NCBI GenBank assembly: GCA_963718895.1
Contig: CAVRAG010000007.1
Coordinates: 480,001 to 544,000, forward strand
Length of the DNA: 64,000 bases
From: an uncultured Nitrososphaerota archaeon
Lineage (GTDB): Archaea > Thermoproteota > Nitrososphaeria > Nitrososphaerales > Gagatemarchaeaceae
Reading direction: 5' to 3'
This document shows positions 1 through 64,000 of the stretch, one piece after another. The notes beneath the pieces are model-generated. The model saw nothing but the letters and a program-made list of their open reading frames with translations, searched no databases and was not told the origin of the DNA. Made by a program: the position numbers and the translations under genes. How positions within the stretch are numbered: position 1 is the first letter of the stretch; every line of letters starts with the position of its first letter.

Positions 1-144
1 TATGAGCGAGAGGGTAACAACGGCGATGAGCCTCCTCATGGTCTCAAGCAGGGTCTGCCGAGAGAAGTGCGTCGTCACGTCCAGAGTCACATAGGCGACC
101 ACGTACAGGACCGCCCAAGTCGACAGATCATCGACGATGGCCAT
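1..144 (-). CDS. Hypothetical membrane protein, runs off the window (element cargo)
   Basis: ATG at 144 gives MAIVDDLSTWAVLYVVAYVTLDVTTHFSRQ...LIAVVTLSLI, open to position 1, with hydrophobic segments. Confidence 0.55.
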   Translation of the reverse strand, partial: MAIVDDLSTWAVLYVVAYVTLDVTTHFSRQTLLETMRRLIAVVTLSLI

Positions 145-344
145 CCCCGTTCCCCTCCTCGATCTCCAGGAGGCGCAACCAAAGGCAGACTTTTACGACG
201 AAATCTTCAGCGTCTATCCAATCGTCTTCCATGGCGATGAGAAGCTTCAGGGCGGTGGGAAGGCGGCTTCTGGAGCTGAACTCCTTGAAGTGCCTCAAGC
301 AGAGCATCTTTGTCGTTCTTGCTTCCAGTCCCACTCGCAAGCAT
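128..344 (-). CDS. Small hypothetical protein (possibly one frameshift)
   Basis: ORF 128-340 overlaps the next gene start; an ATG at 344 in another frame could join it. Confidence 0.4.
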
Positions 345-450
345 CACCCCTATCACGATTATACCCGATATTCATGGTATATAACATTTATGACCGAAAA
401 TGCTGGCATAATCTTATATTCTGGAGCGGCAAGCGCATGCCATTAGAAAC

Positions 451-1194
451 ATGCCAGAAGAGACCCTCGTAGTCAACGGAAAGGAATACCTCTACTTCTC
501 ATTCTACGATTCTGCGACCAAACAGAAGAAGCGGCTATACTGCGGACCGAAGTCCGACCCCGAGGCCAAAAAGAGGGCGGAGCTGTTCGAGGAAAGGCAC
601 AAACTGGGCCAGCAACGAAGAAAAACGACGATCGGGCGTTATCTTAGAATCATGAGTCTGGGGGCCGAGGCCGCCATTTACAATACGGACGAAAGCAAGC
701 AAGCTATCCAATGCCTGGTCGATGCTTTTCCTGATCTCCAGTGGGTCGGGGGTGACTACACGGCCCTGTTCGGATGGCTCAACGGGGATGAGCGGATGCT
801 CGACAGGCTCGAAGGAGTTCGCCAGAAACTGCAGGATGACATGAAGAACATACAGGACGTCGAACCAAACTTCAGGGAATTCCTTCGAGAAGCATACCCC
901 GATTGGTTCAACCACGTCAGATATCGGAAGAGCGAAGATGAGCAGGAGAGGCCTGAACGGGATCCCGCATGGAAGTACCACATTGACCAGAGCCCGGGCA
1001 ACATCGTTCTCGAGATGCTCAAGGGCGGAATCGACGCACACGAACACGCTCTGATGCGAATCGACACCTCTCTGGGAATCGCGCGCAACAACCATCTGGA
1101 CGCGATTGTCGAAGCAATCGAATTCCTAGGCCTCACGAAAGCAATTACAGACTCAAGAGCGGTCTTTCGGGAGGCGCTTGAACTTGCGGCCTAG
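451..1194 (+). CDS. Hypothetical protein with an N-terminal MGE-type DNA-binding motif
   Basis: 247-aa ORF after an AT-rich promoter region; N-terminus NGKEYLYFSFYD...KKRLYCGP resembles the SSV1 D-335-like motif. Confidence 0.7.
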   Translation: MPEETLVVNGKEYLYFSFYDSATKQKKRLYCGPKSDPEAKKRAELFEERHKLGQQRRKTTIGRYLRIMSLGAEAAIYNTDESKQAIQCLVDAFPDLQWVGGDYTALFGWLNGDERMLDRLEGVRQKLQDDMKNIQDVEPNFREFLREAYPDWFNHVRYRKSEDEQERPERDPAWKYHIDQSPGNIVLEMLKGGIDAHEHALMRIDTSLGIARNNHLDAIVEAIEFLGLTKAITDSRAVFREALELAA

Positions 1195-1205
1195 CTCGTT
1201 ATCAA

Positions 1206-1514
1206 TCACTCAGTCGACGTTGACTCTGACTCATGTACTCTCGTACTCTTATTCAGCATTTCTGAAACGACCTTTCTTGTGCCAGCTTTGGCCCATTCCA
1301 CTTCCTCGTTGATCTGCTTTCTGCTCTTTGTCTGCTTTTGCAGTTTAGACGTCGTCGCTTCGAGCCTGCCGAGCCTTTCCTCCCCGTAAAGCATCTGCTT
1401 GATGGCAAACCGGATGAACTCGCTCTTCGTAGCGTACTCTCCGGCTTCGACCAGCATCTCTATCCTCTGCGAGTCTTTGTCAGGAAGGTTCAGGAGCAAC
1501 TTGCTTCCCATCAT
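1206..1514 (-). CDS. Ribbon-helix-helix (CopG/Arc/MetJ) protein, putative antitoxin
   Basis: KLLLNLP...IEMLVEAGEYATKSEFIRFAI is an RHH pattern; adjacent to a PIN gene. Confidence 0.8.
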   Translation of the reverse strand: MMGSKLLLNLPDKDSQRIEMLVEAGEYATKSEFIRFAIKQMLYGEERLGRLEATTSKLQKQTKSRKQINEEVEWAKAGTRKVVSEMLNKSTRVHESESTSTE

Positions 1515-1551
1515 CTATCACGTATAGGTAATGCATATACTTTACATATAT

Positions 1552-1965
1552 TTATGCCTTCAGAAGCTCCCTGGTCTTCCAGACCTTGAACCTTCCCTTC
1601 ACAACGTCGAAGTCTTTGTCGCTCGACCAGATGCCATCATGGTCCTTTAGGGTCAAGGCCAGAGCGACCAGAGGGATATCCGACTTGTCCCTCTTGCCTA
1701 TGAGCTCGTTGGCCTCGTTCAGTTTGCTCTCGATGATATCGTTGTTCGCGACCAGCACGGGCATCGACCTGATCAAGGCTTGAGCCTCAGAGCTGCCCAG
1801 CCGTCTCTTCGTGGTAACGATCCTGTAGATCTCCGCTAGAGTGAACTCGGTCGTGACGAATATGAGGTCGCCGGAGAAGAGAACCCTGTTCTCGAGGCCC
1901 CTGTATACCAGCGCGGAATAGAGCACCGTTGCATCCGCGAGCAGGACGCGAGGTCTGTAGGTCAT
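1552..1965 (-). CDS. PIN-domain (VapC-like) nuclease toxin
   Basis: LLADATVLYSAL, TLAEI, DKSDIPLVALA and IWSSDKDF carry the PIN acidic residues. Confidence 0.85.
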   Translation of the reverse strand: MTYRPRVLLADATVLYSALVYRGLENRVLFSGDLIFVTTEFTLAEIYRIVTTKRRLGSSEAQALIRSMPVLVANNDIIESKLNEANELIGKRDKSDIPLVALALTLKDHDGIWSSDKDFDVVKGRFKVWKTRELLKA

Positions 1966-1975
1966 GTGAACCCAC

Positions 1976-3211
1976 TCACGTCGGAAGTTTGACCACGACT
2001 TCGGAGTCCGGCAGCTGAGCGATGTACTCCCATCCCTGGCTTATGTGCGACTTCAGCTCGCCGACCGGGATCACCTTCTGCCTGTTCCCGTTGTTCGCCA
2101 TAGCCCCCAGCAGCCTCTCCCTGACCATCTTCTGGAACTCCTCGTCCGACGTGTCAGCGAAGTTGATCTTCTCGATCTCCTCGGGCTTGAAGCCGGCGAC
2201 GAGCAGGAGCTGCTCCTTCAGCTCGCTCTTGACGTTCGCCTTCTCCTGGTGCAGGATGGTGAGCGTGGGTATGCCCTTCGCATACTCCGCCATCAGTTCG
2301 TCGTTGGACGGCTTCATGTAGCTGTTTGAGACCCCTATGGAGTGTCCCATCAGTAGCTCGGTTATGATCGGCCTGACCCCGGCGACCTCCATCCTCGTCT
2401 TGAAGAACTTCCTGAAGCCGTGCACCTGCTGGAACTCGTGACGCAACCCCTCCTTGTCCGACCTCAGCCCTATGCGCGCGTAGAGCCGCCCCAGCTGGTC
2501 TCTCAGCGTCTTCGAGGTGACGGGCGCAGCCTTCGACGGGTCTTTGGCGCCCTTGTAGGTCCCCCAGTCGTCTCTTATCAGGGGGCTCTCGGGACCCACC
2601 TGCTCGCCGGCCTTCTCTCTCATGGCCCGGTACTCCTGCAGGTACTTGTAGCACTCCGGCGTCATGAAGGAATGGTACTGTTCGTTCTCCCCGTGGTACA
2701 CGGTAAGCTTGGCGAACTCGTAGTCCCCCAGCCTGACGGGCTCGAGGTCGCGCCACTTGAGCCAGTCGAAGGCCCCCATGCGCACGCCGCTCGAGGTCAG
2801 AACGAGGACGACGCACTTCATGCGCAGGTCGCAGCTGTCGAGGATCTTCCTCAGCTCGTCGGGAGTAGGCGCCCGGTCTGAGCCGTACCTCCTCGTGGGA
2901 GGAAGGATCTTGCCGATGCGGACCCAGTTGAGCGTGTCGGAGTCGTTCATCGACAGGAAGAGCCTAAGCGCGACCCTGAAGATGCGGATCGTGTGCCCCG
3001 AGACCTGCTCCTTCCGTGCCTGGATGTAGGAGGAGACGAGCCGTTCGGCCTTGGCGGGACTCTTCTTCGCTATGGCGACAAAGTCATCCGGTTTGACGCC
3101 GCAGGAATCGAAGAACATCCTGAGCTTTATGAGGTAGTTCTCCTCCGTCTGGTCGTTCCTGAAGGCCCGCTTCAGATTCTCGATAGACCGTCCTTCTAGC
3201 CCGTGCGACAT
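1976..3211 (-). CDS. Tyrosine recombinase/integrase
   Basis: SGVRMG, HGFRKFF, LMGH and SNSY give the R-H-R-H-Y catalytic set; ATG at 3211 with TTTTTATA about 30 nt upstream. Confidence 0.92.
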   Translation of the reverse strand: MSHGLEGRSIENLKRAFRNDQTEENYLIKLRMFFDSCGVKPDDFVAIAKKSPAKAERLVSSYIQARKEQVSGHTIRIFRVALRLFLSMNDSDTLNWVRIGKILPPTRRYGSDRAPTPDELRKILDSCDLRMKCVVLVLTSSGVRMGAFDWLKWRDLEPVRLGDYEFAKLTVYHGENEQYHSFMTPECYKYLQEYRAMREKAGEQVGPESPLIRDDWGTYKGAKDPSKAAPVTSKTLRDQLGRLYARIGLRSDKEGLRHEFQQVHGFRKFFKTRMEVAGVRPIITELLMGHSIGVSNSYMKPSNDELMAEYAKGIPTLTILHQEKANVKSELKEQLLLVAGFKPEEIEKINFADTSDEEFQKMVRERLLGAMANNGNRQKVIPVGELKSHISQGWEYIAQLPDSEVVVKLPT

Positions 3212-3273
3212 GGTTCCCGGCGGGATTGGGGCTGGAAACGTATAAAAATGTGGTGTTTGAGCGTATAGATAAG

Positions 3274-3390
3274 CGCCGGGAGTGGGATTTGAACCCACGA
3301 CCCCACTAAAGGAGACAGGCTCACTAGCGTGAAAGCTTCCAGGCTTACGCAAACGCTGATCTGCGCCCTTCCAGGCTAGGCGACCCCGGC
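3274..3390 (-). tRNA. tRNA-Ser(GGA) with two introns (29/30 at 3345-3360; 37/38 at 3322-3336)
   Basis: Acceptor stem GCCGGGG/TCCCGGC, discriminator G, long variable arm, GGTTCAAATCC T-arm; removing two BHB-flanked inserts restores CAGGC-CTGGAAA-GCCTG. Confidence 0.9.
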
Positions 3391-3584
3391 AGGAGGCCCC
3401 CTACGAACCTCGGCTTAAATGTCTGGGGGGTGCAACATGGGGTGCGATGGTTTGATGGGGCCCGAACCCGGAGGGATGGACGTCCGTCTGCAGGTCCGTG
3501 CAGAGGATCCTCGACCCCCGGGCCAGCAAGGGCAAGTTGGAATCGAACCGCCCGCCGCGCTCCCCCCGAAGAAAGGTTAGGGGT

Positions 3585-4007
3585 TCAATCGTCAGCGACT
3601 TCCAACACCATCTCGGTTCTATCTTCAGTCTCGGTGAGTCTCCCACAGTTGAACTGCCTGCACTGGGTAGGCCTCCTGTCTCGTTCGATCACGCAGCCGG
3701 ATTGAGGATTGTGGTACTGACACCACTCAGGGTCGATACCCTTGGCAAGAAGAGCATCCCACTGCGCTTCGTGGCCTTTCATGTGGACTTCCAACGGGTC
3801 GAACAGTGGTTCAACACCGTACTCCTCAGGGTGATCATGAAAACCTCGCGCCCATTCTTCGAACGAAGAAGGTCTGTCACGGGTGATGTCTTCGTCTCTG
3901 GCGTAGATCCTGCAGCAGGAGTGCGTCGGACACTCTCTGCATGTCTTCGCGTTTTCGTACTCCACGAGCGTTATGGTCGACGCGTCCCGTTGCTGTGAAG
4001 CGCTCAT
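3585..4007 (-). CDS. YkgJ-family Cys-cluster (Zn/Fe-S chelating) protein
   Basis: CxxCxxxxCC...C...C...RPxxCRxF motif. Confidence 0.7.
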   Translation of the reverse strand: MSASQQRDASTITLVEYENAKTCRECPTHSCCRIYARDEDITRDRPSSFEEWARGFHDHPEEYGVEPLFDPLEVHMKGHEAQWDALLAKGIDPEWCQYHNPQSGCVIERDRRPTQCRQFNCGRLTETEDRTEMVLEVADD

Positions 4008-4049
4008 GCCGATCCACCCGCAGCCCTAGTGCGTTGAGACGGTGCCACA

Positions 4050-5116
4050 TCAGAAGCCTTCAGGTATGTCGGACTCGTCAGATTCCTTGTGCTCTGACGC
4101 CTTCTTCCACATCTTCGGATAGGTCCCCTGGTCCATCATGACCCGCTTCACCGGGAAGGCAATCCCCTTCTTGGCTGCCCTGAGCACCTCCTCCGTGCTC
4201 ATCGAGGCCTCGGCTATGGCCACGAGCTCGCCCTTGGCAGACAGGAGGACGACCGTCTCGCCCTTCTCGATCCCCGTGGAGAGCGAGAGGATGCCCGGTA
4301 CCGCGAGCATCGCCCCGTGGCAGACCGCGTCCACCGCCGCGTCCTTCACCACGACCCTCTTGATCCCTCCGAGGCTGCTCTCGATGGGCCAGACGACGGA
4401 CCTGCGTATCCGGGACTCGTCGCCCGTTCCTTCATCCTGCAGACGGCGTGTAGAGGTCGTGCAGCGTGACGAAGCCCCTCTCCTCGGTCAAGGGTCCCAC
4501 CTTCGTCCGCCGAAGCTCGACCATCGTCGCGCCGACGGCGAGCACCTCCCCCATGTCGTAGATCAGCTTCCTGATGTAGGTCCCCGCCTGGCAGAGGCAC
4601 CTGATCAGGAAGAGGTTCCCCTTCTGCTCGAGGATCTCCATCTCGTAGATCCTCCGGCTCCTGACCTGCCGCTTCACCGAGGAGCGCTGCGGCGGCCTCT
4701 GGAATATCTCGTCCGTGAACTCCTGCGACGACGCGGTCCACCTCCTCCCGCGGGACGGAGGAGTGGATCCTCATCACGCCGACGTACTCCTTCGGGAAGA
4801 GGAGGAGGAGGCCGAGGGCCTTGGTCGCCCTGGCCCAGCCCGATCGGCAGGAGCCCAGAGACCCCGGGGTCGAGGGTGCCGCTGTGCCCCGCCTTGTCGA
4901 TCCCCGTCAGCCGCCTCACCCACGACGACCTCCTCGTGGCTCGTGGGACCGCGGGTCTTGTCGAGAGGGATGAGGCCGTAGTTGAGGTAGAGCGTTGATC
5001 GGTCTCTTCGCCGGCTCCGAGCCGTGGCTGCGGTCGGTCGGCTCCTCGGCTACGGTACCATCTCCCGATTCTCCGGCTGGGGTCAAGAGCGTCTTATCGC
5101 TGCTGATGTAGTCCAT
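4050..5116 (-). CDS. cbf5: RNA-guided pseudouridine synthase Cbf5 (frameshifted)
   Basis: GHSGTLDP, CQAGTYIRKL and ELRRTKVG motifs plus a C-terminal PUA domain, spread over several frames. Confidence 0.9.
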
Positions 5117-5652
5117 TGATCTCCTTGGCAACCTTCTCGGCGGCGACTCCGTCCGTCCCGACGACCAGCTGGAACGGCGAGAGGTCCCTTCCGAACTCGA
5201 TTCCGTAGAGGCTTCTTGTAGAGCACGTAGTTCTCCCTGTCCCTCTTCTCGATCATCTTGAGCGCACTCCTCTGGGGAGGAGGAGTCGCGCTTGGCCATC
5301 CTCTCGGCCCTGCTCTTCGGATTGCCCGAGAGCCAGACCTTGACGCCCTCCTTGGTGAGCCACGGGAGGGTGTAGCTGGTGATGACCACGTTCCCCTTCT
5401 CGCCCTTCTTGAGGAGGCGCCTGTCGACCTCCTTGTCGAACTTCGGGGAACCCGCTCCTCCTCCATGAACTTCATCCCCTCCGTCGGTGTCCCACCAGTC
5501 GTCGCCCGCCGCGTTGTACCCCTCCTCGAGGGCTATCTCCTTGAGGATGTCCCCGCCGCCGACGAGCGTGAAGCTTGAGCTTCGAGGCGATCGATCTTCG
5601 CGACGGTGGTCTTACCCACGGCGGGCATTCCGCAGAGCATTATGATCTGCAT
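5094..5652 (-). CDS. cmk: Cytidylate kinase (frameshifted)
   Basis: MQIIMLCGMPAVGKTT P-loop and VKVWL...RAERMAKRD; conserved position upstream of cbf5. Confidence 0.85.
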
Positions 5653-5663
5653 CCAAGGCTCCA

Positions 5664-6143
5664 TCACGTTGGGAGGTGCCCAGGAGCTTGCTCAGCAGGG
5701 TACAGAACGAGAGGGACGAGAGGAAGTACCACCAGATCAGGACCATGGTCCCGCTGGAGACGATGAACGGGATGGGAAGCGGCGAGTGGCGCCACGGCGA
5801 CGCAGATGCTGAGGACCTCCGAGCTGCTCCAGCCATGAAGTAGTAGACGAGCGATGAACGGGAGCCAGGTGACTATGAGAACCTTGAACCGCCCCGTCGA
5901 GGCCTTGAGCTTCATCTGGTCCATCTGGGGCTTCTTCTTCTTGAGCTTCTCCTCCTTCTCCTTGTCCTTCTTCTGTATCGCTTGCCTGAGCTCCTTGTCG
6001 AAGGCCGCCGTCTCGGCCCTCAGCCTCCTCTCCTTCTTCAGGTCGACCAGGAGCCTCGTGGCGACGTTGGACATGAAGCCGAGCCCGATCGCGGTGAGAG
6101 TGACTAGGATGGTCGACTCGGGGATACCGAGGGGCAGGCTCAC
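5664..6143 (-). CDS. EMC3/TMCO1 (DUF106) membrane protein (frameshifted)
   Basis: TM, Lys-rich coiled coil, further TMs and WWYFLSS; conserved between adk and cmk. Confidence 0.8.
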   Translation of the reverse strand: MSLPLGIPESTILVTLTAIGLGFMSNVATRLLVDLKKERRLRAETAAFDKELRQAIQKKDKEKEEKLKKKKPQMDQMKLKASTGRFKVLIVTWLPFIARLLLHGWSSSEVLSICVAVAPLAASHPVHRLQRDHGPDLVVLPLVPLVLYPAEQAPGHLPT

Positions 6144-6729
6144 TTGGTCGCACTCCTCACAATCGCCGCGTATCTGTTCCGCGGCTTCATCAGACTTTCC
6201 CTCCTCGTTCTGGATGAATGACATCGGGGCGCCGCTGACCAGCGAGGCCGCTGAGAGGAAGCGTCCTAGCGAGCGTCAGCTCCGCAGCAGACCTCGTCCT
6301 CGGTTATCTTGTCCCTGTACCTGGTCTTGTCGTTCTCTCGCCTGCGAGACGTATCTCCGCAGGGGCGGCCTCGATGAGCATGAGGTGCGTCGGCTTCAGG
6401 GCTGGATGACGGCCGAGGGGAAGCCCGGGCCAGAAGCCCTCGGGGGTCCTGATGAATAGGTGCGTGTCGATGAAGACGACCTTGCCCCTCCCGCGGCTTA
6501 TCTTCGCGCGGCGGCGCGTCCTGGAGGCTGCTTCTGCTTCTCGACGGGGAGCTTCCGCATCTCGTCCCTGTGCTTCACCCACTTCAGCCTCCTTCGCCGC
6601 GTCGAACATGCAGTCCCGAAGACTGGACGGCGGCGCCCTCGATGGCCTCGACTGACTTCTGGCCACGACGGTGCTCTTCCCCACCCCGGCGATCCCGACG
6701 ATGACTATGCGGAGACCCATGGGCATCAC
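6140..6729 (-). CDS. adkA: Archaeal adenylate kinase (frameshifted)
   Basis: GIAGVGKST and IDTHLFIRTPEGFWPGLP motifs. Confidence 0.9.
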
Positions 6730-8160
6730 CCGACGTCTGCCCCAGGACTCCCGCGAGCCTCGGCGAGAACTCCTCCAGCTGCTCCTTCACGAGCATCTGG
6801 TAGTACTGGAGTACGATGTCTACCATGAGCAGGAGGCCTATGCCCGTGCCGAAGACGCCGAAGACGTCCGAGATCGACGCGACCAGACCCGATGATGAGG
6901 CCTCCGATTATCGTGATTGGCGGGATGTACCGGTTGAGCACCTGCTCGAGGGAGAGGCCCGACCTCCTGAACCCCGGCACCTGGACGTCGGCGTTCATGA
7001 GGTTCTTCGCGACGGCCCTGGACGAGAGCCCACCTATTTCCACCCAGATCCTGGCGAACAGGACCGCGAACGTCACCAGGAAGCCGACGAAGATGAGAGC
7101 CCTGGACCGGGTCTGCCGCGGTGGCGGCTAGGCCCGTTGGGCGGCGAGATGTAGTAGACTAGGCCTCCGGTCGGGTTGCCGTTCGTGTCGTATCCTGAGA
7201 CGATGCAGTGGACCCAAGAGGCGGCCTCCAGCGTAGTTGGAGAGGAGCGCGTGAAGAACGGAGATGTTCGCGGTGAGCGCGGAGACCAGGATGACCGGGA
7301 TGTTAGAGACGTAGAGGAGCTTGATGGGATACACGCCCTGGAACCCCTTGAACTTGACAGAGGTGATCGGCACCTCCACCCTCATCCCCTCGATGTAGAT
7401 GATGAAGAGAATGACGGCGATGCTCATGACGAAGGTGAACAGGTCCGGGAACTGGTTCGGCCGGATGAAGACGATGCTCCCGCGGCCTGCTGGCTGAAGA
7501 GCGCTGATGAGCGCTGGGACGAAGCCGAAGATGACCGGTCGGGCCGCCTGTCTGGTTTGTCGTGCTGACGAGTTGGGGCGAGAAGGTGTACCACCATGAA
7601 GGTCTGCGCGACGCCGCCGAGGATGAAGAGGCTGATCCCGCTGCCGATGCCCCAGCCCTTCTGTATCATCTCGTCGAGGAGGAGGACCACCATGCTGGCG
7701 CAGAAGAGCTGGAAGAAGATGACTATGGCCTGGGTGCTCTGCGAGGGTGCCGAGCGCGCCGCCCAGGATGTACGCCCCGCACTCCACCGCGATGACGACG
7801 AAGGTGAGTATCTTGGTGGCCGTGCCGAAGAGCGCCCTGTCGTCCGGGTTCCCGAGGTCGAGCTTCAGGAGGTCGCTCCCCTGCAGCAGCTGGAGGATGA
7901 GCCCCGCCGTGACGATGGGGCCGATGCCGAGCTCCATCAGGGTTCCCTGGCTCGAGGCGAAGATTATCCTGAGGAACGCGAACTGGTCGGTCTGGTTGCC
8001 GAAGTGGAAGAGCGGGGTGATCGCCATCACCATGTAGAGGACCAGCGCGCCGCCGGTCCAGATGAACTTCTCAGAGAGGCTCGGGCTTCTTGCATTGGCT
8101 TCGGAATCTCTGGGAGGACGGTCGCAACGCTCTTGACAAAGTCTGCGTAATGAGAACCAA
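6726..8160 (-). CDS. secY: Preprotein translocase SecY (frameshifted)
   Basis: LMELGIGPIVTAG, GWGIGSGISLFI, YPIKLLYVSNIP and QVPGFRR motifs. Confidence 0.95.
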
Positions 8161-8181
8161 GGCTAGTTGCGAACTCCGGTC

Positions 8182-8596
8182 TCACTCTGTACGTATCTTG
8201 CCACCTGCTTCCTCAAGCTTCTGTCTTTGCCCTCTCGGTATATAAGAGACCTTCACGTTGAAGGCGCGCTTCACGTTCCCGGAGCCCAGCAGCTTCTCCA
8301 CGCCCATTGGCGGCAAGGTCCAGCGATGATGGGACCCTCCGTAGCTCCTGTCTCGGCGAATCGCCCGAGGTCGCCCACGTTGGCCCACTTCGAGACCTTG
8401 TGGCGCCGGGGCTATGAACGGGTCCCGCCCGAAGTGGTCCGGGTCGTTGATGTTGAGCCAAGACCACTTGTGCTTGTGCAGGCCGGCGTTGCCGTGCCCG
8501 CCCTGCTTTCCCGAGTGCCTGTGCTGTCCTATCTGGCCGTAGCCGTGCGTCCTCGAGCCGCGCATGCCTCCTCATCTTCCGAAGTCTGGTCGGCAT
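8182..8596 (-). CDS. rpl15: Ribosomal protein uL15 (frameshifted)
   Basis: RGSRTHGYGQIGQHRHSG...GNAGLHKHKW and KLLGSG motifs. Confidence 0.92.
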
Positions 8597-8598
8597 CC

Positions 8599-9070
8599 TT
8601 ACATCATCCTCCGGACCATATCTGGCAGCGTGGGGTTCTCGCCGAGGATTCCTCCCTCCCTGAACTGCCTCCGCGAGGAGCGCTTGAACCCTCCCTCGGG
8701 GCGGCGAGAGTCCGAAGAAGGGCTTCAGCCCCTGGGACCGACGAGAGGATGTGAACCTCTCCTTGATCATCTTCGAGGCCAGGTCTGAGTGGTCCTTGTA
8801 TCCCAACGGCTTCAACGCTTCCTCGTCCAGGGTCTTCGAGTTGCTTACCCGCCCCCTGGTCTTCAGGAGCGACCTGAGCAGCTCGGCGTCGACCTGGCTC
8901 CAGGCGACGTAGTCCTTGCAGAGGTGGAGCGCGCCCACCGTCGACGGGGTCGTCGCCGACGACCGTCGCGGCGAAGCGCTTCCCGATCCCCAGCTCGATG
9001 AGCGTGGTGCGCACCTCGGACCTCGGGTGTTTATCAGGCCGTGGAGGTTCACGACGAGAAGGCTAGTCAT
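8599..9070 (-). CDS. rpl30: Ribosomal protein uL30 (frameshifted)
   Basis: KDYVAW, LLKTRGR and KPFFGLSPPRG motifs. Confidence 0.88.
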
Positions 9071-9082
9071 TCTTCCAATCAC

Positions 9083-9716
9083 TCACACATTCAATCCTCT
9101 GGACTTTGAGAAGGCGTCGTAGACTGCGTTGGCGAGCGATGAGAGCGTGTCGGTGGAGCCGAACGTCCTTGACCCAGACGTCCTTGACCCCGGCGAGCGC
9201 GAGCAGGTTCGTCAAGTGCGGGGCCTGCGACCGTCCCGAGCGACCGTGGCGCCGGGCAGGAGCTCAACCCGGACGCTTCCCGCCTTGCCCCACGATCCTG
9301 TACGGGACAGAGTGCTTCGTGCCGCACCTGCACTCCCAGCTCCCGCATCCAAGCTGGACCGGAATGACGTTGAGAAGGGCGTCGTTGGTCGCCTTGTCGA
9401 TTGCGGACTTCATCTGTGCGGCCTTGCCCTTGCCCGACTCCGAAGAAGCCGTTCCCGTTCCCGACCGCCACCACAGCCCCGAACCGCGTGAGCTCTCCGG
9501 CGTCGGTCTGCTTCTGGACGATGCCGACGCAGACGACCTCCGATTTCAGGTCGGGGACCAGCTTCTTGACGATCTCGGGCTCCCTCAGCTTGAGGCCGAG
9601 CTGGAATATCTCGTCCAGCGAGGTCATCTTGCCCTCCTGGACCATGTTGCCGAGCTTGGTGCGCGGGACCCAGGGCGCCTCTTCCTCTGCTCGTCTCTCC
9701 TTCGACGGTCCGACAT
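9083..9716 (-). CDS. rps5: Ribosomal protein uS5 (frameshifted)
   Basis: VQKQTDAGELTRFGAVVAVGNGNGFFGVG and GCGSWECRC motifs. Confidence 0.93.
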
Positions 9717-10293
9717 CACTTGGCCCCCACTATCGCATCCTTGATGCGAGCATAGTTCTCGGCGTAATCCTCGGGCTTGAATCCCTTCTTGAGGAGCCCG
9801 GAGAAGCGCTTGTCGTAGACGCTCCTTGTCCTTGGCAAGCTCCTTGGCGTACTTCGCGATGTTCTCGCCCTTCAGCCTCTCCTCGGAGGGCATCGCCTCG
9901 TCCGCGAACGGGATCTGCACGCCAGCGTCGATGACGCCTTTGACGAACGCCGAGATCCTGGAGCCCTTGACGAAGGGCGCGACGCCGTTGTACAGGAACG
10001 CGCTTCTCCACTCCCTTCTCCTTGGCCTTCTTTCCCGCCCACAGCCCGAGCAGGTAGCAGGCGGGGACGTGACTTTAGCGAGCCCTTCCAGCCGAGCTTC
10101 GTGAGGCGTGGAGTGTGCGGATGCGAGGACCAGGTCGCCCTGTCACCGTTGGCTTCAGGAACTGGGCGCTGACGTTCTTGTTCGAGATCCTGACTGCTAG
10201 CAGGGTTCCTCTGGAAGAGATAGCCTTCCTGCGCGCGCCGTAGTTCGTCGCGCCGCTCCTCCTCCTCCGGTACATCGGAACATAATCTGCCAT
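9716..10293 (-). CDS. rpl18: Ribosomal protein uL18 (frameshifted)
   Basis: RRRRSGATNYGARRK...VRISNK and PSEERLKGENIA motifs. Confidence 0.9.
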
Positions 10294-10295
10294 TT

Positions 10296-10731
10296 CTATC
10301 GCCGCGACTCCTTCATCATCTCGATCAGGTGCTTCACTCCCCTGACCTGGCCGCCCTTTGACCTGCCTGTAGAGCTTCCGGTACTGGTCCTTCGATATCT
10401 CGTTGCGCTCCCGGGCGACCTTGAGCCTCCACCTGAGCGCCCTGACCTTCATGACCCACGCCTGTCTTCCTCGGGGTCCTTGCAGTCTTGGCGCCCCTGA
10501 GCGAGCCCGTGGCCCCGAGACTTGCCCTTCTTGTGCTTGGTCCTGGCCCTCCCTCTCGAGATGCCCTGCACCGGGGCCACCTTGATCGCCTCCCAGCCCG
10601 GCGAGCCCGCGGATAGTGCTCCTCGTGATCGCGTCCTGGATGAGGTCCTGCGCCTCTGGGTCGAAGATTATCCTGTCCTTGCCGACGCCTAGGACGTCGG
10701 CCGCGAGCCTTCTCTTACTTCTTAGGTTCAA
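10296..10731 (-). CDS. rpl19e: Ribosomal protein eL19 (frameshifted)
   Basis: NLRSKRRLAADVLGVGKDRI, WVMKVRALR and YRKLYRQVKG motifs. Confidence 0.93.
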
Positions 10732-11155
10732 TCACTCTCAACCTCTGTGGGTTCAGGACCCTGAGTCCCAGCTCTGAGGCCCTCTTCAGGATCTCCACCC
10801 GCTTCCTTCCGCCTACGGTACGGCCTATCCTGACGACGTCCTTCTCCGGGACGACCTTCGTCAGGTCGTGCGTGTTGTATACCAGAACCTCGATGTGCCC
10901 GCTCGAGTGATACCCCCGCACCTCGTGCGGTCCCCTGTAGCCCACCTTGACCCGCTTCGGGTAACCCTTGAACGACTTTCTGATCTTGTTGTCCAGCCCC
11001 TTCGGCTTCCTCCACTCCGGGTGGAGGCGGACGTACCTCCAGCTCTCTGGCCTGAAGAACTCCGGCCTATGCTCCGCTATGCTCTTCCTGACCTCGAGGA
11101 GTTTCTCGAGTTTGGGGGCCTCTGTGTCCATCTTTTTTGCGGATTTCTTGGGCAT
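10715..11155 (-). CDS. rpl32e: Ribosomal protein eL32
   Basis: RPEFFRPESWRY...WRKPKGLDNK...VKVGYR motif. Confidence 0.95.
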   Translation of the reverse strand: MPKKSAKKMDTEAPKLEKLLEVRKSIAEHRPEFFRPESWRYVRLHPEWRKPKGLDNKIRKSFKGYPKRVKVGYRGPHEVRGYHSSGHIEVLVYNTHDLTKVVPEKDVVRIGRTVGGRKRVEILKRASELGLRVLNPQRLRVIEPKK

Positions 11156-11158
11156 TGT

Positions 11159-11706
11159 TTACCAGCCTTTCTTCTTCTCGTAGACGTAGACGCCATCCAA
11201 GAAGATTCGCTGGTCCTTGCGCTTTATCTTGGTGGCCTGCTCTACGATTAGCAGAAGTCTGTCCAACGTCCTCGAGCGAGACACCCTTAATAATAATATC
11301 GTCGCCGTCTACAGTCACCTTGCAGTCACCGACTATCTTGGTTACCCTCGCGGAACGCTCGCCCATGAAGTTCTCGACCACCACCGTGTCGCCCTTTACC
11401 TTGACCGTGACAGGGAAGTGGGCGAAGACGACCTTCATCTTGTACACGTAGCCCTGGGTCACGCCCGTGACCATGTTCCTCACGAGCGAGGAGACCGTGT
11501 TGGAGGAGACGACGTCCTTCTTCTTGCCCGATGAACGATGTTATCTTGACCTTGCCCGAATCGACGTCGACGTTGACGTGAATCTTGTTGAAGTTCTTCT
11601 TCACGGTCCCGAGGGGGCCCTTGACCGAGAGTATCCTCCCGTCGACCGATGCGCTGACGCCGTCGAGGAGGTCCACGGCGTGGACCGCAGGCCCCTTAGT
11701 AGACAT
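11159..11706 (-). CDS. rpl6: Ribosomal protein uL6 (frameshifted)
   Basis: VKGPLG, NMVTGVTQGY, VFAHFP, ENFMGER and IFLDGVYV motifs. Confidence 0.93.
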
Positions 11707-12082
11707 AGCCAAGTAATCTCCCTCCAACGTTCTTCTCCTGCGCTTCTGTGTGCGACAGCACCCCTTCGGCGTCGAGACGATGAGCATCCCCACTCCGACC
11801 GCAGGAAGGTACCTGCTCTCCCACTTGTGTAGTCCTTCGCTTTATCGGGAACCGCGGGAGACCGCCCCGCACTTGTTGATCCTACCCAGAAGCTGGACCC
11901 TGAGCTTGCCCGAGACGCCGTCGTCGATGAACTCGAACTCGCCGATGTACCTCTTCTTCTGGAGGACGCGCATCACCTCGCTCGCCAGGTTCGAGGCGGG
12001 GATGACGACGCTTCCTTCTTCTCCTCATCTCCGAGTTCTGCAGGGAGGTGAAGAGGTTTGCGAGGATGTTGGTCACTGTCAT
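11696..12082 (-). CDS. rps8: Ribosomal protein uS8 (frameshifted)
   Basis: [23 protein letters not shown] and LIVSTPKG motifs. Confidence 0.92.
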
Positions 12083-12095
12083 CTAAGCATCTCTC

Positions 12096-12257
12096 CTAGT
12101 CGTACTTCCTGAAGCCAAGCTTCTCGGCAACCTCTCTGAAACACTGTCTGCAGAGGAACAGGTCGTAGCTCCTAATGACCGCTCCGTACTGTCCGCAGCG
12201 CCTGCAGTAGCGCGTCGACTTGCCATACTTTCTGACCTTAGGATGTCTCTCCTTCAC
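12096..12257 (-). CDS. rps14: Ribosomal protein uS14 (Zn-binding)
   Basis: Manual translation: [43 protein letters not shown]. Confidence 0.93.
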
Positions 12258-12785
12258 TCTATGGTTACCCCGAATTCGCGCTTGAAGTACTCAATCGCTT
12301 CCGTCCTTGCTGACTACGTGGCTCCTTCCCGATGCCGTCCCGGCTTGTGCAGCCGTCCTCGAGACCCTGCCTCCCGGTCTCTCGAGGAGCACGGAGACGT
12401 TCATCCCCCAGATGCCTATCTCTGGGTCGTACCTTATGCCCGGAATCTCGATGTGCTCCTTCAGCCCGAAGGAGACGCTGCCTCTGTCGTCGAAGGTCGA
12501 CTCGTTCATCTTCTTCTCCCTGGCTGCCAGGAGGCGGGCTATCAGTTCCTTGGTCCCCTCGCCCCTTATCGTGACGACGAGCCCGATGGGCTCGCCCTTG
12601 TGGGTCCCGAAGTCCCTGATGGACTTCTTCGACTTCCTCGCGTTGGGCTTCTGTCCTGTTATCTGCTCGAGGACCTTCCTCGCCCTCTCGACCGCCTCGC
12701 CCGACTTGCCGACTCCGATGTTTACCACTACCTTGCCTACGGTGATTCGCCGCATGGGGGCCTCGACGGTCTGCGTCTGGCTCAT
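12254..12785 (-). CDS. rpl5: Ribosomal protein uL5 (C-terminal frameshift)
   Basis: [15 protein letters not shown] and [10 protein letters not shown] motifs. Confidence 0.95.
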
Positions 12786-12786
12786 T

Positions 12787-13510
12787 CTACTCTTGCACCT
12801 CTATCGCCGGGTTCTCGGTCCCGACCGGGAAGACCAGCCTCGCCGGGAGCTCCGTCTCTCCGCTCGGGAGGGAGATCGTGACCATCTTCTCCCTGGAGAC
12901 TCGTGCCCTTCTTCACGTCCGATTATCTTGCCCACCTGACCCGCCCTCTCTCCCGAGAGGACGAGGCCGAGCGAGCCCTTCGCCAGCTTGACGCTCGAGA
13001 CGACGCTCTGCTCCGGGACCTTCATGACCACGGCGTCGCCGGGTGACAGGCGCCAGCTTGTCGTCGAGCATCGACCGGCCGTCGTGGAACCCGTACTGGA
13101 TGTGCCCTCCGGTGACCTTGACTTCGAGCTTACCCGGCAGAGCTTCAGGTTGGCCTGCTCCTTCGCGACCTTGCCGCGGCCTGAGCCCGTCGGACGATGG
13201 TACAAGCCGGAAGGCCATCCCCTCCTTGGGCACGGCTATCACGTTGAACAGCCCCACCGGGAAGGAGGCGTCGTGCCGCGCGACGCCGTCGACGAGGACC
13301 TGAGAGTGCGAGAGGACGTTGTCGATCTCCCTCTTGTTCTGCGACCAGATGGAGGAGGTCGCGCTGATGGCCACTCCCAGCGAGTAGGAGTTCTGGATCG
13401 AGTAGGGGCCGGGGAGGGCTTGATGATGAACCGGCTGGACTTCCTCTCATGTCCCATGAGCGCGGGGCGCTCAGCCGCTTGAGACTCTTGCTACCGCTCT
13501 TCTTTGCCAT
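12787..13510 (-). CDS. rps4e: Ribosomal protein eS4 (frameshifted)
   Basis: [28 protein letters not shown] and HDGRS motifs. Confidence 0.92.
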
Positions 13511-13517
13511 TCTAGCT

Positions 13518-13812
13518 CTACTCTCCCTGCACCCTTCTCTTCCTGAGCTTGTCGTCGAGGTTGAGGCTGGTGACGACTACCTTCGAGGCGTCTATCTGCG
13601 CCAGCGCGGTCCCTCCGGCGATCTTCTCCCTGTTCACCCCTTCGACGAAGAGCTTCCCTCGCTGCGCCGTCGACCCGCGAGACCTTCCCTTCGATTCCCT
13701 TGAACCCGCCCCTGACTATCTTGACCGCGTCGCCCTTCCGGGGCCTGATCGTCTTCTTCTTGTACTTCTCGCGCAATTCGTCAGACAGCGGAGAACCAAA
13801 TTTCATTTCATC
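13518..13812 (-). CDS. rpl24: Ribosomal protein uL24 (frameshifted)
   Basis: LSDELREKY...[15 protein letters not shown] motif. Confidence 0.92.
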
Positions 13813-13817
13813 ATCAC

Positions 13818-14251
13818 CTATACAACTATCGAGGCGATGTTAGCAAGCCTTGGCCACTTCTCAGCTGCCTCGCTCGCCACGGGTCCCTTTATATCGGTAC
13901 CCTTCATCTCGCCCTCTGGGGTCACCAGGACCGCGGCGTTGTCCTCGAAGCAGACCCTCAGCCCGCTCACCCTTCTGACGGCGTACTTCTGCCTCACGAT
14001 CACTGCTCCGAAGATCTGTTTCCTCAGATCTGGAGGGCCCCTCTTCACGACGCAAGGATGTGGTCGCCCACGGAGGCGGCGGGATACCTGGCTGAGCCTG
14101 GTCTTGGCCTTGGATACCATGATGACCTTCAGCGTCTTGGCGCCGGTGTTGTCTGCGCAGGTGATGACCGCGTTGAGCGGGAGAGCCGCGTGATGTAGGT
14201 CTTGAACTCCTCGACTCCCTTGGCGGATACGGCTCTGGACTTGGTGGACAT
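13818..14251 (-). CDS. rpl14: Ribosomal protein uL14 (frameshifted)
   Basis: [22 protein letters not shown] and IKGPVA motifs. Confidence 0.95.
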
Positions 14252-14253
14252 CT

Positions 14254-14580
14254 CTACTTGCCGCTCCTAGTCTGGACCACGACGAACGAGATGGTCTTCG
14301 AAAGCGGCCTGCACTCGGCTATCGTGACCACGTCCCCCTCCTTGACCTCGATGCAGGGAGACAGGTGGGCGTGGACCTTGCCCCTCCGCCTCTCGTACCT
14401 GTTGTACTTTGGAATCTTGTAAAGGAGCTCCCTCTGGATTACGACCGTCTGCTTGTCCGAGATGGAGACGACTCTTCCGGTGAGTATCTTCCCCCTGACC
14501 TTGACGTGGCCGTGGAACGGGCAGCGGGAGTCGCCGCAGGTCTTCTTCGGTGGAGGCACCATCAGGCCGGCGGAGCTCAT
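14254..14580 (-). CDS. rps17: Ribosomal protein uS17
   Basis: CPFHGHVKVRGK, KYNRYERR and ECRPLSKT motifs. Confidence 0.96.
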   Translation of the reverse strand: MSSAGLMVPPPKKTCGDSRCPFHGHVKVRGKILTGRVVSISDKQTVVIQRELLYKIPKYNRYERRRGKVHAHLSPCIEVKEGDVVTIAECRPLSKTISFVVVQTRSGK

Positions 14581-14820
14581 ACCTTGGACCCCCTTGCGAG
14601 CCTGTCCTCTATCCTTCCGTTCATCTCGTCGCCATCACAACCTTACCGCTGTCCTTGATCTGGAGCACCGTCCCCGTCTTGGTCAGGACGACCTTCCGCT
14701 TCCCGGAGACAATCGTGATCATCCGCATACTCTCGAGCACGAGGGTGCCATTGACGCCAACCATGAGACGGGTTGGAGCACTGGACGACAACCACATCCT
14801 TTCCAAGGACTTGCATCATT
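14577..14820 (-). CDS. rnp1: RNase P protein subunit Rpp29-like (frameshifted, divergent)
   Basis: VGVNGTLVLES...DELKGRIEDRL; conserved position between rpl29 and rps17. Confidence 0.7.
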
Positions 14821-15022
14821 CTGTGACACCCTTCTCCTTCATGACCGTCAGGACCCGGGCGATGTCCTTCCTTATCCGGGGTATCTTCCCGGACTGCTTC
14901 TGGATCATCCCGCTGGCCGACAGGCCATTTAGCTTCATGAGTTCGCCCCTGAGCTCGAAGAGCCTGTCCCGGAGCTGATCCGGGTCCTGCTCTCTAAGGT
15001 TCTTAGCTTTCACTCTTGGCAA
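14816..15022 (-). CDS. rpl29: Ribosomal protein uL29
   Basis: LFELRGELM...IRKDIARVLT motif. Confidence 0.93.
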   Translation of the reverse strand: MPRVKAKNLREQDPDQLRDRLFELRGELMKLNGLSASGMIQKQSGKIPRIRKDIARVLTVMKEKGVTE

Positions 15023-16020
15023 CTTGTTCCACCGTTTGTACCGCGGCCGGCTCTACCGTCTCGTTCACCCCGGCTTCGACCCCGGGCACCTCGGCCACTT
15101 TCTCGTCCGTCACGGCCTCGCTGGGTTCGACCTTCTCTTCGGCCTGAGTCTGCGTCGTCTCCTCGGACTTTGGTTCGGCTGCCGGTTCAACCGCCGGTTC
15201 GGTCTTCGTCTCGGCGACCGGCTCTGGTGCCGTTTCCGCGGCTGGCTCCGCCTTGGGCTGCTTCCGACGAGTCCTTGTGTGGATGGCTGGTTTCACTTCG
15301 GCCTGGGGCGTCTCGACCTTCTCCCGGGGACCTGCGGAGTCACCGGCGCGCCCTCCGCTGCGGCCGGGGCCTCAGGGGCCGGGACGGCCTGCGGGGCCTG
15401 CGGCGCTTCGGCAGGTTGTTCCACATACTCCACCATCGGAGGTACCAGCGTCCTTGAGCGCTATCTTCACCTGTATGCCGATAGAGCCCGAGCTTGAGCA
15501 GAACATCCGTGGTCGCTTCCGACGACCCGCTTGGAGGCCTCGCCGCTCTTGGGGACGACGCCCATCCTGTACTTCTCGCTGTGCGACCTGTCACTCCTGA
15601 GCTTCCCCGCGACGCCGATCTCGACCCCTGCGCTCCTGCGGCCATGATCGAGTTCATGGTCCAGGTCGCGGCCCTCCTGAACGCCGTCCCTCGGGCGACT
15701 ATCTGCGCCGTCCGTGCCGCCATGATCCGCGGGTTGAGCTCGGGTTGCTCAACCTCGGAGACCGCAATCTGTGGGTTCGGGAGAGGGAACTTCGCTGCGA
15801 CCCGCTCCGTGAGATCCTTGATCCCCGTGCCCCGCCTGCCTATGGCGAGACCGGGACGAGTGACGAAGACCGTTATTCTGGAACCGACGGGGTTCTTCTG
15901 TATGTCGACGCCTGCGTAACCGGCTTCTCTGAGCTCTTTCTCTAGGTACTCGTCAATCTCCGCATAGGTCCGGTGCATCGCGAGGAGACTCTTCACTGCG
16001 CTCTTCTCAGAGGCAGACAT
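15003..16020 (-). CDS. rps3: Ribosomal protein uS3 with long Pro/Ala/Glu-rich C-tail (frameshifted)
   Basis: EAGYAG, TRPGLAIGRRG, AFRRAA and GKLRS motifs. Confidence 0.93.
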
Positions 16021-16482
16021 CAGAGTTCTCTCCCGACGAATTCGACATGGACCAACACGTGAAAGTTCGGGCTGCTGCTCCCGTGCGCTCTGGGGACGAA
16101 GTCCTTCAGGACCCTCCCGGCCAGGGCGGAGGAATGGATAAGGCGAACTCGGTCGGGGTCCAATCCCTTGAACTCGCAGTTCGCCTGCAGGTTGCGTAAT
16201 ACTGCGAGGATGGCCTTGGCCGGCTTGACAGGATAGGAGCCAGACGGGAACCCGACCAGCTCGCTCCTGTGTCCGACCTTAAGCTTGTGACGCCTGAACG
16301 GGATCGGGCTCTTCATCTCCTCGACGTTCTCGAGGAGCGCTATCGCCTTTGTGAGTGTCATCAGCCGTGATGGTATTGCAGATCTCACGGGCGGCCTTGG
16401 GCGAGATGTCAACCTCCCTCCCGCTAGCCCTGACATGAATCGCTGGGTCAAATGCCTTGAAACTGTATGCGAATTGAGGCAA
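16020..16482 (-). CDS. rpl22: Ribosomal protein uL22 (frameshifted)
   Basis: ISPKAAREIC, IPFRRH, YPVK and PRAHGSS motifs. Confidence 0.93.
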
Positions 16483-16656
16483 CTACCGGCTTCCGTAAAC
16501 CACGCTCGATTTCTGAAGAGCATAAATACTTTGCGAGGTCACAACGTGCTCCACCACCCGCCGGGTAGGAGAATCCGGTCGAGAGCGCAAGGGAATTGCA
16601 CTCATCACGCTTATACGGGTGGCCCTTGAGTTCGCCCAAGGCTGAGCCATCCGCAA

Positions 16657-18415
16657 TTGTGGTCCAAGGATTCTCACGTCAGTGAAATCGCGGTCGACGA
16701 CTCCTCCTACGAGACGGTTTCGTGCGATGTGCTGATTGTCGGCTCGGGCGGCGCCGGTCTCCGGGCCGCGATCGAGTCCTTCGACCGTGGCGCGAGCACG
16801 CTCATAGTATCGAAGGTCCTGATGGGGAAGGCTCACACGGTGATGGCCGAGGGAGGAATCGCGGCGGCCCTCGGGAACGTCGACCCGGGCGACAGCTGGA
16901 AGGTGCACTTTTCGGATACCATCGTCGAGGGCCAGAGCCTTAGCAACTGGCGGATGGTCGAGGTCTACTCGAAGGAGGTTATCGAACGGGTGCACGAGCT
17001 CGAGCAGTACGGGGCGCTCTTCGACAGGACTCCCGACGGGAAGATAATGCAACGACCCTTCGGCGCCCACACGTATCGCCGGCTCTGCTACATAGGAGAT
17101 CGGACGGGCTTGGAACTGATAAGGACGCTCGAGGATCAGGTCCTGAAGCGGAACATACCCTTCATGGATGAGGTCGAGATAACTGGGATCTTCAAGGATC
17201 CAACGCGACGGTCGCGTCGCCGGCGCTCTCGGCATCAGGATCTCGACGGGGGGGCTTCTGCTCTTCAAGTGCAGAGCAATCATCCTGGCGACCGGCGGCT
17301 GCGGGAGGGTCTACGAGGTTACCTCCAACTCCTACGACTGCACAGGGGACGGTCTCTCTCTTGCCTATCGGGCGGGCGCGGAGCTGCTCGATATGGAGAT
17401 GCTCCAGTTCCACCCGACGGGTATGATCTATCCGGAAGGAGTCAGAGGCTTGTTGGTCACCGAGGCCGTCAGAGGGGAGGGCGGCATCCTAACAAACGCA
17501 AAGGGCGAGCGGTTCATGGAGAGGTACGATCCGAAGCGCAAGGAGCTCTCGGCGAGGGACGTCGTGGCCAGGGCGATCTTCACAGAGATATCCCAGGGAA
17601 GAGGGACTGCCAACGGAGCCGTCTACCTCGACGTCACTCACAGGGGGGGCGAGTACATCAGGAAGAAGCTCCCAAGTATGTACTCCCAGTTCAGGGAGTT
17701 CGCCGGGGTGGACATCACGAAGGAGAAGATGGAGGTGGCGCCCACGTTCCACTACCAGATGGGCGGAATCAGGGTGGAGCCAGAGAGCGGGAGGACCAAG
17801 GTAGTGGGGCTGTACGCCGCCGGCGAGGTAGCGTGTGGCCTCCACGGTGCGAACAGGCTAGGGGGAAACTCGCTCGGCGACATCCTCGTCTTCGGAAGGA
17901 GGGCCGGTCTTGCGGCCGCGGAGTTCGCCAAGGTCTCTGACCCGGGGGAGGTGTCGGAGAAGGACGTCCAGCTTGAGGCGACGCGGATCCTGGGGCCGTT
18001 CGGGGTGAAGCTCGGCAAGAACGCTTTCGCGCTCAAGGAGCGAATCGCGGCGGTGATGTGGAAGTACGTCGGGATCGTCCGAACCCAGGCCCAGCTCGAG
18101 CAGGGCCTGGCCGAGATACTCGCCATAGGGGAGGAGGCGCGGGATGTCCAGGCCGTGGGCAAGAGGGCCTACAACCAGTCGTGGCTCAGCTCCCTCCAGG
18201 TCTGGAACATGGTCCTCGACTGTGAGGCGATCATTAGGTCGGCGATGGAGCGGAAGGAGAGCAGGGGGGCGCACACCAGGTCGGACTTTCCAGAGAAGGA
18301 CGACGGGAAGTGGCTCGTAAACATTATCACCAGGGAGGAGGATGGAAGGATGTCCCACGAACTTGTCCCCGTCCAGAAGCCTCCGGCGGAGCTACAGGAA
18401 CTCATCAAGGAGTAG
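16657..18415 (+). CDS. sdhA: Succinate dehydrogenase/fumarate reductase flavoprotein (frameshift near 17210)
   Basis: GSGGAGLRAA, AHTVMAEGG (covalent-FAD His), QFHPT, EAVRGEGG, HGANRLGGNSL and RKESRGAH motifs. Confidence 0.95.
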
Positions 18416-18422
18416 CTAGGGG

Positions 18423-19181
18423 ATGGCTACATCTGCTGTGGGAGCGAAGAAGGAAGTGAGGCTCAGGGTGTTTAGGGGAGTCGGCGACGACGCCTCTACA
18501 TACAGGTACGACGTCTTCACGGTCCCCCACGTGGAGGGCATGGTCGTCCTGAACGCGATGCACTACATCCAGAGCCACCTGGACCCCTCCCTGGCCGCCC
18601 GTTGGAACTGCAAGGCGGGCAAGTGCGGCTCGTGCTCGGCCGAGATCAACGACGTGCCGAGGTTGATGTGCAAGACTCCGGTCGATAGGTTCGAGGGAGA
18701 GATCACGGTCGAGCCGATGAAAGCGTTCCCGCTCATTCGCGATCTTGCGACCGACGTCTCTGAGAACTGGGCGGTCGCCAGGACCATCCCTCCCTTCACC
18801 CCCAGGGACAACGGGGGGAAGCCTTGGACGTTCTACGAACAGGATGTGGAGCGCTCGAGGGAGCTGCGGAAGTGCATAGAGTGCTTCCTCTGCCAGGACG
18901 TCTGCCATGTGGTGAGAGAGCACAAGGCGGACTACGTCGGGCCGAGGTGGGTGGTGAAGGCCGCGTCTCTCGACATGCACCCGATGGATGCCCTTGACCG
19001 CTCCGGGTACCTGAAGGACCAGGCAGGACTAGGCTACTGCAACATCACGAAGTGCTGCCAGGAGATCTGCCCTGAGCACATAGTCATCACGGACGACGCC
19101 ATAATCCCCGAGAAGGAACGGGTCGTCGACAGGAGCTACGACCCGATCCTCTGGGTCTACAGGAAGTTGCGCGGGAAGTAG
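18423..19181 (+). CDS. sdhB: Succinate dehydrogenase iron-sulfur subunit
   Basis: CKAGKCGSC, CIECFLCQDVC and CNITKCCQEICP cluster motifs. Confidence 0.95.
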   Translation: MATSAVGAKKEVRLRVFRGVGDDASTYRYDVFTVPHVEGMVVLNAMHYIQSHLDPSLAARWNCKAGKCGSCSAEINDVPRLMCKTPVDRFEGEITVEPMKAFPLIRDLATDVSENWAVARTIPPFTPRDNGGKPWTFYEQDVERSRELRKCIECFLCQDVCHVVREHKADYVGPRWVVKAASLDMHPMDALDRSGYLKDQAGLGYCNITKCCQEICPEHIVITDDAIIPEKERVVDRSYDPILWVYRKLRGK

Positions 19182-19191
19182 CCGCTGGGAC

Positions 19192-19380
19192 TCAGCCGAG
19201 CGCGATCGCGGAGACGAGGACCGCTAGCCCCAGAGCCCCGATCGCCGCCTCGTCGTTAGCCGTGGCCCCCATCGAGCTCGCGCCCACCTCTCCGAGCACG
19301 AGTATCACCAGGCCCAGCAGGAAGAGCGGGTACTTCCACGCCTTTCGGAACCTGGGTTTGGTCTCTCGCTCCAACTGCAA
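19192..19380 (-). CDS. Small two-TM membrane protein
   Basis: 62 aa with two hydrophobic helices, 4 nt downstream of the SDH anchor gene. Confidence 0.6.
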   Translation of the reverse strand: MQLERETKPRFRKAWKYPLFLLGLVILVLGEVGASSMGATANDEAAIGALGLAVLVSAIALG

Positions 19381-19384
19381 CCAC

Positions 19385-20077
19385 CTAGGATATCCTGAAG
19401 TCGACCGGGAGGCCCGCCTGGACCGCCCTCAGATAGAGGTCCGCGAAGATTATCGTGAGGAGGCTTATCCATGCGAGCTGCTCGTGGTGCCCGTTCCACC
19501 AGCTCTGCACACCGAAGACGGACCTGCGGGCGCTCCCGGCATAGGCGCAGGAGTAGCAGTCGATGTTTCCGCCCGCTAGGTGCCTGAAGGCGTGGCATGA
19601 CAGCGTCCAAGCGGTCAGCATGAGCGCGTTGGCGAGCAGGACCAGGCTCCCGAGCCTCAGGGAGAGGACTCCGGCGTAGACCAACGAATGATAGAAGTCG
19701 TAGTAGAAGAAGGGGAGGATTGCGATCCCTGCGTAGAGGAAATACCTGTGTAGGTTCTCGATCTGGAAGATGGCGCTCCTCTCCCCGGTGTACGGCTGCT
19801 CGTGGGTCTCAGACCGGTTCGGGTTGCTGCAACCGAGCGGGTGACGGAAGAGGTGCCTGTGATAGTCCTTGCGGTAGGCGTAGCAGGTCAGCCTGAACGC
19901 GCCGGGAAGCGGGACTATGAGCACCGTGGGGCTGTAGAACGGGTCGATGTACCCGTTCACCTGGAGGAGCGGGAACATGATGAGAGCACCGAAGCCCACG
20001 GAGAGTATGGCAAGCAGGCTCCAGAATCTCCAGTTGACCTCGATGAGTTCGTACGGGAGAAGGTACTTCTTGCTCAT
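19385..20077 (-). CDS. Succinate dehydrogenase membrane anchor, Sdh1/Rv0249c-like
   Basis: FRLTCYAYRK, HRYF and SCHAFRH motifs with about 5 TM helices; convergent with sdhAB. Confidence 0.75.
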   Translation of the reverse strand: MSKKYLLPYELIEVNWRFWSLLAILSVGFGALIMFPLLQVNGYIDPFYSPTVLIVPLPGAFRLTCYAYRKDYHRHLFRHPLGCSNPNRSETHEQPYTGERSAIFQIENLHRYFLYAGIAILPFFYYDFYHSLVYAGVLSLRLGSLVLLANALMLTAWTLSCHAFRHLAGGNIDCYSCAYAGSARRSVFGVQSWWNGHHEQLAWISLLTIIFADLYLRAVQAGLPVDFRIS

Positions 20078-20147
20078 TGTGATGAGGGTCCTTCCGTTGT
20101 CTGGCCTTTTGCGCCGATAATTAAGCTTGGCACGAAGAGGTGGGCAA

Positions 20148-20558
20148 CTAGTGGTCGGCGGGCTCTTCGAGGGCCGTCCCCAGATAGCCATAGACGCCCG
20201 TCTTCAGGACCTTCATCGAGAGCAGGGCGCACTTTATCCTCGCTGGGCCAAGGTCGGAGGTGCCAAGCATCTTCAGTATGTCCTCCTTTGAGAGGACCTT
20301 CACCCATTCGAGCGGGCGTCCCTTTGCCAGCTCCGTCAGCATCGAGGCCGAGGCCTGGCTTATGGCGCATCCCTTGCCGAGGAACCTGATGTCCTCTATC
20401 TTCTTGTCGGCCGAGACCTTGACCTGAATCTCTATCTCATCTCCGCAGAGAGGGTTCGAGTCTCTCGAGTCGATGTCGTGAGGGTCTAGCTTCCCGAAGT
20501 TCCGGGGGTTACGGTAGTAGTCGAGTATCAGCTCCCGGTAGATGTCGCTGCTGCTCAT
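20148..20558 (-). CDS. sufU: SufU/IscU-type sulfur-transfer protein
   Basis: NPLCGDE, GCAISQASAS and RIKCALL motifs. Confidence 0.92.
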   Translation of the reverse strand: MSSSDIYRELILDYYRNPRNFGKLDPHDIDSRDSNPLCGDEIEIQVKVSADKKIEDIRFLGKGCAISQASASMLTELAKGRPLEWVKVLSKEDILKMLGTSDLGPARIKCALLSMKVLKTGVYGYLGTALEEPADH

Positions 20559-21798
20559 AGACAGAATATCCTCCGGGCCTTGGAGAGCGCGCCCATTAGC
20601 GCGTCGACGTCGTCGCGGGAGTTGTAGACGTAGAAGCTCGCCCTGCTGGTCGCCGATAGGCCGAGCGTCTCATGGAGCGGCTGCGCGCAGTGCATGCCCC
20701 GACCTAATCGCGACGCCCTCCTCGTCGAGGATCGACGCCAGATCGTGTGGATGGATGTCTCCGAGGTTGAACGAGACGACCCCGCCCCTCCTGGACGCGT
20801 CCTTGGGCCCGTATACCGTTATGCCGGGGACGGACCCCATCTGCTCGAGCGCGTAGGCGGTGAGTTCCTGCTCGTGGCTCCTGACCTTCTCCATCCCGAG
20901 CGACTCAAGGTAGTCGATCGCCGCCCCGAGGCCCACGGCGCCCTCGACGTTCTGGGTTCCGGCCTCGAACTTGTAGGGCAGGTCGTTCCAACGGGCGCCC
21001 GAGACGTGCACCTCCTTGATCATGTCACCGCCACTCTCGAAGGGCTCCATGTCCTCGAGCACCTCCCTCCTCCCGTAGAGCACGCCTATCCCGGTGGGTC
21101 CGAGCATCTTGTGTCCCGAGAAGGCCAAGAAGTCGCAGCCCATCTTCTGGACATCGACCGGCATGTGGGGCACAGACTGCGCCGCGTCGACGACCGTCGT
21201 CGCGCCTGCGCGGCGGGCCAGAGAACAGAGCTTCTCGGCGTCGTTTATCGTCCCGAGAACGTTCGAGGCCTGGGTGAAGGCGACGAGCGCGGGCGACCGA
21301 TCCATGAGGCGACTCGAACTCGTCGTCCCTCAAGGTGCCGTCCGGGTTTATCCCGACGTATTCTATGCGGGCACCGACCTCCTTCGCTAGGAGCTGCCAC
21401 GGGACGATGTTGCTGTGGTGCTCCATTATCGTGAGGACGATGAGGTCGCCCTACTTGATGTGGCTGCGCCCCCATGCGTATCTGACGAGGTTTATCGATT
21501 CGGTGGCACCCCTCGTGTAGAGTATCTCTTCGAAAGCCCGTGCGTGGATGAAAGAAACGGCCTTCTTCCTGCCCTCATCGAATGCCTCAGTGGCCTCGAT
21601 ACTGAGCTGGTGGACTCCCCTGTGCGGGTTGGCGTTGTGCTTGCTGTAGAGGTCGACTATTGACCTGATGACTGACCTAGGCTTCTGCGTCGTGGCCGCG
21701 TTGTCAAGGTAGACCAGGCGGTTGCCGTGTATCTTCCTCTTCAATATGGGGAAGTCCGCCCTCACCTTCTCGACCTTGAGAGACTCCGACATCAACAA
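20555..21798 (-). CDS. sufS: Cysteine desulfurase SufS (frameshifted)
   Basis: YLDNAATTQKP, MEHHSNIVPW, FSGHKMLGPTG and RSGxHCA motifs. Confidence 0.93.
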
Positions 21799-21816
21799 AA
21801 GCGACCACCCAACACG

Positions 21817-22134
21817 CTAGACCTCGACGAAAATCGCATCTTCCTCTATTTTAACGTTCAGGACGCGGAGTGGCAGCGTCGCCGGAGGGTTGTAGACCTC
21901 GCCTGTCTTGAGGTCGAACTGAGAGAGATGGAGCGTGCAGACCACGGCCCCGTCGAGGATGAACCCCTGGGAGAGGTCGTACTCCTCGTGGGTGCAGACG
22001 CCTGAGACTGCGTGGACCTCGCCATCGAGATTGGATAGCAGGACCTTCGTGCCCTCGAGCTCGACGCCGGCCATCGTGCCCGGCTGCAGGTCGGAGAGGG
22101 ACATGGCCCGCACAAAGTGGACCAGGACCTTCAC
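21817..22134 (-). CDS. Rieske-type ferredoxin
   Basis: CTH...CTLH motifs; located within the suf operon. Confidence 0.9.
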   Translation of the reverse strand: MKVLVHFVRAMSLSDLQPGTMAGVELEGTKVLLSNLDGEVHAVSGVCTHEEYDLSQGFILDGAVVCTLHLSQFDLKTGEVYNPPATLPLRVLNVKIEEDAIFVEV

Positions 22135-23554
22135 GCCCTGTACTTGTAGTGCCTCTCGAAGACGTCTCCCGATTGCCTGACCTCGACCGGTCCCTCTCCG
22201 GTGATCGCCATCAGCGCCTCCGTGTCGATGAGCCTCCTCCTCTCGCCGTACCACTTGCCCTCGATTATGAACTTCGCACCTTCACGGGCCATCTCGACCG
22301 GAATCCTGGACACGACGGGCTCGAAGAATCCGAGCACAATCATCTTCTTCGCCTCGTCTTCAGGTAGCCCCCTCGCTCTCAGGTAGAAGACCTGGTCTTC
22401 GTCGACCTGCGCTACCGAGGCCGAGTGCGTCGCCTTGACCTCGTTCGTCTCGATGTCGAGGCCAGGGATGCCGTCGGAACGGGCGCCCTTGTCCAGTAGC
22501 ATCGCGTGGTGCGCAAGATAGGAGCTGGCGTTCTTCGCAATGTGGTTAATCTTGATCATGCCCTTGAATATCGACTGTGACTCGATCCTTGAGCACGCCC
22601 CTCGCGTGAAGAGCGGCGGTGGTGTCCGGGGAGTTGTGGATGAGGTTCGACTCGAGGTCGAACCGCTGCTTCCCGTTGCAGAAGAAGACCTCAAATCCCT
22701 CGACTGTCGAGCCCCTGCCGTTGAGGTCACCATGTCCATTCGGGACCGGGAGATCGGTCGACCGCCGAGGAGGATCGACGTGATGTTTACGCGTGAGTCG
22801 CTTGAGGCGTCGACCCGCTTGTTAGTGAGATAGGTCGCCTTCTCGTCCAGGAGCTGCAGCGAGCTGGCGTCGACGTGGGAGGAGCTCCCGGCCCTGACCT
22901 CGAGCAGAGAGCTGACGAGGTAGTCATGCTCGGCCGCGCCCGTGTAGAGCTCCTCGAGGAAGTTCAACCTCGAGGTATCCTCGGCGTAGATCATCGTCTG
23001 GTCGACACGCTCGTACGCAGGGTTCTTCACTACGAGCATCTTCCGAAGGGGAGACGAGACCTCGACCCCTCGGGGACATGGATGAAAGTTCCGGAGTTGA
23101 AGAAGGCGTTGTTGAACGCCGCGTACTTCTCCCCGTTCGACTTCGCCAGCTTGTCTCGAACAGGCCTCGCATCAGGCCCTCCTTCTTGGCGATGGCGTCG
23201 TGGATGCTCATGACCTCGAGCCCGCTCTTCGCGTAGCGACTCGTCGAGGTCGACGTGGATCGTGGTCGAGTTACCCTGGAGGATGATGTTGGTCTCCTTC
23301 CCCGTGAGGTAGCCCTCGAAGTGAGTCCGGAGGTCGAGGACCTCGTTCGGGGGCGCGACCGAGAACTGCGCCGGGTCGAACGGCGGAGACCCCTGCGTAC
23401 TTCGTGTAGAGCGGGGAGAGCTCGAGAGGGAGCTTGAGGAACTCGCTGAGCGCGTCGACCCGGAAGTCCCTGAGCCAGCTCGGGCTCCTGCAGGCTCCTG
23501 GACAGAGCGATCGACCTTCTCCTCGGTGAACGCGCCCATCGTTTGCTGGGCCAT
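22131..23554 (-). CDS. sufD: SufD (frameshifted)
   Basis: YAAFNNAFF, PGLDIETNEVKATHSASV and FYLRARG motifs. Confidence 0.88.
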
Positions 23555-23581
23555 GGGAACACCTCGACTTGGCGGTGTTGT

Positions 23582-24995
23582 TTAGCCTACCGCGCCGGTC
23601 ATCTCGAGCGCCATCAGCCGGTTGAGCTCGATCGCGTAGATCATCGGGAGCTCCTTGGTGAAGGGCTCGACGAAGCCGTTGACTATCATGCTCAGGGCGT
23701 CCCTCTCGCTGATGCCCCTGGCCATGAGGTAGAAGAGCTGGTCCTCGCCGACCTTGCCGACGCTCGCCTCGTGGGTGACCGTGGCGTCGTCCGCCATGAC
23801 CTCCATGTACGGGAATGGTCGAGGTCTTCGACTGCTCGTCGAGGAGGAGCGCGTCGCACCTCACGGTGGACTTCACGTTGTGCGCGCCCCTCGCGATGTG
23901 CAGGAGGCCGCGGTAGATGGCCATCGCCTCCGTCCTTGGAGACCGACTTTGAGATTATCTTGGAGGAGGTGTCGGAGGCGAGGTGGATGACCTTCCCTCC
24001 GGTGTCCTGTATCTGGTTGGCGCCGGCGTAGGCCATCGAGAGTATCTCCGCCTTTGCGCCTTGCGCCGAGGAGGTAGATCGACGGATACTTCATGTTCCT
24101 GCCCGGAGCCGACCTCCCCGTTCAGCCAGGTGACGCTCGCGTCCTCGTAGGCGTGCGCCCTCTTCGTAACGAGGTTGTAGACGTTCTTGCTCCAGTTCTG
24201 GATCGTGATGTACCTTATCTTCGCACCCTTCTTCGCGATCAGCTCGACGACGGCGGCGTGGAGCATCGACTTTTGGTACATCGCGGCGGTGCAGCCCTCG
24301 ATGTACTGGACCTCGCTGTTCGGCTCCGCGACGATGAGCGTCCTCTCGAACTGCCCCATCCCCTGGGCGTTGATCCTGAAGTAGGACTGGAGGGGCATAG
24401 CTGATCTTGACGCCCTCCGGGATGTAGATGAAGGGACCGTCGCTCCAGACCGCGCTGTTGAGCGCGGCGAACTTGTTGTCGCTGGCCGGGACTATCGTCC
24501 CCATGTACTTCTTGATGAGGTCGGGATACTCCTTCACCGCGTTGCCGACGCTCGTGAATATGACTCCCTGCGCCTGTCAGGTCCTTCTGGAGGCTGTTGT
24601 AGACCTCCTGGCTCTCGTAGATGGCGCCGACGCCGGCGAGGAACTTCCTCTCGGCCTCAGGGATGCCCAGCTTCTCGAAGGTGTTCCTGATCTCCGGGGG
24701 GACGTCCTCCCACTTCTTCGCGGTCTCCTTCGCAGGTTGGGCGTAGTAGTAGAAGTCCTGGAAGTGTATCGGAGAGAGGTCGACCCCCCACGTGGGTACG
24801 GGGCGGGCCAGGAAGTTCTTCAGGGCCCTGAGCCTGAACTCCTCCATCCAGATCGGCTCGTCACGGATGCCGGGAGATCTCCTTGACGACGTCCTCGTTT
24901 ATCCCCTTGTGGCTGTGGTCGAGGTAGTCCGTCGAGTCGGCGAATCCGTACTTTGTCTGATAATCGTCAGAGACAATCTCGGAAGCAGATGTCAT
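23582..24995 (-). CDS. sufB: SufB (frameshifted)
   Basis: [38 protein letters not shown] and THEASVGK motifs. Confidence 0.93.
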
Positions 24996-24997
24996 AG

Positions 24998-25035
24998 ATA
25001 ACTCACATTATTACTATTGTTATAAGTATATAACA
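24998..25035. promoter_or_regulatory. AT-rich internal promoter/operator upstream of sufB
   Basis: ATAACTCACATTAT at 24998-25011 and inverted repeat TGTTATA-N4-TATAACA at 25018-25035. Confidence 0.55.
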
Positions 25036-25051
25036 CTTGCCTCTACCGACC

Positions 25052-25816
25052 CTAGGCCACCACGCCGGCTTGTTCCTTGAGCCAGCTGTACCCCTTCTCT
25101 TCGAGCTTGAGCGAGAGCTCCTCTCCTCCCGAGGCCGTTATCTTGCCATCGTAGAGGACGTGGACGAAGTTCGGCTTGATGTACTTCAGAATCCTCTGGT
25201 AGTGCGTGATTATGAGGACTCCCAACTCGCTCCCCGCAAGCTTGCTCACTCCCTCGGCCACGACGCGCAGGGCGTCGATGTCCAGGCCGGAGTCGGTCTC
25301 GTCGAGGATTGCGAACTTCGGTTTCATCAGGGCCATCTGCAGGATCTCGGCCCTCTTCTTCTCACCGCCGGAGAAGCCCTCGTTGAGGTACCTGTTCATG
25401 AAGGACTCGTCGACCCCCAGGAGCTTCATCTTCTCGTTCATCGCCTCTCTGAACTCAAAGAGGGTCGGGGCCTGGTTCTTCTCGTCGGTGTGGACAGAGT
25501 TGTAGGCCGCGCGCAGAAAGGAGAACATGGTGACGCCAGGAACTGTGACCGGGTACTGGAAGGCCAGGAAGAGTCCGCTCTTCGCCCTCTTGTCGGGGGT
25601 GTAGCCGAGGATGCTCTGGCCGTCGATCAGGATGTCTCCCTTGGTCACCTTGTACTTCGAATGCCCGAGCAGAGTGTAGGCTAGTGTACTCTTCCCTGAC
25701 CCGTTCGGGCCCATAAGGGCGTGGACCTCCCCCTGATTGATCGTCAGGTTGACTCCTTTGAGAATTTCGTTGCCCTCTATGGAGACGTAGAGGTCGCGTA
25801 TTTCCAACTTGGCCAT
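25052..25816 (-). CDS. sufC: SufC ATPase
   Basis: GPNGSGKST, FSGGEKKR and LDETDSGLD motifs. Confidence 0.96.
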   Translation of the reverse strand: MAKLEIRDLYVSIEGNEILKGVNLTINQGEVHALMGPNGSGKSTLAYTLLGHSKYKVTKGDILIDGQSILGYTPDKRAKSGLFLAFQYPVTVPGVTMFSFLRAAYNSVHTDEKNQAPTLFEFREAMNEKMKLLGVDESFMNRYLNEGFSGGEKKRAEILQMALMKPKFAILDETDSGLDIDALRVVAEGVSKLAGSELGVLIITHYQRILKYIKPNFVHVLYDGKITASGGEELSLKLEEKGYSWLKEQAGVVA

Positions 25817-25859
25817 GGCCGAACGGCTTAAAGTGCCGCGTCTTTGAATATTTAAGGCT

Positions 25860-25875
25860 TATAACATGAGTTATA
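25860..25875. promoter_or_regulatory. Palindromic operator candidate upstream of sufC
   Basis: TATAAC-ATGA-GTTATA next to the TATA-like element at about 25848-25856. Confidence 0.55.
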
Positions 25876-26102
25876 TTGCCCTGATGACCCTCAGGAATAA
25901 TTCCCGACGAACTAGAGTGCCCCGATGAATCGTGTGGCCCCTGACGTGCGTCTGGACACGTCGGAGCAAGGCCGGGATACTGATCGCCTTGTGGTAGTGC
26001 AAGGCAAACCCTGGAGCGCTGGTAGGGCCTCGCTGGCTCTCGCATGACTGTCCAGCACTACGCTGAGATGATAAAGCAGGTCCGTAGGCTGCCGAACGTT
26101 GG

Positions 26103-26579
26103 CTAGCCGACGCAGTGTCGCGCTATCTTGGAGGCCACAGCTTCCAGGAACTCCCGGTCAACGGATGAGTGCGCGTTCAGTTCGTCGCTGTCGATGTCTA
26201 TCTCTCCTACGACCCTGCCCCCGTAGTGTACGGGGACGACTATCTCCGACTTCGTGTTGGCGAAGCACTCCAGATAGCGGCTGTCCTTGCTCACGTCGGA
26301 GACTATCTCCGTCCTGCCGGATTTGGCGGCCCAGCCGCAGACGCCCTTGCCGATGGGGATGGTCGTGTGGACCGTGGCTGCGGGTCCGGCCCAGGCAGCG
26401 AGGGCCAGGTTCCCACCCTTGACGAGGTATATGCCCACCCAGTTGTAGGTCGGGACCTGGTTCAGGATCTTAACCACCTTCTGCCTCACTTCGGCGCTGC
26501 TGTCCGAGGCCGACGCCCCCTCGACCTGCCCGATCAGCTCCTTGGCCCTCTCTCTGTCCATCCGGGTTCCGTTCTTCAT
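26103..26579 (-). CDS. GAF-domain protein (fRMsr/MsrC-like)
   Basis: NWVGIY, IPIGKGVCG, SEIVVP and EIDIDS motifs. Confidence 0.85.
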   Translation of the reverse strand: MKNGTRMDRERAKELIGQVEGASASDSSAEVRQKVVKILNQVPTYNWVGIYLVKGGNLALAAWAGPAATVHTTIPIGKGVCGWAAKSGRTEIVSDVSKDSRYLECFANTKSEIVVPVHYGGRVVGEIDIDSDELNAHSSVDREFLEAVASKIARHCVG

Positions 26580-26725
26580 CGCGCCTTGCTCTGGAATATG
26601 CCACTTGAAGAGCATAGCGGCCACCAGCGCTCCGAGTATAGGTCCAACCACGTACAGCCAGTACCGCGAGAGAGGTGTGCTGAAAAGGAGCGAGACCAAG
26701 CGGGGTCGAAGCTCCTCGCGGGATT
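26575..26725 (-). pseudogene. Aquaporin (MIP) C-terminal remnant
   Basis: NPARSFDPA (second NPA box) then, after a frameshift, YWLYVVGPILGALVAAMLF. Confidence 0.8.
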
Positions 26726-26904
26726 GGGAAAACGGCACGGGAAGATGATTCAAAACCTCAGCCTAGCAGGAATCAAGAGAGTAAATCGCGGCTCAACGGC
26801 ACGAAGCTTTGCGCAGCGCTTTGTTCATGAACGGAACATTGGATTTCAATTGTGCAAACCTAAATATCACCGGACAACGGCGCGGTTTAATCAAGTGGGT
26901 TTGA

Positions 26905-29073
<2,169 letters not shown>

Positions 29074-29099
29074 AGAGAATTCGCATGGCAGGCCCGGCA

Positions 29100-29370
29100 G
29101 GGCCCGTCCTGTTCAGAGAGAGCTCGCCTATGGCGCAGAGGCCATAGTGACCGCCGGGTTGAAGCGCGCGCGGGAGACCTGGGCGACCGTCGCCACCCCA
29201 TGGGGGTCGCGACGCCATGTGCGAGGCCGATGAACCCCGAGGCCCAGACCCGCTCCGGCTGGGAAGGTGTGGCAGTCGGCGACTACGGTAATCGCGCCGA
29301 GGCCCAGGAGGGTGAGCACGAACGTGCCGTAGATCTGGGTGATGAGGGCGCTCGGGAGGGGACGCCGCAA
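29100..29370 (-). pseudogene. Aquaporin (MIP) N-terminal remnant
   Basis: QIYGTFVLTLLG...GFIGLAHG...VSRARFNPAVT (first NPA at 29160-29152), with indels and substitutions. Confidence 0.8.
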
Positions 29371-29460
29371 ATCTTTACACTGGCGTCCGTCCGCTAATCC
29401 GTATCTAAATGCTGGTAGAACGCGGCGGGTGAGAGCGCGCCCTGGGCCCTGGCACCGCGG

Positions 29461-29766
29461 TCAGGTCGCCTTTTCGCCCGCGCTCGGGTGTCCAGCTGGC
29501 TCCTCGACGGGCTCTGGCTTGCCCCAGCGGCCTACCTTTGGCACGGACTCTGTCCTGAACAGCGCGAGCCCCTTCTGGTAACGTTCGAGCTCGACCTCGA
29601 TGAAACGGATCTCGGACCTGAGGCCCTCCGCAGCCTTGTTCTTCCCTCCTGACTTGTTCAGCGCGTCCAGTCTCGACCTCCTATCGGCGATCATCTGACT
29701 CAGGAGGTCCTCGTACTCGGTGGCCAAGGCAAATAACGGGATGCGTCGGGCCGTGTATAAACGCAT
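29461..29766 (-). CDS. Hypothetical helical protein
   Basis: ORF fills the gap and is divergent from the DUF371 gene; coiled-coil-like sequence. Confidence 0.6.
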   Translation of the reverse strand: MRLYTARRIPLFALATEYEDLLSQMIADRRSRLDALNKSGGKNKAAEGLRSEIRFIEVELERYQKGLALFRTESVPKVGRWGKPEPVEEPAGHPSAGEKAT

Positions 29767-29825
29767 TAGGCCATGTGCCACGTGGCAGAGCCCATCCAAG
29801 AATATTAACCGTAGGCTCTGGATGG

Positions 29826-30260
29826 ATGGCAGTGAAGATCTACAGAGACGAGGTCGAGTTCTTCGGCCACCCGATGGTACGGTCGCGGCACCCTACGACC
29901 ATAGAAGTGACGCGTGACTCGCACCTGACGCTCAGAGGCGACTGCATCATAGGGGTGCGCGCCGACAAGGGTGTCTCTGACCTGTCGAAGGAGGTGAGAG
30001 AGTCGATCATGGTCGACGGCAGCGAGGTGCTCATCACGATAGAGGTCCCCCAGGAAGGCTTCCTGGTTCGAGCGGCTGGAAGCAGCAGGCTCTCCCTCGA
30101 GGACGCCCACGAGATCGTGATGCGGAAGAGCGAGTTCATCTCCGCGAGGACGCTCGCCATAAGAGCCGACGCCGCCGCAAAGGACATACCCAAGAAGATC
30201 GTCGAAAGCCTAAGGAGCCCCGACTGCCGAGGCGTACTCAGGATAGAGGTGCGAGTCTGA
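29826..30260 (+). CDS. DUF371 protein
   Basis: GHP.V...HPTTIEVTRD..LT.RGDCIIGV motif. Confidence 0.9.
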   Translation: MAVKIYRDEVEFFGHPMVRSRHPTTIEVTRDSHLTLRGDCIIGVRADKGVSDLSKEVRESIMVDGSEVLITIEVPQEGFLVRAAGSSRLSLEDAHEIVMRKSEFISARTLAIRADAAAKDIPKKIVESLRSPDCRGVLRIEVRV

Positions 30261-31210
30261 TGCCGTACACCGTGGTTGCGAATACGATGCAGGCCCTGGT
30301 CAAGTACCACGGGCTCAAGAACTGGGACCTGAGAATCCCATACCACGACAGCATATCGGTGAACACGACCTCGCTCTACTCGGAGGTGAGGGTGACAGAG
30401 GGAAGGGAGGGCAGACTCCTCGTGGAAGGGAAGAGGAATGAGGACGCGCTCCGGAGGATAGAGCAGGTCTCGAAGAGGCTGACCGGGAAGGGGTTCGTGG
30501 AGCTCGGGCTCGACATGGACTCCAAGAACACGCCCGGGGTCGAGGGGAAGGGGCTGGGCTTCTCATCCTCGGCTGGGTCCGCTCTTACGTTCGCGATAAA
30601 CCGTGCAGTGAAGAAAGGCCCGCCCGACCTGCGGGACCTCTCGAGGGTCTCGAGGCTATTCGCTGCCTCAGCATCACGGACGATGGTAGGGGGGTTCTCC
30701 CGGCTGTACGCCGGTCGGGGCGACGAAGACACGTATTCGGAGAAGATCGCCGACGAGAAGGACCTTCCGCTCAGGATGGTAATCGTTCCTCTTCCCTCGA
30801 CCGTCAAGACCGAGACGGCGCACGAAGAGGTTGAGACCTCGCCGTTCTTCAAGGCGAGGATAGAGTCGGCGGCCAAGAGGTGCGACCTAGTGGAGAAGGC
30901 GATAAGGGGAGGGGACCTTGCGAGGCTCGGCGAACTCGTCGAGCAGGACACCATGGAGCTGCACGGCGTGACGATGACCGGCGAGAACAGGATGATCGTA
31001 ATGAGCGGCGATACCATCAACGTCATCACGAAGGTAAGAGAGCTCCGCTCTAACAGCGTGCGGGCCTACTTCTCGATGCAGACTGGCCCCTCCGTCTTCA
31101 TCAACACAAGCGAGGAGGACGAGCAGAAGGTCAGGAGGGCTATGGCGAGGATGGGCTACCGGACCATCTCGTCCGGGGTCGGAAGAGAAGCCAGGGTCAA
31201 GCGCGGCTAG
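30260..31210 (+). CDS. mvaD: (Phospho)mevalonate decarboxylase, haloarchaeal PMD-like
   Basis: QALVKYHG...PYHDSISV, GLGFSSSAG (GHMP loop) and FSMQTGP motifs. Confidence 0.85.
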   Translation: MPYTVVANTMQALVKYHGLKNWDLRIPYHDSISVNTTSLYSEVRVTEGREGRLLVEGKRNEDALRRIEQVSKRLTGKGFVELGLDMDSKNTPGVEGKGLGFSSSAGSALTFAINRAVKKGPPDLRDLSRVSRLFAASASRTMVGGFSRLYAGRGDEDTYSEKIADEKDLPLRMVIVPLPSTVKTETAHEEVETSPFFKARIESAAKRCDLVEKAIRGGDLARLGELVEQDTMELHGVTMTGENRMIVMSGDTINVITKVRELRSNSVRAYFSMQTGPSVFINTSEEDEQKVRRAMARMGYRTISSGVGREARVKRG

Positions 31211-31248
31211 TACTGGTCTATCCTTAATACTGGAGCGGACGTGTTGGG

Positions 31249-31473
31249 TTGAGTCACTTGCCCGAGAAGTCAAGGCTGGTAAGCGGGTACCTCAAGGAGC
31301 TCAGACTGACGCGAAAAGAGAAGCCGACGCAGATCAGGGAGGCCCTGGAGATCTACATCCAACTCTGGGAGAGCGTGGTGAGGAAGGGCTTGGTCAGCCC
31401 CGACGACGAGATTGGAGAGGCGCTGAAGAAGATAGACGCCAGCGGAGGACTCTACCAGGCTGCCCAGGACTGA
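31249..31473 (+). CDS. Hypothetical protein
   Basis: 74-aa ORF filling the gap. Confidence 0.65.
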   Translation: MSHLPEKSRLVSGYLKELRLTRKEKPTQIREALEIYIQLWESVVRKGLVSPDDEIGEALKKIDASGGLYQAAQD

Positions 31474-31477
31474 AACG

Positions 31478-32230
31478 TCAATCCATCACCTCTCCGCCGT
31501 CGACGACGAGGCTCTGGCCGGTGACGAAGCTCGAGGCGTCGCTTGCGAAGAAGGCGGCCACCTTCGCTACCTCCTCAGGATGGCCGAAGCGTTTGAGGGG
31601 GATGACCTCCTTGTATGACTTGGCCTGCGCCTCGGTCAGCCACTCGACCCAACCAGTCTCTATGGAACCCAGGATCATGCAGTTCACCGCCACTTCAGGC
31701 GCGAGCGTCCTCGCGAGCATCTTCGTCAGCGTGAGTACCGACGCCTTTACCGGAGCATAAACCAACCCGTCGAGGTCACCGGTAAGCACCGGCGTGGAGG
31801 CGATGTTCACGACCCTCCCGCCGCGCGCTTTCATCAGGGGGACCGACTTCTGGGTGCAGAGGAACGTGCCTATGAGGTCGACGCCGAAGACCTTCCTCCA
31901 CATGTCGACCGTGATATCCTCGAGCTTGGAGTTCCAAATCTCAGCATTGGCAAGCCCGGCGTTGTTCACGAGGACGTCGAGGCCCCCGAAATTCCCTCGT
32001 ATGGTGGCGAGCATCGCATCCACGCTGGCTGGGTCGGAGACGTCCGCCTGGACGACGATCGCCTTCCCTCCGTCCGAGATGATGGATCCTGCCACGGACT
32101 GGGCCTCGGCCTCGCTGTTCCGATGGTTCACCACGACCGTCGCTCCCTCCGCCGCGAACTTCCGTGCGATTGCGGCCCCGATCCCCCGGCTCGAACCGGT
32201 GACCAGCGCGCGCTTGCCCTGAAGGCTCAT
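31478..32230 (-). CDS. SDR-family oxidoreductase (FabG-like)
   Basis: TGSSRGIG, NNAG and YAPVK motifs. Confidence 0.93.
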   Translation of the reverse strand: MSLQGKRALVTGSSRGIGAAIARKFAAEGATVVVNHRNSEAEAQSVAGSIISDGGKAIVVQADVSDPASVDAMLATIRGNFGGLDVLVNNAGLANAEIWNSKLEDITVDMWRKVFGVDLIGTFLCTQKSVPLMKARGGRVVNIASTPVLTGDLDGLVYAPVKASVLTLTKMLARTLAPEVAVNCMILGSIETGWVEWLTEAQAKSYKEVIPLKRFGHPEEVAKVAAFFASDASSFVTGQSLVVDGGEVMD

Positions 32231-32274
32231 CGAACCCTTAGCGGGCGACTTTCACTTAAGTTTTGTATCGGCGC

Positions 32275-32784
32275 CTAGGGTCTCGGCATCCTGTCCTTCG
32301 CCGTGCCGCCGACGGAGTACTCCTTCAGGAACTTCAGGTTGAAGAGCGATGCGGCGGCCGAGTTCCTCACCAGCTCGTCCTCGTCCTTCAGCGCGGCCTC
32401 GAGGGTCGGCCTCGCGGACTGGCTGCCGATCGACCCGAGCGCCGCGGCCGACTCGTGCCTGACTATGGGCTCCTTGTCGTGCCTGACCGCCTCCTCGAGC
32501 GCTGGGACCCCGGAGGCGAGCCCCATCTGGCCTAGGGTGAACGCGGCCTCGTGCTTCACGAGCGGGTCGGGATCGTGGAGTACGACGTCAGAGAGTACAG
32601 GGACGGCCGTCTCCCCACCGAGCTCGGCTAGGATCGTCACAGCGTGGACGCGCAGGACCAGGCTTGGTTCGTTGACGAGGACGTCAACAAAGAACTGCTC
32701 GTTCTTCTTCTCATACTCGTCCTCCATCTGCTTCATCATGGCGAGGCAGTGCTTCTCGTCATCGACGACGGAGCTTGTGTACAC
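32275..32784 (-). CDS. HEAT-repeat protein resembling half of deoxyhypusine hydroxylase
   Basis: KHEAAFTLGQMG and EPIVRHESAAALGSIG His-Glu motifs within HEAT repeats. Confidence 0.8.
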   Translation of the reverse strand: MYTSSVVDDEKHCLAMMKQMEDEYEKKNEQFFVDVLVNEPSLVLRVHAVTILAELGGETAVPVLSDVVLHDPDPLVKHEAAFTLGQMGLASGVPALEEAVRHDKEPIVRHESAAALGSIGSQSARPTLEAALKDEDELVRNSAAASLFNLKFLKEYSVGGTAKDRMPRP

Positions 32785-32830
32785 GCCTCACGGCTCGAAT
32801 CTCAGAATCTTATAACCTAAACGACGGGCT

Positions 32831-33460
32831 TTAGAGAAGCGTAAGCACAGCGGCGAGCGCGCCGTTCTCCGAGTCAGGTTCGCTGGACGATCCCGTCACG
32901 ACCACGGCGTCCCCTTCACCGAGGCCTGACTTGCGAACCGTCGTCCACGGTTCGCTTGGTCCGTCCTTCTCGCAGTCCGTGCCCTCCCCTGGGACGGCGA
33001 AGCGGCCCGCCCTGAAGATTGCGGTGAATGCTCCGTCGGCGCCGGCCTTGATAGCGGCATCCCGCTGCTCTATCCCGTAGCGGACCTTCTTGGAGGCGCC
33101 GGCGACCACGACGGCCCAGCACCGTCCGCCAATCTCGAGTGATTCCCCATCCACAGGAGAGGACCAAAGCAGCAGCGATGATATCTTCGCGTACTCTCGC
33201 TCGCCCTTCTTGCTGAGCGCGCACCCGTTGGCTTCTATGATGATTAGGTCGTTGTCCTTCAGCCTCTTGATCAGAGTCCTCACCTCTCCCTGCCCCAGCC
33301 CCGTAAGGGCCCCCAGCCGGCCGCGGCCGACGGACCCTGTCCTCCCTATGGCGATCAGAGCCTTGAGGACGTGGATCTGCGTGAAGACGGCCCGTGGACC
33401 CCGGTATTCGGACTCCAGCACCTCGCGGAGAGTCTCCAGAACCATCTGGCGGGCGTGCAA
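32831..33460 (-). CDS. wHTH protein with DUF4443-like C-terminal domain
   Basis: VGRGRLG...LGQGEVRTLIKRL HTH; GIEQRDAAIKAGADGA motif. Confidence 0.8.
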   Translation of the reverse strand: MHARQMVLETLREVLESEYRGPRAVFTQIHVLKALIAIGRTGSVGRGRLGALTGLGQGEVRTLIKRLKDNDLIIIEANGCALSKKGEREYAKISSLLLWSSPVDGESLEIGGRCWAVVVAGASKKVRYGIEQRDAAIKAGADGAFTAIFRAGRFAVPGEGTDCEKDGPSEPWTTVRKSGLGEGDAVVVTGSSSEPDSENGALAAVLTLL

Positions 33461-33508
33461 CTCGGAGTTATTTCTCCTTTTGTGAAAGGGTCCGAGGGGT
33501 CGTCATGC

Positions 33509-34096
33509 CTATGGGGAAGTGCATGTCGGAGCATAGCTCGCGGTAATGCCGCAGTAGCTCCAGGCGAAGACTGACCCGTTCGTGGCGGGGAGCTGGTCGG
33601 CGCCGGACTGCGCCACCTCCCATCGCGATGCGCTTCCGTAGGTCCAGAGGAACCACGAGCCCGACCGGGAGTTCTGCAGTCCGTCTATGCCGTTGACAAG
33701 ATGCTCTCCGTATTGCGGGTACCACGTATCATTCAGGTTCCCTCCTGTGACCACGACCGTGGCAAGATACGCGTTCCAGCCTGCCTGCACCGCGGTGTCG
33801 TTGTACCACCTCTGCGTCCCGTTGCCGAAGTCGAGTAGAATGTTGATCGTAGCCACGAACCCCCGCGTCCCGGTCGCAGTCGAAGTCACGGTGTTGGTCA
33901 CTCCACCGCTGACCACGGTGGTGGTTGCCGTCTGGACCGTCGCGCTGGAAGCCTGTTTGAGCTCGCCGAGATACAAGTTGGCGTTGTTCTGGGCCTCGTT
34001 GTACTGGTACAGATAGTAGGCTGCGATCGTCGAGGAAATCAGGATTCCGGCCAGAAGCGCCACGATGATGACGGTGAACGTTCTTGAATCTGTCAA
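33509..34096 (-). CDS. Membrane-anchored extracellular protein (DUF4430-like)
   Basis: N-terminal TM, Thr-rich linker, IDFGNG-type motif (LDFGNGT) and LVNGIDG...WFLW. Confidence 0.7.
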   Translation of the reverse strand: MTDSRTFTVIIVALLAGILISSTIAAYYLYQYNEAQNNANLYLGELKQASSATVQTATTTVVSGGVTNTVTSTATGTRGFVATINILLDFGNGTQRWYNDTAVQAGWNAYLATVVVTGGNLNDTWYPQYGEHLVNGIDGLQNSRSGSWFLWTYGSASRWEVAQSGADQLPATNGSVFAWSYCGITASYAPTCTSP

Positions 34097-34163
34097 GCAG
34101 GCTGGATAATCCAGACAGGTCTTTAAACGTTACATAGGACTGCCGCAGGAGACAGGTCCGAAG

Positions 34164-34628
34164 TTGGCCAAGGAAAGACTTCGGATCGCGGATGCCGGCC
34201 ACAAGGGAAAAGGGGTATTCGCGACCGCAAGGATTGAACCGGGCGAGCTCGTCTGGGATTACGACGGTAAGGAACAGTGGATCTCCGAGATTCCTGAAGC
34301 GCTCTGGCAGTTTGCATTTCAAGTCGACTACGACCGGTACATCGTCCCTGAGAGGGAATCTATCGGCTGGTACCTCAACCACTCGTGCGAGCCGAACTGC
34401 GTCATTCTCGGAAGGACCAGGATAGTCGCGCTGAGCACGATAGAACCCGGAGACGAGGTCACATTCGATTACTCGACGAACGTCGGGTGGGACGGATTCA
34501 CGATGGAGTGCAGGTGCGGGGCACCCGGGTGCAGAAAGGTGGTCCGGAGCTACAGATACCTCAGCCCCGAACTGAGAGGGAGGTACGGAGCGTGCGTCTC
34601 GAGATTCCTCCTCCAGAAAGGGAGCTAG
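34164..34628 (+). CDS. SET-domain protein-lysine methyltransferase
   Basis: GKGVFA, YLNHSCEPN, EVTFDY and post-SET CRCGAPGCR motifs. Confidence 0.93.
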   Translation: MAKERLRIADAGHKGKGVFATARIEPGELVWDYDGKEQWISEIPEALWQFAFQVDYDRYIVPERESIGWYLNHSCEPNCVILGRTRIVALSTIEPGDEVTFDYSTNVGWDGFTMECRCGAPGCRKVVRSYRYLSPELRGRYGACVSRFLLQKGS

Positions 34629-34634
34629 CGAATC

Positions 34635-35396
34635 ATGCAGAAGAGAGCACTCTACTCCCAGTTGGCGCCGTACTACGACAGGATATACTGGGGCAAGGAC
34701 TATGGCAGGGAGGTAGAGTTCCTCGTCGAGCTCTTCCGCAGGAACGGGGTGTCTGGAAGACGCCTGTTGGAGGTCGGCTGCGGGACCGGCAACCACACGA
34801 AGCTCTTCGTTCGCCTAGGATATCAGGTGACCGGGGTCGACCTCAGCGAAGACGTCCTGAAGGTCGCGGCGGGGAAGGTGAGGCACGGCGCGAAGTTCAT
34901 CCGCGGCGACATGAGGGACCTCGGCTCCGCGGTCGAGGGGCAGTTTGACGAGGTCGTCTGTCTCTTCAGCACAATCTCCTACAACCTCACGAGGTCAGAC
35001 CTGAAGAAGACTTTGCGCGGCTTCTTTGACCACGTGACCGACGACGGGATCGTCGCTTTCGACACACACTTCACCAAGAAAGGGTTCCTTGACGGATATC
35101 GTGGCGAGGACATCTTCGATGACGGGAAGGTAATCGGCGCCAGGCTCAGCACCTCGAAGCGCCGCGGGGACATCGGAGAAATCTCCTTCACGTACCTGAT
35201 CAAGGACGGCCGAAAAGTGATTACGCTCAGGGATGACGTGCACAAGCTCGGGCTCTTCGTCCCCGAGGACTTCATTGAGGTTCTCAGAGATGTCGGATTC
35301 AAGACGACGGAGGCGTTCTCGGACTGGAAGTTCAGGAGAGGTAGCAACACCGCCCCATTCAAGGATACGATATTCGTGGGTCGCAAGGGCGATTAG
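34635..35396 (+). CDS. Class I SAM-dependent methyltransferase
   Basis: LEVGCGTG, GVDLS and GDMRD motifs. Confidence 0.92.
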   Translation: MQKRALYSQLAPYYDRIYWGKDYGREVEFLVELFRRNGVSGRRLLEVGCGTGNHTKLFVRLGYQVTGVDLSEDVLKVAAGKVRHGAKFIRGDMRDLGSAVEGQFDEVVCLFSTISYNLTRSDLKKTLRGFFDHVTDDGIVAFDTHFTKKGFLDGYRGEDIFDDGKVIGARLSTSKRRGDIGEISFTYLIKDGRKVITLRDDVHKLGLFVPEDFIEVLRDVGFKTTEAFSDWKFRRGSNTAPFKDTIFVGRKGD

Positions 35397-35476
35397 GCGC
35401 TTCCGGGCGGACGACGACCGACTTGCACCGCAATCTGAAACATACCCTTTTTAGCACGAGTCAGGGATTCGAATTC

Positions 35477-36586
35477 ATGATTTGTCAAACTTGCGGGGCG
35501 CAACTGCCCGATGACGCCTCATTCTGCTACAAATGTGGAACCAAGGTCAACGCGCCCGCGAGCGGAGCCCAACCGGCCCAGGTCGGTTCCCCGGCCCCAC
35601 GGCCGTCGGGGGCACCCTCCTCTCAGAAGCAGGGACAGATAATCGCCCCGTCTGGTGTGACTTCGATCAAGTGCCCCAACTGCGGCGCACCGATCTCCCC
35701 CAAGTTCGGCGAGATGGTGATAACCTGCGAGTACTGCGGGAGCGGTATCACCCTTGGGACCCAAGGCTGGAGCAACATACAGAAGCAGACGATGCTCCCT
35801 CTAAAGATCGCAGACGCGGCTGGGGTGGATGCGATCATCAGGCCCCTCATGGACAAAGGGCTCCTGCACAGGCACCTCGAGGAGAACTCCACCCAAGAGG
35901 AGATGAGCCTCTCCTATGTGCCCTACTGGATAGTCAGCGTCTCGGCGCGCACGACGGTCGTCGCGACCAACGAGGCTGCACAGATCGGCCAGACGGCGAC
36001 CACCGCAGCGCTGATGGGCGTCATACTCGGCGGGATGGGCGGCGGTTTCGGCGGAGGCGGCGCGAGGGGCGGAGGGCGCAGGCGCGCCTTCGACCTGGCG
36101 GGGACGGGGATGTCGAGGTTGCTAGGCGGGGGCGTGGCGCTGGGCAGGTTCTCGGCCTTCGGCATGGGGATGGGATACGGCGGAGGTGGGATGAGAAGGA
36201 CGGAGCAGATGGACGCGAACTACAACTTTCCGGTGATTGCACTGAAGGCTCTCACGGAATACCAGCCGCGGGACTATCTGTTCGATCTCGCAGACAGGAC
36301 CCTCTTTGACATCGCGAAGCTTCCGAAGAGCATCAAGATCCTCAACGGGGACATCAGCGAGGATGTCGCAAGGTCACAGGCGAAGACCCTCGTCGACCAG
36401 CTTCAGTCGGCGAAGGCGCACGCGAAGTATCACATGATCCAGCAGATAAACACGCAATCAGACGTCGGGGATGTCGAGCTTCTCCACGCGCCCATCTGGT
36501 TCGCGAGGTTCGATCACAAGGGAAACAAGATCATCCTCGTGGTCGACGCAAATTCAGGCCGGGTAATCAACAGCCTTGGGTTGTAG
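35477..36586 (+). CDS. Zinc-ribbon protein with Gly-rich hydrophobic insert
   Basis: CQTCG...FCYKCG and CPNCG...CEYCG; Gly-rich central segments. Confidence 0.8.
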   Translation: MICQTCGAQLPDDASFCYKCGTKVNAPASGAQPAQVGSPAPRPSGAPSSQKQGQIIAPSGVTSIKCPNCGAPISPKFGEMVITCEYCGSGITLGTQGWSNIQKQTMLPLKIADAAGVDAIIRPLMDKGLLHRHLEENSTQEEMSLSYVPYWIVSVSARTTVVATNEAAQIGQTATTAALMGVILGGMGGGFGGGGARGGGRRRAFDLAGTGMSRLLGGGVALGRFSAFGMGMGYGGGGMRRTEQMDANYNFPVIALKALTEYQPRDYLFDLADRTLFDIAKLPKSIKILNGDISEDVARSQAKTLVDQLQSAKAHAKYHMIQQINTQSDVGDVELLHAPIWFARFDHKGNKIILVVDANSGRVINSLGL

Positions 36587-36702
36587 GGAAGTGTCATGAA
36601 CAGCCCGCGATCGCCCTCTCGCAGGTTCTCGCCGGGCGTGATGGTGGTGTTCACTGTCCGCGACGGCCAGGAGGACCAGCTTCCGACGAAGAGTGGCACT
36701 CG

Positions 36703-37785
36703 ATGAAGGCCTCGAGAATCGCGCTCGTGGTCGCCGTGATCGCTATAGCCACCCTGGTGGGCATCTACGCGTTCGACGCTCTACTCGCGCCCTCGACGAA
36801 GTCGACCAGTTCTCTGTGGAGCGGAGCAGCGGGATATCCCATCCAGGTCAGTGGCACCCCAGGAATTGCAGGAGAGCAGTGCTTCAACAGCACCTCGTAC
36901 ATAGTCTGCATCGGAGGCGGAGACGCCAACGGAGGGCCGCGCAGCGAGGTCTACACCTCCTCGGCCATCTCTCCGTCGTCCACCAACGTCACCTTCTGGA
37001 CGAGGGACACGAATGAGTATCCCCAGAGCATAAACGGGCAGTCGTGCGTGGCTTACTCAGGCTACGTCTATTGCGTCGGGGGAACCTACGATGACGGAGG
37101 AGACGACGTCGCCTCAGGCTACTATGCCCAACTGCGCGGCGACGGTGCCGTCGGTGCGTGGGGCCAAACCACGCCCTTCCCCATCCCCATAGACAGCCAG
37201 TCCTGCGTCGCGTCCTCCGGATACATCTACTGTGTGGGCGGGAACAACGAGACCGATGGCAGCAACGTCGACGCCGCCGAGAGCAGTTCGGTCTGGTACG
37301 CCCAGCTCTCCTCTTCGGGCATAGGCCCATGGAGTGCCTCGACGGCCTACCCAGGGGGCATCTACTTCCCTACGTGCTACACCTCGGACGGATTCATCTA
37401 CTGCGTTGGGGGAGCGGACAGCAACGACAACCCCGTGAACACAGACTTCTTCGCGCCACTCTCCTCCGCGGGCGTGGGAGCATGGACACAGACCACGGCG
37501 TACCCAGTCCAGGCGAGCGGTCAGGCCTGTGTCACCTCCTCAGGCGAAATCTACTGCGTGGGTGGCGAAGGGAGCTTGAACACCTACACTGGCGGAGTCT
37601 ACTATGCTTCGGTATCGTCCGGAGGGATAGGAGCCTGGAAGCAAGCCACAGGGTACCCGATCGAAGTCCAGACTGCCTGCGCAATCTCGTCCGGGCAGAT
37701 CTACTGCGTGGGAGGCTTTGATGCCAGCTCCTCAGGGGAGGACAACTCTGTATACTACGCCTCACTCGCTTCGCTCACGCGCTAG
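36703..37785 (+). CDS. Membrane-anchored six-blade Kelch-like beta-propeller
   Basis: N-terminal signal/TM; six repeats of C-x8-C(V/I)GG; W...YP elements between blades. Confidence 0.8.
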   Translation: MKASRIALVVAVIAIATLVGIYAFDALLAPSTKSTSSLWSGAAGYPIQVSGTPGIAGEQCFNSTSYIVCIGGGDANGGPRSEVYTSSAISPSSTNVTFWTRDTNEYPQSINGQSCVAYSGYVYCVGGTYDDGGDDVASGYYAQLRGDGAVGAWGQTTPFPIPIDSQSCVASSGYIYCVGGNNETDGSNVDAAESSSVWYAQLSSSGIGPWSASTAYPGGIYFPTCYTSDGFIYCVGGADSNDNPVNTDFFAPLSSAGVGAWTQTTAYPVQASGQACVTSSGEIYCVGGEGSLNTYTGGVYYASVSSGGIGAWKQATGYPIEVQTACAISSGQIYCVGGFDASSSGEDNSVYYASLASLTR

Positions 37786-37856
37786 CACCGGGTTCACCCG
37801 GGGCGAGTAAGATGGCGACGATCGAGTCTCGAGGACGGCTCTGGGATGGATGGGAG

Positions 37857-37985
37857 CGGGCCCGGTGGGATTTGAACTCGTGGGCGCTGTAGCGCCTCCC
37901 ACGACATGCTGGTTACTCCCACAAGCTCGCTAAGAGCCAGCCGCTTTGGTCGATGTACTCTCTAACCTGGCTGAGCCACGGGCCC
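37857..37985 (-). tRNA. tRNA-Lys(CTT) with three introns (22/23, 37/38, 53/54)
   Basis: Acceptor stem GGGCCCG/CGGGCCC; removing 37946-37961, 37914-37930 and 37877-37897 gives a standard cloverleaf; each insert has a BHB motif. Confidence 0.9.
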
Positions 37986-38115
37986 GCGGACACGCGGCCG
38001 CACGACTGGCAATTAAAGCGTTGCTGACGGCGGGGGTTCCCGGTTTGAGCCCCTACGGTGAGGCTGAGCACGACGGATTATTAACGACCCGGTCGCAGCG
38101 ACGCCGGAAGAAATC

Positions 38116-39156
38116 TTGGCAAAGCTGACCTTCGTCGGGCTGGGGCTCGGAGATCAGGGGGCGAGCATCGCCGCCGTCAATGCGATCACGGAGTCTGACG
38201 TCGCGTACCTCGAGTACTACACCACACCACACGCGCCTCGCCTCCTCCAGGAATTGGAGCGTGCATCAGGGCACCCCCTCACGGTGGTCGACAGGTCATT
38301 CGTGGAGGACGGGAAACGAATCCTGCGGGAGGCAGCGGAGGGGAAGGTCGTGCTCGCGGTCCAGGGAGACCCCATGATTGCGACGACCCATGGCGATCTG
38401 AGGGTCAGGGCCATCACGAACGGAATTGAGACCTCGGTGATCCACGGGACCACCATCGCTGCGGCGGCTGCGAGCGCCAGCGGCCTGCACTACTACAAGT
38501 TCGGCGCGACCGTGACGTTTACCAAAGACAGCGTAAACTATCACCAGCAGGTCTACTCGAGGGTTCACAAGAACCTGCTCGAGGGATCGCATACGCTGCT
38601 CCTTCTGGAGTTCGACACCGAGAGGGGCGAAGGCGCGAGCCCTGCATCGCTGATGGAAGGCCTCCTCGCCGCGGAGAGGAATTTCAAGAGAGAGGTCATG
38701 AGCGAGCGGACCTTCATGCTCGTGCTGAGCAGGGTGGGCACCGAGGGCGAGAGGGTCCACGCTGGGACGATCGGGGAGCTCCAGACGGTCGAGTATGGTG
38801 AGCCCCCCCACGTCGCGATCGTCCCCGGAAGGCTGCACTTCAGCGAGGCCGAGTCGCTCGCCGCGGTCTGCGGGCGGGCACAGGCGGACATCCCAGACAA
38901 TTCAGCGTCGGTGATGAGGACCGCCCAGGTGCTCGTCCCAAGGTACGCTGAAAAGGCTAAGAAGGCCCTCGGGACTGCGAGGGCCACCTTGAAGGAGGAC
39001 CACGACGAACTCTTCGAGAACAGCGAGCTCTACATCAAGGACGCCGAGAGCTTCCTTGCGAACGGGCAGGACGAGCTAGCGATGCTCAGCGTCGGATATG
39101 CCGAGGGGCTGATTGACGCTCTCACTTTCACCGGGAAGATAAAGCTGGACTGGTAG
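38116..39156 (+). CDS. dph5: Diphthine synthase fused to DUF357
   Basis: FVGLGL, GDPMIATTH, GLHYYKFG and HTLLLL motifs; C-terminal YIKDAESFL...GYAEGLIDA. Confidence 0.92.
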   Translation: MAKLTFVGLGLGDQGASIAAVNAITESDVAYLEYYTTPHAPRLLQELERASGHPLTVVDRSFVEDGKRILREAAEGKVVLAVQGDPMIATTHGDLRVRAITNGIETSVIHGTTIAAAAASASGLHYYKFGATVTFTKDSVNYHQQVYSRVHKNLLEGSHTLLLLEFDTERGEGASPASLMEGLLAAERNFKREVMSERTFMLVLSRVGTEGERVHAGTIGELQTVEYGEPPHVAIVPGRLHFSEAESLAAVCGRAQADIPDNSASVMRTAQVLVPRYAEKAKKALGTARATLKEDHDELFENSELYIKDAESFLANGQDELAMLSVGYAEGLIDALTFTGKIKLDW

Positions 39157-39160
39157 AATC

Positions 39161-39760
39161 ATGAACGGGAAAGATCTCCTGAGGGCGGTGTACGCGACCA
39201 GGCTGCGCGACGGCGCTGCCACCGTGAACGCGCTCTCGATCGTTCTAAGATCGACGCCTGTGGAGGTTCGCGAGCTGCTCGCGAGGGCGTCGGCCGATGG
39301 CACGGTGGAGGTCAGCGACCAGGGGGTGAACCTCACCGCGAAAGGGAGAGGCGAGCTGAAAGTGGTCATGATAGGCGGCGCCTTCGAGATAATACACCCT
39401 GGCCACGTCCACACCATAGAGGAGGCAAAGAGGCTCGGCGACACCCTAGTGGTCGTCGTGGCAGCCGACGGGACAGTTCTGAAGAACAAGGGGCGTGACC
39501 CTGTGACGCCCCAAGAATGGAGGGTCAAGCTCGTTTCTTCGCTGAGGGAGGTCGACGCCGCGCTCCCCGGCGGTCACGGAAGTATCTACGACACTCTGGA
39601 GAAGGTGAGGCCGGACTTCGTGGCCCTGGGATACGACCAGAAGCACAATCCGCAGGACATAGAGAACGAGGCCAGAAGGAGGGGCATGGAGCTGAGCGTC
39701 GTCAGGCTGAACTCGCCCATACCCGGCGTCAAGACCTCGAAGATAGTAAGCACTCTGTGA
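39161..39760 (+). CDS. ribL: FAD synthase (cytidylyltransferase family) with N-terminal wHTH
   Basis: GGAFEIIHPGH, VVVVAAD and ALGYDQ motifs; about 65-aa wHTH-like N-terminus. Confidence 0.8.
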   Translation: MNGKDLLRAVYATRLRDGAATVNALSIVLRSTPVEVRELLARASADGTVEVSDQGVNLTAKGRGELKVVMIGGAFEIIHPGHVHTIEEAKRLGDTLVVVVAADGTVLKNKGRDPVTPQEWRVKLVSSLREVDAALPGGHGSIYDTLEKVRPDFVALGYDQKHNPQDIENEARRRGMELSVVRLNSPIPGVKTSKIVSTL

Positions 39761-39761
39761 G

Positions 39762-40440
39762 CTAGGCGGAGACCGTCACCGTCACCTCGTCGCCCTCCCT
39801 TACCCCTAGGTCCTTCCTGAAGTTGACCGGCGAGATGATCTCCAGGACGCTGTCGTCGTAGTGGGTCCTGTCGATCACGAGCACGGCAGCGGGGATACCT
39901 CCCGTTCACGAGGGCCCTGTAGCACCTCGCTCCGCCGTAGGTGCGCGTCCCGTTCTCGAAGCCCTGTATCCTGAGCCCCTCGCGTGAGCGGAGCTCGCGC
40001 TTCTGCTCCATCTGGATCGGCGACTCGAGCTTCACGTTGAATGTCCCTGGAAACGGGTCGAACCCTAGGACCTTTACGAACTGGCTCTTGTAACCCTCTA
40101 GACCGATGTAGTAAGCTCCCTCGCCGAGACCCTGGAAGACGCGACCCTTGAAGACGACGTCCTTGCCCTTCTCCTCCACAGCGGCCTTCAGCTGTGAGTA
40201 GTGCGAGCGCACAAGATCATAACCCTTCGGGGTGAGCTTGATCGCGAAGCGGAGACCCGCCCTCTTCCTTTCAATCAGGCCCAGCTTCTCGAGCTTCTGG
40301 AGGTGCTGCGAGGCGGCCTGCTGGCTCTGGCCCATCTTGGACGCGAGGTCTTCGGAGGACACATTCACGAACCTTGTGTGTGCCTTCAGCTTCACTAGCT
40401 CAAAGAGCTCCGACATTAGGATTGGGCTAAGCTTCTCCAT
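39762..40440 (-). CDS. ribK: CTP-dependent riboflavin kinase with MarR-type HTH (RbkR-like; frameshift near 39893)
   Basis: SQQAASQHL HTH; GLGEGAYY, PFPGTFN and RTHY...LEII motifs. Confidence 0.92.
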
Positions 40441-40549
40441 ATCAAATCATCTCCGGGGTCTGTCAGAGCAAGCCTTCAGCCCGACGTATAAGACCGTATT
40501 TACACATCTTTGGCCCGGCCTCCGCACCCCAGGAGACGGTCCATGTCGC

Positions 40550-41194
40550 TCACTCTGGGGCATCTTTGTGTCTCCGGATGTCCTTCTGAAGGCTCCGGAT
40601 CGAGGAGAGGAGCGCCTCCCTTCTGGTCTCTTCGGCGATGACGCCACGGGTGTCCTCGGTGATCATCCTCGCCACGTCTATCTTCCTCCGGACCCCATTT
40701 ACCACGTTGTCGAAGACGGCGAAAGGCGAGAGGTGGGCGTAGAGCTCCTCGATGGCGGCGAAGTACTCTTTGGTCTTCTTCGTCCTGCCCTCGGTTATCG
40801 TCACGAGCAGGAGCCTTTTCAGTTCCCCGACAGTGTCCAAGAGACCCAGGAGATAGGCCTCGTCGGAGACTCCGAGTGCGTGAGGATCCTTGAATGGCCT
40901 CCCCAGAACTATCGACTCGACGGTCGAGGCCTCCACGAACTCGGTCTCCGGGGAGATCAGGTACCGCGAGAGGTTGCCCAGCCCGTCCTTCCTGAGGCCC
41001 TTGAGCACCTTCTCGGCGTCGGCTATCTCGCCGTGCGCCTCCTTGGTCTTCCCAGAATGAAGGTGGACGATCGCCCTTGAGCAGGAGAGGATCACGTCCC
41101 TGCTCTCCTTGAGGATTCGTTCTCTGCGGTCGAGTGTCAGCTGCAGGTTTCCCTGTATCCTGTCGAGGGAGCCTTCAACGCTCTTGAGGTCCAT
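40550..41194 (-). CDS. Translin/Trax-family protein
   Basis: RERILKESRD, EFVEA and YLLGLLDTVGELKR motifs. Confidence 0.9.
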   Translation of the reverse strand: MDLKSVEGSLDRIQGNLQLTLDRRERILKESRDVILSCSRAIVHLHSGKTKEAHGEIADAEKVLKGLRKDGLGNLSRYLISPETEFVEASTVESIVLGRPFKDPHALGVSDEAYLLGLLDTVGELKRLLLVTITEGRTKKTKEYFAAIEELYAHLSPFAVFDNVVNGVRRKIDVARMITEDTRGVIAEETRREALLSSIRSLQKDIRRHKDAPE

Positions 41195-41403
41195 GGACGT
41201 TCACCCCGGTCCGCAGGTGCCACGACATAAGCTTACTCAGTGGGAAAGAACCTATCTATCAACAGAAAGACCACCGGGCGGGGCAAGCGTGGTAAGCCGC
41301 TATCAACTCGTGAGGACAGCGCACCCTCCTCTCTCCTCTGCCTCGCGGACCATAACGGTGAAGAGGGAAGAGCCGCGTCTCCCACCCGGAAGGCCCGTCA
41401 AGA

Positions 41404-41703
41404 TTGGTTAACCGACTCTACAACAGAGGTCGCGCGAAGGAGTACAGGTGCATGGAGATTCTTAGGGCCGAGGGATGGGTGGTCGGCAGGAGCGCGGCCT
41501 CCCACAGCCCGGTCGACCTTTTCGCCGCGAAGGAGGGCAAGGTGCTGCTCGTCCAGGTCAAGAGCGGGAAGGCCCGCATAAAGAGCGAAGAGCTGAGGGA
41601 ATTAGTTAAATGGGCTGAGGCGTTCGACGCAGACGCTGAAGTTTGGCATTTCAAGGAGAAAGGGAATCTCCAGAAGAGGCGCGTTTCGAGGGCCCGAGGG
41701 TGA
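41404..41703 (+). CDS. hjc: Archaeal Holliday junction resolvase
   Basis: RGRAKEY, RSAAS..PVDLFA and LVQVKS motifs. Confidence 0.85.
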   Translation: MVNRLYNRGRAKEYRCMEILRAEGWVVGRSAASHSPVDLFAAKEGKVLLVQVKSGKARIKSEELRELVKWAEAFDADAEVWHFKEKGNLQKRRVSRARG

Positions 41704-41707
41704 GACT

Positions 41708-41851
41708 TTGGAAGTGAGGTGCTATCTCTGCGACGAAGAACTCGACAAGGACGCCAAACCGTTCAGGGTGGGGATTAAGGAGGAGTTGGTCTGCAACGAG
41801 TGCTACCAGAAGACGATGAACCGGCGAAGAGCTCTCGACAAGTCAAAGTAG
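41708..41851 (+). CDS. 47-aa zinc-finger microprotein (missing from the ORF track)
   Basis: MEVRCYLCDEELDKDAKPFRVGIKEELVCNECYQKTMNRRRALDKSK; two CxxC motifs; 4 nt after hjc. Confidence 0.75.
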   Translation: MEVRCYLCDEELDKDAKPFRVGIKEELVCNECYQKTMNRRRALDKSK

Positions 41852-41877
41852 CCCGGCCCACCTATTGCGGCGACCTC

Positions 41878-42261
41878 CTAGGAACGGTTCAGGAGGCTGC
41901 GTAGCTGTGCTTCAGTTCGTCGATAATCTGGAGGCATTTCAGTATCGATTCTTCGTCCTCTCCCTGCTCGTGACAGGAAAGGGCCTTTTCGTACTGCTCG
42001 AGCGCCATCAGGGCGTTGATCGAGCTCGGATCCCGTCTCGGAGAGGGAAAGAAGCCCGGCCATCTCGTACCACTCTGCCGCCTGCTCGTAGTCGTTCAGG
42101 TTCTCGAAGCAGCTCGCTATCCATTCGCAGAGCTGGACCTTGTGTTCGGACGACTGCAGCCTCTGGAACTCCTGCTTCAGAACGGAGACAGCGGTGGCGC
42201 GTTCGCCGCTCCTCGCCAGGTCGAAGACCTCGGATACGCTCACCATCGCTCCATCAACCAT
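41878..42261 (-). CDS. TPR-like helical protein (probable frameshift)
   Basis: WIASCFENLNDYEQAAEWYEMAG TPR pattern. Confidence 0.65.
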   Translation of the reverse strand: MVDGAMVSVSEVFDLARSGERATAVSVLKQEFQRLQSSEHKVQLCEWIASCFENLNDYEQAAEWYEMAGLLSLSETGSELDQRPDGARAVRKGPFLSRAGRGRRIDTEMPPDYRRTEAQLRSLLNRS

Positions 42262-42306
42262 CCCCCCGGTTAATAGAGGAATGCTCTACATTTGTTGAGC
42301 CGATAA

Positions 42307-42807
42307 TCAAACTCCCAATCTCCGAATCTCGGCCCTTTCAACCTCTCTCAGCTTCCGACGGGTCTCCGCCTCTCGGTACCGTCTCTTCTCGTCGGCGGTC
42401 ACGGGCACCACTGGTTCCACGGGCGTCGGCTTCCCGTGGTCATCGATGGCCACATAGGTCAGGAAGCATGACCCCACGTGTGTGGACTTTCCCGACAGCA
42501 GATTCTCCGCCTCCATCCTGACCCCGACCTCCATCGACGTCCTCCCGACGTAGTTTATCGAGGCCTTCATCACGAGAAGGTCGCCGAGGTAGACGGGCGC
42601 GATGAAGTTCATGCGGTCTATCGAGGCCGTGACTACCGGCTTCTTGGCGTGTCGGAACGCGGTCACGGCTGCGATCTCGTCCATGTACTTCATAATGGCG
42701 CCGCCGAAGACGTTCCCCCGGATGTTCGCGTCGGCGGGCATCATTATCCGGACCGAGGTCGTGGTGGACTCGGAGACGGGTCTACCCGCCTGCTTGCTCT
42801 CTGGCAT
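42307..42807 (-). CDS. Acyl-CoA thioesterase (YciA-like hotdog fold)
   Basis: DANIRGNVFGG, VVTASID and GRTSMEV motifs. Confidence 0.93.
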   Translation of the reverse strand: MPESKQAGRPVSESTTTSVRIMMPADANIRGNVFGGAIMKYMDEIAAVTAFRHAKKPVVTASIDRMNFIAPVYLGDLLVMKASINYVGRTSMEVGVRMEAENLLSGKSTHVGSCFLTYVAIDDHGKPTPVEPVVPVTADEKRRYREAETRRKLREVERAEIRRLGV

Positions 42808-42865
42808 AGTTCGTCTGAAGCGACACGGAGAGATTGATAAAGGTAGTTTCCTCGGATTACCTCGG

Positions 42866-43507
42866 TTGGACTACGTCACGCCAGAGGAGATGCGGGAGGC
42901 GGAGGGGAGGGCTGCCTCCTACGGTCTCGATGCTGCGGCGCTGATGGAGAACGCAGGCGCGGCCGTCGTCAGGGTCGTCGAGGAGAGATTCGCCCAGCTC
43001 AAGGGAGGGAGGATCCTCGTTGTCTGCGGGCTCGGCAACAACGGGGGTGACGGCTTTGTCGCAGCGAGGCTCTTTAGCAGAGCTTGGAAAGTGCGCGTCC
43101 TGCTCCTGGGACCGGCGAGCGAGATAAAGACGGACGAGGCGGCGAAGAACTGGAGAAGACTCGGAGCCCACATCGAGAAGGCGGAGGCGCGAGACGAGGC
43201 CTCGGTCATCGGCCACCACGAGTGGTTCGAGCGCGCTGGGATAGTGCTCGACGCCGTTCTGGGGACCGGGGTGAAGGGTGATGTGAGGCAGCCCATGGCC
43301 GCCGCGATTCATATGATCAACAGCTCGCGTGCGGTCAAGGTTGCCGTCGACATACCCTCAGGCCTCGACCCCCTGAGCGGAGAGGCAGGTCCCGCCACCG
43401 TACGGGCCGACCTAACCGTCACGCTTCACAGGGCGAAGACGGGGCTCCGTGGCAAAGATGAATATACCGGGGAGGTCCTCGCCGTCCCGATAGGGATCAG
43501 AGAGTAG
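42866..43507 (+). CDS. nnrE: NAD(P)H-hydrate epimerase (YjeF N-terminal domain)
   Basis: LMENAG, GLGNNGGDG, DAVLGTG and VDIPSG motifs. Confidence 0.93.
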   Translation: MDYVTPEEMREAEGRAASYGLDAAALMENAGAAVVRVVEERFAQLKGGRILVVCGLGNNGGDGFVAARLFSRAWKVRVLLLGPASEIKTDEAAKNWRRLGAHIEKAEARDEASVIGHHEWFERAGIVLDAVLGTGVKGDVRQPMAAAIHMINSSRAVKVAVDIPSGLDPLSGEAGPATVRADLTVTLHRAKTGLRGKDEYTGEVLAVPIGIRE

Positions 43508-43508
43508 G

Positions 43509-44114
43509 ATGAACGTCAGACAGATTCCAGTCGGACCGATGAAGAACTTCGACTACCTGCTGATGGACGAGGCCTCAGGGGAGGCAATCGCCATCGACTC
43601 GGGGTGGGAGACCGCCCCCGTCATCACGGCTGCCCGAGAAGGCGGCATGAAGGTCAGGTACGTCGTTGCCACGCACGGGCACTTCGACCACGTCGAAACC
43701 ATGGCCGAGCTCGCCAAGAAGCTCGGCGCACAGACCGTCTCACACGAGGCCTCGGAGTTGAAGACCGATCTTCGGGTCAGAGACGGCGACACGCTCAGCC
43801 TAGGGCGGGAGAGCGTGAGGGTTATCCACACCCCCGGACACACCCCCGACAGCATATGCCTCTTTGACGGGAAGAACGTCTTCACGGGCGACACGCTCTT
43901 CATAGGCAACTGCGGGCGGACCGACCTGCCCGGAGGGTCGACCAGCGAGCTCTTCCACAGCCTTCATGCCGTGCTCCTGGCTTTGCCTGGTGAGACCATT
44001 ATCTACCCGGGGCACGACTACGGCGAGGTCCGGAGCAGGAGACTGGCCGAGGAGGCGAGACTCAACCCCACCCTCCTCGCGAGGAACCTCGTGGAGTTCG
44101 GCGGGATAAAGTAG
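43509..44114 (+). CDS. MBL-fold metallo-hydrolase (glyoxalase II-like)
   Basis: THGHFDH, TPGHT, TGDTLF and YPGH motifs. Confidence 0.93.
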   Translation: MNVRQIPVGPMKNFDYLLMDEASGEAIAIDSGWETAPVITAAREGGMKVRYVVATHGHFDHVETMAELAKKLGAQTVSHEASELKTDLRVRDGDTLSLGRESVRVIHTPGHTPDSICLFDGKNVFTGDTLFIGNCGRTDLPGGSTSELFHSLHAVLLALPGETIIYPGHDYGEVRSRRLAEEARLNPTLLARNLVEFGGIK

Positions 44115-44118
44115 GGGA

Positions 44119-45144
44119 CTAGCCGAACCACTTCTCGAGGGACTCGTTCCGCGTGCTCTCCAGGCCGGCCAGGCGCTTGGCAGCGGCGTCGACCCTCTCC
44201 GGCGAGAAGGAGTGCTCGTCGACCAGGAAGGCCCTCACGGCGTCAGGCTTGAACTCCTTCCAGACGGGTTTGACGCCGCGGTCGGCCGGAGGAGAAAGGA
44301 ACAGCTTCCTGATTTCAGGATAATTGACCTTGGCCAGCTCGTCCTTTATCGGCTCGATCTTCTCAAGCGACCCGTAGGTCCTGAGGAACTTAAGTGCGCG
44401 CGCGGGGCCGATGCCCTTGAAGCCGTCCGGATTGAAGTCAGTGCCGACGAGGATGCCGAGATCGATGAGCTGCTCGCGGGTGAGCTGGAGCTCGCGGAGC
44501 GTCTCGGTCTCGCTGATGGTCTCGGGTTCGACGTCGATGAAGATGTTCTTGCTTGGGAGGCGCCTCCTTCCCGATATCGTGACGTTCCTTACAAGGAGAG
44601 GGGCGCCGAAGAGCAGCGAATCGTGGTCCTGGGACGCGACCCCGTCGACAGTTCCTTCGGCCGCCATTACCGAGGCCTGCGCCTCGCCCTCGGAGGGCGC
44701 GTCCATCCACGGTATGCCCATGGCGTCGAGGAGCCGCTTCGAGTCGGAGACCATGTCGTACCTCAGGGAGGTCGATGCCTCGGCGTACTTCCTGGCGTTC
44801 GCCATGTCCCCCGCCGCCACCGCTTCGACGTAGTGTCTTCCTGCCTCCTCGCGGACCTTGCGCCTGCGCTGGATCTCCTCCGTCTTAAGCTCCGGAGGGG
44901 CGCCGTCGAAGACGTAGACCAACTTGATGTTGAGCTCCATCAGGTTGATGTTCCTGTAGAAGAGCCCACTAAGATGGCTCGTGACCCGTCCGCTGGAATC
45001 CTTGAGGTGCTCCCCTCCGACGCCCCTGATTATCGCGAGGAACTGGTACAGCGTGTTGTAGGCGTCGACGGCGAGCTTCTTGTTCGAGAGGCTGGCCAGC
45101 TCGACTCTGCGTCGAGGGATGATATCTCCGAAATCTACGCCCAT
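44119..45144 (-). CDS. fen: Flap endonuclease 1
   Basis: DAYNTLYQFL, APSEGEAQA and GTDFNPDG motifs; C-terminal PIP-like SLEKWF. Confidence 0.97.
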   Translation of the reverse strand: MGVDFGDIIPRRRVELASLSNKKLAVDAYNTLYQFLAIIRGVGGEHLKDSSGRVTSHLSGLFYRNINLMELNIKLVYVFDGAPPELKTEEIQRRRKVREEAGRHYVEAVAAGDMANARKYAEASTSLRYDMVSDSKRLLDAMGIPWMDAPSEGEAQASVMAAEGTVDGVASQDHDSLLFGAPLLVRNVTISGRRRLPSKNIFIDVEPETISETETLRELQLTREQLIDLGILVGTDFNPDGFKGIGPARALKFLRTYGSLEKIEPIKDELAKVNYPEIRKLFLSPPADRGVKPVWKEFKPDAVRAFLVDEHSFSPERVDAAAKRLAGLESTRNESLEKWFG

Positions 45145-45175
45145 GTAACGACAGCCGTCCCTGCGCTGAGAATGA

Positions 45176-45415
45176 CTAACCCTCGCCGTATCGGGTTGTC
45201 TCTAGCGGCGTCTCGACGAACTCGACCCTCCGCTTCTCCTTCGCCACCCACCTGATGCTGACCGCGCCGAGGATCTCGAGATCCATGAGGCACTTGTTGA
45301 GGTCGTGGATCGAGTAGGTATCCGACTTTTTCAGGAAGTCCATTATCTCGTCGTCCGTCACGGCCTTCTTCTCCTTGACGAACTCGAACACCTGATACTT
45401 GAGAGGAGGTTTCAT
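45176..45415 (-). CDS. Small wHTH-like protein
   Basis: DLNKCLMDLEILG motif; upstream of fen. Confidence 0.7.
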   Translation of the reverse strand: MKPPLKYQVFEFVKEKKAVTDDEIMDFLKKSDTYSIHDLNKCLMDLEILGAVSIRWVAKEKRRVEFVETPLETTRYGEG

Positions 45416-45474
45416 TAGTCATTCAGTCCCGAGGAGATGGCCAACGGCACGGGCAGCTCGTATTAAGTCTTCGG

Positions 45475-45762
45475 CTACACGTTCTTCAGCTGACTGGAGA
45501 GCCTGCTCGCGCCCACGAGCTCGGATTGGGCCGCAAGAGGCGCGCTGGCCACGGCGGCCTCGACCTTGTCGATCATGCCCTCCTCCTCGGGGACGACTAT
45601 GTCGATCGTCAGCGAGTAGAGTCCGAATGCAATAGGCTCCTCTCTGCTGTTCTTGAAGACCATCTCATCCCCAAGACGGCTCTTCACGGAGTCGAGGAGC
45701 TGCTGCGAGGGCACCTCGGGGCCCGTCGGGAGCACCTTAAGCCGCACTAGATAGGAACCCAT
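45475..45762 (-). CDS. ef1b: Elongation factor 1-beta
   Basis: LKVLP and EEPIAFGL motifs. Confidence 0.92.
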   Translation of the reverse strand: MGSYLVRLKVLPTGPEVPSQQLLDSVKSRLGDEMVFKNSREEPIAFGLYSLTIDIVVPEEEGMIDKVEAAVASAPLAAQSELVGASRLSSQLKNV

Positions 45763-45774
45763 CTCGCGGACTCA

Positions 45775-45957
45775 CTAGGGCCCTTCAAACCCGCAACTAA
45801 TGCACTTGTACCTTCTGGAGAACTTCCTGCACCTCTCGCAGCGCCAGATGAAGACTTGGTGGCAGTTTGGGCAGTAGAATCTGGACGCCTTCTCGCGAGG
45901 CATTATCGGCCTGTTGCATGAAGTACAGGTCGGGAGGGTGATGCTCTTCTGCGACAA
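45775..45957 (-). CDS. Zn-ribbon protein (DUF1610/HVO_2753 family)
   Basis: Four CxxC motifs ending GFEGP; upstream of ef1b. Confidence 0.9.
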   Translation of the reverse strand: MSQKSITLPTCTSCNRPIMPREKASRFYCPNCHQVFIWRCERCRKFSRRYKCISCGFEGP

Positions 45958-46019
45958 ACTGCCGAGGCCTCTCCGGCACTACCACATATACCTTGCTGAG
46001 AACGAGGCGAACCAGAGGC

Positions 46020-47186
46020 CTAGGCCAGGGACGAGAGGACCTGCCGGGCCTCTGCCGAGAGCAGGATGCTGGCCAGCTGGAGGGTCCCTTTGGCGCCCAA
46101 CGCCGAGAGAAACGCCGTGGCGTGGAAGTCGAAGTCTGCGGTGGCGAGCCTCTCGGCGACCCTCTTCGACCCGAGGGCCGCGACCATCTTGTCGACGTCG
46201 CCGTTGGAGAGACCCTCGTAGAGGTGTCTGAGCCGTCTCATCACTTTGAACTCGTTCCCGAACTCCTCCGACCACTCCCTCTGGTAGTTCTGGAGGAGCG
46301 AGGCATCGCCGATATCCATGGACTCGGCGACCCATCTGGCGGCAATCGATCCCCCGGCCACTGAGCTGAGTATCCCGCCGGCGGTCGTCGGCTTGACCTG
46401 GCCCGCAGATTCGCCGACCAGTATGGTCCGACCTGCAACGAACTCATCCACCGGTCCTCCTAGGTAGATCGGCGCGGCCACCTTCGTGAGGGTCCTGAAG
46501 GTCCGGCCCTCCAGGAAGGAGTCCAGCGTCTTGAAACTGTTTATCCCGAAACCGGCGGCCCCCACCTTCGCCATCCCGTTCCCCCGCGGTATCACCCAGG
46601 CGAAGAACCCGGGATACTTCTTCTGGTCGATGAAGACCTGTACCTCACCGTCCTCGAACCAGTCCCCCTGGATCTCGTACTTGGCGGCAGGCACGAGCCT
46701 AAGCCTGTTGCGCCTCAGAATACCCGCAGGCCCGGTCGCATCCACGTAGTAGGAGCAGGTATAGGTCGAACCGGCTCTGACCTTCATGACGCCACCGTCC
46801 TCCACTGTCGCCTCCACTCTCTCTCCCGTCCTGATGCTGGCCCCGGCCGAGACGGCCATCGACGCCAGCTGCTTCTCATAGGCGCTCCTGTCGAGGACCA
46901 CGACCTCGAACCTTGAAGCGTCGAGTGAGGCCACCAGCCCCGAGGGTGAGTGGACAACGCCGGAGGTCACCCGACTCTGTATGCAGCCCTCCTCGGGCGG
47001 TAGGTAGCGCCTCATCGCCCTCAGCGAGACCAGCCCGTCGCACTTCTCGGGCTCTCCTACCTCTCCGTCCTCCTCGAGGATGAGGACCCTGAGGCCCTTC
47101 GAGGCAGCGCCGATGGCGAAGCTCAGTCCGCCGACGCTCCCGCCCCCCACAACGATATCGTAGTCGGAGGTCAACCTTGGAGCCAA
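46020..47186 (-). CDS. Geranylgeranyl reductase-family flavoprotein
   Basis: GGGSVGG, PEKCDG, FAWVIP and GESAGQVKPTTAGGI motifs. Confidence 0.88.
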   Translation of the reverse strand: MAPRLTSDYDIVVGGGSVGGLSFAIGAASKGLRVLILEEDGEVGEPEKCDGLVSLRAMRRYLPPEEGCIQSRVTSGVVHSPSGLVASLDASRFEVVVLDRSAYEKQLASMAVSAGASIRTGERVEATVEDGGVMKVRAGSTYTCSYYVDATGPAGILRRNRLRLVPAAKYEIQGDWFEDGEVQVFIDQKKYPGFFAWVIPRGNGMAKVGAAGFGINSFKTLDSFLEGRTFRTLTKVAAPIYLGGPVDEFVAGRTILVGESAGQVKPTTAGGILSSVAGGSIAARWVAESMDIGDASLLQNYQREWSEEFGNEFKVMRRLRHLYEGLSNGDVDKMVAALGSKRVAERLATADFDFHATAFLSALGAKGTLQLASILLSAEARQVLSSLA

Positions 47187-47212
47187 ACCCTTAACCGGTT
47201 CCGCTATAACCC

Positions 47213-47593
47213 TTGCACCGAACCGAGAAGAAGAAAGTGGTCGAGATCAAGCAGGTGATCGTTGTAAGGACGGACCTGAAGATGGGCAAGGGCAAGCTGG
47301 CGGCCCAGGTCGCCCACGCGGCACTTGCCTCGGCGGAGGAAGGCATGGAGAGGCACGCTTCGTGGTACCGGGAGTGGAAGGTCCAGGGCCAGGCGAAGGT
47401 GGTGGTGAAGGGGGCTGACGAATCTGTACTGCAGGAGCTCTTCAAGAAGGCGAAGTCTATCGGACTGCCGTCCTCGCTCATACAGGACGCGGGGCGGACA
47501 CAGCTCGAACCAGGGACGGTCACCTGCCTGGGGGTCGGGCCCGCGCCCGCCGAACTAATCGACAGGGTGACGGGGCAGCTTAAGCTACTATGA
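47213..47593 (+). CDS. pth2: Peptidyl-tRNA hydrolase Pth2
   Basis: KMGKGKLAAQVAHA and DAGRTQ motifs. Confidence 0.96.
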   Translation: MHRTEKKKVVEIKQVIVVRTDLKMGKGKLAAQVAHAALASAEEGMERHASWYREWKVQGQAKVVVKGADESVLQELFKKAKSIGLPSSLIQDAGRTQLEPGTVTCLGVGPAPAELIDRVTGQLKLL

Positions 47594-48855
47594 CGGTTGC
47601 GCCGCCATCCTTGGACGTCGCGTCCGGGATGACCGTATACGCGACGACCGCCGCGGGGAGCTCGGGCGTTCTGAGGTCAAGCAGAGAGGACTTCCAGGTC
47701 AACGAGATTCTCGATCTTGGAGTGGTTGAGCAGGAGCGGAAGGCCGGTTACGTCCCCGTGTACAGCGTCAGGAAGCACGGGGTCGACACACCGCACGCGG
47801 CGGACGAGCTGGCGGAGAGCCTCAAGAGCAAGGTGAACTTCGCGGGTCTCAAGGACAGCAACGCGGTCACTGTGCAGTACGCGAGCGCACGCAGCAGCCG
47901 GGCCCACGACCCGCAGGTCGTCCATGGGAAGATGTTCGAGGCCGAGAGGGTCGGCTACCTCCCTCGCCCCATAAGCAGGGGCATGATGACGGGGAACCGT
48001 TTCCGGATAGTCATACGGACCGAGGAGGACATCACCCCTTCGGTCGATGCAACCTACGCTGCCTGCGCCGGGGGTAGGATTCCCAATTTCTTCGGGTACC
48101 AACGGTTCGGGCTTCGGGGGATGGTCAACCACAGGGTGGGCCGGGCGCTACTGGGTCGGGACTTTCGGGCCGCAGTCCGGATCTTCCTGGGTGAGCCTAG
48201 GGAAGGCGAGGGCCCACAGGCGGGCGAAGCCCGGAGGCTCGCCGGCGAAGAGCGGTACCGAGAGGCCCTGGCGCTGATGTCCCCGAGACAGGACATCGAG
48301 AGGAAGGTCGCGGCGCGCCTTGCGGAGAAGCCCGGCGATTACCTGGGCGCGATTAGGAGAATCCCGATAGTCCCCAGGAGGCTCTTCGTCCAGGCGTACC
48401 AGGCGTACATCTTCAACCGCACTGCCAGCGACGCCGTCGCGTCGGGGCTCGACCTCTCCAGCGCTGAACGCGGCGATAACTGGGCGACGCTAGCCCCCGA
48501 TCGGCTCCGACCGACCAGGACCCACGGCGTCAGAGAACCGATAGTCGGTGAGACGGTCCCTCTCATCCAGATAGTGGGGTACGGTTTCAGGGATTACGGG
48601 TCGCGGTTCGACACGCTCATGATGTCTGTGCTCAAGGAGGAGTCGGCTGAGCCCAGGAGGTTCTACATCAAAGAGGCAGAGGAGCTGAGCAACGAGGGTG
48701 GGTTCAGGCACGCCCCCCTCCTCGCCAAGGACATGGCCCGGGAGTCGAGTCCCGGGAGCACCACGCTCTCGTTCAGCCTCGGGAAGGGGGAGTACGCGAC
48801 GACGCTTCTCAGGGAGGTGCTGAAGCCCGAGGATCCCCTCCGCGCGGGATTCTGA
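47590..48855 (+). CDS. truD: tRNA pseudouridine(13) synthase
   Basis: AGLKD, GNRF, NFFGYQRFG and YATTLLRE motifs. Confidence 0.94.
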   Translation: MTVAPPSLDVASGMTVYATTAAGSSGVLRSSREDFQVNEILDLGVVEQERKAGYVPVYSVRKHGVDTPHAADELAESLKSKVNFAGLKDSNAVTVQYASARSSRAHDPQVVHGKMFEAERVGYLPRPISRGMMTGNRFRIVIRTEEDITPSVDATYAACAGGRIPNFFGYQRFGLRGMVNHRVGRALLGRDFRAAVRIFLGEPREGEGPQAGEARRLAGEERYREALALMSPRQDIERKVAARLAEKPGDYLGAIRRIPIVPRRLFVQAYQAYIFNRTASDAVASGLDLSSAERGDNWATLAPDRLRPTRTHGVREPIVGETVPLIQIVGYGFRDYGSRFDTLMMSVLKEESAEPRRFYIKEAEELSNEGGFRHAPLLAKDMARESSPGSTTLSFSLGKGEYATTLLREVLKPEDPLRAGF

Positions 48856-48905
48856 AAAACCCAATCCGTTTATATCGCATCGAAAGAGGCCTGAATTAGA
48901 GGACG

Positions 48906-49907
48906 ATGTCCGAGAGGGACGTTTACGACATCACTATCGTCGGCGGCGGTCCAACGGGCCTCTTCGCCTCCTTCTACGCCGGCCTCCGACAAATGCGGAC
49001 CAAGCTCGTGGACGCTCTCGAGGAACTCGGGGGGCAGGTCGAGGTGCTCTATCCCGAGAAGTACATCTACGACGTTGGGGGATTCGCCAAGGTGACAGGG
49101 AAGGAGTTGGTCAAGGGGATGATCGAGCAGGCTCTGAAGTTCAATCCGACCGTCATCCTAGGAGAGAGAATTGTCTCCATCAAGCCAATCGACGGGGGGC
49201 TCATTCAGCTCGAGTCAGCCAACGGACGCCAGCACTTCTCAAGGACGGTGCTCGTGGCAGCGGGTGTCGGGGCCTTCTCGCCCAACCGGACGGAGGCCTT
49301 GGGCGCCATCGAGTACGAGGGTCGCGGGGTCTACTACTTCCTCAAGGATAAGAACATCATGAAGAGCAGGCGAGTCCTCATAGTCGGCGGAGGGGATTCG
49401 GCCGTCGACTGGGCGCTGAACCTGAACCAATGGTCGGAGAAGATCACCCTTGTCCACAGGCGCGACGTCTTCAGGGCCCACGAGGAGAGCGTCGCAGAGC
49501 TCATGAGGTGCGGAGTTGAGGTGAAGCTCTTCTACGAACTCAAGGAGGTTATCAGTGACGGAAAGAAGGTCACCGGGGCGATCCTCTATGACAGCAGGAA
49601 CAAGACCCAGAGCAGGATAGAGGTGGACGCCATCCTGGTGAACATCGGCTTCAGGGCCGACCTAGGGCCAATCAAGGACTGGGGGCTCCGGATCGAGGGG
49701 CGGGAGATAGGCGCCACCGGGAGGATGGAGACGAACATCCCCGGCGTCTTCGTGGCCGGCGACATCGCGGCACCTCAGGGGACCGTCAAGCTCAACCTGA
49801 TTGCGGTGGGCTACGCCCAGGCCGCTGTAGCGGTGAACGTGGCGAAGAACTACATCGACCCCAAGGCGAGAATCTTCCCGGGGCACAGCAGCGAGATGAA
49901 GGTCTAG
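48906..49907 (+). CDS. TrxB-like ferredoxin-NADP(+) reductase (YumC type)
   Basis: GGGPTG, LYPEKYIYD, GGGDSAVDWA and HSS C-terminus; no CxxC. Confidence 0.88.
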   Translation: MSERDVYDITIVGGGPTGLFASFYAGLRQMRTKLVDALEELGGQVEVLYPEKYIYDVGGFAKVTGKELVKGMIEQALKFNPTVILGERIVSIKPIDGGLIQLESANGRQHFSRTVLVAAGVGAFSPNRTEALGAIEYEGRGVYYFLKDKNIMKSRRVLIVGGGDSAVDWALNLNQWSEKITLVHRRDVFRAHEESVAELMRCGVEVKLFYELKEVISDGKKVTGAILYDSRNKTQSRIEVDAILVNIGFRADLGPIKDWGLRIEGREIGATGRMETNIPGVFVAGDIAAPQGTVKLNLIAVGYAQAAVAVNVAKNYIDPKARIFPGHSSEMKV

Positions 49908-50356
49908 TTCAGACCGAGGACTCGCCTGTAGTTATAGTCGCTCGAGATCGAAGGGTTGAGCGGGTCTATCAGGATGCACTCGAACCACTTGTGCTTTCCG
50001 TCCTTGTAGTAGATATATGAGCCGAGGAGCTTCAGGTTGGGAAACTTCTCTCGGACGCGCCTCTCCGCGACGCCCTGGACCGGTTCGTCGGACCTCATCT
50101 TCAGGACACCGAGGTGCTTCGGCCGACGGCCCGAGGTCGGCCTCTTCCTCCTCATCCCTCCGCTGGAGACCTTGATCCTGACTACCACTACGCCCTCTTT
50201 GGCCTTGTACCCGAGCATTCTTGCGCGGTCAAGCCTCGACGGCCTCTCCAGTCTCTCGATCGTGGGGCCCTTGCGGAGCAGCACCGCCCGGGCGGAGATG
50301 TCCCCCGCCTTCTCGTGGAAGACCTTATGCCAGGACTTCCCAATCTCGACGTACAA
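49904..50356 (-). CDS. rpl15e: Ribosomal protein eL15
   Basis: RLDRARMLGYKAK, GRRPK and DGKHKWFE motifs. Confidence 0.95.
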   Translation of the reverse strand: MYVEIGKSWHKVFHEKAGDISARAVLLRKGPTIERLERPSRLDRARMLGYKAKEGVVVVRIKVSSGGMRRKRPTSGRRPKHLGVLKMRSDEPVQGVAERRVREKFPNLKLLGSYIYYKDGKHKWFECILIDPLNPSISSDYNYRRVLGLN

Positions 50357-50398
50357 GATAAACGGAGGCCCGTTTCGGCAGGAGCAGATAAATCTTCT

Positions 50399-51322
50399 CT
50401 ATACCCGTCTCTGAAAGAACTGGGCTATCTTGGCTCCGGTCACAGAAATCGCCATCCTCTGCGCCTCAGTAGTCTGGCCACCGATGTGCGGCGTCGCGAT
50501 GAGATTGGGGGCGGCAAGTATCTCCGGGCCCGGCGGCTCCGTCTCGAAGACGTCGAGGGCGGCGCCTCCTATGGACCCGGCCGTGAGCGCCTGCGCGAGG
50601 GCGGGCTCCTCGATGACCTCTCCCCGGGACGTATTAATGAGAAAAGCCCCCTTCTTCATTAGAGAGAGGCGCCTCGAGTCCACGAGGTGGCGAGTCTCTG
50701 GTGAGAGCGGGACGTGCAGCGTCACAAAGTCGGATGAGGAGAAGAGCGTGTCGAGGTCGACCATAGTGCAGCCGATCGAAGACAGGACCTCTCTGCTGAT
50801 CTCGATGATATCGTAACCGAGCACGGACATGCCGAGCACCTTGGCCACCTCTCCGACCCGCCTCCCGATCCGGCCCATCCCGGCTATGCCGATCGTCCTC
50901 CCCCTGAGCTCGACCCCGACGAACTTCTCCTTCTCCCATCTCCCGGAGCGCGTGGAGGCGTCGGCCGCAGGAGTCTTCCGAGCGAGGGCGAGCATGAGGC
51001 CGACCACCTGCTCAGCCACGGCCTCGACGAGTGCCTCCGGGCTGTTGACGACCTCGATCCCCCTGGCGTTGGCCGCGCGCAGGTCGATGTTGTCGAGACC
51101 CGTTCCGGGGCGCGCTATGATCTTCAGCTTCGTGGCCCTGTCGATCACACCAGGGTCTATCTTGGTCCTGCTCCTGACGACGACGACGTCGTAGTTTGCT
51201 ACCAGGTCCAGCAGCTCCTCGTGGGTAATCTTGGGCACGTAGTCGACCTCGAAATCCTCCGAAAGAGCGAGTGCGGCCACATCGACCGTGTCGCAGACAA
51301 GGACTTTGCGGTTCGCCAACAA
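50399..51322 (-). CDS. D-3-phosphoglycerate/D-2-hydroxyacid dehydrogenase
   Basis: GTGLDNID, GMGRIG, INTSRG and TPHIG motifs; no ACT domain. Confidence 0.9.
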   Translation of the reverse strand: MLANRKVLVCDTVDVAALALSEDFEVDYVPKITHEELLDLVANYDVVVVRSRTKIDPGVIDRATKLKIIARPGTGLDNIDLRAANARGIEVVNSPEALVEAVAEQVVGLMLALARKTPAADASTRSGRWEKEKFVGVELRGRTIGIAGMGRIGRRVGEVAKVLGMSVLGYDIIEISREVLSSIGCTMVDLDTLFSSSDFVTLHVPLSPETRHLVDSRRLSLMKKGAFLINTSRGEVIEEPALAQALTAGSIGGAALDVFETEPPGPEILAAPNLIATPHIGGQTTEAQRMAISVTGAKIAQFFQRRV

Positions 51323-51323
51323 C

Positions 51324-52589
51324 CTACCCTCTTGTTCGGGCGAGCGCCCGGCCTGCTGTTAAGGATATTGGAGACTTCTCCCTGTTAAAACTCGGCAGAT
51401 ATGGAGATTCGTGGTAGGCGAGGTCGTCGAGGGTCGCTCGAGAGGATACCGCGAGGGAGATGTACTCGGAGAGAGCGAGGGCTCCCTGACCCGCCATCTG
51501 GACGCCGTAGAGCCTCCTTGTGACCCGGTCATAGACGATGGACGTGTCGGGCCCGCCACCCTCGCCGTCTGTCTCGAACTCGACCGCGTCGAAGCCTACC
51601 TTCTTCGCTCCTTCTGCGTCGAGCCCGGCCGAGCAGAGTTCAACCCCGAAGAAGTCCAGAGTGAGACACCTGGACATCGAGACTCTCGCCATCCCGCCGG
51701 CCGCGTTTACCCCGGCGGTCTCTCCCATGGCGAGCGAAGAGGAATGGAGCCTCGAGGGGAGGGAACCCGAGCCGCATCTTAACTCCGCGCAGTCGCCGGC
51801 GGCGTAGACGGCCTCGCACGAAGTTCTCATCGACTCGTCGACCAACACTCCGCCGTGGTCCCCCTTGGCGCAATCCAGGGCGGGGACGCAGGGGAAGCTC
51901 CGCGGGAGTATCACGACCCCGTCGCACGGGTGCACCACTCCGCCCGACATCACGGCCTCCGCCCTATCCACCCCGACTATCGTGTCCACCCTTTCGTAGA
52001 GCAGGCTGACCCCGCGGGAGGCCGCGGGGTCGGACATCGCGTCGAGAGCGCGTCTCGCGAACCTCGAAAGGTTCCCATCACCTATGAAGACGGACACGCG
52101 TGAGGTGCGAGACATGGCCTGTGCGAAGGTCAGCGAGACTGTGAGTGGACCGACCAAGGCGACGCGCGAGAGCCCGCCCAGAGCTCTGGAGAGGGCTAGG
52201 TAGTCCTCGAGAGACCTCATGGCAAAGACGCCCTGCTTTGAAGCCCCGCGCAGGTCGTCGAACACCTGCAGGGAGCCCGAGCAGAGCACCGCGCTGTCGA
52301 ATTCGATGCGGCCTCTCGGGGTGCGGGCGGTTCCGGCCGCGGCATCGACCGACAACACCGGTTCGCTCAGCCGGACCTCGATCCCGAATCGAGAGTTGAG
52401 CTCGCGGGGGTCAGCCAGGCTCAGCTCGGCGGCGGGAACCTCGCCAGAAATGAGGAGAGGGAGGAGGCTCTTGTTGGTGGCAAGGTGCTCGGAGCCCTCC
52501 GCGACGAGAACTTCGGCGCCCATCAGGCTCGCCGAGATGGCCGCGGTGACGCCTGCGACCCCGCCACCTGCGACGAGTACCCTGTTCAT
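51324..52589 (-). CDS. FAD-dependent pyridine nucleotide-disulfide oxidoreductase homolog (degenerate)
   Basis: GGGVAG and YAAGDC motifs plus dimerization domain; second Rossmann motif altered. Confidence 0.8.
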   Translation of the reverse strand: MNRVLVAGGGVAGVTAAISASLMGAEVLVAEGSEHLATNKSLLPLLISGEVPAAELSLADPRELNSRFGIEVRLSEPVLSVDAAAGTARTPRGRIEFDSAVLCSGSLQVFDDLRGASKQGVFAMRSLEDYLALSRALGGLSRVALVGPLTVSLTFAQAMSRTSRVSVFIGDGNLSRFARRALDAMSDPAASRGVSLLYERVDTIVGVDRAEAVMSGGVVHPCDGVVILPRSFPCVPALDCAKGDHGGVLVDESMRTSCEAVYAAGDCAELRCGSGSLPSRLHSSSLAMGETAGVNAAGGMARVSMSRCLTLDFFGVELCSAGLDAEGAKKVGFDAVEFETDGEGGGPDTSIVYDRVTRRLYGVQMAGQGALALSEYISLAVSSRATLDDLAYHESPYLPSFNREKSPISLTAGRALARTRG

Positions 52590-52739
52590 TGTGGGGAGGG
52601 CGGGCCCCGAGGGCTATAGAGATGCACGCGTCCCCATCGGAGCGTGGAGGAGAGAGCTGAACGAAACTGCGGCGGGCGCTCCACGAGACCCCACCCATCC
52701 GAAGACTTCTTTACGGTCCGCCAGACGGACCGCCCCGTA

Positions 52740-53942
52740 TTGCTAGTTGGAATCGTAGGGAAACCAAACGTGGGCAAGTCGACCTTTTTCTCGGCTGCGA
52801 CGCTGAAGAACGTCCCGATCGCCGACTATCCGTTCACGACGATAAACCCGAATCTCGGGATGGGTTACCTAAGGACGAAGTGCGTCTGCAAGGAGATGGG
52901 GGTCACCGACACCCCCAAGAACTCGGTCTGCAGCGACGGCGTCAGGCTGATCCCGGTCAAGCTGGTCGACGTCGCCGGCCTCGTCTCTGGCGCCGCCGCG
53001 GGGAGGGGCAGGGGGAACCAGTTCCTGGACGAACTGAGGCAGGCCGACGCCCTCATCCACGTGGTTGACGCTTCCGGGGGGACGGACGAGGAGGGGAGGA
53101 AGGTCGAGGTGGGGAGCAACGATCCCGTCGAGGACGTCCGGATGGTCGAGAACGAGCTCGACCTCTGGGTCCTCGGAATCATCGGCAAGGACTGGGAGAA
53201 GTCGGCCAGGCTGGCCGAACAGACCGGCTCGAGCATAGTCGCGCACCTGGCCCAGAGGTTGTCTGGGCTGGGCATCGACGAGGAGGGGATCGAAGGAGCC
53301 ATCCTGCATCTCAAACTGAAGCCGGAGAAGCCGGCCGGATGGACAGAGGGAGATCTGATGAACCTCGTGAAGGCCTTTCGGGAGACGAACAAGCCCAGCC
53401 TGATCGCGGCCAACAAGTCGGACCTCCAGGGGGCCCAGGAAAGGATCGAAGGACTGCGGGGGACCGGGAAGACCGTCGTCCCGTGCGCGGCCGAGGCCGA
53501 GCTCCTGCTAAGGAGGGCCTCAGAACACGGCCTGATTAGGTACACCCCCGGGGACAGCTCCTTCGAGGTCGTCAAGCCGGACCTCACCCCTCAGCAGATG
53601 AGGGCATTACAGCTAGTCAAGGAGAGGATCTTGGACATCTACGGATCGACCGGCGTGCAGCAGACGATCGACCAGGCTTACTTCGGCCTCCTGAAGGCCA
53701 TCGTCGCCTATCCCGTCGAGGACGAGACCAGGCTCGCAGACAAGAACGGAAACGTGCTCCCCGACGCGCACGTGATGAGAGGGGGTTCCACGGCACTCGA
53801 CCTCGCAAGGAGGATCCACACCGACCTCGCAAAGGGGTTCCTCTACGCCGTGGACGCGAGGACGGGGATGAGGGTCTCGGCAGACTATGTGCTGAAGAAC
53901 GGGGACATTCTGAAGATAGTCTCAGGCAGCAGGCGCGGCTAG
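52740..53942 (+). CDS. ychF: YchF/Obg-family ATPase/GTPase with TGS domain
   Basis: GKPNVGKST, YPFTT, DVAGL and NKSD motifs; TGS domain. Confidence 0.93.
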   Translation: MLVGIVGKPNVGKSTFFSAATLKNVPIADYPFTTINPNLGMGYLRTKCVCKEMGVTDTPKNSVCSDGVRLIPVKLVDVAGLVSGAAAGRGRGNQFLDELRQADALIHVVDASGGTDEEGRKVEVGSNDPVEDVRMVENELDLWVLGIIGKDWEKSARLAEQTGSSIVAHLAQRLSGLGIDEEGIEGAILHLKLKPEKPAGWTEGDLMNLVKAFRETNKPSLIAANKSDLQGAQERIEGLRGTGKTVVPCAAEAELLLRRASEHGLIRYTPGDSSFEVVKPDLTPQQMRALQLVKERILDIYGSTGVQQTIDQAYFGLLKAIVAYPVEDETRLADKNGNVLPDAHVMRGGSTALDLARRIHTDLAKGFLYAVDARTGMRVSADYVLKNGDILKIVSGSRRG

Positions 53943-54560
53943 GACCTCGGGCGCCGGAGCCGCGGGGACCGCCGCAGGCTTGCTCACGAGCTTCGTCTTT
54001 CGGACTCCCACGTGCCTGAGCCTTGTGACCTTCTTGGCTTCGTTGTAGACGTCGGACGCGACCTTCTGGAGGACAGTCTCCTGGACGAACTGGTCGTAGG
54101 TCAGGGAAGCCGCCCTCTCCGCGATGGTCCTGTCCATGACCGCCCTGATCCCGTGCTTCTTGGACGAGTTCATCCTTCCCTGGGACAGGGCGATGCAGTA
54201 GACCCGGACGACGTACCCGTCCTTGGTCGTGTAGTCCTTGATGAAGTCAGACATGGAAGAGCCCCGCCTCATGAGGCTCCTGAGATACTCCCTGGAGTAC
54301 TCGTGGCCCTTGAGGACCGTGTAGGCGGTGTCGCCCTCCACCCTGTCAATCTGGAAGTAGAGCTTGAAGCTGTAGTGCTGGGGGTCCTGCTTCAGGATGT
54401 CGTAGAGCGTCGTCTCCACGACCCGTCCTCCCGGGTTCTCGACGTCGCTCAGCGGGACCCGCCCGATGGGAGCGTTGCCGAAGGACGGCGAAGCGAGCAC
54501 CGTGACCCATTGCTTCGCCTTCCACTTGTCCTTTACCTTACCCGCTCCTTTCTTTACCAA
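53922..54560 (-). CDS. rps3ae: Ribosomal protein eS1 (S3Ae)
   Basis: KDKWKAKQW, GRVVETTL and YLRSLMRRGSS motifs. Confidence 0.95.
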   Translation of the reverse strand: MVKKGAGKVKDKWKAKQWVTVLASPSFGNAPIGRVPLSDVENPGGRVVETTLYDILKQDPQHYSFKLYFQIDRVEGDTAYTVLKGHEYSREYLRSLMRRGSSMSDFIKDYTTKDGYVVRVYCIALSQGRMNSSKKHGIRAVMDRTIAERAASLTYDQFVQETVLQKVASDVYNEAKKVTRLRHVGVRKTKLVSKPAAVPAAPAPEVLAAPAA

Positions 54561-54604
54561 GCTAGGAAGCGCCCCCCGATTCTCCCGCCTTAAAAACTCA
54601 GCCT

Positions 54605-55879
54605 TTACCCGATCCTCTCCTTGCCCCCCATGTAGGGGACGAGAGGTTCTGGTATGACGATCGAACCGTCGGCCTGCTGGAAATTCTCGACGACCGCCAC
54701 GAGCGCCCTCGTGGTCACCGCGGTGGAGTTGAGGATGTGGACCAGGCGTGGGTCGGCCCCCGGCTTCTCCCTGTAGCGTATCATGAGCCGGCGGGCCTGA
54801 TAGTCGGTCGTGTTGCTGCAGGAGACCATCTCCCTGAACTTCTGCTGGGCCGGCATCCAAGCCTCCAGGTCGTACTTCTTCGCGGCCACGGTCCCCATGT
54901 CGCCGGTGCAGACGTTCACGACGCGGTAGTGCAGACCCAGGCTTTGGTATATCGCCTCGGCGTTCGAGATCAGCTGCTCGTGGATAGTCCAGCTCTCCTC
55001 GGGCCTCGAGAAGACGATCTGCTCGACCTTGTAGAACTGGTGCGTCCTGAAGATCCCCTTCGTGTCCTTTCCGTGCGCTCCGGCCTCCACCCTGAAGTTC
55101 GGGCTGAAGCCGCAGTACCTCAGGGGGAGTGAGCCTCCGTCGAGAATCTCGTCCATATGCATCGAGACGAGGGGGTGCTCGGACGTCGCGATCAGGTAGA
55201 GGTCCTCGCCTTCGACCTTGTAGATCACCGGCCCGAAGTCGTTCAGATCGACCACGCCCTGGTAGGCCTCCCTCTTCATCATCAACGGGGGCTCGACGGG
55301 AGTGAACCCCTTCCGCACCAGCGTGTCGACCGCGAAACGCATAATCGATTGCTCCAGGAGCACCGCGTCCCCCTTCAGGAAGAAGAAACGGGCGCCGGCC
55401 ACCTTGGCGGCCCGCTCCATGTCTACCAGCCCCAGGGCCGTGAGGATATCGATGTGGTCGCGCAGCGGGAAATCTGCCGACCTCGGTGCGCCGAACGTGC
55501 GCACGGTTACGTTCCCGCTGTCGTCTGGACCGACGGGGACGGACTCATCGAGGATATTCGGCAGCCCCATGAGGATCTCCCGGACCCTCCCCTGGGCCCC
55601 ATCCGCCTTCGTGTCAAGCTCCTTGATCCGCTGGGGGATCCCCTTGACCTCGCTTAGCTTCTCTGCGGTGTCAGCCCCGGACCGCTTCAGGGCGGCTATC
55701 TCGGCCGTGAGCTGGTTCTGCCTGTGCCTCGCGTCGTCGACCTCCTTCTTGAGGAGCCGCCATTCGCGGTCGAGGGCGACGGCCTCGTCCACCAGGGGAA
55801 GCTTGTCGTCCCATCCCCTTCTGCGCAGGTCGTGCCGTATGACGTCCGGGGCATCCCGGACCAGTTTCACGTCGAGCAT
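54605..55879 (-). CDS. serS: Seryl-tRNA synthetase (bacterial/standard type)
   Basis: LIATSEHP, FRVEAG...GIFRTHQFYKVE and EMVSCSN motifs. Confidence 0.97.
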   Translation of the reverse strand: MLDVKLVRDAPDVIRHDLRRRGWDDKLPLVDEAVALDREWRLLKKEVDDARHRQNQLTAEIAALKRSGADTAEKLSEVKGIPQRIKELDTKADGAQGRVREILMGLPNILDESVPVGPDDSGNVTVRTFGAPRSADFPLRDHIDILTALGLVDMERAAKVAGARFFFLKGDAVLLEQSIMRFAVDTLVRKGFTPVEPPLMMKREAYQGVVDLNDFGPVIYKVEGEDLYLIATSEHPLVSMHMDEILDGGSLPLRYCGFSPNFRVEAGAHGKDTKGIFRTHQFYKVEQIVFSRPEESWTIHEQLISNAEAIYQSLGLHYRVVNVCTGDMGTVAAKKYDLEAWMPAQQKFREMVSCSNTTDYQARRLMIRYREKPGADPRLVHILNSTAVTTRALVAVVENFQQADGSIVIPEPLVPYMGGKERIG

Positions 55880-55913
55880 TGTACAGCACACCCCGGAGAA
55901 GCCCTGGAGATAA

Positions 55914-56157
55914 TCATGACGCCACCGACCAGACCTCTTCGAAGAGTTGGGCATCCGAGAGCAGGCTCTGGGCAGAAGCGATGCAGCTGGAAGGGCGCCC
56001 CGAGTCTATCCTGAAGACAAGGACTCTGCCTACCCTGCTTGACGAGAGCCGCTGGTCCCTGGGTAGCCGGTGGTTATCCGGGTCCAACGCCGCTTCCAGC
56101 GAGGCAGCCTCGTTCTCCCCGAGGCATTCGATCGTGATCTCGACCGTGAGGGTCAAC
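55914..56157 (-). CDS. pcc1: KEOPS subunit Pcc1 (in frame with the upstream DHH gene as sequenced)
   Basis: LEAALDPDN motif; conserved rps15-DHH-pcc1 gene order. Confidence 0.7.
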
Positions 56158-57560
56158 CCGAGACGCCTCTTGAGGACGGCCCTCGTGAACTCGTCCCTCT
56201 TTGCCATCGGAATCTTCGCGCCCGCCGCCATGCTATGGCCACCGCCCACGCCTCCGACGAGCTCCGCCGCCTGCTGCATTATGAGGCCCAGGTTGACCTC
56301 CTTGGGGAAGGAGTCTCCGAGCCTTGAGGAGAACTTCAGCTCTGTCTCTCCCGAGCGGGCTCGGACGAGGACCATCTTGTCCTTGTACCTCTCGGAGGAC
56401 GCCAGGAGAGACGATATCGAGCCGGTCATCCTCTCCTCGATGAACTCATCGCCCACTACGACTGCGACGTCCCCCTGGGTCGAGACCCTCTCACCCGGGG
56501 TCTGAAGGATCTGGAGCGCCTTGCCGATCTTGACCCGGTACTCACCTGTCAGCCTGAGGGACTCTGAGAGCGCCCCATCCCTGTCTCCCAGGGCGATGGC
56601 GATGCCGACATCCGTCGCGTCCATCCTGCCACAGGCGTTGATGAGCGTCGCGAACTCTCTGGCGTCGTGAAGTGGGGTCAGCGAGTCCTCGTCGCGCAGC
56701 GAGTACACCTCGCCTATCATCTCCGCGATGAGCGCCGAGCCGCCCCCGTCCACGCTGACGAAGCTCGTAAGGACCTCAAGCAGCTTCTGCTTCTCCTCTT
56801 CTGAGAGCTCGGCGAGGTTGCGCCACCTCCCGTGCTCCTTCAGGATGAAGCCGGAGTTCGAGAGGGCCGAGAGGCACGCGTCCTTGGCCCCGGAGAGGCC
56901 GGGGATGTACGGGGTATATGTCATGGCGATCGCCTCGTGAATAGGGCGCGTCTCCCGCCCGTGGAACAGGAAGTCCTTCGAGACCGTGATGAGGCCCTTC
57001 TCCTGTGCGTCCTGCAGAACCGCCCTGTTGAGACCCGCCAGCGACCGGCCCGGACCGTTGTCCTGACGGTCCCCGAGCGCGCCGATGATCGCGATAGGCG
57101 ACAGATCCTTGTTCTCTTCGTCCAGGGAGAGAGCCAGGAAATAGGCCATGGTCGAGGAGCTGGCATCGATTCCGCCGTCGTAGCCGAACCCCCAGGCGTT
57201 CATCACGTTCGGATGGCCGTAGCTCTCGGGGGGCAGCTGATGATGGTCGACGACGAGGAAGTTGGCCCCGAAGGCGGTCGTCAACTGACCGATGAGCCCG
57301 GATCCGAGGTCGGTGAAGAGGTAGAAGTCGAACCTGTCGTTCTTTAGGGCGTCTATCGCCCTCCCATCCAGGTCTGGCAGGGCCCTCACCGAGGCGATAG
57401 CTCCGATCCTCTCGAGAGCCTGAAAGGCAATCGATCCGCTGGAGAGGCCGTCCGCGTCAATGTGGGTGACGACGAGTATCCGCTTCCTCTCCTTGGACAG
57501 GCGCGACAGGAGCTTCGAGGCCTCCGATGCCCTCGCCGTGAGCGCCTCGAGGTCGGGCAT
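56154..57560 (-). CDS. RecJ/GAN-like DHH phosphoesterase
   Basis: HIDADG, TDLGSG, DHH, GDRQD, NACGR and GGGH motifs. Confidence 0.92.
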
Positions 57561-57579
57561 ACCTGATGCCAGGCCTCCC

Positions 57580-58029
57580 CTAGGTCAGTTGAGCTACAAC
57601 CGCTGCGTACTTGAAGTCGGCGGGGATGGCTCCCACTTTCTTGTAGTGCTTGGAGAGCCGATAGATCTTGGCCTCTATTAGCTCCAGGGAGCGGACGTTC
57701 CTTCTGTCCGATTTGAAGGTGGCAAGATGAAGCTGGACGCGCTTCGCCCTCTCCAGAAGGTTCTGAAGGTCCTCGGGGATCGCTGGCGCGAGCTTGTTCT
57801 CCTTCAAGAGAGTCGAGATCGACTTGCCGATGATAGGTTTGACCAGCGGGATGCCGTATTCGTCCCTCAGCCTGACACCAATCTGACTCGGTGTGAGGCC
57901 TTCCTTTCCCATCTTTATCGTCATCGAGCTTACCTCGTCGGCACTATAGGTGAGCCAGCTCGGAGGCCTCTTGCTCGTGGGCCTGGTCTGGTGGCTCTTG
58001 CCGTGCCGATGGGAATGAATTCTTGCCAA
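57580..58029 (-). CDS. rps15: Ribosomal protein uS15
   Basis: MARIH...GKS, PSQIG..LRD and IPEDL motifs. Confidence 0.96.
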   Translation of the reverse strand: MARIHSHRHGKSHQTRPTSKRPPSWLTYSADEVSSMTIKMGKEGLTPSQIGVRLRDEYGIPLVKPIIGKSISTLLKENKLAPAIPEDLQNLLERAKRVQLHLATFKSDRRNVRSLELIEAKIYRLSKHYKKVGAIPADFKYAAVVAQLT

Positions 58030-58062
58030 TCCTAAACAGCCGCGACTCCGAAGCCGGCCTGT

Positions 58063-58649
58063 TTAAAACAGTTGCCCAGTCTCTGAGCCGGCGTACCACC
58101 CGGCGAACTTCCTGAGAGCCTCTCCCCTGTGGGATACAGCACACTTCTCCTCCAGGGTCAGCTCTCCCATCGACTTCCTCCCCCTGAGGGCACGAAGACT
58201 GGGTCGAAACCGAAGCCGTTCTCGCCCGAGGGCGACCTCGAGATCCGCCCGGTCACGGTGCCTTCGAAGACGCGGGGTTCTCCCTTCGGTTCGCAGAAGG
58301 CGACCGCGCTCCTGAAGCAGGCACGCCTCGATCTCGCTCGCTGCAGGAGCGATAGGAGCCCGGCGATCCCCACGGTCTTGAACACGTAGGAAGAGGACGG
58401 GCCTGGGAAACCGTGCAGCGCGTCGACGAACAGCCCCGCGTCCTCAACGATCAGGGGCCTCTGGTACCTTCGGGAGGCGGCCCTGGCCGAAAAGGCGGCG
58501 ACCTCGGAGACCGTTTCAGCCTGTATCTCCACGCCCTTCCCGTCAAACGGCCTCACCTCTATCCTAGAGGGAGAGAGTATGATGCGGGCCTCCGCGATCT
58601 TCCCCCGGTTGGATGTGGCGAAGGATATCTGTCTACTCGAGTCTGGCAT
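58063..58649 (-). CDS. Non-canonical purine NTP pyrophosphatase (Ham1/RdgB; frameshift near 58180)
   Basis: ATSNRGK, EDAGL, GFGFDPVF; SHR motif in the shifted frame. Confidence 0.92.
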
Positions 58650-59304
58650 AACGTCCCCTCCTCTCGATCTCGACGAGCTTCTTGGCGACGGCTCGGGCCC
58701 TGGCCTCGCCGACCTCGCTGGCGTAGCCCCCCATGAAGGAAGACATCACCATAGCGGCTATCCCGGAGTGGGCGCCGGCCAGAGTCTCCTTGATTAGCCT
58801 GAGGTCAACCGCATGATCCTCCAACTTGACGGAGTGTGAGGAGAGCCCGAAGTCTATCAGCCGGATGCCGCCCAGGTCTATGAGAACATTGGAAGTGGTC
58901 AGGTCGCCGTGCATGATCCCGCCGCGATGGAGCATCCCGACGGCGGCCCCGAAATCGGACGAGACTCTCGCGGCGTCGGTCTCGGGCGACTCCAAGAGCG
59001 ACTTGAGCCTAGGTCCCTCGACCTCTTCCATCACGATCAGCGACTCGGGTTGAGAGACATAGTAGAGGTAGGGGGCGTTCACGCCTACGGCCTTGGCGTC
59101 GTGGAGGATTTCGGCCTCGTGCACGGTGCGCTGGGCCCTTATCTCAGCGTCGAGCTCCGGGTGCCTGTACGGGAGTGGCTTCCTGAACTTGAAGATTGCC
59201 CTCTCTCCCGCCCATTCGTCCGAGAAGATGTCCGCTTCCGCGCCGCGGTAGACCAGTTTCAAGCGCCCGCCCTCCAGGGGAGCGGTACTGTGTCCAATCT
59301 CCAC
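58633..59304 (-). CDS. bud32: KEOPS kinase Bud32
   Basis: RGAEA, HGDLTTSN, IDFGL and RRGRY motifs. Confidence 0.93.
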   Translation of the reverse strand: MEIGHSTAPLEGGRLKLVYRGAEADIFSDEWAGERAIFKFRKPLPYRHPELDAEIRAQRTVHEAEILHDAKAVGVNAPYLYYVSQPESLIVMEEVEGPRLKSLLESPETDAARVSSDFGAAVGMLHRGGIMHGDLTTSNVLIDLGGIRLIDFGLSSHSVKLEDHAVDLRLIKETLAGAHSGIAAMVMSSFMGGYASEVGEARARAVAKKLVEIERRGRYARLE

Positions 59305-60263
59305 GACTGTCTTGTCACGCTGTTCTCGACAGGCACGGTGACGCCCGCCCTGAAGGCGAGGAGACCTGTCCACGCGATCTGCGCGCCGCAGTCGCCGCTG
59401 TAGCGAAGGGGCACGACGGAGAGCCTTGCGGAATGCCTCTCGACCATCACGTTTAGCATCTCCGAGAGCCTTTTGTTGGCGGCGACCCCTCCCACCACCA
59501 TGACCTCCTTGCTCCCGGTGAAGGCGAGCGCCCTCTCCGTGACCTCCACAGTGGTCGCGAAGGCACTCTCCTGCACAGAGAAGCAGACGTCCTCGAAGGG
59601 CTCGCCAAGGTCGACCAGTCGCTTCGCCGCCGTGACCAGTCCCGAAAAGGAGACGTCGTTGCCCTTCACGGTGTAGGGGAGCCTGATGTACCTGTGCGAA
59701 CGGGAGGCGGCCTCCTCTATCCGTCTTCCGCACGGCGAGGAGTAGCCGTGGTGTCGACCGAGCTGGTCGAGCAACTGTCCGAGCGTGAGGTCGAGCGTCT
59801 CGCCGAGCACGCGCCACATCCCCGCTGAGCACGATATCACCATCGTGTGCCCCCCTGAGATTAGGAGGACCAGGGGCGAGACGGCGCCAGTCAGCATACA
59901 GCCGAGTTCGATGTGACCGATGGCGTGGTTCACTGGGACGAGTGGTTTGTTGATGGCGAGGGCCATCGTGCGCGCCGAGACCGCTCCCACCCTTAGGCAA
60001 GGACCCAGGCCGGGGCCCATCGCGTAGGCAACGGCGTCCAGGTCCCCCGCCTCAAGACCGGACTCGGCCAGGGCAGACCCGACTATCCCAGCGGCCACAG
60101 CCTTGTGGTGGTTGGCGGCCTCGGTCGGATGGATGCCGGAGCCTTCAGGCGGCACGTAGACGTCCTTGACGTCGCTGAGGAGCCTCTCCTTCTCGGTGAC
60201 GACCGACGCAGAGAAAGTGTGGGCCGTGCTCTCGATCCCGAGGACGCAGAGGTTTCCCCTCAC
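59259..60263 (-). CDS. kae1: tRNA t6A synthase Kae1
   Basis: GIESTAHT, HAIGHIE, SGGHT and GGVAAN motifs. Confidence 0.95.
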   Translation of the reverse strand: MRGNLCVLGIESTAHTFSASVVTEKERLLSDVKDVYVPPEGSGIHPTEAANHHKAVAAGIVGSALAESGLEAGDLDAVAYAMGPGLGPCLRVGAVSARTMALAINKPLVPVNHAIGHIELGCMLTGAVSPLVLLISGGHTMVISCSAGMWRVLGETLDLTLGQLLDQLGRHHGYSSPCGRRIEEAASRSHRYIRLPYTVKGNDVSFSGLVTAAKRLVDLGEPFEDVCFSVQESAFATTVEVTERALAFTGSKEVMVVGGVAANKRLSEMLNVMVERHSARLSVVPLRYSGDCGAQIAWTGLLAFRAGVTVPVENSVTRQSWRLDTVPLPWRAGA

Positions 60264-60344
60264 GGTTGAATCCTCTCGGCCAGCTCACCGGAGTGCTGAT
60301 AAAGTTATCAACGGAGCCGTCGGCTCCGCTGGGAGAATTGCTTC

Positions 60345-60776
60345 ATGCAGAGAGAAATCCAGGCCCTCGAGATCTCTTGTTTCGTCCAGGCCACCGAGGA
60401 CGAAGGGAAGGTACGCGACGCGATCCTAGGAGCCCTGGGCATCCAGCAGGAACCCGAGATAGCGGACCTGGAGGGGCACTTTGGAAACCGCATCATCGAT
60501 CTCCAGTGGCACCTCACCGGGGAACAGGCCTGGGCGTCGTTTCGGGCGCTGACTTCGCTCCTTGGAGAGACGGGGAGGAGGGAGATCCTCAGAGAACTCG
60601 ACACATACCTTGACAAACACGGAGCTCTCTACATCCGGTTGAACAAGCAGATCCTCATCAGCGGGATGGCCTTCCTTTCGCCGAGCGACCCGGTCAGGGT
60701 CAGGGTCAAGCCCAGGCACTTCATGATGAAGGGATCGACCCGGACAGTTCTACGAGAGTCTCATGGGGGCCTCTGA
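60345..60776 (+). CDS. DUF54 RNA-binding protein
   Basis: ATED..KV, GHFGNRI and LYIRLNKQ motifs. Confidence 0.85.
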   Translation: MQREIQALEISCFVQATEDEGKVRDAILGALGIQQEPEIADLEGHFGNRIIDLQWHLTGEQAWASFRALTSLLGETGRREILRELDTYLDKHGALYIRLNKQILISGMAFLSPSDPVRVRVKPRHFMMKGSTRTVLRESHGGL

Positions 60777-60779
60777 CCG

Positions 60780-61061
60780 CTGACAGCGCCGCACGGGAGG
60801 AAGAGATACCTCCTGCTCTCGAGCGATCGTCCCATAGACCCGGAGGCACAGAAGGAGTTCACGCGGATGATATTCGAGAGGTATCCCGACATGGGTAAGA
60901 ACAGGGTGGTCTGGGTGAACGGGAGCCTGATTGTGAGGACCGACCATCTTCATCTTGCGGAGATGGAACAGACTCTCGCAATGAAGGTGGGCGAGTCGGA
61001 GCTGGCCGCCAGGCGCGTCTCGGGATCAATCAGCAAGCTCAAAAGACTGGTGGAACGGTAG
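60780..61061 (+). CDS. Pop5/Rpp14-like RNase P protein (divergent; start uncertain)
   Basis: RKRYLL...IVRT...VSGSISKLK pattern. Confidence 0.6.
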   Translation: MTAPHGRKRYLLLSSDRPIDPEAQKEFTRMIFERYPDMGKNRVVWVNGSLIVRTDHLHLAEMEQTLAMKVGESELAARRVSGSISKLKRLVER

Positions 61062-61071
61062 CCGGCGCTGG

Positions 61072-61470
61072 ATGGCCAAGTACTTCACCGAAGAATACTT
61101 CAAAGAGGTCGAGCAGAAGCTCGCAACCGACCCGAAGTGGCAGCAGGACACCAAGGGGATCAAGACAACGATCCTCCTGAGTGCCCCTGACCGGAGTGCA
61201 CTCTTCCTCATCAAGGTCGAGGAGGGGACGACGACCATCTCCGAGACCGAGCCGGGCGTCAGCGTCGAGTTCTCGTTCGAGGGCAGCTACGATGTCTGGA
61301 CGAAGGTCGCTAAGGGCGAGGTCGACCTTCAGTCCGCGGTCCTGAAGGGACAGCTGAAGTTCAGAGGTTCGATAACGAAGATCCTCTTCTACAAAGACCG
61401 TTTCACAAGGATAGCCGAGGTAATCCGCTCGGTCCCCGTGGAGTTCGAGGTCGCGGGGACGAACACGTAG
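61072..61470 (+). CDS. SCP2 sterol/lipid-binding domain protein
   Basis: GSYDVW..V..GE.D...AVLKGQLKFRG motif. Confidence 0.88.
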   Translation: MAKYFTEEYFKEVEQKLATDPKWQQDTKGIKTTILLSAPDRSALFLIKVEEGTTTISETEPGVSVEFSFEGSYDVWTKVAKGEVDLQSAVLKGQLKFRGSITKILFYKDRFTRIAEVIRSVPVEFEVAGTNT

Positions 61471-61886
61471 TAGGGCGACCCGTCGTCGCTCCTCCGGGAC
61501 TCGAGCCTCAGCTTCATTCCCGCGTCCAGCTTCTCGAGGGTGGTCCCCTCGATCCATGCGAGGACCTTCAGGCCCTGGCCCAGACGACCGATGCCCACCA
61601 GGTAAGGGTCGTTCTCCACGAAGCTAGTCGGAGTGACTTGCACTAGGGTGAAAGTTACCAGTTCGGCATCCGTACCCAGGTCGACCCACTCGACGGCACC
61701 ACCCATACACCTCGGGCAGTCAGACTGAGGCGGGAAGCTGACCGTTCCGCAGTCCCCGCACTTCGTGGTTACGAATCTGCCGTCCTTCAGTGAGTCCCAG
61801 AACTGGTGGGTCTTGGAGATCGGGAGGTTGAATCGGAGGCTGAGGGTCCTCCTCGAATGCATCGTAGGCGGTTCTGAGTCCATCAT
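61389..61886 (-). CDS. DUF35 Zn-ribbon/OB-fold thiolase partner
   Basis: FWDSLKDG..CGDCG...PP..DCPRC; directly downstream of the thiolase. Confidence 0.9.
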   Translation of the reverse strand: MMDSEPPTMHSRRTLSLRFNLPISKTHQFWDSLKDGRFVTTKCGDCGTVSFPPQSDCPRCMGGAVEWVDLGTDAELVTFTLVQVTPTSFVENDPYLVGIGRLGQGLKVLAWIEGTTLEKLDAGMKLRLESRRSDDGSPYYVFVPATSNSTGTERITSAILVKRSL

Positions 61887-63049
61887 CGTTGGTCCCTCGA
61901 CAAGACGGTCACGTAGCAGTAGTGCCCCGTGCCACCCACGTTGTGGACGAGCCCGTTTCCTTTCTTGATGGGGACCTGATGTCGCCCCGCCTCGCCCCTG
62001 AGCTGCTTCGATATCTCGACCATCATCGAGACCCCGGTCGCGCCCACGGGGTGCCCCTTCGCCTTGAGGCCGCCGTCGACGTTGACCGGTATCGTTCCCC
62101 CGATCTCGGTCTGACCATCCCTCAAAAGCTTCGGGCCCTCGCCCTTGGCGCAAAATCCGAGGTCCTCGTAGGCCATCAGCTCGGCTATCGTGAAGCAGTC
62201 ATGACAGGTCGCGACGTCCAGGTCGGTAGGTGCGATCTTCGCCCGCGAGTAGGCCTTGCGCGACGCGTCCACGGTGGCAGCGAGTCCGACGTAGTCGTCC
62301 CTCTTGCTGAGGTTCGCCGAGTCCGACGAGACCCCCATCCCCTTGATCCAGACAGGGGTGTCGGAGAGCTTGCGCGCAACGTCCTCGCTAGCGAGGACGA
62401 CAGCAGCCGACCCGTCGGTTATGGGGCAGGCGTCGTAGAGCTTGAGGGGCCAGGAGACGACCTGGGAAGAGAGCGCCTTCTCGAGGGTTATCTCCTTCTG
62501 GAACTGGGCGAGGGGGTTCATCGACGCGTAGTGGTGCGCTTTCACGGCGACCCTCGCCATGTCTTCCTCGGTCGTCCCGAACCTCTTCATGTGGGCGACC
62601 GCGAAGAGGGCGTAGTACGCCGGGAACGTCATCCCGAAGTTCTCAAATTCCCAGAGATAGGAGCCCGCCCGTCCCATCAGCTCGACGGAGGTCAGGGTGT
62701 CCACCTCGGTCATCTTCTCGAGCCCCACCGCGAGCGCGATCTCTGCTTCGCCGCTCGCTATGCTCAGGTAGGCGGACCGGACGGCGGCGCTCCCGCTGGC
62801 GCACGCGGCCTCAACCCTCATAGTTCCAACCTTCTCGAAGCCCGCGTACTCGTTGACTATCACGGCAGGGAGCGACTCCTCATACCAGCCGCCCGCGCTC
62901 CCCACCGTCACGTTCTCAATCTGCTTCTTCTCAACACCTGCGTCCTGCACGGCCTGCTTGATCGACTCGAAGGCGAGCTCTCCAAGGTTGACGTCGGTCC
63001 TCCTCCCGAACTTCGAGTGGCCTATCCCGACGACGGCTACCTGCCTCAA
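61883..63049 (-). CDS. Thiolase (archaeal SCP-x type acetyl-CoA C-acyltransferase)
   Basis: EAACASG, HDCF, GHPVGATG and HNVGG motifs. Confidence 0.95.
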   Translation of the reverse strand: MRQVAVVGIGHSKFGRRTDVNLGELAFESIKQAVQDAGVEKKQIENVTVGSAGGWYEESLPAVIVNEYAGFEKVGTMRVEAACASGSAAVRSAYLSIASGEAEIALAVGLEKMTEVDTLTSVELMGRAGSYLWEFENFGMTFPAYYALFAVAHMKRFGTTEEDMARVAVKAHHYASMNPLAQFQKEITLEKALSSQVVSWPLKLYDACPITDGSAAVVLASEDVARKLSDTPVWIKGMGVSSDSANLSKRDDYVGLAATVDASRKAYSRAKIAPTDLDVATCHDCFTIAELMAYEDLGFCAKGEGPKLLRDGQTEIGGTIPVNVDGGLKAKGHPVGATGVSMMVEISKQLRGEAGRHQVPIKKGNGLVHNVGGTGHYCYVTVLSRDQR

Positions 63050-63058
63050 CCCTGACCC

Positions 63059-64000
63059 CTAATCCTCGATCAGCTCCCTCGCGATTATCCATTTCTGCAC
63101 CTCCGAGGCGCCCTCGATGATGTCCAAGACCTTGGCGTCCCTCAGGTACCTCTCTATGGGCAACTGCTTGCTCAGGCCGATTCCCCCGTGAATTTGGATG
63201 GCGCGCTCGCTCGCCCAGACCGCCGTCTCCGTAGCGAAGAGCTTCGCCATCGACGCCTCCTTGATGAAGTCGCCCCCCTTATCGCTGACGTAGGCGGCGT
63301 GGTAGGTCAGGAGCTTCGCGGCCTCTATCCTGGTCGCCATTTCCGCGATGAGGAATCGAATCGCCTCCAGCTTGCTTAGTGGCCTGTTGAAGAGCGCCCT
63401 CTTCTTGGAGTACGAGACGCTCGCCTCCAAGGCAGCCTCGGCGACCCCGAGAGCACCCGCCGCGGCTCCGACTCTGCCCTGGTTCAGGACAGCCATGGCG
63501 ATCAGGAACCCGTCGCCCGGGGAGCCGAGCATGTTCGTCGCGGGCACCACGCAGTCGCTGAAGACAAGCTCCGCCGTTCCTGTGCCTCGCGCGCCGACCA
63601 CCTCGAGCTTGCCTCCGACATCGAAGCCCTCGGTCCCCTTCTCGACTATGAAGGCGCTCATCCCGGCGGCCTTGTCTTCGACCGTACCGGTCCTCGTGAA
63701 GATGACGCCGACATCTGCGTAGAACGCCTGTGAAATCCAGATCTTCGACCCGTTGATCCGGTAGGAATCGCCCACCTTCTCGGCCCTCGTCTGAATGTTG
63801 GCAGCGTCCGAGCCTGCGCCCGGCTCGGTCAGGCCGTAGCACCCGACGGTCTCACCTCGGACCAGCCTGGGAAGGAACTTTTCCTTCTGTTCCGGGGTTC
63901 CGAAGTGAGCGATGGGGTACCCTACAAGTCCGTTCTGGACACCGATCAGGAGACCCGCGGAGAGGCTGACCTTCGCTATCTCCTCTCCAACGACTACGGA
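63059..64000 (-). CDS. Acyl-CoA dehydrogenase (5' end outside the window)
   Basis: LTEPGAGSD, NGSKIWIS, QIHGGIG and IIEGASEVQ motifs. Confidence 0.95.
   Translation of the reverse strand, partial: SVVVGEEIAKVSLSAGLLIGVQNGLVGYPIAHFGTPEQKEKFLPRLVRGETVGCYGLTEPGAGSDAANIQTRAEKVGDSYRINGSKIWISQAFYADVGVIFTRTGTVEDKAAGMSAFIVEKGTEGFDVGGKLEVVGARGTGTAELVFSDCVVPATNMLGSPGDGFLIAMAVLNQGRVGAAAGALGVAEAALEASVSYSKKRALFNRPLSKLEAIRFLIAEMATRIEAAKLLTYHAAYVSDKGGDFIKEASMAKLFATETAVWASERAIQIHGGIGLSKQLPIERYLRDAKVLDIIEGASEVQKWIIARELIED

Follow-up and report, generated by a model that had tools for sequence, protein, structure and literature searches.

The Gene and Its Protein

The window, that is, the whole stretch of 64,000 nucleotides that was analysed, derives from a soil thaumarchaeon whose closest relative in the genome collection is Ca. 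Gagatemarchaeum. On its minus strand, positions 32275..32784 code for a HEAT-repeat protein of 169 amino acids which resembles one half of deoxyhypusine hydroxylase (DOHH), with a GTG start codon at 32784-32782 and the stop codon at 32277-32275. The open reading frame, its length and two His-Glu (HE) motifs were found in the sequence exactly as described in a first-pass annotation. The assignment rests on the list of open reading frames and its translation, on Pfam, on homologues, of which 635 were identified at E <= 0.001, and on a dN/dS of 0.03-0.10 against eight close homologues. The N-terminus YTSSVVDDEKHC is kept from the same start in homologues. A TATA-like box, TTATAA, is located at 32810..32815 on the minus strand, 26-31 nt 5' of the start codon, and the window and each of the 23 related loci examined, aligned on their start codons, show a TATA-like hexamer between -34 and -26. 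With purifying selection, a kept start and an upstream TATA-like box, the reading frame is a real gene. The box is probably its own archaeal promoter, from which a leaderless or near-leaderless mRNA would be produced. A search for sequencing runs yielded 7 of the DNA type and none with RNA. A short-chain dehydrogenase/reductase (SDR; 31478..32230, minus strand; Pfam adh_short_C2, 7.2e-58) follows 44 nt downstream.

Both Pfam repeat models pass their gathering scores on the 169-residue protein, HEAT_2 with an E-value of 2.1e-25 (89.2 bits, cut-off 27.7) and HEAT_PBS with 7.7e-15 (54.1 bits, cut-off 20.9). An AlphaFold2 model of the monomer (pLDDT 93.1, pTM 0.88) consists of nine helices, and the features named below are all encoded on the minus strand. 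An N-terminal helical hairpin, residues 10-38 (32671..32757; helices 10-25 and 29-38), contains E21 and F32, which are invariant in the alignment of diverse homologues. It is followed by three full HEAT hairpins. HEAT repeat 1, residues 42-70 (32575..32661; helices 42-55 and 58-70), has RVHAV and no HE motif. Repeat 2, residues 74-102 (32479..32565; helices 74-87 and 90-102), carries the first HE motif within KHEAAFTLGQ, and repeat 3, residues 106-131 (32392..32469; helices 106-119 and 122-131), carries the second within VRHESAAALG. The last long helix, residues 137-156 (32317..32376), has the sequence VRNSAAASLFNLKFLKEY, and a C-terminal tail, residues 157-169 (32278..32316; pLDDT 55-75), ends in the subfamily-specific DRMPRP. 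With a hairpin, three full HEAT hairpins and a last helix, the "four HEAT repeats" of the annotation are thus roughly right.

Relation to Eukaryotic DOHH and to Generic HEAT Proteins

According to the available part of PMC8153317, DOHH consists of eight HEAT repeats on one chain, arranged as a symmetrical dyad of two four-repeat lobes. This single-chain dyad was not found here: the protein is a single lobe of 169 residues, compared to about 300 in eukaryotic DOHH, and a profile search of the host genome identified no second HEAT_PBS gene. BLASTP aligned the protein to cucumber DOHH with 44% identity over 108 residues of the N lobe and 34% over 109 residues of the C lobe, and to a yeast DOHH with 44% over 78 and 36% over 115 residues, in each case with both HE motifs in register. 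Human DOHH (4d4z) was matched at an E-value of 1.9e-24 in two stretches. As in eukaryotic DOHH (yeast Lia1; EC 1.14.99.29; human 4D4Z/4D50), the HE motifs lie in repeats 2 and 3 of a four-repeat PBS-type HEAT unit, at a spacing of 32 residues compared to 33 in the eukaryotic enzyme, and the contexts HE(A)A(F/Y)xLGQ and VRHE(A/S)AxALG are common to both. The 34-44% identity extends to each lobe. Unlike eukaryotic DOHH, however, the window protein has an N-terminal hairpin of its own and a conserved C-terminal tail.

DOHH is not singled out from ordinary HEAT scaffolds by overall sequence or fold similarity. Per-domain HMM scores overlap: eukaryotic lobes reach 52-85 bits, and the top-scoring generic HEAT proteins 30-85 bits. 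Generic PBS-lyase-type HEAT proteins (PF03130/PF13646; CpcE/CpcF, NblB, YibA, MTH187; alphaRep) have the same type of repeat and the same fold, and it is the artificial alphaReps that match the window protein best, both in structure and in summed sequence similarity. The VIA Z-scores of the monomer model were 18-20.6 for alphaReps, 16.1 for CpcE, 14.5 for YibA and 13.6 for human DOHH (4d4z), which ranked 30th, so that the fold is nearer to an idealised alphaRep (Z about 20) than to a DOHH lobe. Membership in the phycobilin lyase/NblB group (CpcE, CpcF, CpeY, NblB) was considered and rejected, since the NCBIfam equivalog cut-offs were missed by far (NblB 50.8 against 300, CpcE 25.8 against 330, CpcF 16.4 against 220).

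The generic proteins differ from the window protein in the absence of the HE pair. In a set of 147 generic HEAT-repeat proteins, the best matches among 1.8 billion representatives, only 3 of 1257 repeats have HE at the two motif positions; an in-register HE...HE pair was found in none of the 147 proteins, while out-of-register pairs numbered eight. The pair of motifs is more than chance. In a FastTree phylogeny, 59 of 59 HE-bearing units formed one clade against 20 generic units with a support of 1.0, and IQ-TREE gave the same split with a UFBoot of 96; the comparison comprises 20 generic units only and an alignment of 108 columns, to which the motif columns themselves contribute. The window protein and the eukaryotic lobes belong to this one clade in both trees. 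Sequence comparison supports, in silico, that the 169-residue protein is a one-lobe homologue of DOHH.

The HE Motifs and the Published Ligands

The pairs H78-E79 and H110-E111, which sit in VKHEAAFTLGQMG and EPIVRHESAAALGSIG, align with the HE motifs of both lobes of eukaryotic DOHH. The codons of H78-E79 (32548..32553) correspond to H56-E57 and H207-E208 of the human enzyme, and those of H110-E111 (32452..32457) to the iron ligands H89-E90 and H240-E241. In the available parts of PMC9117371 and PMC3306375, H56, H89 and E90 together with H207, H240 and E241 are given as the iron ligands of DOHH, and E57/E208 and the Gly of LGQ as binding the deoxyhypusine side chain. All equivalents of the iron ligands (H78, H110, E111) and both equivalents of the substrate-binding residues (E79, G85) are present in the window protein. 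The first-pass annotation had made its reading depend on conservation of the motifs, and both are invariant in 121 of 121 close and 38 of 38 diverse homologues. H78, E79, G85, H110 and E111 are moreover invariant in 21/21 archaeal units, 6/6 tandem units, 24/24 eukaryotic lobes and 8/8 Marine Group II units.

One position differs. Three residues after the second HE motif (HE+3), Glu is found in 23 of 24 eukaryotic lobes and in 8 of 8 Marine Group II units. In the window protein this residue is A114, as the annotation had noted, and A, V or I occupies the position in all 21 archaeal half-size units of the window's kind. This Glu (HEAAE) is conserved in eukaryotes, yet it is absent from the critical residues listed in the available parts of PMC9117371 and PMC3306375.

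Related Half-Size Proteins

Half-size DOHH homologues of 159 amino acids were also identified in Marine Group II/Thermoplasmatota. Like the window protein, they contain two HE motifs, come from aerobic archaea and fall in the same HE clade; unlike the window family, they begin with an SVDPAPP linker motif and have Glu at HE+3. Their identity to cucumber DOHH (P0293) is 50-56%, and they nest inside the eukaryotic clade (support for eukaryotes plus Marine Group II, 0.81). The window family is a separate, more distant branch and is missing among the best 120 matches of a search with the plant DOHH. In databases, the Marine Group II homologues are named "HEAT repeat" or "PBS lyase".

Other half-size subfamilies are distinguished by their tails: (K/M)TGG in ammonia oxidisers and in families f13/f32, PKIRL in metagenome-assembled genomes (MAGs) of Bathyarchaeia, and MPHP. 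They share with the window protein the length, an N-terminal ME..F/Y..F hairpin, the invariant HE pairs and LGQ, but are 36-55% identical to it and differ in C-terminal tails and gene neighbourhoods. Automatic annotation has already given such names to some members of the half-size family: in the search that yielded the 635 homologues, 12 of the 120 best hits bear the JGI label "deoxyhypusine monooxygenase", and one Atlas cluster name contains "DOHH".

Pairing of Two Units

As the window protein represents one lobe only, a homodimer would be needed to rebuild a DOHH-like centre, and since a profile search of the host genome identified a single HEAT_PBS gene, any pairing must be self-pairing. 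A homodimer had been suggested in the annotation, and it was indeed predicted. With two Fe, the complex scored 0.86 (runs 0.83, 0.86, 0.87), against 0.14 for the best of three controls. Of 30 proteins whose solved structures are pairs of one chain, 20 came up to the mark of this tool, compared with 1 of 23 whose solved structures are single chains. At least 80% of the contacts were common to the runs, and the partner pLDDT was at least 87. The predicted interface takes in E79, I107 and H110, so that the HE motifs would lie at the interface. It also takes in residues 6-24 of the N-terminal hairpin and 138-156 of the last helix. In the model, the hairpin is predicted to pack against the last helix of the partner subunit; this helix (137-156) would make up a large part of the interface, and tail residues 165-169 contact the partner. 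Modelling thus supports, in silico, a homodimer of the 169-residue protein.

Natural tandem fusions of the half-size unit exist as well (P0140, P0279, P0289). In each, the two halves are each other's closest relatives (support 98, 99 and 97, respectively), and these fusions point to a pairing of half-size units. An AlphaFold2 model of P0140, made as a proxy for the geometry of the dimer, was of low confidence (pTM 0.49) and matched 4d4z_A with a TMq of only 0.33 and an rmsd of 12.4, which does not count against a two-lobe arrangement. The eukaryotic N and C lobes likewise form one clade in IQ-TREE (UFBoot 99). The suggestion that the half-size protein represents a pre-duplication form fits this grouping, but the root of the tree is uncertain and the ancestral position as such is unproven.

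Distribution and the Link to Oxygen

The half-size family is found almost only in genomes that also carry a haem-copper oxidase. Of 401 sampled genomes of the phylum, 70 contain the half-size gene; COX1 was identified in all 70 of these and in 83 of the 331 others. When 61 genomes were sampled evenly across the order, COX1 was present in 33 of 34 carriers, and the half-size gene was found in none of the 12 genomes (0/12) that represent the four families lacking COX1 altogether. The co-occurrence with aerobic lineages that had been anticipated was therefore found. Within the order the distribution is patchy, with the gene present in 7 of 20 sampled families, and it was not found in oxidase-bearing families such as f22 (COX1 in 15/15). 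Some members of the half-size family come from Bathyarchaeia MAGs. Bathyarchaeia are usually regarded as anaerobic.

The available parts of four papers state that no DOHH orthologue was found in archaea although some of them contain hypusine (PMC5178350, PMC6105217, PMC8153317, PMC3306375). A literature search, in which sources were available in part, retrieved no paper describing a half-size archaeal DOHH-like family and nothing on whether any thaumarchaeon has hypusine rather than deoxyhypusine. Sulfolobus acidocaldarius is reported to contain hypusine (PMC5178350, available part), and a profile search of this organism gave no HEAT_PBS match at all. The half-size protein cannot be the hypusination enzyme of Sulfolobus, and because the family is missing there, hypusine in Crenarchaeota still needs another enzyme. 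With this absence and a presence in only 70 of the 401 genomes, the proposal that the protein completes archaeal hypusination does not hold for archaea at large: it is not the general archaeal DOHH.

Gene Neighbourhood

The host genome encodes deoxyhypusine synthase (DHS) and an aIF5A with an SKPGKHGSAK loop. In genus g98, the half-size gene lies 76 bp from a DHS gene in divergent orientation in both sampled species, and a second DHS paralogue adjoins the first. No locus with DHS next to the half-size gene was seen among 80 from Nitrososphaerales, 29 short ones from ammonia-oxidiser-type genomes and 80 of the TGG subfamily from metagenomes, the last with a median length of 6.2 kb. The DHS adjacency is a single evolutionary event, and adjacency to DHS or aIF5A as a general rule was rejected (0/80 genome and 0/80 metagenome loci; genus g98 only).

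Of 80 related loci, 60 have the SDR directly downstream of the half-size gene, but none of the 29 ammonia-oxidiser-type loci, for which flanks of 1.5 kb only were covered, has it there. Because this synteny is limited to one lineage, the SDR is probably not a functional partner, and it was rejected as such. The half-size gene of ammonia oxidisers has a divergently oriented AhpC/Redoxin-like gene upstream and ribosomal protein L15e nearby; in genus g27, CGI-121 and Sua5 are located upstream.

Proposed Function and Alternatives

The protein is most likely a di-iron oxygenase that works as a homodimer, and deoxyhypusine-aIF5A may be its substrate in aerobic Nitrososphaerales. In the proposed mechanism, two identical 169-residue subunits would pair with their concave faces together, and in each of them H78, H110 and E111 would coordinate one iron. 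The dimer would thereby rebuild the two-iron, oxygen-activating centre which in eukaryotic DOHH is formed between the N and C lobes. E79 and G85 would form part of the wall of the substrate pocket, and the most likely substrate would be the deoxyhypusine side chain on the conserved aIF5A lysine, which would be hydroxylated to hypusine. The host is an aerobic, non-ammonia-oxidising thaumarchaeon. From the retained residues down to the modelled dimer, the complete proposal, namely one lobe of a DOHH-type enzyme, a homodimer, a di-iron site and deoxyhypusine-aIF5A as the substrate, is put forward tentatively, with a chance just short of even. The analysis establishes the sequence features, their conservation, the purifying selection and the phyletic distribution; the homodimer is a modelled structure, and iron binding, oxygen chemistry and the aIF5A substrate are what we infer for the half-size protein.

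It is considered rather unlikely that the same homodimeric HE-HEAT di-iron oxygenase acts on a different substrate, whether another aminoalkylated lysine, a polyamine-type group or a small molecule (for instance a quinone or isoprenoid intermediate). Such a role would agree with the hydrophobic residue in place of the HE+3 Glu of eukaryotes and Marine Group II, by which the charge of the concave face is altered, and with the hairpin and conserved tails that eukaryotic DOHH lacks. It would also agree with the absence of the family from archaea reported to make hypusine, such as S. acidocaldarius (PMC5178350, available part), and with lineage neighbours that comprise the SDR and a mevalonate-pathway decarboxylase. 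The synteny of the SDR, however, is confined to one lineage, and DHS is the only functional neighbourhood beyond lineage-wide synteny. A link to the futalosine pathway is not supported for this family: MqnA/D was not found in the host genome (80.5% complete) nor in any of five genomes of the host family (two of them 100% complete), although all six carry the half-size gene, and in six ammonia-oxidiser-type genomes MqnA/D and the half-size gene are more than 280 kb apart. Moreover, all published residues that bind the deoxyhypusine side chain are kept.

A non-catalytic scaffold or adaptor of the PBS-lyase/alphaRep type, whose His-Glu pairs would bind other proteins or a structural metal and would carry out no oxygen chemistry, appears decidedly improbable. 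It is consistent with Pfam and NCBIfam, which give generic HEAT families only and leave NblB, CpcE and CpcF far under their cut-offs, with the alphaRep binders as best structural matches, and with HMM scores that leave DOHH and generic repeats unseparated. But four charged or metal-binding residues that are invariant across subfamilies down to 36% identity are hard to explain for a scaffold, given that generic repeats are hypervariable at these positions. A scaffold role would likewise leave unexplained why the family is restricted to oxidase-bearing genomes and why it shares a clade with a proven di-iron enzyme.

If the homodimeric di-iron hydroxylase of aIF5A is taken together with the other half-size proteins, several aerobic archaeal lineages (Nitrososphaerales, f13/f32, Marine Group II) might make true hypusine with a homodimeric half-size DOHH that is the pre-duplication ancestor of the eukaryotic enzyme. 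In that case, the hydroxylation of deoxyhypusine would predate eukaryotes, with an origin in oxygen-respiring archaea, and the tandem fusions (P0140, P0279, P0289, eukaryotes) would replay the same step. This joint reading is regarded as doubtful.

Conclusions

For Crenarchaeota, the question has been narrowed, in that their hypusine needs an enzyme outside the half-size family. For other archaea, the gene, which encodes one lobe of eukaryotic DOHH, is a testable candidate for the archaeal enzyme, and the half-size family provides a concrete and clonable candidate for an activity which the literature says archaea lack; cultured ammonia oxidisers carry the family. If active, the protein would show how two identical HEAT-repeat subunits can assemble a di-iron site between them and that part of the archaea finish hypusine in the eukaryotic manner, and it would provide a form resembling the ancestor from which the eukaryotic enzyme would have arisen through tandem duplication.

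Gene and Protein Model

The gene for the half-size HEAT protein resembling deoxyhypusine hydroxylase (DOHH) is located at 32275-32784 on the minus strand, as an open frame of 169 codons with a GTG start. The 169-aa protein matched the Pfam models HEAT_2 (2.1e-25), HEAT_PBS (7.7e-15), and HEAT (1.1e-11), while among the NCBIfam models NblB and the phycobilin lyases were matched only below threshold. Both VKHEAAFTLGQMG and EPIVRHESAAALGSIG are present in the protein; thus, the two His-Glu (HE) motifs described in the first-pass annotation were confirmed and correspond to the pairs H78-E79 and H110-E111. The N-terminus is kept from the same start codon among homologues, and dN/dS values of 0.03-0.10 were obtained in comparison to eight close homologues. 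This is a genuine gene evolving under constraint. A TATA-like hexamer precedes the start codon by 26-34 nt, both in the window (32810-32815) and in 23 of 23 related loci, which suggests that the gene may be transcribed from a promoter of its own, with an mRNA that is leaderless or nearly so. The AlphaFold2 model of the monomer, computed with 38 homologues as input, is confident (pLDDT 93.1, pTM 0.88). In it, a helical hairpin at the N-terminus leads into three HEAT hairpins and then a long last helix; the tail beyond this helix is less certain.

Relatives and Subfamilies

A word-indexed search with the 169-aa protein yielded 635 proteins (E <= 0.001), of which the top 120 have 153-174 residues and 64-93% identity and originate, where an origin is named, from Thaumarchaeota or Nitrososphaerota. 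Twelve of the 120 carry the JGI label "deoxyhypusine monooxygenase"; automatic annotation already hints at a DOHH identity of family members. Conservation of the HE motifs in homologues, which had been named as a check of the first reading, was found in 121 of 121 sequences and in the alignment of 38 half-size proteins. In the latter, which covers four subfamilies down to 36% identity, the invariant columns include H78, E79, A80, F82, G85, Q86, V108, R109, H110, and E111. The conserved C-terminal tail differs by subfamily, with PRP in the window protein and MPHP, PKIRL, or (K/M)TGG in the others (DRMPRP at 32278-32316 on the minus strand; KMPHP, KPKIRL, and ARKTGG/RMTGG in the related loci L114-L119).

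Giant HEAT proteins with many repeats dominated the scan of 1.8 billion representatives, which also revealed two more half-size relatives and P0140, a natural tandem of 363 residues with two half-size units and four HE motifs. With P0140 as query, more half-size subfamilies, the four-HE proteins P0279 and P0289, and eukaryotic DOHH sequences were obtained. The N-terminus of P0140 contains a hydrophobic stretch resembling a signal peptide or membrane anchor, an unusual feature in an enzyme that acts on a translation factor in the cytoplasm.

Likeness to DOHH and Specificity against Generic HEAT Repeats

In BLASTP comparisons, the lobes of cucumber DOHH aligned to the window protein with 44% over 108 aa and 34% over 109 aa, and those of a yeast DOHH with 44% over 78 aa and 36% over 115 aa; in both enzymes, the HE motifs of each lobe line up with those of the window protein. 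Human DOHH (4d4z) was matched in two stretches with an E value of 1.9e-24. According to passages of a 2021 review (PMC9117371) and of PMC3306375, the di-iron centre of DOHH is anchored by H56, H89, E90, H207, H240, and E241, and the deoxyhypusine side chain is bound by E57, E90, E208, E241, and two glycines. The predicted equivalents in the window protein are H78, H110, E111, E79, and G85; no substitution at these positions occurs in any of the 21 archaeal and 8 Marine Group II units, 24 eukaryotic lobes, or 6 units from tandem proteins. DOHH has an eight-repeat architecture, which the window protein lacks together with one conserved Glu, so that it is not a strict member of the DOHH family.

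Overall scores do not separate DOHH lobes from generic HEAT proteins of the PBS-lyase type, since the family profile gave 52-85 bits for eukaryotic lobes and 30-85 bits for the best generic proteins. Likewise, in structure rankings (Foldseek, VIA-align) the artificial alphaRep proteins were placed above DOHH, with Z values against the monomer model of 18-20.6 for alphaReps, 16.1 for CpcE, 14.5 for YibA, and 13.6 for 4d4z_A (rmsd 3.8 over 144 residues). On the level of sequence, the discriminating signal is the HE motif. In a generic set of 147 proteins (236,307 residues; the family members P0135, P0140, and P0203 were removed from 150 listed), HE occupied the two motif positions in 3 of 1257 repeats, and the 8 HE...HE pairs of matching spacing were all in another register. 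A maximum-likelihood tree (67 units, 108 columns; root insecure) separated 20 generic units at UFBoot 96 and united the eukaryotic N and C lobes in one clade (UFBoot 99). When Marine Group II units and further archaeal ones were added, all 59 HE-bearing units formed a single clade with support 1.0 (FastTree, 79 units). The rows of the trees were hand-picked, with 17-21 archaeal units, 12 eukaryote-type proteins (24 lobes), and the 20 generic proteins of best domain score; the eukaryote-type protein P0358 was left out, because only one unit was obtained.

A search with plant DOHH identified 159-aa proteins of Marine Group II/Thermoplasmatota with 50-56% identity to eukaryotic DOHH, much closer than the window family. 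Five of these are P0465, P0479, P0495, P0498, and P0506, one of which carries the label Woeseia sp. (a bacterial bin). In the tree they fall among the lobes of eukaryotes, and they start with the motif SVDPAPP, which in eukaryotic DOHH is part of the linker preceding the C lobe. They represent either a half gene transferred from a eukaryote or a form close to the ancestor.

Predicted Pairing of Half-Size Units

The window's genome contains one HEAT_PBS gene, which implies that a two-lobe site requires a homodimer. The homodimer proposed in the first-pass annotation was predicted when two copies were modelled with two Fe: the score was 0.86 (runs 0.83, 0.86, and 0.87) compared to 0.14 for the best control, although resemblance to solved DOHH could have raised it. 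At least 80% of contacts were common to the runs, with a partner pLDDT of at least 87. In calibration, 20 of 30 proteins whose solved structure pairs one chain with itself attained the score mark, versus 1 of 23 solved as single chains; these counts are only roughly valid here because an own alignment and a ligand were used. The predicted interface is formed by inner helices from every repeat, with E79, I107, and H110 among the residues involved, together with the N-terminal hairpin, final helix, and tail; the last of these (32278-32316) is placed on the partner subunit. The complex model supports self-binding of the window protein, short of showing it.

The natural fusions provide independent support for pairing. 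The halves of each tandem are mutual nearest relatives (P0140, 98; P0279, 99; P0289, 97), which implies that fusion arose several times. A fold model of P0140, which might have shown the lobe geometry, had a pTM of 0.49 and matched 4d4z_A at TMq 0.33.

Possible Hypusine Link and Gene Neighbourhood

A gene for deoxyhypusine synthase (DHS) is present in the window's genome at a distance of 68 kb, and aIF5A contains an SKPGKHGSAK loop. A second DHS paralogue lies outside the window (G000:C7:275413-276271); its match to the Pfam model is split into two segments (model positions 2-211 and 202-287) that do not share a reading frame, which may reflect a frameshift or assembly error. In one species of genus g98 (G201), the half-size gene is located 76 bp from a divergent DHS gene adjoined by a second DHS paralogue (L116:2026-4542). 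The second species (G381, L132) keeps this arrangement of two adjacent DHS paralogues, with a DOHH-like copy that contains a TAG stop and matches the first 100 residues only. DHS adjacency was absent from both other sets of genome loci (0 of 80; 0 of 29), from 5 further loci of families f13 and f32, and from the metagenome loci (0 of 80); the arrangement in g98 represents one event and is suggestive only.

In the window, a DUF4443 gene lies upstream of the DOHH-like gene, and an SDR gene of the same strand follows after 44 nt on the downstream side, with a mevalonate-pathway decarboxylase, DUF371, and katG beyond. SDR, decarboxylase, and DUF371 accompany the gene in 56-60 of the best 80 related loci. 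The association was not found in ammonia-oxidiser-type genomes; it was therefore rejected as functional context and regarded as lineage synteny.

Several other genes lie nearby. At a distance of 5.3 kb, the gene at 38116-39156 (plus strand) encodes another translation-factor-modifying enzyme, a diphthine synthase (dph5; TIGR00522, 186.5 bits, cut-off 114.3) with a DUF357 domain fused at its C-terminus. A small SET-domain protein of 154 aa (34164-34628, plus strand) has a class I methyltransferase next to it on the downstream side (34635-35396). A gene of the catalase-peroxidase type (26908-29073, plus strand; 721 aa, Pfam peroxidase) and a Suf iron-sulfur assembly cluster with two SufBD cores and an ABC ATPase (22131-25816, minus strand) are located 3-10 kb away and fit an aerobic, iron-using organism. 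In marine and freshwater metagenome loci of ammonia-oxidiser type (L159, L171, L172, L187, L190, and L209), a divergent frame of about 220-243 aa lies upstream, AhpC/Redoxin-like in all four Pfam-scanned (L159, L171, L172, and L190); L159 also contains ribosomal protein L15e nearby.

Distribution and Relation to Oxygen

Among genome records, Ca. Gagatemarchaeum stordalenia is nearest (95%), and the best 80 loci are all from Nitrososphaerales or Thaumarchaeota MAGs. In the phylum sample, 70 of 401 genomes contain the gene (E <= 1e-20), distributed over families f2 (54/56), f3 (1/1), f4 (2/2), f13 (10/17), and f32 (2), with none in large families like f11 (0/32), f15 (0/25), and f14 (0/23). In the more even order sample, the gene was present in 34 of 61 genomes, which represent 7 of 20 families. 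The co-occurrence with aerobic lineages that had been proposed as a check was observed: COX1 was present in 70 of 70 carriers versus 83 of 331 non-carriers in the phylum sample and in 33 of 34 carriers in the order sample, where four COX1-free families (12 genomes) contained no copy. Since relatives are not independent, this pattern represents a handful of lineages and not a statistic, and oxidase-bearing families without the gene exist, like f22 (COX1 15/15).

Among control genomes, HEAT_PBS was matched in B. subtilis, Synechococcus, H. volcanii, and M. acetivorans, and not in Sulfolobus acidocaldarius or M. jannaschii. Hypusine was reported in S. acidocaldarius and other Crenarchaea (PMC5178350); this implies that the half-size family cannot be the Crenarchaeal hydroxylase.

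Proposed Role

Passages of PMC6105217, PMC5178350, PMC8153317, and PMC3306375 state that archaea have no DOHH orthologue. Literature searches turned up no paper on hypusine in Thaumarchaeota. Papers that speak of deoxyhypusine in connection with Nitrososphaera or with Marine Group II mention only DHS, and from 2022 on no title concerned an archaeal DOHH, as judged by titles and passages of PMC11819603.

The main alternative to a DOHH-like role is a different substrate. The family has a hydrophobic residue where 23 of 24 eukaryotic and 8 of 8 Marine Group II sequences have Glu, and its own N-terminal hairpin and tails, as well as its patchy spread, also point to another substrate. A link to MqnA/D did not emerge for this family: no MqnA/D was detected in the window's genome (80.5% complete) or in 5 further genomes of the same family, all of them carriers of the half-size gene, and in genomes of ammonia-oxidiser type a long distance separates the two genes. 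A non-catalytic scaffold is possible, but leaves both the invariant HE pairs and the link to oxygen unexplained.

Of the first-pass annotation, the observed 169-aa frame and HE pairs stood, and its interpretation was supported in part: the window protein is probably a homodimeric, half-size variant of the DOHH kind, and there is a fair likelihood that it works like DOHH. A role in Crenarchaea did not hold, and the protein is a candidate for the hypusine hydroxylase of aerobic Nitrososphaerales only.

Follow-up and report, generated by a model that had tools for sequence, protein, structure and literature searches.

Three-intron tRNA genes are credited mostly to Pyrobaculum and Thermofilum in one account (PMC3218864), and the published maximum, as given in another (PMC8450103), is that of Pyrobaculum calidifontis, with 71 introns in 46 tRNA genes. 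The latter source gives up to three introns per gene and puts the load at 0.84 introns per tRNA gene in the Thermoproteales versus 0.21 overall. In Pyrobaculum islandicum, for example, the introns of tRNA-Pro(UGG) are located at 25/26, 37/38, and 56/57 (PMC4090602). As described in the same review, archaeal introns are cut after the second base of each of two 3-nt bulges beside a 4-bp helix, the BHB motif, and the two strands of the helix are four bases of the exon, which stop 2 nt short of the 5′ site, and four bases of the intron, which stop 2 nt short of the 3′ site. The review also describes α2β2 endonucleases as cutting relaxed forms of the motif, and ascribes endonucleases of this type to the Thaumarchaeota. 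Multiple noncanonical tRNA introns are on record in both Thaumarchaeota and Crenarchaeota, and the BHB model of tRNAscan-SE 2.0 was trained on Thaumarchaeota, according to PMC8450103. For “Ca. Caldiarchaeum subterraneum”, 13 of the 46 tRNAs are reported to contain introns, and three of them several (PMC3082918).

The gene described here, a tRNA-Lys(CTT) gene with three introns, is located in a 64-kb stretch of archaeal DNA, the whole of which was analyzed and is hereafter called the window. Like the three-intron tRNAs of the Thermoproteales, it combines one canonical intron with two noncanonical BHB introns, placed in the D-arm and the T-arm, in a colinear gene, and it shares its genome with genes for a putative heterotetramer-type splicing endonuclease (EndA) and with many other multi-intron tRNAs. 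It differs from them in its phylum, Thaumarchaeota/Nitrososphaerota, and in its noncanonical sites, 22/23 and 53/54. Unlike the hyperthermophilic Thermoproteales, it also belongs to an acid-soil lineage for which an optimal growth temperature of ~36-40 °C has been predicted (PMC10640624). A further contrast to the Thermoproteales is that recent intron transposition was not seen in its genome, the valine genes excepted. With the Thaumarchaeota and “Ca. Caldiarchaeum”, as these are described, it has in common the broad clade, BHB introns in the D-, V-, and T-arms, and an endonuclease that is heterotetrameric there and predicted to be so here. The endonuclease and the BHB logic are also those of the split and permuted tRNAs reported from Nanoarchaeum, Caldivirga, and Thermofilum (PMC3218864), unlike which the exons of the Lys(CTT) gene are colinear and contiguous. 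Crenarchaeota and Thaumarchaeota have both yielded multi-intron tRNAs before, and the Lys(CTT) gene joins a known phenomenon of which it is an extreme but ordinary example.

The initial annotation had pointed to the Thermoproteales, such as Thermofilum, as the main source of reported triple-intron tRNAs, which are rare; the organism, however, is no relative of the Thermoproteales. The tRNA adjoins a diphthine synthase gene at 38116-39156 (+) with TP_methylase and DUF357 domains, the relatives of which are found in MAGs that bear the labels Nitrososphaerales or Thaumarchaeota. Those with 81-82% identity include “Ca. Gagatemarchaeum stordalenia” and an acidic-soil Thaumarchaeota MAG. By these relatives, the organism is a Thaumarchaeota (Nitrososphaerota) MAG near “Ca. 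Gagatemarchaeum”. The genome comprises 3.13 Mb in 11 contigs, with ~61% G+C and a completeness of 80.5%, and its features fit Gagatemarchaeum, the former thaumarchaeal Group I.1c, as it is described in the literature: a non-ammonia-oxidising inhabitant of acid soil and peat (PMC10640624). Downstream of the 3′ end of the tRNA, the genes at 36703-37785 (+) and 35423-36586 (+) encode a protein with Kelch repeats and one with a zinc ribbon, and the ORF at 33729-34796 has no Pfam match.

Structure of the Lys(CTT) gene and its splice motifs

The gene covers 129 nt on the minus strand of the window, at 37857-37985, and direct reading of the sequence divides it into four exons separated by three introns. 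These features are listed below in the direction of transcription, together with an upstream box and with the second tRNA gene of the window:

38011..38018, minus strand: TATA-like box CTTTAATT, A/T-rich, with its center ~29 nt upstream of the 5′ end of the tRNA
37962..37985, minus strand: exon 1, 24 nt, with the 5′ strand of the acceptor stem, U8, the 5′ strand of the D-stem, and the D-loop, up to G22
37946..37961, minus strand: intron 1, 16 nt, at site 22/23 in the D-arm
37931..37945, minus strand: exon 2, 15 nt, with the 3′ strand of the D-stem, G26, the 5′ strand of the anticodon stem, and bases 32-37 including the anticodon CTT
37914..37930, minus strand: intron 2, 17 nt, at the canonical site 37/38
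37898..37913, minus strand: exon 3, 16 nt, with A38, the 3′ strand of the anticodon stem, the variable loop, and the 5′ strand of the T-stem
37877..37897, minus strand: intron 3, 21 nt, at site 53/54 in the T-arm
37857..37876, minus strand: exon 4, 20 nt, with the T-loop TTCAAAT, the 3′ strand of the T-stem, the 3′ strand of the acceptor stem, and the discriminator G
3274-3390, minus strand: tRNA-Ser(GGA) with two BHB introns, one of 16 nt in the anticodon stem near 29/30 and one of 15 nt at 37/38

The 5′ end of the Lys(CTT) gene is a 7-nt acceptor strand and the 3′ end is its exact complement followed by the discriminator G, while CCA is not encoded at the 3′ end of exon 4. When the exons were joined by their coordinates in a script, the product was 75 nt long and was called as tRNA-Lys(ctt) by ARAGORN, with stems of 7, 4, 5, and 5 bp and zero mismatches. 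All four exons follow each other in order at one locus, and neither trans-splicing nor permutation is required. The DNA around the TATA-like box has 62% G+C.

All three introns fit the BHB motif, with four of four positions paired in the central helix, one G-U pair in two of the three, and two 3-nt bulges. In intron 1, the exon bases GGTT pair with GACC in the intron, the bulges are AG|A and AA|A, and the inner helix has 2 bp. The helix of intron 2 consists of CTCT in the exon, including bases of the anticodon, and GGAG in the intron, and is flanked by the bulges TA|G and TA|A; here, the 5-bp anticodon stem serves as the outer helix, and there are another two weak inner pairs. Intron 3 contains the helix CGTG/CACG, the bulges GG|A and AG|T, and a 5-bp inner hairpin, GGCGC-TACA-GCGCC. 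Introns 1 and 3 lack the outer helix on the exon side and have the inner helix alone. A strict motif (hBHBh′) has an outer helix at both bulges, and a relaxed one (HBh′ or hBH) at one of them; as predicted from the sequence, all three motifs here are relaxed BHB forms, each with at least one outer helix beside a bulge. The initial annotation had proposed one intron in each of three arms, with these lengths, sites, helices, and inner hairpin, and the coordinates, the register of the BHB motifs, and the call of the 75-nt product bore it out in every one of these respects.

Repeats at the junctions make several splice positions equivalent (22/23 = 23/24 = 24/25; 36/37 = 37/38; 52/53 = 53/54), and sliding any of the introns by 1-2 nt leaves the product unchanged. 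The sites 22/23, 37/38, and 53/54 were chosen because the BHB geometry fits only there. Since the three motifs do not overlap, a single structure can accommodate all of them, and the precursor with all three BHBs has a free energy of -39.7 kcal/mol as drawn and -46.1 kcal/mol when constrained. The ensemble probability of the central helix was 0.76-0.93 for intron 1, 0.75 for intron 3, and 0.005 for intron 2, and that of the BHB at 37/38 was 0.002-0.083 across the precursor and the partly spliced intermediates. The MFE fold of the precursor (-57.4 kcal/mol, z = -2.97) pairs the 5′ strand of the anticodon stem with the 5′ end of the 37/38 intron and not within the BHB. The mature 75-nt sequence also fails to reach a clean cloverleaf by free energy alone, and the low probability of the BHB at 37/38 was therefore not taken as evidence against the intron. 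In the orthologs, the 37/38 intron opens with a conserved GCTAGC, which is GCGAGC here (37914-37930, minus strand) and complements the 5′ strand of the anticodon stem, GCTGGC. The hairpin of this type may be an alternative conformation of the precursor, or it may be functionless.

The DNA was scanned with a custom C program, in which a cloverleaf model is walked along the sequence and jumps are allowed only over segments that meet the BHB rule. Two loci were reported in the window, the Lys(CTT) gene and the Ser(GGA) gene. The former had neither mismatches nor G-U pairs and matched all 15 conserved positions, and its score was 90, which is the top score of all loci in the genome, and its 75-nt parse was the sole top-scoring one. 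The Ser(GGA) gene scored 87 with 0 mismatches. Under strict settings, 32 loci in the whole genome had scores of at least 80, and the next best had a score of 66, while the reversed genome yielded 17 loci with a maximum of 72. Under looser settings, there were 187 reports with scores of at least 66 in the genome versus 0 in the reversed genome, and the maximum in reversed copies of the tRNA regions was 60. The Lys(CTT) locus is more than chance.

The unspliced gene was missed by ARAGORN in its default mode, which reported 0 genes in the window, and Lys(CTT) was not recognised in the 129-nt precursor in intron mode. In the latter mode, ARAGORN also miscalls 3274-3390 as a tRNA-Thr(agt) with one 31-nt intron. 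The Rfam library gave no match to the unspliced gene at gathering thresholds, and zero families matched the segment 37600-38250 at E ≤ 10. The initial annotation had anticipated that standard annotation would miss the gene, which is correct as regards ARAGORN and the Rfam tRNA model, and it had described the second tRNA in the window as likewise multi-intron, in agreement with the two introns found in Ser(GGA) by the custom scan.

Orthologs of the gene and probable turnover of its intron sites

Of 22 related loci, 19 were found to have an orthologous tRNA upstream of diphthine synthase. Together with the gene in the window, these 20 sequences give essentially one mature Lys(CTT), and they contain three introns in 7 cases, two in 11, one in 2, and none in 0. 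The introns are inserted at six sites across the orthologs: 15/16, 22/23, 24/25, 37/38, 42/43, and 53/54. All 20 loci have a CTTTAAT- or TAAATAT-type box at the same upstream distance, although the flanks diverge. This A/T-rich box would be an archaeal TATA box and serve as the promoter of the gene.

A BLAST search with the precursor covered 81 genomes of the family from 10 genera, including the genus of the window. Matches were obtained in 77 of the 81 genomes and were end-to-end in 39 of the 81; many of the others represent the generic T-arm end alone. Among the 30 loci listed, 25 gave a precursor and 24 could be parsed, 17 of these with three introns (the window included) and 7 with two. 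A full-length copy with 97% identity is present in another genome of the same genus. Pooling of the sets and removal of identical sequences resulted in 35 distinct precursors, 18 of which hold introns at 22/23, 37/38, and 53/54 and come from the genera g1, g2, g3, g6, and g9. The other distinct orthologs contain one to three introns, including introns at the further sites 15/16, 24/25, and 42/43. Among the 18 orthologs with the same three introns as the Lys(CTT) gene, the central helix is fully paired (4/4) in 16 at the D-arm site, in 18 at 37/38, and in 18 at 53/54.

The exons are nearly invariant across the 35 distinct orthologs, while the inserted segments vary. When 14 of the sequences are aligned, the exons and the two central helices are constant at every base, and the variation is found in the bulge bases and the loops. 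For example, GGAG of intron 2 is constant in 14 of 14 aligned orthologs while its two bulge bases vary, and the CGTG/CACG helix of intron 3 is constant in 13 of 13. In the inner helix of intron 3, which is 98.5% paired, two pairs have changed on both sides, from G-C to A-U. In the D-arm intron, the inner helix differs between genera, with forms such as GAG/CTC, GC-GAAA-GC, and GAGG/CCTC. Overall, 95.2% of 271 alignment cells in the 14 sequences are paired, as compared to 32-53% with slid partners, and three pairs show changes on both sides, a number reached by 5 of 500 shuffles. Judging from this comparison, the BHB structure is maintained in evolution, and the amount of covariation is modest. 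Exons and splice helices that stay constant, loops that vary freely, and introns that are present or absent as a whole together read as the pattern of functional introns and not of a pseudogene.

Proposed processing and rival explanations

The genome contains two ORFs of the EndA family, of 185 aa and 181 aa, both of which match PF01974. The 185-aa protein aligns end to end and without large gaps with 3p1z_B (E 7e-41), and also with 3ajv_B, 2cv8_A, and 2zyz_B, all of which we take to be catalytic α-subunits of crenarchaeal heterotetramers. It retains a His residue that is aligned to an Ala of the 3ajv chain. The 181-aa protein is more divergent and has weak matches, below the cut-offs, to models of the β-subunit. 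A gene for RtcB is also present.

We consider it very probable that the locus is a genuine three-intron tRNA-Lys(CUU) gene, and a probably essential one, that is processed via the standard archaeal EndA/RtcB route. Transcription from its own TATA-box promoter would probably yield a precursor of ~130 nt, in which three independent BHBs would form, at 22/23 in the D-arm, 37/38 in the anticodon arm, and 53/54 in the T-arm. A heterotetramer-type EndA, consisting of α and β, would then cut each 3-nt bulge behind its second base and free introns of 16, 17, and 21 nt, RtcB would join the four exons to the standard 75-nt tRNA, and CCA would be added after the ligation. The transcription, the cleavage, the ligation, and the order of intron removal are all predictions from the DNA. 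The only public RNA sequence found to touch the locus is one assembled contig of 165 nt in a peat metatranscriptome, from a relative, that covers 37835-37914 of the window with 2 differences, and that consists of exon 3, the unspliced intron 3, exon 4, and a 22-nt trailer followed by unrelated sequence. As this contig may represent DNA or precursor, it is silent on splicing.

A different explanation is that the locus is a decaying tRNA pseudogene with accumulated insertions, in which case the cell would depend on another gene for its CUU tRNA, or on Lys(UUU) to read AAG. That neither ARAGORN nor Rfam recognises the locus would agree with this, as would the 80.5% completeness of the assembly and the presence elsewhere of a Lys(TTT) gene, which has two introns and is located at C1:6338-6447, with a duplicate on contig C5. 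We nevertheless rejected it as highly improbable, since the exons fit an intact cloverleaf with 0 mismatches and are close to invariant in the 35 distinct orthologs, from at least five genera, in which the insertions vary; every insertion, moreover, lies within a BHB, and the promoter box is conserved. Another Lys(CTT) gene is also lacking from the assembly as far as ARAGORN with introns, Infernal (28 matches), and the custom scans report, and there is no second copy of exon 1 in the genome at up to 3 substitutions. Such a separate gene is one part of what the initial annotation had put forward as evidence against its own reading; it was looked for and not found, and with an assembly that is 80.5% complete, the uniqueness of Lys(CTT) holds for the assembled part. 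The least credible explanation is an artefact of assembly or binning, for instance a metagenome-assembled genome that contains a chimeric join. The assembly is MAG-like, with 5.4% contamination and duplicated small contigs, but the three-intron architecture recurs in 17 other distinct sequences from separate genomes, the synteny with diphthine synthase is conserved, and the full-length copy with 97% identity is present in a second genome of the genus. The artefact was rejected on these grounds.

Slightly less remote, and still quite unlikely, is that the gene is real but processed in some other way, with sites shifted by 1-2 nt, another route of removal, an obligate order, or a longer D-loop. 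The junction repeats leave intron 1 with three equivalent positions and each of the other two introns with two, the BHB of intron 2 is unfavourable by free energy, and parses with a 12-nt D-loop (77 nt) score equally in five of the orthologs (L003, L007, L010, L017, and L019). However, for all three introns, the sites used here are alone in placing both cuts correctly in the 3-nt bulges, and in the window gene the 75-nt parse has no equal in score. Removal of the three introns at 22/23, 37/38, and 53/54 by EndA remains the reading that we prefer.

Introns across the tRNA genes of the genome and the family

To describe the tRNA set of the genome, a catalogue was assembled from the custom scans, ARAGORN, and Infernal, in which each anticodon and sequence was counted once and duplicated small contigs were dropped. 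By our own, unbenchmarked finder, it contains ~41 tRNA genes and ~57 introns, or 1.4 per gene. There are no introns in 10 of the genes, one in 12, two in 12, and three in 7, so that with the same unbenchmarked finder ~31 of the ~41 genes bear introns and ~19 bear several. The suggestion in the initial annotation that the lineage may be intron-rich is well supported by these counts, and the density is much higher than the 13 of 46 reported for “Ca. Caldiarchaeum”. The seven genes with three introns are Lys CTT, Gly GCC, Phe GAA, Pro CGG, elongator Met CAT, Asn GTT, and Pro TGG, the last with an unsure parse; in addition, Gly TCC was judged by eye, and the number of introns in Pro GGG is either one or two. 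The catalogue of this 80.5%-complete assembly lacks several isoacceptors, such as Asp. A strict search of 45 tRNA regions and 106 extra candidates revealed no gene with four introns.

There is no sign of a recent spread of introns between genes. In an all-against-all local alignment of 54 predicted introns, the top score was 12 versus a null top of 10, and the similarity is no higher than in shuffled sequences except among three Val genes. These genes, with the anticodons CAC, TAC, and GAC (C7:239211-239316, C8:1093118-1093207, and C8:1007770-1007911), share a similar intron of 15-16 nt at site 45/46 in the variable region, of the AGCAG...CGCCAA type, which is the only clear similarity between introns in the genome. 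It probably predates the divergence of the isoacceptors.

A few other loci in the catalogue deserve mention. The tRNA-Trp(CCA) gene at C8:1192303-1192446 contains a 67-nt canonical intron with TGATGA-like motifs; in Euryarchaeota, there are known cases of tRNA-Trp introns encoding box C/D guide RNAs. The tRNA-Pro(GGG) genes at C9:6338-6450 and C11:7941-8052 have either an A1-C72 mismatch or an intron of 13-18 nt after position 1, which restores G1-C72. Small contigs duplicate tRNA loci of larger ones in identical or nearly identical form (C1/C5, C9/C11 together with C3, and C10 versus C8:1603402-1604082), and the loci concerned are Lys TTT, Pro GGG, and Thr GGT plus Leu CAG. These duplicates suggest strain redundancy in the assembly, the contamination of which is 5.4%.

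A cruder and independent proxy, the number of intron-naive matches, supports the intron richness of the family. The Rfam tRNA model gave 18-49 matches, with a median of ~30, in 24 genomes of the family that are at least 94% complete, whereas in the sister family, for which 43 genomes with a completeness of at least 92% were searched under stricter filters, the matches numbered 36-52, with a median of ~40. In two other families of this class, f3 (four genomes) and f4 (one genome), which are 93-99% complete, 25-34 matches to the Rfam tRNA model were obtained versus 36-52 in f2, and these families may be further intron-rich lineages. The MAGs of the Gagatemarchaeaceae are listed with tRNAs for 16-20 of the 20 amino acids by tRNAscan-SE 2.0.5 (PMC10640624, Supplementary Data 9), which means that this tool recovers the tRNAs of the family at least in part. 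The word “intron” occurs 0 times in the main text of that genome paper (PMC10640624), and neither the intron density of the family nor its conserved three-intron Lys gene was found in the searched literature on thaumarchaeal tRNA introns.

More interesting than the single gene is the wider lead, a mesophilic family of soil Thaumarchaeota with an intron load at the level of the Thermoproteales and a turnover of sites within one gene. On balance, we lean towards the view that mesophiles of the Gagatemarchaeaceae type carry ~1.4 introns per tRNA gene, matching the record Thermoproteales, that the architecture of the Lys gene is old, as it is common to at least five genera, and that at least five sites have been gained or lost in this gene. 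In an abundant, uncultured soil family, introns appear to interrupt about three quarters of the tRNA genes, and to do so more than once in nearly half of all its tRNA genes, a load that affects the annotation and the completeness checks of its MAGs and bears on ideas of why tRNA introns spread. If this is true, a sizeable part of the tRNA set of an abundant soil group would be invisible to intron-naive annotation, and the proliferation of tRNA introns would not be peculiar to the Thermoproteales or to life at high temperature. With one to three introns at six sites in one and the same ortholog, the Lys(CTT) genes of the family would form a natural series for the gain and loss of introns and for the specificity of EndA outside the hyperthermophiles.
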